DNA of 64,000 nt from Octopus vulgaris (Eukaryota), in contig OX597818.1 in the NCBI GenBank assembly GCA_951406725.2, forward strand, positions 88,226,001 through 88,290,000, written 5' to 3'. The notes beneath the pieces were generated by a model. The model worked only from the letters and a program-made list of their open reading frames with translations. It was not told where the DNA came from and did not search any database. The translations under genes and the position numbers were made by a program. Shown one piece after another: positions 1-64,000 of the stretch (positions are counted from its first letter, which is position 1; every line of letters starts with the position of its first letter).

Positions 1-37
1 CACCTTATCTTCTCAGCGTCTCCCCGCCCCCAGCGGA

Positions 38-80
38 CTCCTAGACGCGTTTCTAGCTTCTTAACCTTCCTCAGTAGGAG
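38..80 (-). ncRNA. Minimal type I hammerhead ribozyme motif (Penelope/retrozyme type)
   Basis: Minus strand reads ctccta-CTGAGGA-aggttaagaagcta-GAAAC-gc-GTC-taggag. Stem I is a perfect 6 bp, the core is intact, stem III is the palindrome ACGCGT and the cleavage triplet is GUC. Stem II is weak (wobbles and an A.A mismatch at its base). Positions 7-16 pair with 100-109 and extend stem I. Confidence 0.7.
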
Positions 81-349
81 ATACCTAATAGAGATAAACC
101 TGAGAAGATTATAAAGTTTTAGATTTATCTTAGAACAATCACTATCAGTGACCGAGTTGCGCTGGTATTTTTACACCTTTTACCATAAGCTAGAATTCCT
201 TCTGCACGGTAACTGCGAGTGTATTTGCCTTTTGAAGTTAAAATATGCCACAAACATATTTTAACTTTCCTGAAGTTTGCTTGTACGTCATCACTACTTA
301 GCATTGCTATTTCTGTATTTACTTGGATCAAACGGTCCACGAACAGACA

Positions 350-350
<1 letters not shown>

Positions 351-426
<76 letters not shown>

Positions 427-480
427 CATGCACACACACACACACATACACACACACACACACATGCACACATACATGCA
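351..480. repeat. (CA)n microsatellite
   Basis: Direct reading. It is followed by a SINE family A fragment at about 482-565. Confidence 0.95.
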
Positions 481-837
481 TACATGACGGCTTCCACGCA
501 GTTTCCATCTGTCAAATTCACTCTCAGTGTATTAATCGGCTCGAGGCTGTAGATAGAGACACTTGTAGACCGGCCCGCTTAGAGTATAAAGGAGAGGTCT
601 GGGGAATTTGCTTTTAACCAATTGCCTCAAAATATATCTATTTACGCCGATGTTACTTCTTTGATTTGAAAGGAGGAATATCGTAGATCTTTTTCGAATT
701 CAAAAGGTTTATCGAATCTATTATAAATATAAAAAATATATCGAATCTATAATAAATATAAAAAGCATAAAACACATGCGATAAAATAAATTAATATCCT
801 CATTATGAAACAAAAGGATTCGTCTAGAAACTTTTTT

Positions 838-1380
838 CACTTCAGGTTTTTGGAGAAATGATGTTTCGTTTTTGTTACAGTTATATCAAACTTGGAGCAT
901 TTTGAAGCCAGAGCAACTTGGATACTGTCTTCAGGCTCCAATAGATTTCTCTGCTTTGTTTTTATGTTTATTAGAGTGGAAAATCTTTGTTCGCAAAGGT
1001 AGGTTGTTACAAAAGCAGCAAGCTATTGACTGTCTCCTCATGTCCAATTTTGAAAGCCTTTGCAGCGCTTTGCTTTTATTTTAAATACAATACGTAATTC
1101 ATGATTGGATCGATGTTCAAGAAGTGTCTCTGTCAACCCTTGATGCTCTTCTGGTACATCAGCAATTTCACATTTAAGGGGATCTACAAACCAACTGTCA
1201 GTGAGTGACTCAAGGTCTCGAAAGTAATAAGAGAAGCGTTTTCTGAGTTTGATAAGGTGCTTCATAACCGTATCCTTTATATCGTCAAAAGAAATATTTT
1301 CACAACCTTTCAAAAGTAAAGCTAACTTTCAAAAGCAGCTATCTTGCTTAGCTTTGCGTTCTGTCTCCAATATAAAAGCT
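838..1380 (-). pseudogene. Decayed hAT (Charlie/Buster-like) transposase C-terminus
   Basis: Minus translation gives ..KHLIKLRKRFSYYFRDL..WFVDPL..LTETLLE.. then, after a frameshift, VTTYLCEQRFSTLINIKTKQRNLL. This matches the hAT dimerisation motif TTYLCExxFSxxxxIKTKxRNxL. Confidence 0.8.
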
Positions 1381-2040
1381 TTCACTTGTCTAATGAGAGC
1401 TCATTAACCCCAAGAATTTCCTTTTAACCCAACTTGGGGTAATTTACCTCGGCTCGCAGACTCCTGGTATAAAGAGTCAAGAGCCGAAATACTTACATGA
1501 AGAGGGTTTCTTCGCTAAAGACCTTCTGGTGTCCGATTCTTCGAAGGAATTTCTCCTACCTATCGACGTGCTTATCCATTCTCTAACTAAGGGACATTCG
1601 GCTCATGTAGCGTAGTATTAGCACAGTATATGTACGGGTTGTGTGTTTTTACTGACTGGTGTATATTTTATTAATAGTTTTCATATTGTTCTATACTTTG
1701 GTCTACAAACGTCTTGTGGCATTCATTATTAACTAGCATTTGTTTAATTCCATATATATTCATTATTATTTATTTTATACAATCACATGAAACAAAATAT
1801 CCCCCTTAAAATAAGCTCCATCAACGAAAGCAAGCAAACGCGCAACATCATATTCACACACAGGCAGCGTAACGCATTCGCTAGCGACTAACGATGTACT
1901 GACACTGAGCGATGGCAGAAAAATTTCTGTCTTCGTAAAACTAAGCTGAACTTACGGTGCATGTGATTGATAGTTCTATGCGTATTAGATATATTGAACT
2001 TGAAGTGCATTCACATTGAATCCCATGGATTAAATAAGCA

Positions 2041-2430
<390 letters not shown>

Positions 2431-2880
2431 ATCGGAATTTAGTGAAATAATTTTATGTTTAATAATTAATACTTATAATTTTAGCCTGCAAAATCATTGT
2501 CCATCTTTTCTAAACAGGCGGCATATCTCTGATACATACGCAAATATAATTAATCATAATATATTTTCTATAATAAATTTCGAAGTGTATTTATATATAC
2601 ATATGTATAAAAAATATATATATAAATACAAAATGAGACAAGAACGCAAAACACTCAAATAGACGACACAGAAAACGGACGGGTCACTCGAAGCCTCTAA
2701 TCTTCAGTCAAGAACCGGATCATCCTCGCAATTTCGGCTGATTAATCTTGAGATCGCTCCGATCCGGCCAGCCCCAAGGAAAAACTAAGCTACGAGCATT
2801 AGATTTCTTGGAAAAAGGATCGAATGTATACGAAACAAGGACAGAAAAACGGACGATGCCACACGAATATAAATACAAAA

Positions 2881-2941
<61 letters not shown>

Positions 2942-2944
<3 letters not shown>

Positions 2945-3207
2945 CAGTGTACATTTAAACACATAAGAGATGACCATAACAGGACATCTGACCCGCTAGA
3001 AAGACTAGTTAACGCCAATTGTAAATTATTTTATTTACAAAAGATTGCTTGAAACTATGCATAGTCCAGGAAAAATAGGGTAAATGTTTTTATTTTTCAT
3101 TCCCTTTCAGAATTACAACAATTAGTGATTTGTAGTTTAACTACTCTTTCTAGCGAGTCAGATGTCCTGTTATGGCCATCTCTTATGTGTTTAAATATAC
3201 ACTGTAT
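2942..3207. repeat. Inverted repeat with ~71-bp arms (2942-3012 / 3137-3207) beside a (TA)n tract
   Basis: atacagtgtacatttaaacacataagagatgaccataacaggacatctgacccgctagaaag is the near-perfect reverse complement of 3137-3207. Confidence 0.9.
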
Positions 3208-3948
3208 TTTTATATGAATAATATATAGTCTATTGACTAATTTTTTCTTCTCGCTAGACCACTGGTAGCAGGGAATTTTTCTAAAAAAGTTTTGCTACCC
3301 TTAGATTTATAATTATATATATATATATATATTTCGCTATTTTCCCAATTTTTGTTCAGATTATTTTAATCGCCTATTTCAGCAATAGGGAAGTACGCAA
3401 CGACATTAAGTACCTTTCTCTTCTATAATAAACTTCATTGTGTGTGTGTGTGTGTGTGGGGGGGGGTTGTATATGTGTGTTTGTGTGTGTCTGTGTGTGT
3501 GCATGCGTGCGTGCTGCGCTCATATATATACATATACCCTGGCTAGCAAAGTGTTCGAGTAGCCGTACGAATGTTTCGGTTTTGCTTAACCAAAAGCATG
3601 ACTAATTACACTTCAATTATTAAAAAATCACTTCAACAATCCAGACAATTGTATCAAATAGGTATGTTATAATCCTCACAGAATGAAGAATAATTTTGAT
3701 AAAGAAAAAGAGAAGTTAAATTAATGTTATGTACGTTTTGATGAACGAACGTTATTTATTCCATATTATATACGAGTTGTGCAATTTTGTGTAATGTTAA
3801 GTAATTTTATTGCATACAAGTTACATAATTCTACATGTAATACGAAATGAACAAAGTTCGTTAACCGAATCGTACGTAATATTGGTTTGACCTCTCTTTT
3901 TACATTATTTACAGTTGACGGATATTTGTTCTCATCTTGTTTGTTGTT

Positions 3949-3994
3949 AACACAACGTTTCGGCTGATTTACCCTCCAGCCTTTATCAGGTGTC
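3949..3994 (-). ncRNA. Minimal type I hammerhead motif with a G8A core change
   Basis: gacac-CTGATAA-a-ggctg..cagcc-GAAAC-GTT-gtgtt. Stem II is a perfect 5 bp; the core has A in place of G8. Confidence 0.6.
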
Positions 3995-4069
3995 TTGGGG
4001 AAATTTCAAACCTGGGTTCTCATTCCTAAGGTATTTTTCGCTGTTGTTGTTGTTGTTGTTGTTATTATT

Positions 4070-4183
<114 letters not shown>

Positions 4184-4211
4184 ATTATTATTATTATTAT
4201 TACTATTATTA

Positions 4212-4306
<95 letters not shown>

Positions 4307-4310
<4 letters not shown>

Positions 4311-4381
4311 TCACTGCCTGGAATCCAACTCGGAATCTTGGGGTTAGTAGCCCGCGCTCTTAATCACTACGCCATATGCCC
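4307..4381 (-). other. tRNA-derived SINE head (Pol III A and B boxes), not a functional tRNA
   Basis: A box TGGCGTAGTGA, anticodon-like arm ggg-ctACTaa-ccc, B-box-like AGTTGGATTCC. The acceptor stem pairs poorly. Confidence 0.7.
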
Positions 4382-4423
4382 GTGGGCCTTAGGAACGAGA
4401 ACCCAGGTTTGAGATTTCCCCAA

Positions 4424-4469
4424 GACACCTGATGAAGGCTGGAGTGTATATCAACCGAAACGTTGTGTT
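4424..4469 (+). ncRNA. Minimal type I hammerhead ribozyme motif
   Basis: gacac-CTGATGA-a-ggctg-gagtgtatat-caacc-GAAAC-GTT-gtgtt. The core is intact, stem I is gacac/gtgtt, stem III is the palindrome AACGTT, and stem II has one mismatch. Confidence 0.75.
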
Positions 4470-4954
4470 AACAACAAACAAATATTCGTCAATTGTAAAT
4501 AATGTACTTAATTCCTCATCTCTTAAATATAGAACTGCAAAATTATATTGGTACGAAGTTGCTGAGATCCTTTGACTGATAAATGGGGGATGATTTGACG
4601 ACTTTCTATATCTGTTTTCCGTTTGTTGGTGCTTATATGTATTATGGTTTTTAACTTATTATTATTTAATGGAACGCTATACATTGTTTCATTTTGTTCA
4701 CACTAAGCGAATTTCTTTTAGAACTTTATAATTTATAATTTATTTGTGTTGTTTTTATAAAAAATTTCAGCCTCATTATATCATACAAATAAATCATTTA
4801 AACGGTGGTGCATCAGCATGGCCACAGCTCTGAGCTGTAACTAGAGAAAAGAATCCATATTTCTCCAATTTTCTTTCTTTGATCATATATATATAAAGAT
4901 AGATATTTTTCAATTTGTGGTACCATCAATCTCGACACTCTTTTCTCTGTCTCC

Positions 4955-4997
<43 letters not shown>

Positions 4998-5211
4998 CCT
5001 CTCTATCTCTCTCTCTCACCATTTCATCCCTCTCACCGCTTTCTGTTAAAGAACCTTTAGCTTTCTGTACATTTGAACCATATACTATAAGTATACATAC
5101 AACACACACACACACACACACACACCACACAACATACACCATATACCACACATATACACACATATATATATATACCACACATATACACAAATACCATATA
5201 CCACAAAGACA

Positions 5212-5252
<41 letters not shown>

Positions 5253-5335
5253 TCACACATAGATATAAGAGGTGAGGACCGAAACCCTTCAAAGGGATGT
5301 CAAATATCTAAGTCAATCAGTACAGCCCAAGCAAA

Positions 5336-5376
<41 letters not shown>

Positions 5377-5378
<2 letters not shown>

Positions 5379-5737
5379 CTGGATATATAGATTTTCACAG
5401 TAACCACAGTCACTGGCGTAGAAAATCCGTTCGAAAACAATAATAAATCTCTGAACGAGATATAAACAGTAACTGCTCTATAACATAAGGGGGGTCAGCC
5501 ATCTGAATGTGGCTAGAGTCAGGGCGGGGTGGTGGGGGTGTTACTGATGCATTTAGCCCCAGGCGAACATCAACGTCACCAGAAGAGCTGACACCATCTC
5601 GGTGGGCTGGCAAGGACACCGAGATGGTGTCAGCTCTTCTGGTGACGTTGATGTTCGCCTGGGGCTAAATGCATCAGTAACACCCCCACCACCCCGCCCT
5701 GACCCTAGCCACATTCAGATGGCTGACCCCCCTTATG

Positions 5738-5742
<5 letters not shown>
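5377..5742. mobile_element. Fold-back copy of the 360-nt retrozyme-like family inside (TA)n
   Basis: Arms 5479-5604 and 5617-5742 are 126 bp with one mismatch seen, around a 12-nt loop. The sequence is homologous to 30092-30557 and is flanked by (TA)n on both sides. Confidence 0.85.
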
Positions 5743-5792
<50 letters not shown>

Positions 5793-6935
5793 ATATATAT
5801 TCAGTATTAGCAAAAGGAATAAATGAAATATAAGGAAAGGAACAAATGTAGGTGTAGACGATCTTTAATTCATAATCCAGGTTGGTACAGATCCAATATA
5901 AAATCGACAAATTGTTTCGGCGTCTAATTAATTCCAAAGACAAAAACGAAAAACTTTTCTTGAAATAAAAATTAGATTCCTCGTCAGGAATAACATATTG
6001 GTATGAATAATATAAAAAAGACCTTTCATAGTCCAGACGGAAACGAACAAGAAATAATATATTCATATATAATTTTAACTAAGAAACCGTTAACATGCTG
6101 CTCATATTAAATAAAGTGTTAAGCATTATCGTTTGTAAATTATCAGCTCCAGTTTTAGTCATATGTGATGCATTGTATGGTGTGTGTGTGTGTGTGTGTG
6201 TGTGTGCAATATCAGAAATGTATTTACATATGTTTATTGCATGTATGTATAGTCTATTGCAGAGAAGTTATAATATATTTTATACGGTAACTCATTTACA
6301 TTAATCATAGGAAATATATATGTAGTGAACATATACTGAATAAAATTTGTATAATGTGAAGAAAGTGTGTTTCATTGCACATATCATAATGACATTTATA
6401 TTATGCATATAAACTAATTATGCTTCATTGACAAAAGATACTACTTTTGGTAAATGAACTTTGATCATACCCTAGCTTGGTAACATGCTCTGTAACGAGT
6501 TCATATATACATGGGGGTGTTCTTAATGTTGATGAAATTTATCAAATAGCAGTTTCAGCATGTTACACTTAAAATGTCATTTTTGACGGCACGGTTATAC
6601 TACTAGTATGCCATAATTTTGAATTCAAATTTTGGTACAAGGCCAGCAATATCGGGGGAGGGTATCAATTACATCGGCCCCAGTGATTAAATGGTACTAG
6701 TTTTATTGACCCCGGGAGGGATGAAAAACAAAGTCGAGCTCAGCGGAATTTGAACTCAGAACACAAAGAAGGACGAAATGCTACGAATCGTTTTTCCCGG
6801 CGAGTTAACGATTCTGGCAGTTCGCTGCCTCACTAGTATACCATAGTATAATATTCTACTAATGCTCTGGTATAAGCGGGAAACATCAGCGTCGAAATTA
6901 TAAATACACTCTGTAACATATATTGAGATTTCTCC

Positions 6936-6979
<44 letters not shown>

Positions 6980-6980
6980 G

Positions 6981-7107
6981 TACTTGGTTGAGGAAAAAGT
7001 TCGTGCGCCATATTAGAATAATGAACTGCATAAATACACACACCACAAAATATATTTAGAAAAGCATTATTTTAACACGGCACACGAACTTTTTCCTCAA
7101 CCTAATA
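6981..7107. mobile_element. Mariner-type MITE
   Basis: Imperfect TIRs of about 40 bp (ttggttgaggaaaaagttcgtgcgcc.. / ..ggcacacgaactttttcctcaacctaa) bounded by TA. They resemble mariner TTAGGTTG..AAAAAGTT ends. Confidence 0.8.
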
Positions 7108-7335
7108 TTTATATGTCTGTGTGTGTATAGATATATGTATATATATTATATATTATATGTACGTTATATACTATATACTAGCGGTTCGGCAAAAGAGACC
7201 GATAGAATAAGTACTGGGCTTACAGAGAATAAGTCCCGGGTCGATTTGCTCGACTAAAGGCGGTGCTCCAGCATAGCCACAGTCAAATGACTGAAACAAG
7301 TAAAAGAGTATATATATATTATATATTATATATTA

Positions 7336-7396
<61 letters not shown>

Positions 7397-8244
7397 GATA
7401 GATAGATTGATAGATAGATAGATATACATACATATGTATACATAAGTGTATATATGTATGTGTGTGTTGTGTGTATGTTGTGTGTGTGTGTGTAACTATA
7501 TGTAATGCATATCTGTGTGTGTTTATGTGTGTATGTTGAAAGACGGAGACAGAGTCAATTTGTTAAGCAGTCAGACAGACTAAAAGTGACAAAGACTGAG
7601 GAGATAAAAAAAATTCAAACCTTAAGTGATACCAAGTGCAGGGATCGAGATAACATCTTATTGGTTATAAAATCTTTCCCATTTGACCCCGCGCTAAAAA
7701 TGATAGAGAGGGTCAAGAAAGGTACTTTCAGCTTTGATTTCGCTTATCTTGTATCTTACGTAGTGGGTCTGAATCCGGAACCATGTGGTTAAGCAGCAAA
7801 CCTCTTGCCACACAGCCGCGACTGCACCTATCCACACAACTTGTGCTTATATGAAGACTTGGTTTAATATTTGCGGCAGGAAAAGAGTGGAATTAATTAT
7901 TTGAAATAAGTTAATTACTAGCTTCTCATTTTCTTTTAGGCGCAAGCATGGCTATGTATTTCAGAAGCTCGCTTTGGTTTCGGCTCAGTCCCACAGCGCG
8001 GTACCTTAGTCAAGTGACTTCTACTATAGCCTTGGACCGACCATAGCCTTGTGAGAAGATTTGATAGACGAAAACTGAAAGAAGCCTGTCGTATGTATAC
8101 ATCTATGTATGTGTGTCTTTATGCTTGTATTTTCCCCAACCACCACCATCACAGCTTGACAATCAGTGCTGGTTTGTCTGTTCCCCCGTAACTTAGCTAT
8201 TCGGCTAAATGAGACCGATAGAATAAGTACAAGACTTTAAAAAT

Positions 8245-10554
8245 AAATGGAGTCCTGCCACATGAGCAGAGGTGGTGCAAGCGTAAGTACAGAGGTACCA
8301 AGGATCAACTCCTGGTAGACAAAACTGTACTTAGAGATTGCAAGAGGAGGAAAACTAACTTAGCCATGTCATGGATCGATTATCGTAAGGCGTACGATAT
8401 GATCCCACATTCTTGGATTATGGAATGCATGTGTCTCTTTGGTATTGCATCGAATATTGAGTGATTGCTTGGAAAAAAATATGGCGACGTGGAGATGGAA
8501 CTGACAGCATAAGGACGAAGTTTAGGGACAATAGAAATCAAGAGAGGCATCTTCCAAGGGGACTGCATGTCCCCACTGAACTTTGCACCGTGCATGATAC
8601 CACTAACTCTGATTCTGAGGAAAGCAAACGCTGGATATGTATTCAAAAGCCACCAACAAAAAGTCCATCACTTGTTATTCAGGGATGACCTCAAACTTTG
8701 TGGTAAAGTTGAAACCCAAGCCAGATCCTTCGTTGATACGGTGTATAATTTCAGTGCTGATATCAGAATGGAGTTCGGACTGAAAAAGTATGGTGTTTTA
8801 GACTTGAAGAGAAGCAAAATTAAATCTATGGACAGGCTAACGATAATGTCGGGAGATGTTATGAAGCAAATTCAAGAGACGAGCTATAAGTACTTGGGGA
8901 TATTGGAAATGGATAAATTGATGGAGAAAGAAATGACAGAAAAATCTAAGGTACAATACTTGTGCAAACCGTGACCGATCCTTAAGTCGAAATTAAACGG
9001 ACGGAATAAGATTGAAGCTTTTAACACCTGGGCAGTGTCAGTCCTTAGATATGGAGCAGGGGTACTCGCATGGACAGTAGCCGAACTAAACAACTTAGAC
9101 AGAAAGACAAGAAATTTGTTGACTAGATATGGGATACTCCACCCAAAAAGTGACACAAGAAGACTGTATATACCAAGAAAAATAAAGGGAAGGGGGAAGA
9201 GGACTCATTGGATGCGTACAGAGCATTAGGGCAAAAGAAAATAACATAGCATGGTATGTAAAAAATGCCACAGAACTGCTATTATTCGAAGTAAGAAGGT
9301 CAGGCTTGTGTAGGATGGGAGATTGCACCGTACAAGCACTGTACAAGCACTTGAGAATGAATGAAACTGAAAATAGGTGGATAAAAAAAAGAATGCTTGG
9401 ACAATTTCATAGCGATGTTGAAGATAAGACAGACAGAGAAAAAAAGATGGCTATGGATGACTAAAAGTGATTTAAAACCGGAAACGGATGCTCTAATATG
9501 TGCTGCCTGAGAGGAAACATTAACAACCAATTATATCAAATACAGAATTGATAACACATCAGAAAGTGATAAGTACAGAATTTGTGGAGAAAATGGAGAA
9601 ACCGTATGGCATATTACCAGTCAATGTACGCTACTAGCGCAGAAAGAATATTAGAGACGTCATGACAACATAGTAAGGATTGTACATTGGACACTTTGCA
9701 ACAAGTATGGTCTTGACAGAGCAAAAAGGTCGTACGAACATAAGCACGAAGGCATAATCGAAAATGATAATGCAAAAACCCTATGAGATTTTTGATTGGG
9801 TGTGACCAGAATGAGAGAATAGGAAACCAGACATAGGAGGAAATACAGCCGTGTTTCGTGGTCTGCTACCACAACAGCTCCTTTATAGGATCCAGTCAGC
9901 TCAAGACATCATGAGGAGGAACCACGTCCGGTTTCGACCCCTACTCTTCTACTGTTTTAACGTGACCCCCCCCCCTTCGGAGGTGTCTTCAGCTCTGGTG
10001 TTGGGTGCATGTCTTCTTTCTTCTGTTCCCTGGCCTCTTCGATGTATCGTCAGCGAGTGTCAGCCGGTGACTGACTGACTTGTCAAAGTTTTGTCTTTAA
10101 ATACCCTCCGCTAGGCTCCAGCAAGTTGTCACGTGACACTGTCTCACCATAACTGACTAGTGAAGGCGCGGAGTTTTAGCTAATTAAGAAAGAAAGCAAA
10201 CGATGCCAGATCATAGATATAGCATGTCCAGCTGACAACAAGGTTTGCGATAAGGAAGAAAAAAGTCGGTAGATATGACAGGTTAACTTGGGAGGTTAAG
10301 CAGTTGTGGTTGCTGAAAAAGGTGGTAGTACTACCAATAATTGTCGGAGCCCTGGGAACAGTGAATAAAATTCTTGAGAGGTACATGGAATAAATAGGGG
10401 CTGCAATAAGGGTGGATCACTTGCAGAAAGCAGCACTGCTTAGAACACGAACACTCCGGATGGTGCTCGAAGAATAAGGGGTGTTACCTTAGATGACTGG
10501 TAGTGAACAGCTGACACCGTAGTATATCTCGAGAGTTGCAAGCTGTGCAAAGGC
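8245..10554 (+). mobile_element. 5'-truncated, decayed R4/Dong-clade non-LTR retrotransposon (RT, zinc knuckle, RLE)
   Basis: RT motifs [33 protein letters not shown] and HLLFRDDLK; knuckle ICGENGETVWHITSQC; RHD; RLE motifs RKPDI..IIDIACP..PIIVGALG. A 3' UTR is followed by (AAT)n. It has many stops and frameshifts and is interrupted at about 9837-10179. Confidence 0.9.
9837..10179. mobile_element. Unclassified ~340-bp insertion splitting the LINE RLE domain
   Basis: The LINE reading frame stops at ..RKPDI (9836) and resumes at ctaattaagaaa (about 10180). The intervening sequence is GC-richer and non-coding. Confidence 0.6.
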
Positions 10555-10649
<95 letters not shown>

Positions 10650-10651
<2 letters not shown>

Positions 10652-10860
10652 GTTTCAAATTTTGCCACAAGGGCAGCCATTTTTGGGGAGGGGATAGTTC
10701 GATTGCTTCGACCCCAGTGTTTCATTGGCAATTTATCGACCCCGAAGGATAGAAGGCAAAGTCGACCTCGGCGGGATTTGAATTCAGAACGTGGTGACGG
10801 GCGAAATACTTCTAGGCACTTTCCCCGGTGCGTTAACGATTTCGCCAGCTCGCCCCCTTC
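10650..10860 (-). mobile_element. SINE family B (tRNA head plus Meta/MESC-like core)
   Basis: Head ggcgagctggc..gttaacgcaccggg and core tcgactttgccttctatccttcggggtcgataaa. Other copies at about 6630-6830, 16855-17440, 20490-20710, 26558-27020, 35137-35300, 35875-36080, 42100-42250 and 42567-42790. Confidence 0.8.
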
Positions 10861-10907
10861 TTAATAATAACAGCAGCAGCAACAACAACAACAACAACAA
10901 CAACAAC

Positions 10908-11000
<93 letters not shown>

Positions 11001-11435
11001 TAATAATCATCATCATAAAGGACAAAAATGGAGGGATCAGCGTGTAAGGTTTTATAACTCCCTCCAACCAGTCTCCCACTCCTCTAATCTTAAAAATGTG
11101 AAGGGATCACGACAATATATGTTGCTTTCAAAAAAGTGAAGGGTTTAAGGCTAGACGATTATATATGTATCTTAGGGTTTATAAACACTAAATCCCCGTC
11201 ATCATTATCCTTAATAAAAAAAAAATATACTAAACAACGGATAATTTATGAAAGAGTTTATTGATATTTCGCTTCCAGCTCGAGCCCCACTATATAAAAA
11301 GAAAGGGTTAAGGTAATATAAAGTTTATAAAAGCTGCCTCCTAGCCACCGCCCGCCATTTCTCCTTTGCCTGCTTTCAGTCAAATTGAGCTGTACCGCCA
11401 TATTTCTTTTATAGAAATATGACAGCTCATTGGTA

Positions 11436-11469
<34 letters not shown>

Positions 11470-11821
11470 GGTGGTGTATGTATAGATAGTAGAGGCGAGA
11501 ACGAGTGAGGGAAAAAATAGAAGAGGAGGCCATAAGAAGTGGGGATGGAGATGAAAATATAAATGCCCCTTAAATAATACACGCACACACACACATGAGT
11601 TTTGTACACAGATAAATTTTGTACACACATAAGGTCTAAATGCAAATTAGTTAACACACACACACACACACATACAGTTCGTTTTTGTATTTTGTTTGCA
11701 AGATTCTTTACGTGAATTCGTGTGTTGAAGCATATGTTATTGTGTCTGGGAAGAGTCGATTTGTTTTAACGCTTTATTAATTAACACACCGGTTCGATTT
11801 CCACTCCTTTAGTTACACTTT

Positions 11822-12223
11822 TACTCTCTTACTCTTTTACTTGTTTCAGTCATTTTTGACTGCAGCCATGCTGGAGCACCGTCTTTAGTCGAGAAAATCG
11901 ACCCCAGGACTTATTCTTTGGAAGCCTAGTACTTATTCTATCGGTCTTTTTGGCCGAACCGCTAAGTTACGGGGACGTAAACACACCAGCTTCGGTTTTC
12001 AAGCGATGTTGGGGGCACAAATACAAACACACAACATATACACACACATACATGTATATATACGACAGGCTTCTTTCAGTTTCCGTCTACTAAATCCACT
12101 CACAAGGCTTTGGTCGGCCCGAGGCTATAGTAGAAGTCACTTGCCCAAGTTACCACAGTATGGGACTGAACATAGAACCATGTACTTGCGAAGCAAGCTT
12201 CTTACCACAACTACGCCTGCGCC
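11822..12223 (-). mobile_element. SINE family A, full length
   Basis: tRNA-like head ggcgcagg.gt.g.tgtggtaag, CORE-like ttgggcaagtg, internal TA/TG microsatellite and tail ..gactgaaacaagtaaaagagta. Confidence 0.85.
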
Positions 12224-12256
12224 TATATAAATACATACATACATACATACATACAT

Positions 12257-12374
<118 letters not shown>

Positions 12375-12440
12375 CGATGAAAGTAAACAAAGGTTGCTTT
12401 AGAAGCGTTGAAATGTCTAGAAGGTTAAGGAAGTAATTTT

Positions 12441-12588
12441 TATTCTCAAACGCAGAATAATGCTAATAATATAGCATGAACAGGATAAACTAACCATATT
12501 TTGCAGAAAAAAGTTTTGGCGGCCATTCTGTAAAATATGGGTAGTTTATCCTGTTCATGCTATATCATTAGCATCATTCTGTGTTTGA

Positions 12589-12593
<5 letters not shown>
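12441..12593. repeat. Fold-back with ~68-bp arms (12441-12508 / 12526-12593) abutting (TA)n
   Basis: tattctcaaacgcagaataatgctaataatatagcatgaacaggataaactaaccatattttgcagaa pairs with its downstream reverse complement, with a few mismatches. Confidence 0.9.
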
Positions 12594-12645
<52 letters not shown>

Positions 12646-12800
12646 GGGACAGAGAGGGAGAGGGAGGGAGAGAGACGGGGAGAGAGAAAGAGGATATATT
12701 TATATACATATATATTTTTTTTTTGTGGGGGGGGGGACTCTGAATGACAGTTTTTGTTATATTTCTGTTGCTTCTGCTGGTTTTAATAAATTGTGTGTGA

Positions 12801-12861
<61 letters not shown>

Positions 12862-13053
12862 CACGAGTGAATGGACAAAAGAAAGAAAGAGGCGCTCAAC
12901 AATCTGTCAGTTATTTTTTTCTCAATCACAACTTTAATGTTTATGCTCTCCATCGCCGTTAGAAATATGGCTGCAAATATCGTACACTTATTTACTCTTA
13001 TTTACTCACGCACGCGTACACACACACACTCACAGACGCGCACACACACACAC

Positions 13054-13101
<48 letters not shown>

Positions 13102-13931
13102 AAAGTGCGAGCGCAAAAGGATCTATATGTTTTAAATGTATTAAGCACGGACAACTTTAAATGAATTCAATGTAGTTAGTGTACATAACTTTAACGATAA
13201 AACCGTGGAAAGCAAAAAGTAGCAGTCGAGTGTCCATCATTTTCCAGACCAACGGAGATAAAAATCATGTAATCCGGTGTTAATTTGGAGGCAAGGAGGA
13301 TTTATCCAACCGCTAGCAAGATAAACGAGAGTGCATTTTGCTCCAAAAAGCCAATGTGTGAGTTTCTCTCATGGTATCTACCGCAGTATAGTTTGTTCTA
13401 ACAGAACATCCAAGTTTATGTAGGGTTAAATATTAACTTTCAGTATTAATATTGTTTATTTCGCTAATATATAACGTAAATACGTTTAGCGAGTCTCTTA
13501 GCAAAATAAAACCTAATAAAGGTGATAACCCTGACATCTTTTTTGATTAGCTACTCCATAGATGCTAAGTACCACTCATTCTCTGACTTACGAAAATAAC
13601 TAAAAAGTAATCGCTATTTAAACCAAACACAACATAGGAAGTAGTTGAAATAGTTACAGGAATTTGATTAAATAATTAGTGATAAAACTGATTAAATAAT
13701 TAATAAATATTTTAAGCAGAAAAGCATTAGCAAGTCTCAGTATGTTCTCAGTATGTTCCCCAGTGCACCATTTCCATGTTCTATACATTTCTACGGATCG
13801 GTTGTCGGATTTTTCTAATCGCTCTATTTTCGGAATACAGCAGCCTCAGGAAGTTCGTTCCACCTCTGAAAATGCGGGCGTTCTTTGATATATATTGGCA
13901 TACTTGCATTTAGTGAAACATACTTGTGTGG

Positions 13932-13978
<47 letters not shown>

Positions 13979-14477
13979 TGTGTGTGCGTGCGTGTGTGTG
14001 TGTATGTGTGTGTGTGTATGGTGGAGTAGTCGTTGTTTAACTAAGACTTTTGGAATCACATAGTGATGACGGCTTTATTTACAGCCACACTGCACCTGGC
14101 AATTTTATTTTCAATACCCTCGCGCCTATATATCTGTGTATATGTGTATATACAGATATAGACGCACGCACACAATACGCACGCACGCACACAAACACAC
14201 ACACATGCACTTAGACACATATATATATTATTGTATGTGAGCGTACGTGTGTGCGTGAGTATGCTTATACTTACGCATATTTGTGCGTGCGTGTATATAT
14301 ATATATATACAATATTATATATTCTATATATATCTATGTATGTGTACACACACACACACATACACATATATCTTTTAATATACGTCTGTGCCTGTGTAAT
14401 TTTTGTATACAAATGTGCCTAGTCTCACAGAAACACGTACTCACACACACACACAGACACACACACGCGCGCGCGCG

Positions 14478-14527
<50 letters not shown>

Positions 14528-14631
14528 TGATTAATGATTCCCACCCTACAAAAAAAAGAAGAAAAAAAGAAGAACGCGAGTACGTGGAACAGGCAAATTC
14601 TTAATAAGACATTCAGGGAAGGAAAGAAAGG

Positions 14632-14667
14632 GTTTTTACGTTTCAAGCAAAGTTCTTCTTCAGAAAC
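14632..14667 (-). ncRNA. Degenerate minimal hammerhead motif in a Penelope-like stub
   Basis: gttt-CTGAAGA-a-gaac-ttt-gctt-GAAAC-GTA-aaaac. The core is intact but stems I and II are weakened. Confidence 0.5.
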
Positions 14668-15017
14668 ATGTGACAGAGGAAAATCCAAGGAAAATGAAAA
14701 CGGAGGAAAAAAATCGCCAACAATCCACAAGTTGAATGACCGGAATGGGATGGACAAAATAAACGTGATTGCCAAGACAGGCGAGTGTAAGAGAAGAAGG
14801 TATGTGTGTGTAGGTATGTGCGTGTGTGTATGCAAGCGGTGGTAAATTACTATATTGAATAGTGGCTGTGTAGTAAGTAGCTTGCTTACCAACCACATGG
14901 TTCCGGGTTCGGTCCCACTGCGTGGCACTTTGGGCAAGTGTCTTCTACAATAGCCTCGGGCCGAATAAAGCCTTGTGAGTGGATTTGGTGGACGGAAACT
15001 GAAAGAAGCCCGTCGTT

Positions 15018-15059
<42 letters not shown>

Positions 15060-15090
15060 TATATGTGTGTGTGTGTGTGTGTGCGTGTGT

Positions 15091-15161
<71 letters not shown>

Positions 15162-15504
15162 GACGGGCTTCTTTCAGTTTCCGTCTACCAAATCCACCCA
15201 CAAGGCCTTGGTCGGCTAGAGGGTATAGTAAAAGACACTTTCCCATGGTGTCACGCTGTGGGACTGAACTCCGAATTATGTGTGTGGGTGTCTTTTACTT
15301 CTTTCAGTCATTTGACTGCGGCCATGCCGGGGCACCACCTTAAAGGGATTTTAATCGAACAGATCGACCCTAGGACTTTTTTCAAAACCTATTCTTTATT
15401 GTATCAGTCCCTTTTTGCCGAACCATTATGTTACAGGGACGTAAACACACCAACGCCATTGTCAAGCGGTAGTGGGGGACAAAGACAGATACATAAATAC
15501 AAAC

Positions 15505-15543
<39 letters not shown>

Positions 15544-15925
15544 GACAGGCTTCTCACAGTTTCCGTATACCAAGTTCACTGAAATGGCTTTGGCTGGCCT
15601 AGACTATAGTTGAACACACTTGCTCAAGGTGCTACGCTGTGGGACTGAACCCGGAACCATGCGCTTGGAAGCAAGCTTTTCACCACAGCCACGTCTGCGC
15701 CAGCATAATACATACATACATACATACATACATACATACATACATACATACATACATACATACATACATACCTATGCAAGGCGTTTCTCAAGTTTAAAAT
15801 GTGACATTGTTTTTGTTCACTACTTTCTAACGATGGAGTTTTGTATATTTGATAAAAACCAGCTCCTACCCCAGAGGATGAATTTAAATAATTAAAAACT
15901 GAAGGGAACATATATATACACACAA

Positions 15926-16000
<75 letters not shown>

Positions 16001-18840
16001 TGCACACACATTTGTATGTATATATATATATTTATATACATGTATGTGAGGCACTCTCAGGAGTGCTTCTGTAAACGTGGAACCCAGTACAACCTGTTGC
16101 ACGGTCGGATCGTCGGCGACTAAACCGGCAACCTCACTAGGCTTGCCTGGTGAGGAGTGTTCCTGGAAACCTAGCAGGACTAAAACCAATACCTACCAAA
16201 TGAACGGATGAATCTAGTGTATGTTCTACCACTATCTAGTAGGAGCACGAGCCCTCAGAAATTCCAAGTTAGTAGAAAATCACTGGGCGTGAGGCACTCC
16301 TCAGCTCTTGTTTCTAGGAGGTCGCACTGATATAAAACCAGATATGCAGAGAATGACAGTGGACATTTTGGGAAATATTTACTTGCTCTTGAGACCATGG
16401 TACTCCCACATTCCTGAATGTGGAACCAATATTGGCACACAGTAATATAAGGGCCTAACTTGATGAGATTTTGCCAAAGAGGTGCATCGGAGGAAGGAAT
16501 TCAGTAGAATATCTTCCTCGTTTACTGCACATCACTATTAGAATTTATTTGATGAGGACATTTAAAAGCTTAAGTTTATGTTACAAAACATGCAACAGTC
16601 GAGGAATTCAAGACAGCCATTGCACGAAAATGAGCACAAATAGTGACTGGAATATTTCTTGATTTTTTTTTTTTCGTTTTCAATTTCCATTGCTTCGCGT
16701 AATCAGCAGTTCCTAGACCAGAACGGTTATCAGTTTCAACGCAGGCGTTCATAAAAAATTAAATTCTGTCTGTAGATTCTATCAAATTTTGCAAATGGAA
16801 TATATTTTAATAGATACTAATTTTATATTCATTCAATATGTGTGAACATTAAGGTGGAAAGCTGGCAGAATGGTTAACACGCAGAGCAAAATGCTTAGCG
16901 GCATTTCGTCCGTCTTTACGTTCTGAGTTCAAATTCCGTCATGGTCGACTTTGCTTTTCACCCTTTTGGGGGTCGAGAAAATAAGTACCAATTGAACACT
17001 AGGGTCGATGTGATCGACTTAGCTCCTTCCTTGAAATTACTGGTCTTGAGCCAAAACATGAAACTAATGTGTATACATTAAGACGGCGAGCTGGGAGAAT
17101 GGTTAACACGCCAGGCAAAAAGCTTAGCGGGCGTTTTGTCCATCTTTACGTTCTGAGTTCAAATTCCACCGCGGTCGACTTTGCCTGTCAGCCTTCATAA
17201 TAGCTGCCCTTGTGCCAAAATTTGAAATTAATAAATACTAATTTTATATTCAATCTATATATGCATTAAGGCAGTGAGTTGGCTGTATCGTTGGCATGCT
17301 TTACGTTCTATGCTCAAATCCCGCCGTAGCTGGCTTTACCTTTCGGGGTCGATAAAATAATTACCAGTTGAACAGTGGGATCGATATAATCGATTTACCC
17401 GACGCCCGAAATTGCTGGCTTTGTGCGAAAATTTGAAACCAAGATACTTAAACATTTCATGGGTAAGCTTGTATGCGCGCGCGCACACACACACACACAC
17501 ATACACATATATGTCTGAGTGTGTGTAAGCTTGCTTTACAACCACTTGGTTTCGGGTTCAGTCTCACTGCGTGGCACCTTGGGAAAATGTCTTCTACTGT
17601 AGCCTCGGGCGGAACAAAGCCTTGTGAATATATATATATATTTATATTGTATATATATCTATGTGTGTGTCTTGACAACCGATGCTGGTGTGTTTATGTC
17701 CCTGTAACTTTGCGGTTCGGCAAAAGAGGCCGAGAGAATAAGTAACAGGCTTACAAAATTGAGTGCTGGGTCAATTTCTTAGGCTAAATAGGTGGTGCTC
17801 CAGCAAGGCTGCAGACACTTGACTGAAGCAAGTAAAAGAATAAAAGAATACATACATACATACATACATACATACATACATACATACATTAACGTAGTAG
17901 CAGGTAGCGAGAACGTCCAACGATTTAGAAATATGTTGAAATCTTTGTCAACATCAGTCAACGGTAGGTGAAGTTTATCTGGAAAATATGTGTGAGTATG
18001 TATGTAGATAATATGCGTAGGCATACATGATCTCATCTGTCAGTAATATGCCTGAGCGCGCATGCGCGTATGTTCAGTTACTTTTTCTTATATTATTTTT
18101 CCTTTTCAAAATGGCTGCCTTCATGTTTATGGTCTCTGTCAGCGACAGAGATTTTAATAAATTATGAAATTTATCAGCCTCGACATTCAGTGCTCCCCAC
18201 GTCGACTTCTTTATCCAAATTCATGCCACTGGCCCCTTCCAGTTGTTTAATTTCTCTTTTTTTATATTTATATTTTGTACCTCCTTTTCAGAATTCTATA
18301 TGATGTATAGATACCTATATGTATATACGTACATGTGCGCACAAACTTACAAATATAAATATACGAATATATTTCTCTGCGTATGTGTGCACATGCACGT
18401 ATGTATGTATGTATGTATGTATGTATGTATGTATGTATGTATGTATGTATGTATGCATATATGTATTTATGTATGTATATACAGAGAGTGAGAGGGGGCA
18501 TAAGAGAAATGGAGCGCACGAATATTTGTGTATGCATACTCTCACAAGACACGTAAGTATACATACACTAATTCGGACGTATGCCACATACATACATACA
18601 TATATACATACATACATACATACATATATTCATACATACATTCATAGACACACACACACACATATATACACGCATACATACGTACTTGCATGCATGCATA
18701 CATAAATACATATATGCACATGTACATGTGTGTTTATGTGTATGCACGCAAGTGTACACACAGACACGCACACACACACACTCACACACACACACAAACA
18801 TTTCAACATACGTGTAACTAAACATCTGCATATTTCTTCA

Positions 18841-18871
<31 letters not shown>

Positions 18872-18883
18872 CATACATACGTG

Positions 18884-18917
<34 letters not shown>

Positions 18918-18931
18918 TGTATGTATGTATG

Positions 18932-19007
<76 letters not shown>

Positions 19008-19351
19008 CATACATTCTCCATCTGTTATTTGTTTCATGATCATTATTGAAAGTTCCAGTATGTTTTACCATGTTCACTGTATTGACATTTCAAGGTCATG
19101 TGACCCTATCATGATGATGGGCAGAAGACTCAGATTGCATCAAGCTGAACGTCTGCTTATACACTGCATCGGTAAATTATGGTTGCCGTAGGACTTTTAG
19201 AAAGAAAGTAACGTCTACCAGAGTACTGTTAATGGAATCCGTTTAGTCCGGTCTCAACATGTTATCTGGTATTAAAGAATCTGGTAACTTTATGAATTAC
19301 TATTAACGCCATCGCACGGCGTTATTTTTCGTATGAGTGTATGTAGGTATA

Positions 19352-19517
19352 GGTGCATGAGTGGCTGTGTGGTAAGTAGCTTGCTTACCAACCACATGGT
19401 TCAGGGTTCATTTGCACTGCACCTTGGCACCTTGGGAAAGTGTCTTCTACTATAGCCTCGGGTCGACCAAAGCCTTGTGAGTAGATTTGGTATACGGAAA
19501 CTGAAAGAAGCCCGTCG

Positions 19518-19558
<41 letters not shown>

Positions 19559-19770
19559 ATGTTTGTGTGTCTGTGTTTGTTCCCCCAACATCGCTTGACA
19601 ACCGATGCTGGTGTGTTTACGTCCCCGTAACTTAGCGGTTCTGCAAAAGAGACCGATAGAATAAGTACTAGGCTTCCAAAGAATAAGTCCTGGGGTCGAT
19701 TTTCCCGACTAAAGGCGGTGCTCCAGCATGGCCGCAGTTAAATTATTAAAACAAGTAAAAGAGTAAAAGA
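19352..19770 (+). mobile_element. SINE family A, full length
   Basis: Same head, core, microsatellite and tail as 60920-61392. Confidence 0.9.
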
Positions 19771-19772
19771 AC

Positions 19773-20280
19773 TAGTCGTTAAGTCGTTGCATTCACGATT
19801 GCAAGAGTGTGATTTCGATTCTATGACTGGGTAATGCATTACGTTAGTAGTTAAGGTATTGCACTGACGATTGCAGGATTCTGGTTTCGATTCCTGAACT
19901 GGTTAGTGCGTTACGTTAGTAGTCGGATTGTTGCACTCACGATCGGAGGATTGTTGTTTCGATTTCCGGACAGGGTAGTAAGTTACATTGGTAGTTAAAG
20001 GGTGTTACAAGCACGATGGCAGAGTGGCGGTTTCGATTCTCGGATTGGGTAGTACGTTGCATTAGTACTTAGGGTGTTGCATACTCACAATTGCGGGGTT
20101 GTGGTTTCGAGAGCAAGACTGGATAGAGCGTTATGTCATTGAGCAAAACTCTTCATTAAACGTTGCTCCACTCCACTCAGCTGTAAATGAGTTGCCACGC
20201 GATGGACTGGCATCTCGTTGGGGCTGGGCGAGGTTGTGTTCTAGGTCACTTATACGCTATGGAAACCAGGTAACGGGGCC
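19773..20280 (+). repeat. Five tandem ~72-nt tRNA-like SINE heads followed by one family D core
   Basis: Units start at 19773, 19845, 19917, 19989 and 20063. Each has an A-box-like tagtagttaagg and a B-box-like ggtttcgattcc. The last unit runs into gagcaaaac..gttgctccactccactcagctgtaaatg. Confidence 0.8.
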
Positions 20281-21315
20281 ACCGAGTGGAGTGATGTCCA
20301 GAAATTGATAATGATGATATGAAGGCACCCTACTGGTCATTTCTGATAAATATTCCTGGTGTTAGTATTTTTATATCTTTTACCTGTTACAGTCAGGGGA
20401 CTGAAGCCATGCTGGAGCACTACCTTGAACGTTGTTTTTTGTCGAACTAATCGAGCTCAATACTTATTATTTTATTATTTTGTCTGGTAGGGCGGCGAGC
20501 TGGCAGAAACATTAGCACGCCGGGCGAAATGCTTAGCGCTATTTCGTCTGCTGTTACGTTCTGAGTTCAAATTCCGCCGAGGTCGACTTTGCCTTTCATC
20601 CTTTCGGAATAGATAAATTAAGTACCAGTTGCGTACTGGGGTCGATCTCATCTAATCGACTGGCCATCTCCCCCAAAATTTCGGGCCTTGTGCCTTGAAT
20701 AGAAAAGATTATTTTCTCTGGTACTTACACTACCGTACTCTTTTACCGAATTGCTTGGTTACGGTGACGTAAAAAAATCAACGCCGGTTAAAAAGCGGTG
20801 GGGGTCGAAAACGCAGACACACGCATATGCGACAGGTTTCCACACAGTTTTCGTTTGGCAAATTAACTCATAGAATCATTGGTTGATTCGAGGCTACAGC
20901 AGAAGACATATTCCCAAGGTTACAGCGCAGTGGGACTAACCCCCAAACCAAACGATAGTAAAGCAAGCTTCTCTGCTAAACGGTTATACGTTTCATCCAT
21001 GTTGGTTTTATTGCTTCTTGTTAAAATTTTAATGCATTGCACTGCCTCCTTGTGGCAGGTGCATAGTTAAATTATGAGTAAGAGTGATGTTAGTTTGTCT
21101 TGTACACAAAGAGAACTCCGACTAATTGTAGGCTAGGCAGGATTGGCTTATGGTGACACGAATCCATGTGGAAGTTCGCAGAGATATCTATGTTGTCGGT
21201 GTGGTGTGAGATGAACCTGACGTCGATAATTTAGACATGCTACCAGGTAGACGCTCCTATGTTGACTGGCGGTTCTATAAGCGTTTTGTTATGGAGCTTT
21301 TCATGATCATAATCG

Positions 21316-21346
<31 letters not shown>

Positions 21347-21503
21347 GGTCGTCGTCGTCAGGGTCGTCATGGTCGTCATCGCCGTCATTGTCGTCCGCGT
21401 CGATATCATCATCATTGTCATCGTCATCATGATCATGATCATCAAACATACACATGCATATACATATACACAGACATATATGCATACATACATGCAAGCG
21501 TGC

Positions 21504-21567
<64 letters not shown>

Positions 21568-21574
21568 GTGTGTG

Positions 21575-21606
<32 letters not shown>

Positions 21607-21801
21607 TGTATGTATGTATTTGGATTTCCTACATTTTCAATTACAGAGACATGTTAAATTACAATATGTGTTTGTGTGTGTATGTTTATGTTTGAGAGAG
21701 AGAGAGAGAGAGAGAGAAAGAAAGAAAGAAAGAAAGATAAAGGGAGAGAGAGAAAGGGAGAGAGAGAAAAAAGAGAGAGAGAAGAAAGAGAGAGACAGAT
21801 A

Positions 21802-21838
<37 letters not shown>

Positions 21839-22716
21839 AAGAGTATATCCCCACCCCGAGAACAACGTGAAGGATACTCAGAAAGCATCTACATGACTCT
21901 GACTGAAAAGGGATGATCAAAATGGCGTCAGCAGAATTCCACCTGGATACAGGCCTAAGCTTCATCATCCTAAGTCAGATCGCCTGCATGAGGAAGTATA
22001 TTGTACGGTACGAAACAGCTAATAATCTCTGGATTCAACAGTAACGATGTGTCCAAATATTACATATGTAGATGTATATTGAACTAGTACGGTATATAAT
22101 CTGCATTAGTCGATAGAAAATGTATTATGGAAAATACTTTTCTTGGATATCGAAATCATCTCAATAATAAAAAATACTTCATATACAACTTGTTTAGATA
22201 ATGCATTTCCTGCACATAACCTTCTTCTTTGAACTGAAATAAGGAGGGACGAATATTTAGGAAGTACTTCGGATCTTATCTTTTAAAAATTCGAATTTAT
22301 CTGTAGATTATATTCAGAGATTTTACAACGATATGAAAGAAAGTTTTCTTCATCTTTATTCAAAGGAGTTTTACATTTTCGTTTCTGAATATTTAGCTTA
22401 AGTTATTTAAAAATATTCATATATTGATTCAGCGTATATCCATTAATTTAACTAGAGTTTCTATGGTGGTCCTATCTAGCCTGTAGAAAAGAGAGCCTCG
22501 ATATCATATCATAAGCGAAGTTTTTCAACGTAAGTGATAGTACACGTATACAGCAAGCATGGTTGCGAGGTTAAGAAGCTCGCTTTGCAACCATGTAGTT
22601 TCGAGTTCAGTCCCACTGTGCAGCATTTCGAACAAATCTCTTTTTCTATAGCCCTGGGTCGAGCAATGCCTTGTGAGTTTGACAGAAACTGTGTGAAAGC
22701 GCATTGAATATGCTCC

Positions 22717-22781
<65 letters not shown>

Positions 22782-22796
22782 TAACAATAATAATAA

Positions 22797-22885
22797 CTCG
22801 AAAAATAAGAGGTGTTACCTTAGTTCACTGGTAGTGAACAGCTGACACTGTAGTACATCTCCAGCGTTAGAAGCTGTGCAAAGGC
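22797..22885 (+). mobile_element. 3'-UTR stub of the Dong-like LINE within (AAT)n/(GAT)n
   Basis: Closely matches 10467-10554 (..gtgttaccttag..ctggtagtgaacagctgacac..agctgtgcaaaggc). Confidence 0.85.
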
Positions 22886-22886
22886 A

Positions 22887-22959
<73 letters not shown>

Positions 22960-23356
22960 TAATAATAATAAGTCAGGGTACAATATGTACCTGTTCGTTC
23001 GAAAGAGGAGTTAAAGCCCTCCCAAACCACGCATCTCTCACGCTAAATAAATACGCACAGTGTGTGCGTGTGTGTGTTGGTTATGGCAGGAAACTATATC
23101 CGGTCGTCAGACTCAAGATCGGGAGTTGAGGAGTTGAGGTGAGAATGGAGTTATCCCTTAATTACCATTACTCCCAGGTCCGCTTTGATCCGAAACGCTA
23201 GTACCTATCATGGTCCCGTCTATAGGTTAAACAGACTTTCCCAAGAGTAGAGGAGACACCTGTCATTTCTCACAAAGATGTGGTGAAAGCAGCTCTTCTT
23301 GAAGACAGATACTCTGCTATAAAACTTGCAACCAAAACTGCACCACTCATCTTACA

Positions 23357-23772
23357 TATTTCTTTACTACCCACAAGGGGCTAAACACAGAGAGGACAAA
23401 CAAGGACAGACACATGGATTAAGTCGATTACATCGACCCCAGTGCGTAACTGGTACTTTATTTATCGACCCCGAAAGGATGAAAGGCAAAGTCGACCTTG
23501 GCGGAATTTGAACTTAGAACGTAACGGCAGATGAAATACCTATTTCTTTATTACCCATAAGGGGCTAAACACAGAGGGGACAAACAAGGACAGACATGGG
23601 TATTAAGTCGATTACATCGACCCCAGTGTGTAACTGGTACTTTATTTATCGACCCCGAAAGGATGAAAGGCAAAGTCGACCTTGGCGGAATTTGAACTTA
23701 GAACGTAACGGCAGATGAAATACCGCTAAGCATTTCGCCCAGCGTGCTAACGTTTCTGCCAGCTCGCCGCCT
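23357..23772 (-). mobile_element. SINE family B head-to-tail dimer (184-nt period)
   Basis: ggggctaaacacagag occurs at 23377 and 23561. There is a single full head at the 23772 end. Confidence 0.85.
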
Positions 23773-24147
23773 TAACACCAGTCATCTTACAACCTGCTGG
23801 AACCTATTATTGCAGCAAGCATGGTAAAAGTGTTGTGCAAGCTTTTGTCACTTAAATGCAATGACGTACTTAAATCCAATGATGTCTCATTATCATTTCA
23901 TTTCTCGATCCGTTTTGTATATTTAAAAAGTTCTATGATGATGGATTCGTTGCTTGAGGAGTCATATCCGCGCACATGTAGAAATGAAAGTAAATCAGAA
24001 CAAAGAGGATGAACGTGAAATGGCTTCCATCTGACAAGATGAGGCAATCATCATGTATGTATGTATGTATGTATGTATGTATGTATGTATGTATGTATGT
24101 ATGTATGTATGTATGTATGTATGTATGTATGTATGTATGTATGTATG

Positions 24148-24632
24148 TGTCTCTTCTATTTCTTAATTACTATAAATCTTCAACTGAGGAGGGAGCCATT
24201 TCCAACAAAGATACAAGGCTCCATCTTCGAGATGTAGTTAACACAAGACAAATTCACATTTGGAACTGGAGAAAAGTCTTGCATATTTTTACTGTTCCAC
24301 TCACAGACTGTACTTGTAATGTGCGAATTAGCCGGTCGATTTCTCATTCTGAAAATCCCAGTTTATTCAGGTTCTCCTTTAAGCATTTACTAACAAAGCC
24401 TAGTGCTCCAACTATTATTGGTATGAATTGGATATAGAAGCTGGAGGTTTTGAAGCAGTTGTCCATAGATATCCTCAATTTCTTTGATTTTCAAAGAGAT
24501 ATTTATAGATGCAGGGTAGCTGACCTCCATGATGGTACATACCTTTGCCCCTCTGTCCCAAACAACAATATCCGGCCTGTTATGTTTACATTTGACAGAA
24601 GTTTTGATGGTAATATTCCACCATTATTTCAT
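24148..24632 (-). mobile_element. 3' fragment of an RLE-type non-LTR retrotransposon inside (CATA)n
   Basis: Minus translation WWNITIKTSVKCKHNRPDIVVWDRGAKVCTIMEVSYPA..IPIIVGALGFVSKCL..LQVQSVSGTVKICKTFL. (TATG)n lies on both sides. Confidence 0.8.
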
Positions 24633-24642
24633 ACGTATATAC

Positions 24643-24673
<31 letters not shown>

Positions 24674-24756
24674 TGTATGTATGTATGTATGTATGTATGT
24701 ATGTATGTATGTATGTATGTATGTATGTATGTATGTATGTATGTATGCATGTAATG

Positions 24757-25060
24757 AAGGCGCATGGCTCTGTGGTTAGAGCACCGGGCTCACAATCATG
24801 ATGTAGTGAGTTCGATTCCCGGACCGAGCTGTGTGTTGTGTTCTTGAGCAAGACACTTTATTTCAGGTTGCTCTGTTTCACTCAACTGTAGAAATGAGTT
24901 GCGAAGTCACTGGTACCAAGCTGTATCGGACATTGCCTTTCCCTTTGAAAACATCAGTGGTATGGATAGGGGAGGCTGGTATACATGGGCGACTGCTGGT
25001 CTTTCATTTCCAACATTAACAGGACTTGTGCCTCGGAGGGTAACTTTCTAGGTGCAATCT
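24757..25060 (+). mobile_element. SINE family D (tRNA head plus V/Deu-like core)
   Basis: ggcgcatggctc.gtggttagagc..gagttcgattccc..gtgttcttgagcaagacacttta..ctcaactgtagaaatg. Other copies at about 51160-51500 (+), 63280-63510 (+), 42285-42462 (-) and 32040-32358 (-). Confidence 0.8.
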
Positions 25061-25339
25061 TTATCTAAGTCTTTATCTAAGTATGTATGTATGTATGTAT
25101 GTATGTATGTATGTATGTATGGATGGATGGATTGATGGATGGATGGATTGATGGATAGATGGATGGATTGATGGATGGATGGGTGGAAAGATGGATATAT
25201 CTGTCCAAAGATAACGTGTAATAATCAAAATATGCAGAAATGTACATGTATCTAGAACATGCATACACTCCCTCATGCGCACATTAGAGCTAAATGTTAT
25301 CAGAAATCCATATGAAACAAATATATGCGATACTAGGAA

Positions 25340-25474
25340 CAGAATGACTTAAGACTAGCATCACGCTTGAAACTGAAGAGTATCAAGGAATTTGAATCAA
25401 AACGTAAGATTTGTATCTAGAACTTATAGGGACACAAATTCACACCACCGAACGTTTACCTTGACACTGTACAT

Positions 25475-25546
<72 letters not shown>

Positions 25547-25650
25547 TATGACCAAGACATTTACTAATCTATTCAAGCGAGCTATATGTAGGTAGAGCAG
25601 TGTGACATCTCACTGTACAATGCTTTTATTCTTTTATGCGTTAATTTCCA

Positions 25651-25713
<63 letters not shown>

Positions 25714-25859
25714 CATACCAACACCGTGTGACCGTCCTTCACCAATCGCAGTCCACCTTACGGTAATAAAAATAAACTTCTGTCATTCAAATTCAGAATG
25801 ACTTAAGACTAGCATCACGCTTGAAACTGAAGAGTATCAAGGAATTTGAATCAAAACGT
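25340..25859 (+). repeat. 66-nt direct repeat (25340-25405 and 25794-25859) containing a degenerate hammerhead-like core
   Basis: cagaatgacttaagactagcatcacgcttgaaaCTGAAGAgtatcaaggaatttgaatcAAAACGT is identical in both copies, 454 nt apart. Confidence 0.85.
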
Positions 25860-25925
25860 TTTGATCTATACAGGTAACTTACAATAAATTTGCTGAGTGT
25901 CCATCTTTCTTTTGTCCACTCACTC

Positions 25926-26003
<78 letters not shown>

Positions 26004-26122
26004 TTTTGCAAAATGGAAAATAAAAATACAAAACAAGTGGAAATTTTACCGGTGAGTGTGTTAAATTATAAGGCACAAATAGAAAATTACTCACCGCAGA
26101 CACAACAGTATATATATATATA

Positions 26123-26199
<77 letters not shown>

Positions 26200-26803
26200 C
26201 GGGCTTCTTTCACTTTCCGTCTTCCAAATCCACTCACAAGGCTTTGGTCGGTTCGAGGCTATAATAGAAGACACTTGCCCAAGGTGCCACGTAGTGGGAC
26301 TGAACCCAGAACCATGTGATTGGAACGCAAGCTTTTTACTACACAGCCACGCCTGTGCCCATATATCAACGATCAAGATATTTCGCAGTCCAGTCCATTC
26401 AGAAATAAGCGGGTGCTACAATGTCCAGTCTAGTTAGCTGTAAATAGGTACTAGAGTATGATATATCCCTCTGTACTAAGTTCATGACCAAGGCAGCAAT
26501 GCAGTGTCCAGTCACCTGTAAATAAGAACCACAGTCTGGTATATCTCTTTATACTGTAGGCAGCGAGCTGGAAGAATCGTTAGCATGTCCGACAAAATGC
26601 ATTCGTCCGTGTTTGCGTTCTGAGTTCAAATGCTTAGAGGCATTTCGACCCTCTGCACTTTTTGAGTTTAAATTTCACCAAGGACGACTTTGCCTTTCAT
26701 CCATTTGAGGTCGATAAAATAAGTACTAGTTGAGTATTGGGGTCGATTAAATCGACTAACCCCCTCCCCCAAAATTTCAGGCCTTTTGCCCATAGTAGGA
26801 ATG

Positions 26804-26854
<51 letters not shown>

Positions 26855-27045
26855 TCGTCCGTCCTTACGTTCTGAATTCAAATTCCACCGAGATCGACTT
26901 TGCTCTTTCATCCTTTCGGGATGATAAATTAAATACCAATGAAACACTGGGGGTCGATGTAATGGGCTTGTCCCCTACCACAGAAATTTCACACCTTGTG
27001 CCTTTAGGAGAAAAGATTATCATTATTATTGTTGTTGTTCAATAA

Positions 27046-27650
27046 GGTGGTGAGCTGGCAGAATCGTTATCACGCCGGGCGAAATGCTTTCTGGTATTTC
27101 GTCCGCCGCTGCGTTCTGAGCTCAAATTCCGCCGAGGTCGACTTTGCCTTTCATCCTTTTGGGGTCGATTAAATAAGTACCATTTACACACTAGGGTCGA
27201 TATAATCGACTTAATCCGTTCGTCTGTCCTTGTTTGTCCCCTCTGTGTGTAGCCCCTTGTGGGCAGTAAAGAAAAAAATATTTCGTCTGCCACTACGTTC
27301 TGAGTTCAAATGCCGCCGAGGTCGACTTTGCTTTTCATCCTTTCGGGGTCGATTAAATAAGTACCAGTTACGCACTGGGGTCGATATAATCCGTTTGTCT
27401 GTCCTTGTATGTCACCTCTCTGTGTAGCTCTTTGTGGGTAGTAAAGAAATAAGAATCGTTAGCATGCCGTGCGAAATGCTTATCGGTATTTCATCTGCCG
27501 CTACATTCAGAATTCAAATGCCGTCGGGGTCGACTTCGCATTTCATCACTTCGAGGTCGATAAATTACGTACCAGTTACGCACTGGGGTCGATGTAATTG
27601 ATTTAATCCCTCCCCCTAAAGATGAGGCCTTATGCTTCTACTAGAAAGAA
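27046..27650 (+). mobile_element. SINE family B tandem trimer
   Basis: The core gaggtcgactt occurs at 27134, 27318 and about 27526. Confidence 0.85.
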
Positions 27651-28227
27651 TTATTGTTGTTATTCCTATTATTATTTGCGAGTGCTATAATAAATAGCAC
27701 TTCAAAATAATAGCGAATATTTTTCTTTCATCCCCAGCAATAAGGATAAAGGAGAGAAAATATCTAAGAGGAGTGTTCGTTCTACGTGCTAAATATACTC
27801 AGACGCTAAGATGCTGTACATGTTATACAATAAATGTAGGTTTCATCTCTCTCTATAACATATGTCTGTGTTATATAAACTCTATCATACCTTTAATGTG
27901 AGCATGTAAGCGCTCTCCTGATATAGTTTCCTCGACTTCAATTGTGTGTACATATGTTTGGGTGTTTGCTTCTGTCAGTGATGGAGGCGCATATATGCCC
28001 TAACACACACATACACACATACACACACACATACACACACATGACACACACACACACACACACACTCACACACACATACATGCACATGCCCATACGGGTG
28101 ACTGAACAAACGAAAGCCGGTAGCAGTCGTAACACCTAGTTGTAGTCACGTATTTCATAACAGCTCGACTCGGCTCCACAAAATTACTTAAAGTTTTATT
28201 GGCACATATACCTGTGTATGTGTGAGT

Positions 28228-28295
<68 letters not shown>

Positions 28296-28296
28296 C

Positions 28297-28396
<100 letters not shown>

Positions 28397-29020
28397 GTAG
28401 AGTAGATGAAACCATGGCGACTGAAGAAGGGGTTTTTTCTTTGTGTTAATTGTCCTGTACTCTATTTTTTGTTGTTTAAAAAAATGTCCAGTTCCTTGGG
28501 TTTGTGTCTATGTTTTCGTTTCTCATTGTGTTCGACGTCTTTTTGGTGTCCTGTACTCATATATACACTTGCGTCAGAAATTAATTAGCACGTCTCAAAT
28601 TTCTACATTAAATAGGTTAAATCAATTAACCTATGAACTGTTCAAAACGTCTTACGCGATGAGAAAACTTAGTATGGTGTGATTTCGGTCCTTGCGAGGC
28701 GCTACCTATATCTATTAAACAAAGGAAGATTTGTCTGCATCCGCACTCCAAGTTGTTGTTGCACTGCTATGTCAACATCATAAGGCTGTAGACTCTCAAA
28801 CTGCTCTGCAAACAAAGTTACGTCATCGTTCTGCGCAACAGTGAACTCGCAACAAAGCAATAGTTCGAGATATGGCCACTAGGTGACAGCACATACCTTG
28901 AGTGAAGAGCAAATCAAGGGTGCTAATTAATTTCTGACGGTAGTGTAGGTGTATATATAAATGTAGAGGTAGGTACATACATATATGTTTATATATATGC
29001 ATATGTTTTATTTATTAATA

Positions 29021-29074
<54 letters not shown>

Positions 29075-29077
29075 TTC

Positions 29078-29346
29078 AGGGTATCTAAGAGATACCTCCA
29101 CGCTGGAAATAGCAGCCAAAACTCTAAAACGACATTAAATGTTCATACAGCACCCGGGGGGAAGAACAAAGGACAAAATAAAATAATTTTTTGCTAGTTT
29201 AAACTAGCAAAAACTAGCAATAAACTAGCAAAAAATTATTTTATTTTGTCCTTTGTTCTCTCCTGGTGCTGTATGAACATTTAATGTGGTTTTAGAGTCA
29301 AGTTTTGGCTGCTATTTCCAGCGTGGAGGTATCTCTTAGATACCCT
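29078..29346. repeat. Fold-back with ~124-bp arms (29078-29201 / 29221-29346) next to (TA)n
   Basis: agggtatctaagagatacctccacgctggaaatagcagccaaaac..ttttgctagttta followed by its reverse complement. The spacer is made of stuttered aaactagcaa. Confidence 0.9.
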
Positions 29347-29441
29347 AAACTATAATTTTAATAATAATTATTACCTTTGAAGGTTTTTATTCCCATGCTG
29401 ACCACTTGATAAGATCGATATTTAAATTAACGATCTTATCC

Positions 29442-29722
<281 letters not shown>

Positions 29723-29790
29723 GATAAATTTCCTCTATTTACTTAATATTGAGGTATCTTTCTTTCTTTTGTTATCTTACCGTTTTATCA

Positions 29791-29861
<71 letters not shown>

Positions 29862-29866
<5 letters not shown>

Positions 29867-30080
29867 TGTTGTTACACATCGCTGATCACAGTGCACTTCG
29901 CATTGTTTTAGCCTTCAAATGACGCCACCCCGCTGGCTAAGCGAGCAGGCCAACAGAAAAAAGAGTGAGAGAAAGTTGTGGCGAAAGAGTACTGCTGGGA
30001 GTGCCCCCCCCCCCCTGCCGGAGCCTTGTGGAGCTCTAGGTGTTTTCGCTCAATAAACACTCACAATGTCCGGTCTGGGA
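29862..30080 (-). mobile_element. SINE family C (5'-truncated) with tail variant b
   Basis: Family C body (gagtgtttattgagcgaaaacacc..ctctttcgccacaactttctctcactc) joined to tail ttggcctgctcgcttagccagcgggg..aacaacatctg. Confidence 0.75.
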
Positions 30081-30091
30081 CGTTGTGAGTG

Positions 30092-30557
30092 TTCTGGTGA
30101 CGTTGATGATCGCCTGGGGCTAAATGCATCAGTAACACCCCCACTACCCCGCCCTGTCCCTAGCCACATTCAGATGGCTGATCCCCCTTATGTTATAGAG
30201 CAGTTACTGTTTATATCTCGCTCAGAGATTTATTATTGTTGTCGAACGGTTTTTCTACATCAGTGACTGTGGTTACTGTGAAAATCCATATATATCCAGC
30301 CTGTAGAGGAAGTCCCTCAACGAAGAACGGTGCTTACCATGCGTTGATAAGAGGCAAATACCTCGAAACCGGTCCGTATGTAGTATCCGTATCTTCGGGG
30401 AGGCTGATCTCCCTTTGCAGGCTGGCAAGGACACCGAGATGGTGTCAGCCCTTCTGGTGACGTTGATGATCGCCTGGGGCTAAATGCATCAGTAACACCC
30501 CCACTACCCCGCCCTGTCCCTAGCCACATTCAGATGGCTGATCCCCCTTATGTTATA
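30092..30557 (+). mobile_element. Retrozyme-like element: 360-nt unit with a 106-nt terminal direct repeat and one hammerhead
   Basis: 30092-30197 equals 30452-30557 (period exactly 360). The HHR is at 30338-30380 and the element ends in (TA)n. No credible ORF. Confidence 0.8.
30338..30380 (+). ncRNA. Type I hammerhead ribozyme motif with U3:A8 covariation
   Basis: catgcg-TTGATAA-gagg-caaata-cctc-GAAAC-cg-GTC-cgtatg. Stem I is 6 bp, stem II is a perfect 4 bp, stem III is the palindrome ACCGGT and the site is GUC. Confidence 0.75.
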
Positions 30558-30577
30558 TATATATATATATATATATA

Positions 30578-30794
30578 AGAGGGGTGGGGCTGAAAAATCC
30601 CTGGCTTTAAGTGTATCGCGAAAGGTCTGGCTGGAGGCACAGCTTTCTGAGTTTTTTTTACAGAGCTTAGAAAAACTGAAGGACTGCTGCAATAAGTGTG
30701 TGAATCTGAGAGAAGAGTATGTTGAATGAAATAATTAACTGATCCTCCTGTGTTTTCTTTTGCCCAAAACCAGCGTCTTTATCGCACCCCATCG
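30578..30794 (+). mobile_element. Internally deleted mariner element
   Basis: Degenerate TIRs (agaggggtggggctgaaaaatccctgg / ccagcgtctttatcgcaccccatcg). 30667-30729 encodes LEKLKDCCNKCVNLREEYVE*, which resembles the mariner C-terminal motif KLxxRWxKCIxxxGxYVE. Confidence 0.7.
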
Positions 30795-30837
30795 TGTATA
30801 TAAATATAGACAGACAGACAGACAGACAGACAGATAC

Positions 30838-30893
<56 letters not shown>

Positions 30894-31344
30894 GTTTCTT
30901 TATTGGCCACACAGGGCTGCACACAGATGGGACAAGTTACAAGGTAGAGCTTTTCTTTTAGGGGATGAAAAATAAAAAACAAAAGAGAAAAAAAAAGGGG
31001 TGCGTAGGTTTTCGATCAAGAGGGATCGTAAAAGGAAAGAAAAGAACAAAAAAAATAAATAAAAAAGAAAAAAAAAAGAAAAAGAAAAAAAGAAAACGAA
31101 AAGGAACAAAAGAAAAGAGAAATGAAAAAAGAAGAAAAAAGGGGTAAAAATAGATAGATAGATAGATAGATAGACAGATAGATTTATATATAAATACAAT
31201 TACACACACACATACATACACACGCACATACATATATCTGTATGTATGCATATATAAACATATACATGTAATTCTTTTATTCCGTTGTTTGTTTTAATCA
31301 TTTGACTGTGGCCATGCTGGAGCACCGCCTCATATGCCGTAATA

Positions 31345-31710
31345 CACAACCACCACCACCACCACCAACAACAACAACACTAACACCAACACCACCATCC
31401 CTACTGCCTCACTTCCACCACCACCACCACCACCAACAACAACAACACTAACACCAACACCATCACCCTGCCGCTTCACTACCACCACCACCAACACCAC
31501 CATCATCGCCACCACCACTACCAACACGACCATCTTTACTGCCTCACTACCACCACCACAATACCATCACCGCTACCACTACCACCATCATCATCATCAC
31601 CACCCACCAACACCAACACCACTACTACAACCTTCATCATAACCCCTAACACCACCATAATCATTACTACCTCACCACTACTACCTCCACCTCCAACACC
31701 AACACCATAA
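31345..31710. repeat. Degenerate (ACC/AAC/ACT)n low-complexity tract
   Basis: Direct reading. Confidence 0.85.
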
Positions 31711-32039
31711 GCCGGGTTCGACGGTGTGATATCTTTGGTAAATGTTTTAATCATAGCCCCTAGGCTGGAGTACCCAAACCTTGTGAGAGAAACTGGGTAG
31801 AGGGAAACTTGTGAGAGAAACTGGGTAGAGGGAAACTTTCCAGTGGGTTATGCCCGTAATTAAAAGAGCCACTCTTGTCGAATATCATGTCACGCTGATT
31901 TGACATGAGAATTTCGTCAAGTCTCGTTCGAATGCTCGGCCACTTACACGCTTTTTTAACGGGTTGGTAGTTGAGTTGAGCGAAGTATCAAATGCTCATC
32001 GTCGAAACAGACGGAACACCCATTAAAAACAAAAACTCG

Positions 32040-32358
32040 CTCTCCGTCGGTTACGACGATGAGGGTTCCAGTTGAATCGATCAATGGAATAGCCTACTCG
32101 TGAAAGTAATGTGCAAGTGGCTGAGCACTCCGGAGACACGCGAACCCTTAACGTGTTTCCCAAGGAAATCCAGTGTGATCCGGAATGTGAAAAGGCTGGC
32201 CCCTTTGAAATACAGGTACAACACATTTTTGCCAGCTGAGTCAACTGGAGCAACGTGAAATAAAATGCCTTGCTCTAGGACACGACGCACAGCCTGGTAT
32301 CGAACTCATGACCTTACGAACTTGAACCGAATACGCTAACCACATAACCACGCGCCTA
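32040..32358 (-). mobile_element. Chimeric SINE: family D head and core with family C tail a
   Basis: Core gagcaaggcattttatttcacgttgctccagttgactcagctg followed by tgtacctgtatttcaaagggg..gagtgctcagccacttgcac..gtcgtaaccgacggag. Confidence 0.75.
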
Positions 32359-32454
32359 TATAGAAGACCCATAATGGTTGCATCGCTACTTATGTTGATA
32401 TAGCTGTTGTTAATATATCAGAGCTGTTGTTGTTGTCGTAGCTGCTTGTTTGTT

Positions 32455-32815
32455 TGTTGAGCGAAGCGGTCTTCTCTGTAGTGGGAGAAGTCCGAAACGT
32501 GGTCCTTTGCTATTTATAAGACCTGCAGAAGAGAAAGCAGGTCAACCCCCGACACCGAGAGCATCGACGGATGGATGAATGCGCATCCAGGCTCAGCGGC
32601 TGCGTAGGAAGTCGGGGACAAGAAATAGGAAGAAAGAGTGAGAGAAAGTTGGAGCGAAAGAGTACAACAGGGGTCGCCACCACCCCTGCCGGAGCCTCGT
32701 GGAGCTTTAGGTAGTTTCGCTCAATAAACACACACAACGCCTGGTCTGGGAATCGAAACCGCGATGGTCCGACCGCGAGTCCGCTGCCCTAACCATTGGG
32801 CCACTCCGCCTCCAC
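32455..32815 (-). mobile_element. SINE family C with tail variant c
   Basis: Full family C head and body joined to an unrelated tail, ttgtccccgacttcctacgcagcc..gaagaccgcttcgctcaac. Confidence 0.75.
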
Positions 32816-32914
32816 TTGTTGTAGCTGCTTAACCACAAGTTGGCCACCCTGACTCAAGTAAACATATGATCAGTTATTCTAACCGTGACCATCCAAACAT
32901 TTTTTCAGGCATTG

Positions 32915-33972
32915 TATAACAACTACCACTGACAACGGCATCATTACTATGATTATCACCTCTATAACTACCGACACAACTACTACCACCAATACCACTG
33001 CAACCACCACTTATACCGCTACTAGCACCATCACTACTACTAATCCACCATTACCTCTTCCACTACCAACACAACTACCACCACCAACAACACTATAACC
33101 AACAACACTACAACTACCGCCAACAAATACAACCACCAAGTGTACTAACATCACTAACGCTATAACCACCACAACCACTACAACCAACACCACTACTACC
33201 ATCACCACTACAACTATCACTAACGCTACAATCATCACCAACACCACTACCACCACAGGCACTACAACCACCAAGAGCACTACCACCACTAACTCCACTA
33301 CAACCACCACTAACATTACAACCATCACTAACACTACAACTACCACAGACACTATAACCACCACAGACACTACACCCAACACCACAACGACCAACATTAC
33401 TACTACCATCACCACTACAACCAACATCAACACTACAAACACCAAGATCCCTACCACCACTGCAACAACCACTAACACTATAACACTACAACCACCACTA
33501 ACACTACAACCAATACCACTTCTACCATCACCACTACAACTACCAACACTACAACCACCACTAACACTGCAACTACTACCAGCACCAGTACAACCACCAA
33601 CATGAAAAACACCACTACCATTACCATTACCACTACAACCACCACCAACACTACAATCCCCAACGTTACTACCACCAACACAACTGCAGCCTCTGCCACA
33701 ATTACAACCACCAACAGCAGTCACTGCCATTCATAACTACACACTAGCACCATTACCGTAACCACCACTGCCGCTAATACCACTACTACCATCACCAACA
33801 AGAGCAACACCACCACCAACGACAACATCACCAACACCACCACTATCACCGCCACCATTATCACTCCCACCACCACTACCACCACCACCACCACCACCGA
33901 CACCACCGACACCACCACCACCACCGACACCACCGCCACCACCACCACCACCACCATTAGCAACAACAACTA
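32915..33972. repeat. ~1-kb degenerate (ACC/ACT/AAC)n tract
   Basis: Direct reading. Frame phase shifts and stop codons occur throughout. Confidence 0.85.
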
Positions 33973-34950
33973 ACAATAAAATGCTTTTTTGTTGTATTTC
34001 ATTAAAAATATTAATCAAATCTTTATATTTTTTGACATGTATCAATGGTTCGGTAAGTTGGATGGTATGGTTGGGTGGTATAGTGTTGTGGCCTGATGGT
34101 GTAGTGACGGGTGATGTAGGTATAGTGATACAAAGGTGGGGTGGGGGGTAGATGTTTGTGAGTTTTTTTTGTTGCTTTTTTTTGTGTTTTCTTTTTACTT
34201 GCTGTTTAGATTTTGTTGGTTGGTGTTTTGCTTAACAAGATTACCTCTAGGCATTCACACATTATTTCCACGCCGCCACCATCAACCCCCGTCGCCGCCA
34301 CCACCCAACAGACAACTATTTCCATACCACCGCAACCCCGCCCTTATCCTATTCTACCAAATACCTAACCCCCGTCACCATAAACAGATCTATTCTGCAC
34401 CACCACCACCACCATCGCCACAGCCAATGTACATTGATTTCCTCCACACAACCGCCCCCTCCACGCCACATGCTACCAAACATTTAACCCATCCTCTTAC
34501 CGTCACCCCAACCAAATCTTCCGCACCGCCACCACCACCGGCAGACATATATTCCTGCGCCACCAACACCACACTCAAGTCTTCAGTCCCACCGCCACCA
34601 CCAGAAGACAACTATTCCCCCATCACCACCACAACCAATACACCGCCACTCCATTCTACCGGTCATGTATATTCCTTTGCCCATCACCTCATACAGATCT
34701 TCCGTGCCACGCCCCCACTAGTAGACATCTGGTGGCTTTTTCACGCAACGCCACCACCTTCAAGTAGACACGTGTTCCCAGAACACCACTGCTATCCTCG
34801 ATTCTACCAATCAACTAACCCCCCACCTCTTCTACCATCACCACAACCAAATCTACTGAACCCCACACAAAGTGGACTTCGGCGGAATTTGAACTCAGAA
34901 CGTAGCGACGAACGAAATACCGTTAACGATTCCGCCAGCTCACTACTTTC

Positions 34951-34997
<47 letters not shown>

Positions 34998-35005
34998 TAA
35001 TAATA

Positions 35006-35040
<35 letters not shown>

Positions 35041-35079
35041 AATAATAATAATGATGATGATGATGATGATAATGATGAT

Positions 35080-35137
<58 letters not shown>

Positions 35138-35302
35138 GTTTCAAATTTTTCCATAAGGGCAGCGGTTTTGGGGAAAGGGATGGGTCGATTACATCGACCC
35201 CAGTGAAGGGATAAATGGCAAAGGCGACTTCGGCAGAATTTGAACTAAGAACGTAGCGACGGGTGAAATACCGCTAACGATTCCTCCAACTCACCGCTTT
35301 CC

Positions 35303-35370
<68 letters not shown>

Positions 35371-36105
35371 CATGAGTACAAGTAGTGGGGGGGGGGCATC
35401 ATAGCCGTGTGTTGAAAGGAATTCTTAGAGGTTTGGATAATTCACCTTTGGAAACATCTACCACCAATACCAGATACTGTGCTCCGATTGCAACCTGATT
35501 TACTGCACACCAGCATCACCACTATCGCCACCAGCACCACCACTATCACCACTCACCGTCACCTCCACCATATCTACCACTAAATCATCGCATATCTTCC
35601 ACCGCCTCCACTTTCGCCACCTCTTCAACCAACTTTACATACCACTCACCGCCATACCACTCACCGAAGCTACAATCACCACTCCTCGTCGGAGTATGAC
35701 AAATCTATCACGTTACGGTGTAGCAAGATGCCTTAAGTCACGAGCACATTAACATTGAATTACTGTACACAGTGGTACCTATTTACAGCTGACTGGACTG
35801 GACTGCAGTCTTGGTCATAGATACAGTATAGAGAGATATGCAAAGGCTCGCTGCCTTTAACAATGATAATAATAATCCTTTCCACTATAGGCTCAAAGCC
35901 TGGAATTTGAAGGGAGAGGGTAGTCGATCACATCGACCCCAGTGCTTGACTGGTACTTGATTTATCGTCCCCGGAAGGATGAAAGGCAAAGACGACCTCG
36001 GCGGAAATTTGGACTCAGAGCACGAAAACGGACGAAATGCAGCTAAACATTTTACCCAGCGTGTTAATGATTCTGACAGCCTTAATAATAATGAAAATAA
36101 TAATA

Positions 36106-36169
<64 letters not shown>

Positions 36170-36876
36170 TGACGATGATGATGATGATGATGATGATTAT
36201 TATTATTATTATGATGATGATGATGATGGTTTCAAATTTTGGCACAAGACTAGCAGTTTCGTGGGAGGGGATAAGTTGATTACATCGACCATAGAATTGT
36301 GCCAACCGTCCCCATTTCGGGGACGATCGATTCCATAACGGTGACGTCATACACTTACGCCTACACTGCCCTCCTGTCTGTGTTCCAATTCGAAAGAAAA
36401 GTGAGGATGGGGACGGAGGTGGTGTCCTCGAGTGAATTTACTGAAATATGGGTGAAAGCTGCGAAAATGGCGAGAGTGGATGGGTCTGCTCTAACTATAG
36501 GACTTGTGAGTTGGAGAGAAAGAATTAGCGATGGCATTTACATTTGGTGTTCAGAGAGGTCTTGGATGGTGGGGGTTCTAAGTTTCTCTCTAAAAAGTCC
36601 TCTTGTATCAGAAGGATCAAGTCATCTTCATCCATTTCTTTTTCTGATGTTTGCAGGAGTGGCTGTGTGGTAAGTAGCTTGCTTACCAACCACATGGTTC
36701 TGGGTTCAGTCCCACTGCGTGGCACCTTGGGCAAGTGTCTTCTGCTATAGCCTCGGGCTGACCAAAGCCTTGTGAGTGGATCTGGTAGACAGAAACTGAA
36801 AGAAATCTGTCGTATATATGTATATATATGTGTATGTGTGTGTATTTGTTTGTGTGTCTGTGTTTGTCCCCCCAAT

Positions 36877-37545
36877 TTGAGTTCAAATTCCGCCGAGGTC
36901 GACTTTGCTTTTCATCCTTTCGGAGTCGATAAATTAAGTTCCGGTTACGCACTGGGTCGATATAATCGACTTAATCCGTCTGTCTGTCCTTGTTTGTCTC
37001 CTCTGTGTTTAGCTCCTTGTGGGTAGTAAAGAAATGGGCATTTCGTGTACCGTTACGTTCTGCGTTCAAATTCCGCCGAGGTCGACTTTGCCTTTCATCC
37101 TTTCGGGGTCGATAAATTAAGTACCAGTTACGCACTGGAGTCAATGTAATCGTCTTAATCCGTTTGTCTGTCCTTGTTTGTCCTCTCTGTGTTTAGCACC
37201 TTGTAGGTATTTCGTCTGTCTTAATCGGCTAGTCTCCTCACCCAAAATTTCAGGCCTTGTGCCTATAGTAGAAAGGATTGTTGTTGTTGCTGCTGTTGTT
37301 GTTGTTGTTGTTATTGATGATGTTGTTGCTGTTCTTATTTTTGTTAAGACAGCGAGCTGGCAGGATCATTAGCACACCGGGGAAATGCTCAGCAGTATTT
37401 CGTCCGTCTTTATGTTCTGAGCTCAATTTCCACTGAGGTGAACTTTGCCTTTCCTCCTTTCAGAGTACCAGTTAGACACTGGGGTGGATGTAATGAACTA
37501 GCCCTCTCCCCTCAAATTTCAGGCCTTGTGCCTTTTGTAGAAAGG
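36877..37545 (+). mobile_element. SINE family B tandem cluster
   Basis: Repeated ttcaaattccgccgaggtcgactttgc..ttcatcctttcgg cores. Confidence 0.8.
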
Positions 37546-37564
37546 ATTATTATTATTATTATTA

Positions 37565-37643
<79 letters not shown>

Positions 37644-37644
<1 letters not shown>

Positions 37645-38310
37645 CTCTGATAGTTACTGTATGGAAATCGTTCTGCGTAGGATGTGTGCAGTGCCTAGTA
37701 GTGCAATTTTCTGTATGTTATATGTGTTTGTAAGTTTTGGTGTTTTTGTTATGTATTTGTCTGAATATTTTTTTATAATGCCTAATGCACCTATTATGAT
37801 AGGAATTGTTTCTGTTTTTAGATTCCACATTCTGGTTACCTCTATTTCCAGGTCTTTGTATTTTGAAAGTTTCTCCATTTCTTTTAGAGACACGTTGTCA
37901 TCTGCTGGTATTGATACATTAATTAGAAAGCATTTTTTTCTTCATGATCTCTGACAACTATATCTGGTCTGTTGGCCTTGATTTCTCTATCTGTGTGTAT
38001 CGGCATATCCCAGAGTATGGTTGCTTTCTCGTTTTCTGTGACCTTTTCTGGTGTGTGCCTATACCATCTTTTTTCTGTTGTTGTTTCATAATGTTGGCAT
38101 AGCTTCCAGTGTATATAGGTTCCAACTCTGTCATGTCTGTGAATATATTCCTTCTTAGCCAGGACTGGGCAGCCAGAGATAATATGATTTATTGTTTCTT
38201 GTCCATCTCCACATATTCTGCAGTTACTTGTTATATTTCATTTCATTACATGCTTTTTGGTAATTTCTGGTGGGGAGGCTTTGGTCTTGTGCTGCAATTA
38301 AAAATCCTTC
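37644..38310 (-). mobile_element. 3' fragment of a second Dong/R4-like LINE family (RLE domain) ending in (AAT)n
   Basis: RHDRVGTYIHWKLC..ILWDMPIHTDREIKANRPDIVV..INVSIP..EKLSKYKDL..IPIIIGALG..QKIALLGTAHILR, followed by an (AAT)n tail at 37545-37643. Confidence 0.9.
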
Positions 38311-38322
38311 TGTCTCTGCTTT

Positions 38323-38408
<86 letters not shown>

Positions 38409-38789
38409 TATTATTATTATTATTATTATTATCGTCGTCATCACCAACATTACTACGCTTTCTTCAAAGTTAGACATATTCTTTGGTATATTTAGGGTGC
38501 TGATTTCCAAATCTGTTCTCTGAATTTTACCACATCGGTTCTAGTTCGTGGGTCGTATTCACTCGTGTACTGGAATTTGCTGCACCAAGTCCATGTTACA
38601 TATTGGCACTTTAGAAGTGAGATATGCTTATTCTTGTGTATCTCCAAGGCGTTGGTTCCAAAAATGACATCAATTTTATCTTATTATGACCAATTCAATA
38701 ATGATCTATTTTGTAACAATTACATCCCATTGTCGTAATTACACCCCTTCGTTAGTGATCAGTTATTTATTATTCAATATATAAGAACA

Positions 38790-38845
<56 letters not shown>

Positions 38846-38869
38846 AGTGTATGTGCGTGTATAACCTAT

Positions 38870-38930
<61 letters not shown>

Positions 38931-39321
38931 CATCCATCCACCTGTCTGTCTGTCTGTCTGTGTATCTATCTATCTATCTATCTAAATGCGAAGAGAACGC
39001 ACCATCTGGTCAGGGAATCGAAACCACGATCTTGCGATCATGAGAGCAACAACTTAATCACTGAGCCTTCACAACACACACATACACACACTCACGCACG
39101 CACGCACACGCACACACACGCACACACATCTTTTATTCTTTACTTGTTTCAGTCATTAAACTGCGGCCATTCTTTGGCACCGGCCCCATTACCTATCTTT
39201 TGTTAGGCCTGGTACTTATTCGTTTGCCTAACCGCTAAGTTACAGGAACGTAAACACACCAACACCGGTTGTCAGACAGTAGAGGGGAACATCTCAGACA
39301 AAATGACACACACGCACATAT

Positions 39322-39359
<38 letters not shown>

Positions 39360-39554
39360 GACGGGCTTCTTTCAGTTTCCATCTATCACATCCACTCACA
39401 AGGCTTTGGTCAGCCCGAGGCTATAGAGAAAGACACCTGCTAAAGGTTCCACGCAGTGGGACTGAACCAGGAACTGTGTACTTGAGACGCAAGCTCCCTG
39501 CCACACAAAGTGTGTAGGTGACCTTATGTTTCAGATGACATGAAGCATCTTCGG

Positions 39555-40075
39555 GAAACGGAGGTTTCTAGAAGGCGTTTACTGCCTCCCGACTTTCTAG
39601 AATGAAATTTACCGAAATATTCACACTGAAGTTTGCAGTAATAATTTGCCATTTTGTCTGCATTTTATCATTCTTAGCAATATTCCCCTGTTGCTTTTAT
39701 ACCCTGATAAAATCTTTCCAAAATAATATTTGTCAAAATCACCAAGCTTTTCTGGAAAACAATCCACATGATTGTGAGTGTAACGGATATCAATGTTCAT
39801 ATTACATCCAAGCTTATTGAAACTGAAGAGCATGTCCCCTACTAATTCAGTATTCTTTACTGTCTTATGAATGCTAAAATGGTTTTTGACAACTAGAAAA
39901 AACCATTAGCATTCAACACAGCATTGATTAGTTTCAATTGATTCTATGACATAGATATTTTATAAGCTCTCTTTTCCTCACTTAAATTTTTTTTCTAAGC
40001 AAAGTCCAAAGAATTAACTGCAAAGGTAACCAAAACAGACACCTATCTTTAATGTTTGTAAGTTTTCTGCTGAAA
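39555..40075 (-). pseudogene. Decayed DNA transposase, probably Chapaev3 (CMC)-like
   Basis: ELVGDMLFSFNKLGCNMNIDIRYTHNHVDCFPEKLGDF then (frameshift) ERFYQGIK..MANYYCKL..HSRKS. This resembles the motif LGCNMSxKxHFLHSHLDxFPENLG..GERFHQDI..MxDYCW. The superfamily label is from memory. Confidence 0.7.
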
Positions 40076-41093
40076 TAAACTGATTCCTTAATATGTAGTT
40101 TTTTTTAAAAGTATATCAGAAAAACCATTAATATTAAATCGAAATACGTTCTTGAAAGATCATTATAGGAAAATACCGACGTTTGTACATTTATAATGTA
40201 TATACAAACTTAGAACAGCACTTGCTGTAGTGTTTTCTCTCAGTGATACTTCTCAAAGAAAAGTGTATGTTAAAAAAACAGAGCTTGTACTGCATGTCGT
40301 CGGCAAATCATCGGACACTGATGTTTCAATTTTACTTGGTCATCTTCTGAGTTAAGTTGAAAAAGTAAAATGTAAAACAGTGCAACAAACGTAGCGTTCA
40401 AAGACAGATACACACCACATTTACCCTCGTTCCACAATATATATCGTAGGAACGCAATGTTGTTGTTTTTCGAAGTTCATTTGCTGCCTAAGAGGGAGAA
40501 AATATAAAGTGAACAATAATACACACTGCCATTCCGTAGAAAAGCGCTTGCGGGAATACTTTCTGTGTACGGTAGGAAAACGTGCTTGCTGAACAGAAGA
40601 ACCAGAATGATTCTTGTTACAAACACCAGAAAATTTGTTTCAATGGTCTAAATTGCAATTAAGGTAAATATGTGATGCTATATCATGGGTAGTAATGGTA
40701 GAGGCGGTACTTCGATACAGATTTTAACACAATAACAATTAGATTCATCAGGAAAAACAAAATTAAAATCGAATTAATCATTGAGAACGAATGACACTTA
40801 AGTTACATTAGATACAATAACAAAAAATGTAACAGTCGATAGAAAGACAAAATTGAGCGACATCAGACAGAACAACCACAGAGAGGATATATAGGCTTAA
40901 TGCTTCAGAAAGCAATAGGTGGGAGATGGATTGGTAGGTGTTTATCTCTCTAGTATGTATGTATGTATGTATGTATGTATGTATGTATGTATGTATGTAT
41001 GTATGTATGTATGTATGTATGTATGTATGTATGTATGAATGAATGTATGAATGAATGAATGTATGTATGTATGTATGTATGTATGTATGTATG

Positions 41094-41124
<31 letters not shown>

Positions 41125-41366
41125 GTATGTATGTATGAATGTGTGTATTAATGTATGTATGTAAGAATGTGTGTATGTATGTATGTATGTTTGTACTATG
41201 TATGTATGTATGTATGTACGTATGAATGGATGGATGGATGGATGAATGTAAGTATGTATAATGCATGTATCTAGCTATCTACCTATCTCTCTGTCTATAT
41301 AGATATGTGTATATACATATAGATGTATATGTGTATATACATATACATACATACATATATGTGTGT

Positions 41367-41400
<34 letters not shown>

Positions 41401-41720
41401 GTATATATACATACATATATGTGTGGACATATGTTTGTACTATGTATGTACTCGCACACACATATTCACACACACACGTAGTGATTTTCAGTGTGTACGA
41501 ATGCCATAGGTTTTATGTGTGTTAAGCAATCAACGTTATACAACTAATTGCTCTGAAAGACCGCTCGTGGTTACTGCTTCGACAGCACATTCGCATATAT
41601 TACATCTACACACATAAATATATAACAACTCTCACTGCTGGATAAAGTTTTACATATGTGCATTTATGAGTCTATGAATGTTTTTAAGTATTCTTTTGCG
41701 GAATATCTCGAGGTACTCAC

Positions 41721-42025
41721 GTGAAGTATTGAATAAATAGCAGCATATATTGGGTTGAGAAACACTGTTGGACAGAAAACTTCGGATGCGGCCAGTGGGA
41801 CACGAACTTAAATCTCCTCTAGACATGACTTTTTGTATCCAAAAAGATGAGGGAAAAGCCTTCGCTGCGGATATAGTTCCAGACGAAAGTTCTCCTCACA
41901 ATGCAGCACACTGGGCTATGAATGACATCATCGCACCGCAGAACCCATGCCCAGGAATACTTCCACAGCCACAGGTTTTCGCACGACCGAGTGCACACGA
42001 AGGTGTTGAAACAGATTCGGTGAAT
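41721..42025 (-). other. Candidate 305-nt spliced exon of an unidentified gene
   Basis: Non-repetitive, GC-richer island bounded by the acceptor attttgcttcctttctcccAG and the donor GTgagt. Every minus frame has at least one stop. The phase-0 frame (IHRICFNTFVCTRSCENLWLWKYSWAWVLRCDD..KSHV*) is rich in G/C-ending codons. Confidence 0.5.
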
Positions 42026-43565
42026 CTGGGAGAAAGGAAGCAAAATTATACAAACAATGAACACACCCACTGATTTTATTTTACTTCTATTATTAATATT
42101 AGTCAATTAGTCCAATTTACACTGAAGTTGACTTTGCCTTTCAATCTTTTCGAGGTCAATAAATTAAGTACCAGTCATGTACTGGGGTCGATGTAATCGA
42201 CTTACTTACTTCCCTGAACTTGCTGGCCTTGTGCCAAAATTTGAAACCAATATTAGTCAACTAAAATAAAAGATAAAATAAAGGTTTCCCTCTCGAGCCG
42301 ATCCATCGCAGGGTTACTCATTTTGGCCAGCTGAGTGGACCGGAGCAACGTGAAATGAAGTGTTTTGCTCAAGAACACAACGTATTACCCGGTCCAGGAA
42401 CTGAATCCACAATCTTACGATTATGAGTCTAACACCTTTACCGCTAAGCCATGCACCACCACATTAGCCAATTACTTAGTATTTAAATAATCAACTAATC
42501 AATTGTTTGATTAATTGTTTAGTCAATTAATAGAACTAGTTCGTGTGTCTATTATTAGCGTAATTAAGGCGGTGAACAGACAGAATCATTAGCGTATAGG
42601 ACAAAATGCTTAGCGGCATTTCTTTCGCTTCTTTACGATCAAATACCACCGAAGTTGATTTTGTTTTTTATCCATCCGGGGTCACCAAAGTTAACTTTGG
42701 TTTTCTTTCCAGTTAAGAAAGGGTAGGGAGGGCATTACGATCGACTAACTCTTTTCGTCAAAATTGCCGGCCTTGTGCCAAAATTAGAAGGAAAGGAAAT
42801 TATTGGCATATTGACCCTCCCAATATGCAAAATCTATTTTTTTCAATGTCTTCCAAACACGTTATATTCATTGTGTGAAACAAAGGATATTATTATTAAA
42901 AAATTGGCAGTTTTCCTACTTTGGCCAAATTTGTAGCATTCATTGTATGGAGAAGAAGAAATCGACGCAAAATATATAACAAAGAGCAGTTTTTCTGCGT
43001 TGATTAACTTCCATGTATACATATTAGTCGACAGCGTTGTCATGGCATCCAGCTATATTTTTTTTTAGCATTGTCTATATCTTTTAGCTATTCAAAATTT
43101 CAATTTGTAAATTATGGATTATAGTGTAGCTTCTAGCTGTTGTAGACCCTAGCATATAACTGCAGGATATTTTTATAAACGATATCGGATTTGGAGACAG
43201 CACACAATAAATAACAGCACACAATAAATAACAGCACACAAAAACAAATTTAAGAAAATTCCGTTGCAGTAATTGATAACATAAGAAATTTCCGTTGTAT
43301 TCTTGCTTAGAATATTGTGTTATTTGACAAAGAATTTATAAGACATTTTATGGCTGCTGATAGAAGAGTAAAGCTATTCATTAAAGTCATTTTATTTGCA
43401 ATAGCAGGGAACCGAAGTCAAACACTTTTTTTACTATCAAACCAAACAACCACAAGGCCTCTATAATCGCCTTTCACGCCAACCCCATAAACTCTCCCTT
43501 TTTTTCGGTAGATAGACAAAAGGACTCAAATACTAGTGATTGACTGGTACTTATTTTATCAACCG

Positions 43566-43944
43566 TGGCGGCACAATGGCCCAATTGTTAGGGCAACGGA
43601 CACGCGGTCGTAGGATCGCGGTTTCGATTCCTGGACTGGGCGTTGTAAGTGTTTATTGAGCGAAAAACACCTAAAACTCCACGAGGCACCGGCAGGGGGT
43701 GGTGGCAAACCCTGCTGTACTCTTTCACGACAACTTTCTCTCACTCTTTCTTCCTGTTTCTGTTGTTCCTGTATTTTATAGGGCCAGCCTTGTCACTCTC
43801 TGTGTCATGCTGAAGCTCCCTGAGAACTACGTTAAGGGTGCACGTGTCAGTGCAGTGCTCAACCTCTTGCACGTTAATTTCACTAGCAGGCTGTTCCGTT
43901 GATTGGATCAACTGGAACCCTCGTCGTCGTAACCGACGGAGTGC
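43566..43944 (+). mobile_element. SINE family C (tRNA head, tail a), full length
   Basis: tggc..aatggcccaattgttagggc..ggtttcgattcc head and end ..gtcgtaaccgacggagtgc. It resembles the octopus tRNA-derived SINEs. Confidence 0.85.
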
Positions 43945-44828
43945 TACGACATTTTATCAACCCCCGAAAGAATGCAAGGACTCGGCGAAGTTTACACTCA
44001 GAACTCAAGGCCGGGAAAAATTCTGCTAAGCATTTTGTCCGGCGTGCAAACGATTTTGCCGGCTAACAACCTCTGAATCGATTAAATGATTCGATCAATC
44101 CAAGAAATCACTTGTTTAAATCGTCCGCAATAGATTCGAAATCAAAACAATATGATTACGACCCGAACTCCATAACCACAAAATTATACGTTGCACCTCG
44201 AATCCCAATTAATTAAAGGTTGTTAATGATTATTCTTCACTTCAACCCCCAAAGCTTTATTGATAAAAGGTTGTCCAGTCCGCACATCTTTGGTCCTTCT
44301 TTCAACTCACCAGTTGCTCACTTGTTGAACTTGTAATGTTATTAAAGGAAGTGATTTCAATTACTTGTGTACAGATTATAGGCTTAGTGCTTCAGATAGT
44401 CATACACTGATAGTTTTCTATGAAGCACTTGTGTCTGTATGCATATAGGCATGTAAGTTTACGCGTATATACCTATCTACCTACCTAACCAAACCTACCT
44501 ACCTACCTACCTACCTACCTACCTACATGCATGCATACATACATATTTGTGTGTCTATGCATGTATGTATATTTTATATATGTTAAGAGGTGTGTCTACG
44601 TGTATGTCATTGTATGTATGTATTTGTTTGTATGTAAGTATATAGATGTATGTAGTGAAGTGTATCCATTAATCATGTACGTTTTAATGCACGCGCGCGC
44701 GCGTGTGTTTATCAATGTATATAAATTTGCATGTGTATATACACGTGTGTGCGTGTTTATGTCTGTGTATGCTAATGTATACATGTATATTTGTGTCTTA
44801 GTATACGTATGTATGTGTGGTGTGTGTG

Positions 44829-44868
<40 letters not shown>

Positions 44869-44902
44869 ATATGTAGCATATCTATAATGCATTTACGTCA
44901 TC

Positions 44903-44933
<31 letters not shown>

Positions 44934-44970
44934 CATGTATATGTATGTATGTATATCTATCTATCTTATT

Positions 44971-45022
<52 letters not shown>

Positions 45023-45649
45023 CCTTATCTATATATCTCTCTCTCTCTCTCTATCCTTCTCTGTCACTGTCTCTGTTCCTCCCTAAATATATATAGTGAT
45101 GTAACACTGTGTAGGCATGTCATATGTTGTTTATATTTGATAAGCAATCAACGTTATACAACTAATTGCTGCTGTCAAAGACCCCCTAGTGGCTATTGGT
45201 AAGACAGCGCATTTGGGTATAATCTGGCTATGCAATTAAGTATCTTACGGCAACTTTCCCGGCTGGATTAAAGAATGTTATATATACGTGTATGTATCTA
45301 TGTATATGTATATGTATACATGTATGTATGTATGTATGCTTGCATCTATATGTCTATACGTACGTATGTGCGTTTCTGTATATGTTTGTGCTTGTATGAA
45401 TGCTAGCGTGTTTTGCGTGCGCTAATCTACTTGCTTCGGCTTACGTTGTATGCATATAAATATATTCGCATGCCCGTATTTATGAATAGGTATATATTAT
45501 GGAACATGTAATTATATTAAAAGCAGTGGATTGATAAAGTCGTTGTAGACCTTTGCGGTATTGGTTCCAATTTTCTTCGCTATGAGATCAAATACCGCCG
45601 AAGTCAAATTTATTTTGGAAGTTTAAGGGACGATAAGTTAACTAGCAAT

Positions 45650-46058
45650 GCACAGTAGTGGCTGTGTGGTAAATAGCTTGTTTACCAACCACATGGTTCC
45701 GGGTTCAGTCCCACTGCGTAGCACCTTGGGCAAGTGTCTTCTACTATAGCCTCGGGCCGACCAATGCCTTGTGAGTGGATTTGGTAGACGGAAACTGAAA
45801 GAAGCCCGTCGTATATATGTATATATATGCGTGTGTGTGTGTTTGTGTGTGTGTGTTTGTCCCCCTAGCATTGCTTGACAACCGATGCTGGTGTGTTTAT
45901 GTCCCCGTTACTTAGCGGTTCGGCAAAAGAGACCGATAGAATAAGTACTGGGCTTACAAAAGAATAAGTCCCGGTGTCGAGTTGCTCGATTAAAGGTGGT
46001 GCTCCAGCATGGCCGCAGTCAAATGACTGAAACAAGTAAAAGAGTAAAAGAGAGAGTA
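45650..46058 (+). mobile_element. SINE family A with probable target-site duplication
   Basis: Full element. caa(t/a)gcacagtagtggct occurs at 45646-45663 and 46060-46077. Confidence 0.85.
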
Positions 46059-47253
46059 ACAAAGCACAGTAGTGGCTTAGCAAAAATATAAGAGCGTGGT
46101 ACTTGATATCTGGCCGCATCTGTCTCATTTCTTTGGGTACAGAGTTCAAATTTTGCCTCAGTATTTAAATATTGTCGACTATAAGCGCAGGCGTGGCTGT
46201 GTGGTAAGAAGCTTGCTCCCAGCCACTTGGTTTCGGGTTCAGTCCCACTGCGTTGCTCCTTGGACAAGCGTTTTGTCCTTTAGCCTCGGGCCGATCAAAT
46301 CCTTATGAGTAGATTTGGTAGACGGAAACGGAAAGAAACCCGTAGCTTATCTATCTGTCAGTCTGCTTGCCTGTCTGTCTGTCTATCTATCGATCGATCT
46401 ATCTATCTGTCTACATGTGTGCGTGTGCGTGTGCACGCGCGTGTATTTGCCTTTGTGTCTATATTTATCCTTCACCACCACTGGACAGTCGATGTCGGTG
46501 TGTTTACGTCCTTGTATACTACCGGTTCGACAAAAGAGACCGACACAATTATTACCAAGCTTAACAGAAAGTAAGTATTCAGGTCGATTCATTTGACTAA
46601 ACATTGTTGAAGACGATGCCCTAGCATGGCCGCAGTCTAATGACTGAAACAAGTAAAAGATAAAAGATATTTAATACAAGGAGTATTTTCAGCATTTATT
46701 TAGTAAAAGTTATGGTCTCTGGAAAAGAAAACAACAGCAATGTTAGGTTATGTCGAATATGATTTTAATTATTTCATAAAGGGAGACAATTACACGTTTC
46801 CTTCTTAATATGATGTTATCAGTTGAACATAGACTACATCGTACTTTACAAAGGACAAATTTATGAGTCAATAACTATAAGAATCGAACGTAGGACCATG
46901 CGATCTGTAGACTTCTACGCCCTCAGGAAAACAAAACAACAGCAATATTAGTATATATCGAATATGATTTTAATTTCGCTAAGGGAAACAATTACGCATA
47001 TGTTTCCTCTTTAATATGATGTTTATCAACCGAACATAGAGTACATTTCAAGAAAATCTCAAGAAAATATCAGAGTAGTAACTATACTAACAAGTACAGT
47101 AATTTGCCACGTCAAAGTGGCTGTTCCGTGTTTCTACTATTTTAACCCCAGGCAGATTGTCCACCAGTTAGTTAACGGTGCGAAGCTGCACCTTCTATAT
47201 ACAATATATATTGCTAGCAGGCGAAGCGAACCTCTACCATCCTCTAGCGGACA

Positions 47254-47314
47254 CAGGATCGCAAAACTGACTCAGTTTCGAGCTGCTTGGCACATCCTCA
47301 GTCGCAAGTACCTG
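47254..47314 (-). ncRNA. Type I hammerhead ribozyme motif with a complete stem III
   Basis: cagg-tac-ttgcga-CTGAGGA-t-gtgc-caagca-gctc-GAAA-ctg-agt-cag-TT-ttgcga-t-cctg. The core is intact. Stem I is 6 bp plus 4 bp across an internal loop, stem III is 4 bp, and stem II has one U.U mismatch. Confidence 0.7.
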
Positions 47315-47431
47315 ACCTCCAGAGCGACAGCCAGGGTTCGCTACCGCCAGCAATGTAATGTAAACAACGTGACCATTGGCCACTGATTAGCAATAAACAA
47401 ATAGCTAGTCGTAGAATCTCAAGAAGAAATC

Positions 47432-47590
47432 AGAGTGACTGTGTGGTAAGTAGCTTGCTTACTAACCACATGGTTCCGGGTTCATTCCCACTGCGTGGCA
47501 CCTTGAGCAAGTGTCCTCTACTATAGCCTCGTGCCGAACAGAGCCTTGTGAGTGGATTTGGTAGACGGAAACTGAAAGAAGTCCGTCGTA

Positions 47591-47643
<53 letters not shown>

Positions 47644-47875
47644 ATATATATATATCTGTGTGTGTGTGTGTGTGTTTGTCCCCCCTCCCCCCACATCACT
47701 TGACAACCGATGCTGGTGTGTTTACGTCACCGTAACATAGCGGTTCGGCAAAAGAGACCGATAGAATAAGTACTAGGCTTCCAAAACTAAGTCCTGGGGT
47801 CGATTTGCTCGAATAAAGGCGGTGCTCCAGCATGGCTGCAGTCAAATGACTGGAACAAGTGAAAGAGAAAAGAGA
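47432..47875 (+). mobile_element. SINE family A
   Basis: Same structure as the other copies. Further copies or fragments at about 7178-7310, 7939-8245, 14860-15700, 17520-17850, 26197-26360, 36652-36875, 39130-39510, 46184-46668, 48097-48515, 48870-49310, 50745-50900, 57423-57585 and 61833-62200. Confidence 0.85.
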
Positions 47876-48334
47876 GTAGTAACTATACTAACAAATAAAA
47901 TCATTTGCCACTTCAAAGTGGCTGTTCCACGTTACTATTATTTTAACCCCAGGCAGATTATCCACCAGTTAGTTATCGGTGCGATGCTCCTCCCTCTATA
48001 TACAATATGTACTTTCCAAAAGGCAACTTTATGATTCAATAACTATAAGATTCGAACGTATGACCATGCGATCTATCGACGTGCAATTGAACTTCACTCT
48101 TTTACTATTTTACTCTTTTACTTGTTTCAGTAAATTTGACTGTGGCCATGCTGGAGCACCGCCTTTAGTCGAGCAAATAGACCCCAGCACTTATTCTTTG
48201 TAAGCCTAGTACTTATTCTATCGGTCTCTTTTGACGAACCGCTATGTTACGGGTACGTAAACACACCAGTATTGGTTGTCAAGCAATGTTGGGGGGACAA
48301 ACACAGACACGCAAGCATATACACACACTTACAT

Positions 48335-48391
<57 letters not shown>

Positions 48392-48715
48392 TACGACAGG
48401 CTTCTTTAAGTTTCCGTCTATCAAATCCATTCACAAGGCTTGGTCGGCCCGAGGTATCACACAGTGGGACTGAACCCGAAACCATGTGGCTGGTAAACAA
48501 GCTACTTACCACACAATTTTCTAAATTCTCTGTTGCTTTCTTCTTCCAGAAAGCATAATTCTTTCTAGATAAAGGCCTAAATACTCCCTGTATGAAATAT
48601 CACTTTTACGGTTTGTTGTTTTCAGGCATTAGATTGCGGCCATGGTGGGAAACACACACCCACACACCCACACACACACACATACACAATGCAGGCACAC
48701 ACATATATGTGTGTG

Positions 48716-48762
<47 letters not shown>

Positions 48763-48832
48763 CGGGAAGCTTACGAAAATAAACAAAAGACGAAGGCAGG
48801 TGGAGTACAAACAAACAATATATATATATATG

Positions 48833-48867
<35 letters not shown>

Positions 48868-48995
48868 ATGTTTGTGTGTCTGCGTTTGTCCCTCTAACAT
48901 CGCTTGACAACCGATGCTGGTGTGTTTACGTCCCCGTAACTTAGCGATTCGGCAAAAGAGACCGATAGAATAAGTACTAAGCTTACATATAAGCC

Positions 48996-49030
<35 letters not shown>

Positions 49031-49110
49031 TTTATAAAGCATATTACTCTACCACTGGTATTTGAGTACTCTTTTTTTTCCACCTTGTTTCACATTTATG
49101 TGTTTACTCC

Positions 49111-49159
<49 letters not shown>

Positions 49160-49647
49160 GACGAGCTTCTTTCAATTTCCGTCTACGAAATCCTCTCACA
49201 AGGCTTTGGTCGGCCCAAGACTATCGTAGAAGATACTTGCCCAAACTGCCACACAGTAGGACTGAACCAGGAACCGTGTGGTTAAGAAGTAAGCTTCTTA
49301 CCACACAGCCAATTACTCTAGCTGTGGTTACCTCAATTTTTATACTTTTGACTTTGTAAATTTAGAACTGTAGTATCCAACGGTTATTTTCTTTTGTAAG
49401 ACAGTATAAGGCGTGATTTGATAGAGATTAGGGTACTATTTTTAGCTGTTTGAGCTCCCATGTAAACGCATAACACATTAGTCTGTGTGACATTGTTATT
49501 GTAGCTTGTTGGCAAGTGAGAAGTTGCACATATGTTTTTGCAGACAGATAAGATCTCGTTTCGCCCCACTACATACATGCAGACGTACGCACGCGCGGGC
49601 GCACGCACACGTACACACGCATGTGTGTGTATGTATGTAAATATTTA

Positions 49648-49688
<41 letters not shown>

Positions 49689-49900
49689 ATAGTAATATAG
49701 TAATATATATATGTAGTAATATATATTCTACACACACACACATTTATATATGTATATACATATAGATAAATCCTCTCTCTATGTATATATTACACACACG
49801 GACATACGCATACACACACACACTCACACACCACACACAATCACACACATATATATGTATATATATGTGTGTATATATATTTATATATGTATGTATTTGT

Positions 49901-49935
<35 letters not shown>

Positions 49936-50073
49936 TAATACCTATTATGCATATATGTTTGTGTGTGTGTGTGTGTGTGTGCGCGCGAGTGTGTGGTGTG
50001 TGTGTGTGTGCACTCTATCTCTGTATCCTTTGTTTTCGTCCCCTGGTGAAATGATGAAGGCCAAAATATTTAC

Positions 50074-50123
50074 CTTTGCTGCTATGCCTGCGGGTACAAA
50101 CGCAAATGCCACAAGGCTGGAAT
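50074..50123 (-). other. Candidate 50-nt exon
   Basis: attattttctcAG|attccagccttgtggcatttgcgtttgtacccgcaggcatagcagcaaag|GTaaat. Open as (D)SSLVAFAFVPAGIAAK or FQPCGICVCTRRHSSK. Confidence 0.35.
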
Positions 50124-50924
50124 CTGAGAAAATAATATTCACATATCTTAAATGATATTTATAACACGCTCTATCTCTTTCCCGTATAAATTTTGATTTC
50201 ATTTGATGATAATAGTGTACATAAATATTCTGAAAATGAATACGTATTGGATGCTTTCTTTTTTTAGCACTTACAATTTTTGTAGAACATTTGGTTCAGT
50301 TTACAGATACAACAACTTCCCGATATGCAACATATATTGCTGTTACTCTGGTGGATCATTGTGCCAATAATAAACACACGCATTGATTCTATTATACTTC
50401 TTTGCGTTGTTTTTAACGAGTTATGTGACTATTTATGTAATTAAGTAATTGATTATTTGATTAAACCTTCAGTTAACCAATCAGACATCTAGATTTGTCA
50501 AAGTTCTTTCGACAATATTCGCGACCTCTTGAAATTCATATAATCTCTAATCCAGGCCTATCTTGTATTTGCCTATCTGTCACGATGTGATTGGTGAGGA
50601 AGGGATTTCGATACTCATAGCTCTTTTTTCAAACAAACGGTTAAATTAATTGGTTAAATCATTGATTCTCAGCCGAGGTCCAAGTAAAGTTTTTATAGGG
50701 GTCTCCGCAAGCAAAATAAACAAACTGGCGATCCACAATTGTATATTCTTTACTCTTTTACTTGTTTCTGTCATTTGACTGTGGCCATGCTGGAGCACCG
50801 CCTTTAGTCGAGCAAATCGACCCCAGGACTTATTCTTTGTAAGCCTAGTACTTATTCTATCGGTCTGTTGTCAAGCGATGTTGGGGGGACAAACACAGAC
50901 ACACAAACATACACACACACACAA

Positions 50925-50977
<53 letters not shown>

Positions 50978-52788
50978 AAGTAGTCTGTAAACATTAAATG
51001 ATTATAGGGATCCACCAGAGTAAAATAATAATAAAAAATGTCCATGGTAAAAAAAAAAGTGCTTGTGAAACCCTGGGCTAAATGGTTTAAATGATTAAAC
51101 AATTGACTCATAAAATTAGAGAACTGAAATAAAATCAGCGCGTGTATTTATTATGGGCTGAAGGCGCATGGCTCAGTGGTTAGAGCGCCGGACTCTCAAC
51201 CATGAGATAGTGAGTTCAATTCCCAGACAGGGCTCTGTGTTATATTCTTGAGTAAGACACTTTATTTCACGTTGATCCAGTTCACTCAGCTGTAGAAATG
51301 TGTTGTGACGCCACTGGTGCCAAGCTGCATTGGCATTTGCCTTTTCCTTGGATAAAATCGGTGGCGTGAAAGGGGGAAACTGGTATACATGGGTGACTGT
51401 TGGTCTTCTATAAACAACCTTGCTCGGTCTTGTGCCTCGGAGGGGGACTTTGTAAATGCAATTCCATAGTCATTCATCAACCGAAGGGGGTCTTTACCCT
51501 TATGACCTTGCTGAGATAGAACAGAATATTTGTAGAATCCTTTAATTATTCCATTGCTTTACGAAATATTTTAATTATTCAAAGAGCTTACACTCCAACG
51601 TCGGTTCCTGGTGTATTACAAAAGACAATAACTTTCTTTATACTCGAAGTTGAATTCAGGAAGGATTTAGAAATAACAGTTTTTTGGGCCTAATATTTCT
51701 GTCGCTGCTTCTAGCATTGCCTACCTCCTTCATGCCTCCTTTGCATTCTTACTTTTTTTTTGTATATAAAGCCCTTAATGGGACTTTTCGTTCACTCACA
51801 TAACAACAAGGTTTTCTATTCTGATTGCCTTCTTCTCTGCTCCCACAATGATGTAAAACTTCTGTAGCTTGTACGTACTTGTGGACAGATTTGTGAGGCA
51901 TCACCTCTACCTTTTTCTTACGTTTTCCTGGATCTTAAAAACTAAGTGCATTCATCTGCATAACTCTTCAAATCAAGGTCACACATTGACTTTGGTTTCT
52001 TCCAACATGTCTGTTGATGGCCTAGAAAAGAAACCCGGCTCTTTCTTTTTTACTTTTGGGAATGAGATGGGCGGGGAGAGAACACGCTGGATCATTTTCT
52101 ACCTGGATCTTCTTGGGCAAGGAAGCATTGTCATTTAGGACAAAACCTGCATCTGTTTAATTTTCTTTTTTTTTTTGGTTTTTCTGAAGCTGACCTATAT
52201 CTACATAGGGTAAAATCGATGAAAGGAGTACAGTGAACTTGCCGTGGATAGTGGAAAAATCCACGGTCTCGATAAGGTCACTTTCTTTAGAGAAAAGCTG
52301 ACAGGAGGGAAACTAAAGTTAGAAAAAAATTTACATCCCTTAAGTTTAGTTCATTTTGTCATTCTGTGATGGGAAGCATTACAGAAAGAATGGACTAAAC
52401 AGACTGGAGGAAACGCACGGGAAGGAGAGTAGCTGAAGAGGTCACAGGTGTATGACGAAAGATTTCCAGACAACGGACATAAAATAACAAAAAATAAACA
52501 AGAGAAGAACGAATATATATAATACGAGTGTGTTTATTTGGCAAGAAAAAAAATTACCGTCCCGAAATATAACAATATCTGTTTCAACACACGATTTTAC
52601 ATCAGGAATCTTGTAAAAACAACGACATAAACCTATGTAACTGTACCTGCATGACCAACTATCATTGTTTTGTGTGCTCATGTTTAATCGTTTTTCGTGA
52701 AAAATCTGATTCGTTGTTTTCCATTGTTACTATGTTTATGGATAAGTCGTAGTGCTTCTTCAGAACATAACAAAACAACATTTTGCAA

Positions 52789-52879
<91 letters not shown>

Positions 52880-52902
52880 GCTACCGATAATAATAATAAC
52901 AA

Positions 52903-52956
<54 letters not shown>

Positions 52957-53032
52957 GTATGCACACACATGAATATATTTATGTGTGTGTGTGCGTACTT
53001 AGATAAGAATTCATACATACGTACGTACATAC

Positions 53033-53095
<63 letters not shown>

Positions 53096-53198
53096 TAGAT
53101 ATATATATATATGTATGTATCCATCTATATCTCTGTATCAATATATTCATCTATCTATCTGTCTATCTATCTATCTATCTATACATACATACATACAT

Positions 53199-53249
<51 letters not shown>

Positions 53250-53265
53250 TTTATATTTAGATATA

Positions 53266-53331
<66 letters not shown>

Positions 53332-53878
53332 GCATTATCCCTCATCCACCCCTCTTGGTAATGGAATGGAAATTCAATGTCCTTAAGGCCCTTGTTGGCA
53401 AAATAAGGGAAAAATCTTTTTCATCAAACAAAATGGGGTAAAAATCTAATTCTTCTCGCCGGAGGTTTGTTAGAAAAAAAATGTCCGCTCACGGTAAGCC
53501 TCTAGATGCACAACAACAAGACAAAAACAGCATACAATAAACCAAAAACATTATTTAATTATATGAAATGTATGTGATGAAACGTAGTATAATATAGTAT
53601 AATAGAAAGTAACGTGGCATTTGGAGATATGTGTTCGTTCGCTTTGTCTGTGTGTGCGCGCGCGTGTGTGTTTATGAGTGCACGTGAGTATCTCTGTATG
53701 CGTGTATATATATATATAGATATATATGAGTGTGAGTATGGGCACGTGTGTACATATAATATATATGTTAAGAGAAGGATAGATATACATATATACATCT
53801 ATATGTGTATATGTATGCATATATTCATGTAGATATGTATATGTATACTTATGTATACATATACAAACATGCATATAT

Positions 53879-54160
53879 ATATGGTATGTAACCTGCTCAG
53901 GTTGTGGTCACAATTATGTGGGCCAAACGAACCTTACTTTGAGACGCAGAGTCACGCTGCATAAAGAACAGATTCATTTTTCTCAACACAGGCAGATAGT
54001 TCTGAGCGAACATATCGACAGATGCGGAAGTAGTAAAACACCGGATTTCCATATCTTTCCATTATACCAATGCAAAGATTCAATCTCCTTACTAGAATGC
54101 CTAAACAAGGAAAACCTGTTCCTACAAAAGTACGGACCACACCTTAATATACAAAGTTGA
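53879..54160 (+). pseudogene. Penelope-like element GIY-YIG endonuclease, C-terminal fragment
   Basis: IWYVTCSGCGHNYVGQTNLTLRRRVTLHKEQI..LSEHIDRC..KENLFLQKYGPHLN. This matches the PLE pattern Y.ITCxxC..YVGQT..LxxRxxxH..H..E..LN. It is 5'-truncated against a TA-rich tract. Confidence 0.85.
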
Positions 54161-54450
54161 CCACTTCAGAAATTATACTTAGGAATTAGTTGTCCCTCTT
54201 GCCACCTGTTGCCTCCTTAGTCCACTCTCTAGACTCTTTCTTATCTTTCAAGCATCCAAAATGGCGAGACCCATTTGTCACAAGAATTGATTACTTCACA
54301 ATGACCCTTGAATAGCTAATGTGGGGGTAGGGGTGGAGTATGTGGGAGTGGCATGTGTGGTGTGGGTTGGATGTAGGAGGGTATCAATGAAGGGAGAAGG
54401 CGGGTAGGAGTGAAGGGAGGAAGTAGGTGTCAAATGAAGAAAGGAGAGGA

Positions 54451-54537
54451 GGGGAGTCAGATGAAGGGGGGGGAGTCAGATGAAGGGGGGGGGAGTCAGA
54501 TGAAGGGGGGAGGGGAGTCAGATGAAGGGGAGGGGAG
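54451..54537 (+). repeat. G-rich minisatellite (ggggagtcagatgaagggg, about 4 copies)
   Basis: Direct reading. Confidence 0.85.
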
Positions 54538-54659
54538 TTGAGCGCATGTGACGCAAATGAACGAATATAGAAGATTAATTCCTGTTCACGGTGGAGTCAG
54601 GAGTCCGGATGGCCCCTGTGCAAAGACAATCCGAACAGAGACAGGTATTGTGTCTGGAA

Positions 54660-55038
54660 GCACTCCGTCGGTTACAACGACGAGGGTTCCGGTTGATCCG
54701 AATCAACGGAACAGCCTGCTCGTGAAATTAACGTGTAAGTGGCTGAGCACTCCACAGACACATGTACCCTTAACGTAGTTCTCGGGGAGATTCAGCGTGA
54801 CACAGAGAGTGACAAGGCCGGCCCTTTGAAATACAGGTACAACAGAAACAGGAAGTAAGAGTGAAAGAAAGTTGTGGTGAAAGAGTACAGCAGGGATCAC
54901 CACCATCCCCTGCCGGAGCCTCGTGGAGCTTTAGGTGTTTTCGCTCAATAAACACTCACAACGCCTGGTCTGGGAATCGAAACCGCGATCCTATGACCGC
55001 GAGTCCGCTGCCCTAACCACTGGGCCATTGCGCCTCCA
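54660..55038 (-). mobile_element. SINE family C (tail a), full length
   Basis: Reverse complement of the 43566-43944 type. Confidence 0.9.
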
Positions 55039-55271
55039 CACAGGTATTGTAATGACTTTTGTATAGGTGTTTCCTTCCTGAGCGGCCTATAATACTATAT
55101 TTGTTCCACGTCCTCGCGTTGTTGTGTTTTCTCTTTGTGTTTTCATGTGTGGATTAGCTTTATATATATATATATATAAATATATATATATATGATTTAA
55201 AACTTTTACAAACACAACATATATATTTATAGGTCTGTCTGTCTGTCTCTCTCTATATATATATGTGTGTG

Positions 55272-55348
<77 letters not shown>

Positions 55349-55972
55349 ATACATACATATATATATACGCACACACACACACACACACACGCACGCATAT
55401 GAAACGATTAACTCATACTCATTTTAGCCAGTGGACTGCTACCATGCTGGGCACTGTCTGAAAGAACTTACATATACGATTGTGTCTTTTGTCGAACTGC
55501 TAAGTTGTGGAGACACAAACTAACCGACATTGGATTTCCTGTCAGGCTGTGGTGCTGGAAGGCAAATATTAAACATACACACACACACACATACACATAC
55601 ATGTACATGCGTGAAAATATATGGCGGGCTTCCACACAGTTTCCATCCACTAAATTCAGTAATTCGGCATTGGTCCACCGGCGGCAATCGTACAAGACAC
55701 TTGACCACGAAACAGTACAGAGGGACTGAACCCCTGACTACGTGATTGCTAGGCAAAATTCTTAACCATAGGGTACACAAGAGAGCAGGGTCAAAATTGA
55801 GACAATAACCCACCTATGCACGCATGCAATCTTGTGCATACGCGTGGACGAACGCCACCATAAACGAAATTTTATAAAATATAATTCCACATACTGAGAA
55901 CCACACGCGACGTATTGCTGAGTGTTATCAATCAGGAATACAACAGCTACAAAACCACACACATGCACTCAA

Positions 55973-56037
<65 letters not shown>

Positions 56038-56058
56038 CACATATATATACATATATAT

Positions 56059-56111
<53 letters not shown>

Positions 56112-56168
56112 TACATATATACATATACATACGTATACATATATACATATATACATATATACATATAC

Positions 56169-56241
<73 letters not shown>

Positions 56242-56335
56242 GATATATATATACATTTATATATATATACATATATATAAATACATATATATAGATTTGT
56301 ATATATATATATACATATATACATATGTGTATACG

Positions 56336-56367
<32 letters not shown>
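55973..56367. repeat. Long compound (CA)n/(TA)n/(TACA)n microsatellite
   Basis: Direct reading. It is representative of dozens of such tracts in the window. Confidence 0.95.
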
Positions 56368-56602
56368 AGCTTATGTAGATATATAGAAATATCATAGAAT
56401 GAAAATTATAGAACAGGTCAACCTCATCTTGTGGAAGACATTGACAAATCAGCAATTACTTGATTAATTAATTATAATAATGGAAAGTGCATCTTAACTA
56501 ATATTTATCTATTTATTTATTTATTTATTCATTTACGTTTTTGCAAAATGACTGCCAGCATATGTGTGTATATAACATATATATATGTATATACATACAT
56601 AC

Positions 56603-56651
<49 letters not shown>

Positions 56652-56756
56652 AAGGGTGATGGGTACATAGACATGCATATAAACATGCATACACACAGAT
56701 ATATACCTATCTACATTCGTATACGTAACTGACATATGTATTTGTATGCATGTGTA

Positions 56757-56813
<57 letters not shown>

Positions 56814-56853
56814 TATATACAAAGATATATGTGCATATATATATATGTATATG

Positions 56854-56895
<42 letters not shown>

Positions 56896-57342
56896 GTAGG
56901 TTTACACATATAAAAACACATTTATATAGATATACATACATGTTGATATATATTCACTAACAATTATGTACATCTACACATGTATACATACATTCACACG
57001 CACACACCTATTTTTGCATACATGTATCTATATGTAGGGTTGTATGTGCATAAGTGTTACAATGTTTAATAAAATGAAGTAGCATGAAACAATTGTACCA
57101 TATTACCAAAGATATACTTGTTTTTTATTTTGATTATAATCACCCCATGGATGTATATGGATAATACCATACAAAATTCTGATGCCTCTGACTTAAGTAC
57201 CATATTCATCTGAATCTAAATTTTACTATATATATATGTATGTATATATATTTACATATAAATTTAAAATAATGGTGGAAAATTGAATATTAATTTGATT
57301 AATATCAATTTAGAACCAGTGGTCTCGCATATGAAAATCTTC

Positions 57343-57414
<72 letters not shown>

Positions 57415-57809
57415 CATATATATTACGGGTTTCTTTCAGTTTCCGTCTACCAAATACACTCACAAGGTTTTGGTCGGCTAGAGGCTATAGTGGAAGTCAC
57501 TTGCCCAAGGTACCATGCAGTGGGACGGTAGCGGGAACCATGTGGTTGGTAAGTAAGCTACATACCACACAGCCACTCCTACGCTTATAAGTAAGAGTTT
57601 TTAGCGTGAGAACGGATATAAATATTGGTCAAATCAGACCAATTCTTAATGAAAAGTTTGAACTTTTTCATCTGCAAACCCTTCCAGTATCGTTCTTCTG
57701 TTTAGCATGTTATATATAGATAATGGGAAAAGGAAAATGACACTTTCTATATATGGGTTTGTAACAAAAGATTTTCGAAAATGCATTCGTTTGACCAATT
57801 GGAACTGAT

Positions 57810-58135
57810 GTTACAACATTTTAGAATTAAATATTTCAAAATTAAAAAATGGTGATATATATTTTTATACAATTGTGCCAAATTTTGGACTGAGTATTTG
57901 GCGTCGTTGTGAAGGTGTAGGGAACTGTTGCGAAAAAAACATCAAATAAGAGAAAGCATAACTGTTACAACATTTAAGAATTAAATATTTCAAAATTAAA
58001 AAATGGTGATATATATTTTTATAAAATTTTGCTAAAATTCGGACTGAGCATTGCTGCGAGCCGTATGTTTGGCGTGGTTGTGAAGGTGTAGAGCACTCTT
58101 GAGGAATGAAACATCAAATAAGAGAAGGCATAACT
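57810..58135 (+). repeat. Imperfect tandem duplication with ~154-nt offset
   Basis: gttacaacattt.agaattaaatatttcaaaattaaaaaatggtgatatatatttttata occurs at 57810 and 57964. Confidence 0.8.
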
Positions 58136-59777
58136 GGAATCAATCTTTTTTGTACAGAGTGTGGCAATCATGTTGAAAAATATGAAATTGGTTAACTGTT
58201 GACATGAAAATGTTGAATTATAACAGAAAGGAATGAAAAAAGAACGTCTTCCAAAATACATATCTCGTTTCTGACGTATGTTTGCGCGCGCGTGTAGATG
58301 CAGCGCAAAAACAGTGAAAGAGGAATAACGACTTCAGTCTTTTGTACTACAAACATTAAGAGGCGATAACAAAAGACAATAAAATCTCTTAAAATACGAA
58401 GCATGTCTGTTGTATTTTAATCTGTTATAACGATTGTTTTAAAAAATAACATTGCGTAAAGGAATTTATCGATATCACTGGATATTAGAGCGCATTTTTC
58501 TTAGGATTTGTTTTACGGTGGCCACATTAGAACAATCATAAGAAAATCGGATGCTGAATAATTCAATATTTAAATGCTTGGAGAAAGAATCCTATGGTGT
58601 AAAAATAAATGGAGGAGCTCTTCTTATCTGTTTCTCCATACAATGTTATCTAACAAATGTTAAATCGACATCTTCTGTGCATGGAATTGCAAATCAATTC
58701 CAAGTGTTTATAAAGGGATTGAAATTCTTGTAATTGATATTTCATAAGATTCTGAAGTTCACTGCATTTCAAAGCTTGTTTCAATGTTTGCATTGTTTGG
58801 CTAATTAAATTAATTTCAATTTGCTTAAAATGTTTTTCTTCTTATTTTGAGATCATATACAAAATTTAACAAACTTGTGTTATTGGCTCTAAGTTGGTTT
58901 CGGAATGAATGCAGTTGCTGAGAGTAGTGTATTTTAAAGGGCTTTGAAGTTAATCCAGTATAATTTCGATACAGTATTTGCTTCCACTATACTTAGGTTC
59001 AATTATATATTGGTGAAAAGTTAGGCATTGAATGACGAGTAGCCGGAGTGAATAACACACATTAGATCGCTTCATATTTGACAAGGGCTTTCCAAAACCA
59101 GCTGTATTTGGATAACAAACTTTTATTTAGTACTTATTGAAATAAAATTCTTATAATACTTATGGCTAAAAGGGAAATGTTTTCGAAAGAATATGAAAAA
59201 ATAATATTTGTTAAGGAGTGTTGCGAATAGCGATATTATTTGAAAGAAGGGTTACAATAACTAAAGTTCCTATTTCTTTTACTGGTTGGTAGATGTTTCA
59301 TTTAATAATATTTGTGAAACCGCTACGTAGTAAAGCAGAAAAAACTTAGAAGCACCACCGACTACATATTCATGATAGATACGGCTGAAGAGTGGAAAAT
59401 ATAAGTTTTTAACAAGAGTGTTTAAATATTTTTGTGCATGGGACATAGTATGTTAGTGTAATGGAATGACTAATTAGGTTTCCTAGAAAATGAGAACTCC
59501 GCTGTACTTGGTTAAAAGTTCCAAGAAGATATTTGGCTACGTTAATGTTAAAATGGACAGTTATTTTCGAGTTAAATTTCTAGAAAATGGTATGGCATTT
59601 TCCTGATACTTTTAGTTGCCTCCTGCTATTTCCCAACCCATAAAAGTGCTATATATGAAATGGTTTACCATAATTGTTCGCTATTATTTCTGAACGTATG
59701 AAAGGAAAGAAGTAACTAGAAAATTTATCAATTTGGTCAGCTTTATTCTCATTTCTATCTCTTTTTCTCTGTGTATA

Positions 59778-59831
<54 letters not shown>

Positions 59832-59875
59832 CGCACGCACACACTAATATGTACATGCATAAATATATATATATG

Positions 59876-59906
<31 letters not shown>

Positions 59907-60058
59907 ATCTGTCTATGAATATGTATACATATATATGCATGTATGTATATATATATGCTTATATGTGTGTATATGTATATATATATATATATACCTATAA
60001 TTTATATGCTCATATATACAAGTATATATTTTATATGTACACATATATGTCTGTGAAG

Positions 60059-60098
<40 letters not shown>

Positions 60099-60829
60099 AT
60101 ACATGTGTGTGTTTCTAAGTGCGTGTATGTATGTGCGTGTATCTATCTATCTATCTATCTATCTATATATATATATATTTACATGCACATTTACATACAT
60201 ATATACATGCATACATACACACAAAGACACAAAAATACATACATGCATACATGCATACATACATACATACATACATATGTACATACATACATATGTACAT
60301 ACATACATACATACATACATATGTACATACATACATACATACATACATACATACATACATACATACATACATACATACATACATACATACATAGTAGGCA
60401 GTAGGCTAGTGCACACGCGAACTACAAACACTGACAATCAAAGCAGGTGAAGAATGTGTGGCGAAAACAAACGGCCGATTAAATAATAAAACATAAACTA
60501 ATTGTCGACCAGACGACATATTGTTCTATATCAACACTCAGAGCAGCAAGGAGGTCTCTTGTGAATAATTATTTCTGTTTATTTATTATATCGTTTATTT
60601 GTATGTTTGTTTTGTATGTTTGTACTCGCATTCGTCTGTCTCCTTGAAATTACTGTAATTATTGTTGTAGTTGTTGTTGTTGTTGTTGTTGTAGGCATTG
60701 CTATTGTTGTTCGTGTGTCTGTTTGTTCATTGCTCGACGTCCCAGTCAACTTCACTAACATAGTAACCTACAGACGGTGTACACATATTGAATGGGATAC
60801 GTATACACACACATACATGTATGTATGTA

Positions 60830-60888
<59 letters not shown>

Positions 60889-60919
60889 TCATGAACATAT
60901 ACATATGTATGCATACATA

Positions 60920-61090
60920 GGCGCAGGAGTGGCTGTGTGGTAAGTAGCTTGCTTACCAAACACATGGTTCCGAGTTCAGTCCCACTGCGTGGCACTTTGA
61001 GCAAGTGTCTTCTACTACAGCCTAAGGTCGACCAAAGCCTTGTGAGTGGATTTGGTAGACGGAAACTGAAAGAAACCCGTCGTATATATG

Positions 61091-61168
<78 letters not shown>

Positions 61169-61392
61169 CGTGTGTTGTGTTTGTCCCTCCACCACCACCA
61201 CCACCAACATCGCTTGACAACCGATGCTGGCGTGTTTACATCCCCGTAAATTAGCGATTCGGCAAAAGAGACCGATAGAATAAGTACTAGGCTTACAAAG
61301 AATAAGTCCTGGGGTTGATTTGCTCGACTAAAGGCGGTGCTCCAGCATGGCCGCAGACAAAATGACTAAAACAAGTACAAGAGTAAAAGAGT
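60920..61392 (+). mobile_element. SINE family A, full-length reference copy
   Basis: ggcgcaggagtggctgtgtggtaag (A box), agttcagtccc (B box), ttgagcaagtgtcttct core, (TA)n(TG)n, and a tail ending gactaaaacaagtacaagagtaaaagagta. Confidence 0.9.
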
Positions 61393-63777
61393 ATAAACGT
61401 ATATATATGTGTGTGTATACGCACACATACACACATACGCAAACACACACACATGCATACATATGCGTCGTTAAGGAGTTCAGCTTGCCACCACGTAGTT
61501 TCGGATTCACCTTTGGCCTGTGTCCTTTAATATATTCCTGGGTCGACCTATGTCACGTGAGTGAACATGGTGAATGGAAAATGTGAGGAAGCTCGTCGTA
61601 TACAAATGTATGTTTGTCTGTGTGTTTGTGTATGTGTGATTGTGCATACGTGTGTGCTGATGTCTGTGTTGCGTTTGTCTCCGTCCACGGCTTCACAACT
61701 AGTGTTGGCTTGTTTACGTCACCGTAACTGATACAGTACAAGTCTTTAAAGTAAATACTGGGATCGATTTGTTCGATTATGTTCTTCAATGCTCCAGCCT
61801 GGCCGTAGTCCACTAACTGAAACTAGTAAGACTGGAGTGGCTGTGGTTCCGGGTTCAGTCCCACTTCGTGGGATCTTGAGCAAGTGTTTTCTGCTATAGC
61901 CTCGGGCCGACCAATGCCTTGTGAGTGGATTTGGTAGACGGAAACTGAAAGAACCCTGTCGTATATATGTATGTATATATATATATATATATATGTATTT
62001 GTGTGTCTGTGTTTGTCCCTTTAACATTGCTTGACAACCGACGCTGATGTGTTTACGTCCCCGTCACTTAGCGGTTCGGCAAAAGAGACCGATAGAATAA
62101 GTACTGGGCTTACAAAGAATAAGTCCCGGGGTCGATTTGCTCGACTAAAGGCGCTGCTCCAGCATGGCCGCAGTCAAATGACTGAAACAAGTAAAAGAGA
62201 ATATATCCATGCATGCATACACACGTACACACACATACACGCGCACACACACACATATATTTTAAATTGAACATTAAGAATATTATGTTTCCAATAAAGT
62301 ACATGCACAGCCTGTGTCTCAATTCCGTTTTATTATCGGTTAATTATATAATTAATCAACAAATAGATTATTGGGTCAAAGTTCTCTTGACACAGCCTGT
62401 GATCTTGTCGATGACAATATGCCCTTTATAGAACACTTCTATGCAAGTACTCTCCTCTTACTATTTGTTCGTATCTCCAAGTCAAATACGGAGTGTTATA
62501 CAGTTTGCTTTATATATATATATACACATACACATACGTTGTGTGTGTATGTGTGGATGTTTGTATAATTTTTGATCGTTGTGGTAATAGTGCTGTGTCT
62601 ACTTTTGTACGCAATGGTATGGGTGTAAATGTGTATGTTTGCAAGTGGTACAAACGTTTTATTGAACTTTGGTCGGTGGATTTCATTAAGCCTACGCATA
62701 TATACGCATATGTATATAAACGTGAGAGACAAGAATGAGTATATGTGTGTGTGAGTGAGAGAGACAAAGCGGGAGAAGAAGGGAGAGAGAGAGAGAAGCA
62801 ACGAAACAATTGAATTATTAGTTTCTAGTATTTTTGAATTTGTGGCGTCCACTCAGGAGATCAAACAAACAAGAAAAGATAATTCACATAAAAATTAAAT
62901 AAAACTACATTTTAAAGTTTAAAATTTATCAGCAAATATAGAAAATAACAGTCTGCCTTGATTTATTAATCATATTTGTTTATAACAAAATTATGAATAA
63001 TGTGTTTGTGCAAGACACTATGCATTAATATGGATTATTTCTGTAGTCTTAAAGTACATATTATATTTCTGAAAATCGGCTGCTCATCTCCAGTGTATCA
63101 TGGAACACTTCGATGCTACAGAGTGAACCACAGAGCACTAAGGGGTCGCTTGGAACACGCCCAAACTGTCTTAGCAGCAGTATTAGCCACTGGGAAATTC
63201 AGTACACTGGACCCTATATTATTTATTAACAACAAGCCTTAGCATACATGGATCAGAATCGGGGACCTTAGACCTGTTGTGGAGGCGCGTGGCTTAGTAG
63301 TTAGGGTGTTGGACTCATGATCGTAAAATTGTGGTTTCGATTCCTGGACCAGCCGACGCGTTGTGTTTTTGAGCAAAACACTTCATTTCACGTTGCTCCG
63401 GTCCAGTCCTTTCAGCTGACAAGAATGAGTAATCCTGCGAGGATCGGCGTTCCATCCAGGTGGGGAATATATACGCAATGGAAGCCGGGAAACCGGCCCT
63501 TATGAGTCCGGAGACCTTGGACAACTGCCCAGTGTGCCCATGCTTTAAGACGACACTGGGATTCACCTGTGTGCGGTGGCACTCTTATGCACTACTTATC
63601 ACACATCAGCTTTATGCTGAACATCTGGATACTGCTGCAACGCACGATTGCAGTCTGAGGCACCTACATAATACTTGCGTTTACACCAGTGCGCAGAAAA
63701 GTACCCAGATACCACTTGCAGTACATTAGTTTCCTCTAGGTCCCCAAGATACCACTTGTCACCCACTAGTTTCCTCC

Positions 63778-63945
63778 TGTTGTGTGGACGCCCACAGATA
63801 ATGAAGTAGGCAAGCCCAATACGTAGATATAGAGGGAGAAGCCTAGACGTCAGGAGCACAGCTGTGTAGACTAGAACAGAGTAGTAGGAGAGTAGAGTTG
63901 AGTAGAAATCACCCGAACGTGCGGCATAACAGTGGCGACGAAGAT
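63778..63945 (+). mobile_element. Short LTR (63778-63931) followed by a tRNA-Ser-type primer-binding site
   Basis: The ends TGTTGTG..CATAACA are inverted termini. They are followed by g-TGGCGACGAAGAT, one mismatch from TGGCGACGAGGAT, the complement of the tRNA-Ser(GCT) 3' end used by many Gypsy elements. Confidence 0.6.
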
Positions 63946-64000
63946 TTCGTAGCTCACGCAGTCACTGTCTAGTATTGCGATATAACAGAGGCGACGAGGA

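Follow-up and report, generated by a model that had tools for sequence, protein, structure and literature searches.

A dispersed 360-nt hammerhead repeat family of Octopus vulgaris with Penelope-type insertion anatomy

A hammerhead-bearing insertion in a (TA)n tract

The window, by which we mean the whole 64,000-nt stretch of Octopus vulgaris DNA analysed here (contig OX597818.1, positions 88,226,001 to 88,290,000), carries on its plus strand a 466-nt insertion at 30092-30557 that comprises 1.3 units of a 360-nt repeat. A single unit occupies 30092-30451 and matches a C23 copy at 100%, and a C19 copy equally well over 359 nt. The rest (30452-30557, plus strand) is a terminal redundancy, a 106-nt exact direct repeat of 30092-30197 with 100% identity at a spacing of 360 nt. 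The insertion is 5'-truncated and stops at unit position 105-106, the shorter of the family's fixed 3' ends. The 43-nt tail that elsewhere forms a long fixed 3' end, at unit position ~149, is present as an internal copy (30197-30240, plus strand). No ORF of at least 120 aa overlaps the element, and the 1.3 tandem non-coding units of the original prediction are borne out. TRF reported no tandem array.

At the 5' junction (30056-30093, plus strand), a flanking repeat stops at 30080, and 30078-30093 is an inverted copy of 30056-30071 with one mismatch, overlapping the element by TT. From this arrangement we infer fold-back synthesis followed by a 2-nt microhomology join. The (TA)n target tract (30554-30577, plus strand) overlaps the last four bases of the element. 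We looked for a target-site duplication at the junctions of the window insertion and saw none.

The type I hammerhead lies at 30338-30380 on the plus strand, where it had been placed before, and has the canonical form: a 6-bp stem I (30338-30343/30375-30380) and a 4-bp stem II (30351-30354/30361-30364) with loop CAAAUA. Its core box (30344-30350, plus strand) reads UUGAUAA, as claimed, with U3 at 30344 and A8 at 30349. GAAA follows at 30365-30368, and the 2-bp stem III lies within the palindrome ACCGGU (stem III/loop 3, 30368-30373, plus strand), for which a dimer helix is predicted (duplex -8.3 kcal/mol). The cut site is predicted after C30374. The core-stem II pattern matched once in the window against 0.00 expected.

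Stem I continues into the rod-like extension that the original prediction had drawn at 30296-30425 (plus strand). This rod folds at -63.5 kcal/mol (z -6.74), with 0 of 200 shuffles equally stable; the whole 360-nt unit has a z of -3.19. In the circular ensemble, the pair probabilities are 0.79-1.0 for stems I and II and 0.0 for stem III, and the predicted cost of opening the hammerhead core is 0.6 kcal/mol. Preformed stems I and II without stem III usually indicate that a motif functions as a dimer, according to the consulted portion of PMC4209133.

Rfam gave no match in the window at gathering scores, and a scan of 3 kb returned 46 weak matches with the hammerhead absent. Restricted to 161 nt, the scan recovered a full-length Hammerhead_HH9 at 28.2 bits (E 1.7e-5; gathering score 52), aligned end to end with the stem I bulge UUAC included. 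Two canonical sister loci likewise gave no match at gathering scores, so the whole superfamily escapes Rfam.

Covariation across subfamilies covers both the hammerhead and the rod extension and speaks for selection on the RNA fold. Among 21 copies, 91.9% of cells were paired, with two-sided changes in 23 of 49 pairs. No shuffle among 500 scored as high, and slid controls reached 31-49%; the copies were hand-picked, and because the structure was taken from the window copy, the slid controls are at a disadvantage. Stems, loop 2, palindromes and rod are preserved across ~30% divergence, and the stem III palindrome is kept as ACCGGU, ACUAUAGU, ACUGCAGU or ACUCGAGU. The hammerhead is probably active, at least as a dimer. 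Speaking against this, eight of nine predicted Xenopus retrozyme dimers did not cleave in a recent test, as given in the excerpted text of 10.64898/2026.07.22.740005.

Several other repeats lie in the window. The repeat interrupted at 30080 by the insertion is SINE-like and of very high copy number (contig depth 10^4-10^5), with copies at 29870-30080, 32629-32790 and 54620-55040. Within a high-copy repeat flanked by microsatellites, 29582-29651 forms a near-perfect hairpin with a mir-9-like Rfam match on both strands (43.9 bits vs gathering 58.6); it is probably a palindromic repeat junction and not a microRNA. A MITE-like long AT-rich inverted repeat at 29122-29298 is matched by plant microRNA models by shape only, and 8513-8974 (plus strand) holds a non-LTR reverse transcriptase frame fragment of 153 codons. 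A 5'-truncated Neptune-like Penelope element (PLE) at 53882-54330 (plus strand) consists of a GIY-YIG C-terminal fragment, 79-80% identical to its nearest copies, and, behind it, a pLTR whose hammerhead-like motif is broken. It has no sequence relation to the repeat at 30092-30557.

A dispersed family and its 3:8 core pair

The window element belongs, as a young copy, to a non-coding 360-nt repeat family that is dispersed in the genome. We searched a genome of 2.8 Gb in 227 contigs and examined ~360 loci overall. The family has at least 40 full-length copies: the best 40 of 1850 candidates, which were scored, have 95-100% identity over 332-360 nt, with 147 matches around them, in agreement with the dispersed, tandem-forming retrozyme-type family that had been proposed. 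Exact matches to the young core number 133 genome-wide. Copies are spread over most large contigs, mostly with fewer than two units and with no LTRs. Near-identical sequence also occurs in 20 sequencing runs from 8 studies and 4 organisms, none of them recorded as RNA.

The window copy has a single hammerhead. Elsewhere the units form head-to-tail arrays of 353-360 nt without spacer, 3-5 units long, with one hammerhead per unit: a U3:A8 array (L016/L030) has three, and sister arrays reach five. Canonical C3:G8 sister families (L089-L118, L169-L176, L339-L342) have units of 353, 359 and 360 nt in arrays of up to five; none of them is detected by Rfam at curated thresholds, and they are the best candidates for abundant circular RNA. 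At L338 (G000:C1:94322235-94326418), a U3:G8 copy, flanking DNA and a LINE fragment together form a 1.38-kb tandem repeat of four units. A pair of young units 6.9 kb apart (L243) proved to be a local duplication.

Unit size, tandems, a canonical type I hammerhead and dispersed copies are those of non-LTR retrozymes. The coral, mussel and axolotl elements described in the available sections of PMC7229834 share a non-coding unit of 170-400 nt (350-390 in mussel), tandem copies, a canonical type I hammerhead with a short palindromic stem III, highly paired RNA and co-occurrence with PLEs. Unlike them, the octopus family is known from genomic sequence, has the U3:A8 core with U3:G8 and C3:A8 sisters, and mostly has fewer than two units per insertion. 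We found no description of this family in the literature, although subscription papers, repeat databases and the PMC7229834 supplement may hold one.

U3:A8 was present in 41 of 41 cores listed from the top loci, with 23 of 30 loci represented. It is fixed in the window subfamily and is not decay. Exact-pattern counts gave 587 copies with C3:G8 and 29 with the C3:A8 mismatch, a subfamily of the same anatomy; U3:A8 was counted by subtraction at ~351 (430 minus 50 and 29). The count of 362 for U3:G8 comes from a different anchor pattern, with G8 in all of the 100 matches listed. Among the 100 matches listed for non-U3 cores, all had C3. Pairing states far outnumber the mismatch state.

We built trees with positions 3 and 8 masked, from 12 cluster representatives (31 clusters, singletons dropped) and from 18 rows; these superseded a FastTree of 130 copies in which the root was unstable. 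The ladder runs from C3:G8 families to U3:A8 with 8-nt palindromes, through several U3:G8 steps to the window-subfamily U3:A8, and on to C3:A8 and C3:G8. On the 18-row tree, a single origin was rejected separately for C3, G8, C3:G8 and U3:A8 (p-AU <1e-50), in a test for which the groups were named after the first tree, the root was assumed and recombination may contribute. By the branching order, U3:A8 of the window subfamily probably arose stepwise from a U3:G8 wobble, and the 3:8 pair later went back to C:G, probably through a mismatch state that also amplified.

A probable origin from the wobble supports the compensatory reading of U3:A8 in the original prediction. That reading held for fixation of the pair; strict maintenance did not hold, as wobble and mismatch states were amplified as well, and the repeated switching that the tree demands indicates that the 3:8 pair is loosely constrained. 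Amplification of the C3:A8 subfamily suggests that full ribozyme activity may not be required for mobility.

U3:A8 is reported to be natural and active in vitro (PMC3088659, in excerpt); its first metazoan sighting was in PLE repeats, and it is known from Schistosoma PLE motifs with ~1,300 hits (PMC4209133, in excerpt). These two papers had already published U3:A8 in nature. The available parts of PMC7151607 and PMC6155905 gave no cleavage rates for 3:8 variants. In the octopus, ~12 of 30 Neptune-like PLE loci also bear a U3:A8-type motif. The pLTRs of such PLEs (L033-L060, L062, L064, L066) have hammerhead-like motifs in which U3:A8 is combined with an additional A ahead of stem III, and another (L063, near 2725, minus strand) has a covariant A3:U8 in its hammerhead-like motif.

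Insertion ends, a likely Penelope helper and the RNA template

We mapped insertion ends at 64 loci, selected by the 3'-end motif only, which gave 78 arms. Sixty-nine of these stop at unit position ~106 (40 arms) or ~149 (29 arms), 43 nt apart, and (TA)n follows directly after 47 of the 69. The 5' ends are scattered, with arm lengths of 27-682 nt. Circularly permuted start points had been expected; instead, the 3' ends are fixed and only the 5' ends vary. Inverted arms occur in 27 of 51 de-duplicated loci, and 22 of these 27 combine one short and one long end.

In the consulted text of 10.1101/2021.04.23.441226, PLEs are recognised by partial tandems, by inverted arms that are truncated at the 5' end, by a tail of 30-40 bp on one side and by a bias towards microsatellites. 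The octopus family resembles Neptune-clade PLEs and their pLTR hammerheads (excerpts of PMC4209133 and 10.1101/2021.04.23.441226) in its 5'-truncated copies with partial tandems and inverted arm, its one-sided tail and its microsatellite target, and differs from those PLEs in having no ORF and a hammerhead that is canonical rather than minimal. The window copy shows the same anatomy in its short end, TA tract and fold-back 5' junction. We are therefore highly confident that this is a retrozyme-type element moved by Penelope machinery: the fixed 3' ends, the (TA)n target, the inverted arms and the lack of a coding version among the loci examined fit the suggested mobilisation in trans, perhaps by a Penelope RT. 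A minisatellite spread at the DNA level by recombination, with the hammerhead a relic, would also have tandem units, and satellite-like amplification has been proposed for vertebrate retrozymes (10.64898/2026.07.22.740005, in excerpt). Dispersal over most large contigs with mostly fewer than two units, fixed 3' and variable 5' ends and inverted arms make this highly improbable.

The likely helper, and the best candidate, is a young Neptune-like PLE (L061/L062/L064) whose copies are 98.6-98.9% mutually identical. L062 has a 753-codon stop-free frame with RVT_1, a CX4CxxC linker and a GIY-YIG-type C-terminus; the linker, found in L061/L062/L064, is a feature of Neptune/Nematis elements. In this PLE family, too, there are two 3' ends that run into (TA)n, and their spacing of 44 nt is close to the 43 nt of the retrozyme. 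PLE dependence of animal retrozymes was proposed in PMC7229834 and argued for vertebrates in 10.64898/2026.07.22.740005, both seen in excerpt. The vertebrate elements described in the latter likewise follow a non-autonomous, PLE-dependent model. Their case rests on co-occurrence and pLTR homology; the octopus link consists of the 43- vs 44-nt tail, the TA target and the inverted arms, with homology to the sampled pLTRs undetectable (none to 38 Neptune-like PLE loci by blastn and nhmmer). Relative to the non-LTR retrozymes in the available sections of PMC7229834, the insertion ends are here mapped and match a specific PLE.

The unit could instead be the pseudo-LTR of a coding PLE with unsampled full-length copies, and the window copy a 5'-truncated piece of it. 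The anatomy is purely that of a PLE, most PLE hammerheads occur in truncated copies and metazoan U3:A8 was first seen in PLE repeats (excerpted text of PMC4209133). The spacer-less direct arrays and the canonical motif, with its 6-bp stem I and 4-bp stem II, speak against it. We found no coding version of the unit among the ~360 loci examined and no autonomous partner by homology; in the subset of loci checked for protein matches, no unit is preceded by an RT or GIY-YIG frame that runs into it, and PLE protein matches, at 10 non-PLE loci, lie apart from or behind the units. The sole long inserts between unit pieces are LINEs with target duplications. We judge the pseudo-LTR explanation improbable.

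The helper's template could be a circle, a multimer or uncut RNA. Thirty-three of 69 arms pass through the cut site and three end within 5 nt of it. We looked there for an accumulation of 5' ends and found none, and a genome-wide pattern for a non-C before the 3' product had one match, lying inside a full unit. Since arms cross the cut site and few end there, the template was circular or uncut. The L030 U3:A8 array, in which all units have a private variant in common, fits either. Mosaic arrays of canonical-core sisters, A-B-A-C-C at L094 and A-B-B-A at L339, point to multimeric or mixed templates and make one monomer circle insufficient as sole template.

Arms with several ribozymes made up 21 of 65 for C3:G8, 9 of 90 for U3:A8 and 2 of 26 for C3:A8, and were rarer than with C3:G8 for both U3:A8 (p 8e-4) and C3:A8 (p 0.016). 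The sets comprised the 100 matches listed each for C3:G8 (one unrelated match dropped) and U3:A8, and all 29 for C3:A8. The difference in array length by core state is suggestive, given exact-match patterns of unequal length. Four runs that we guessed to be RNA held low-depth contigs of 239-295 nt with 0-2 differences that bridge the cut site, in which RNA and DNA, the two strands, and circle and tandem look alike.

It is possible, though on the unlikely side, that the same element and Penelope helper use uncut linear read-through RNA of a tandem locus, with a slow or vestigial U3:A8 ribozyme and minor circles. The mosaic arrays, the amplified C3:A8 (29) and U3:G8 (362) cores and the scarcity of multi-ribozyme arms with U3:A8 and C3:A8 suit this version, and the lack of 5' ends at the cut site fits uncut RNA and circles equally. 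However, stems, loop 2, palindromes and rod are held by covariation, and the pairing states greatly exceed the mismatch state. If all templates were linear, arrays would become shorter with every round, but five-unit arms exist; and comparable mussel, coral and axolotl elements yield circles (PMC7229834, in excerpt). We lean slightly towards a circular template for the window copy.

Our preferred model, held with the same slight inclination, is a non-autonomous retrozyme whose ribozyme-cut and re-ligated circular RNA would be reverse-transcribed into (TA)n by a Neptune-type PLE. Family, anatomy, fixed 3' ends, TA target and structure conservation are direct observations, and the steps that follow are a proposal. 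A tandem locus would be transcribed, and two hammerheads, held together by the palindromic stem III, would cleave after C30374. Monomers and multimers would then be closed by a host ligase. The Penelope GIY-YIG nuclease would nick (TA)n, and the Penelope RT would start at unit position 106 or 149 and copy across the cleavage junction. It would drop off after ~200-300 nt on average and often restart as an inverted arm.

A LINE inserted upstream of the ribozyme in older relatives

In three old U3:G8 copies, the retrozyme is split by a 5.3-kb LINE with 13-18-nt target duplications, whose domains are zf-CCHC (ORF1) and Exo_endo_phos, RVT_1 and zf-RVT (ORF2, APE-RT). Old-copy pairs 5.8-7.4 kb apart, considered as full PLEs, were rejected on this account: they are LINE insertions with target duplications. 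L1/Tx1-type LINEs lie upstream of the hammerhead in older subfamilies at L240, L241, L242, L280-L309, L318 and L330-L337, with duplications of 13-19 nt. In 28 of the 30 nearest LINE copies, two of which are loci that prompted the search, the retrozyme follows directly, in the same orientation and from one site ~20-25 nt upstream of stem I. A 29th (L305 = L326) has lost its 3' end and has its 5' junction within the retrozyme. Another 20 LINE regions include 17 that belong to more distant subfamilies (84-88%), and these are inserted in sequences other than the retrozyme, which confines retrozyme specificity to one subfamily group.

Such regular adjacency would also be expected if the repeat were partner to this L1/Tx1-type LINE, in the manner of a SINE, or formed its 3' tail. 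The retrozyme lies on both sides of full-length LINEs that are bounded by target duplications of 13-19 nt, which largely refutes that reading. Downstream halves come from several different subfamilies whereas the LINE end is constant, and of 124 CCGG-type ribozymes none has that end upstream. Neither duplications nor poly(A) occur in free copies, which have PLE tails. We consider both versions very unlikely.

We counted exact LINE-end junctions for both targets: the old one, present in 696 copies, has 29, whereas the young one, present in 266, has none (p 1.6e-4), in a comparison where the two patterns are imperfectly matched and age is a confounder. The equivalent position in the window copy, 30316-30333 on the plus strand, differs in sequence from the target known in older subfamilies, and no LINE junction was found at the window-subfamily target variant.

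Matches of the LINE proteins to atlas and homolog collections had generic L1/RT names only, and the only named relatives of a neighbouring LINE protein are from cephalopods, which agrees with the cephalopod family guessed in the original prediction. Sister LINE subfamilies (L310-L317, L323, L329) have intact 1148-codon frames and are arrayed head to tail, with as many as ~9 copies spaced 5.28 kb apart, for example at G000:C5:29183336-29204889 and G000:C9:59208555-59251232. Their targets are other repeats, with one flank shared by L312/L313/L315/L317/L323/L329 and another by L320/L327.

The targets of target-specific Tx1 elements include DNA transposons, LTR elements, snRNA genes, satellites and microsatellites (PMC4494074, in excerpt). 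In its features, the octopus LINE resembles Tx1 (piggyBac Tx1D), Keno (U2) and Tx1-Mar (Mariner) in its zinc-knuckle ORF1, APE-RT ORF2 and fixed repeat site. Target duplications, sister subfamilies with other targets and tandem re-insertion are also common to both (same excerpt); the octopus LINE differs in targeting a retroelement that bears a ribozyme. There are published precedents for natural U3:A8 and for Penelope-derived retrozymes. A site-specific LINE in a retrozyme was not found in the literature, nor was any Tx1 or other LINE with PLEs or retrozymes as its target, though subscription papers and repeat databases may hold it.

Put together, these observations allow a tentative and rather doubtful wider reading, a three-tier system. 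A hammerhead circRNA retrozyme would be mobilised by Penelope enzymes and would in turn have become the special target of a LINE subfamily, which inserts just upstream of the ribozyme. The young subfamily would have escaped by a change of target site, and the 3:8 pair would have passed from C:G to U:A and U:G and back to C:G via the C:A mismatch. If this is true, the LINE RNA would be initiated by transcription of the retrozyme and trimmed by its self-cleavage.

With the site-specific LINE, a retroelement that bears a ribozyme joins the targets known for such LINEs. The natural, amplified series of C3:G8, U3:G8, U3:A8 and C3:A8 cores, in what is nearly one ribozyme, is a tool for asking how much cleavage a retrozyme requires and whether cleavage determines array length. 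L061/L062/L064 and the retrozyme are a concrete, testable helper-passenger pair for the mobility of animal retrozymes.
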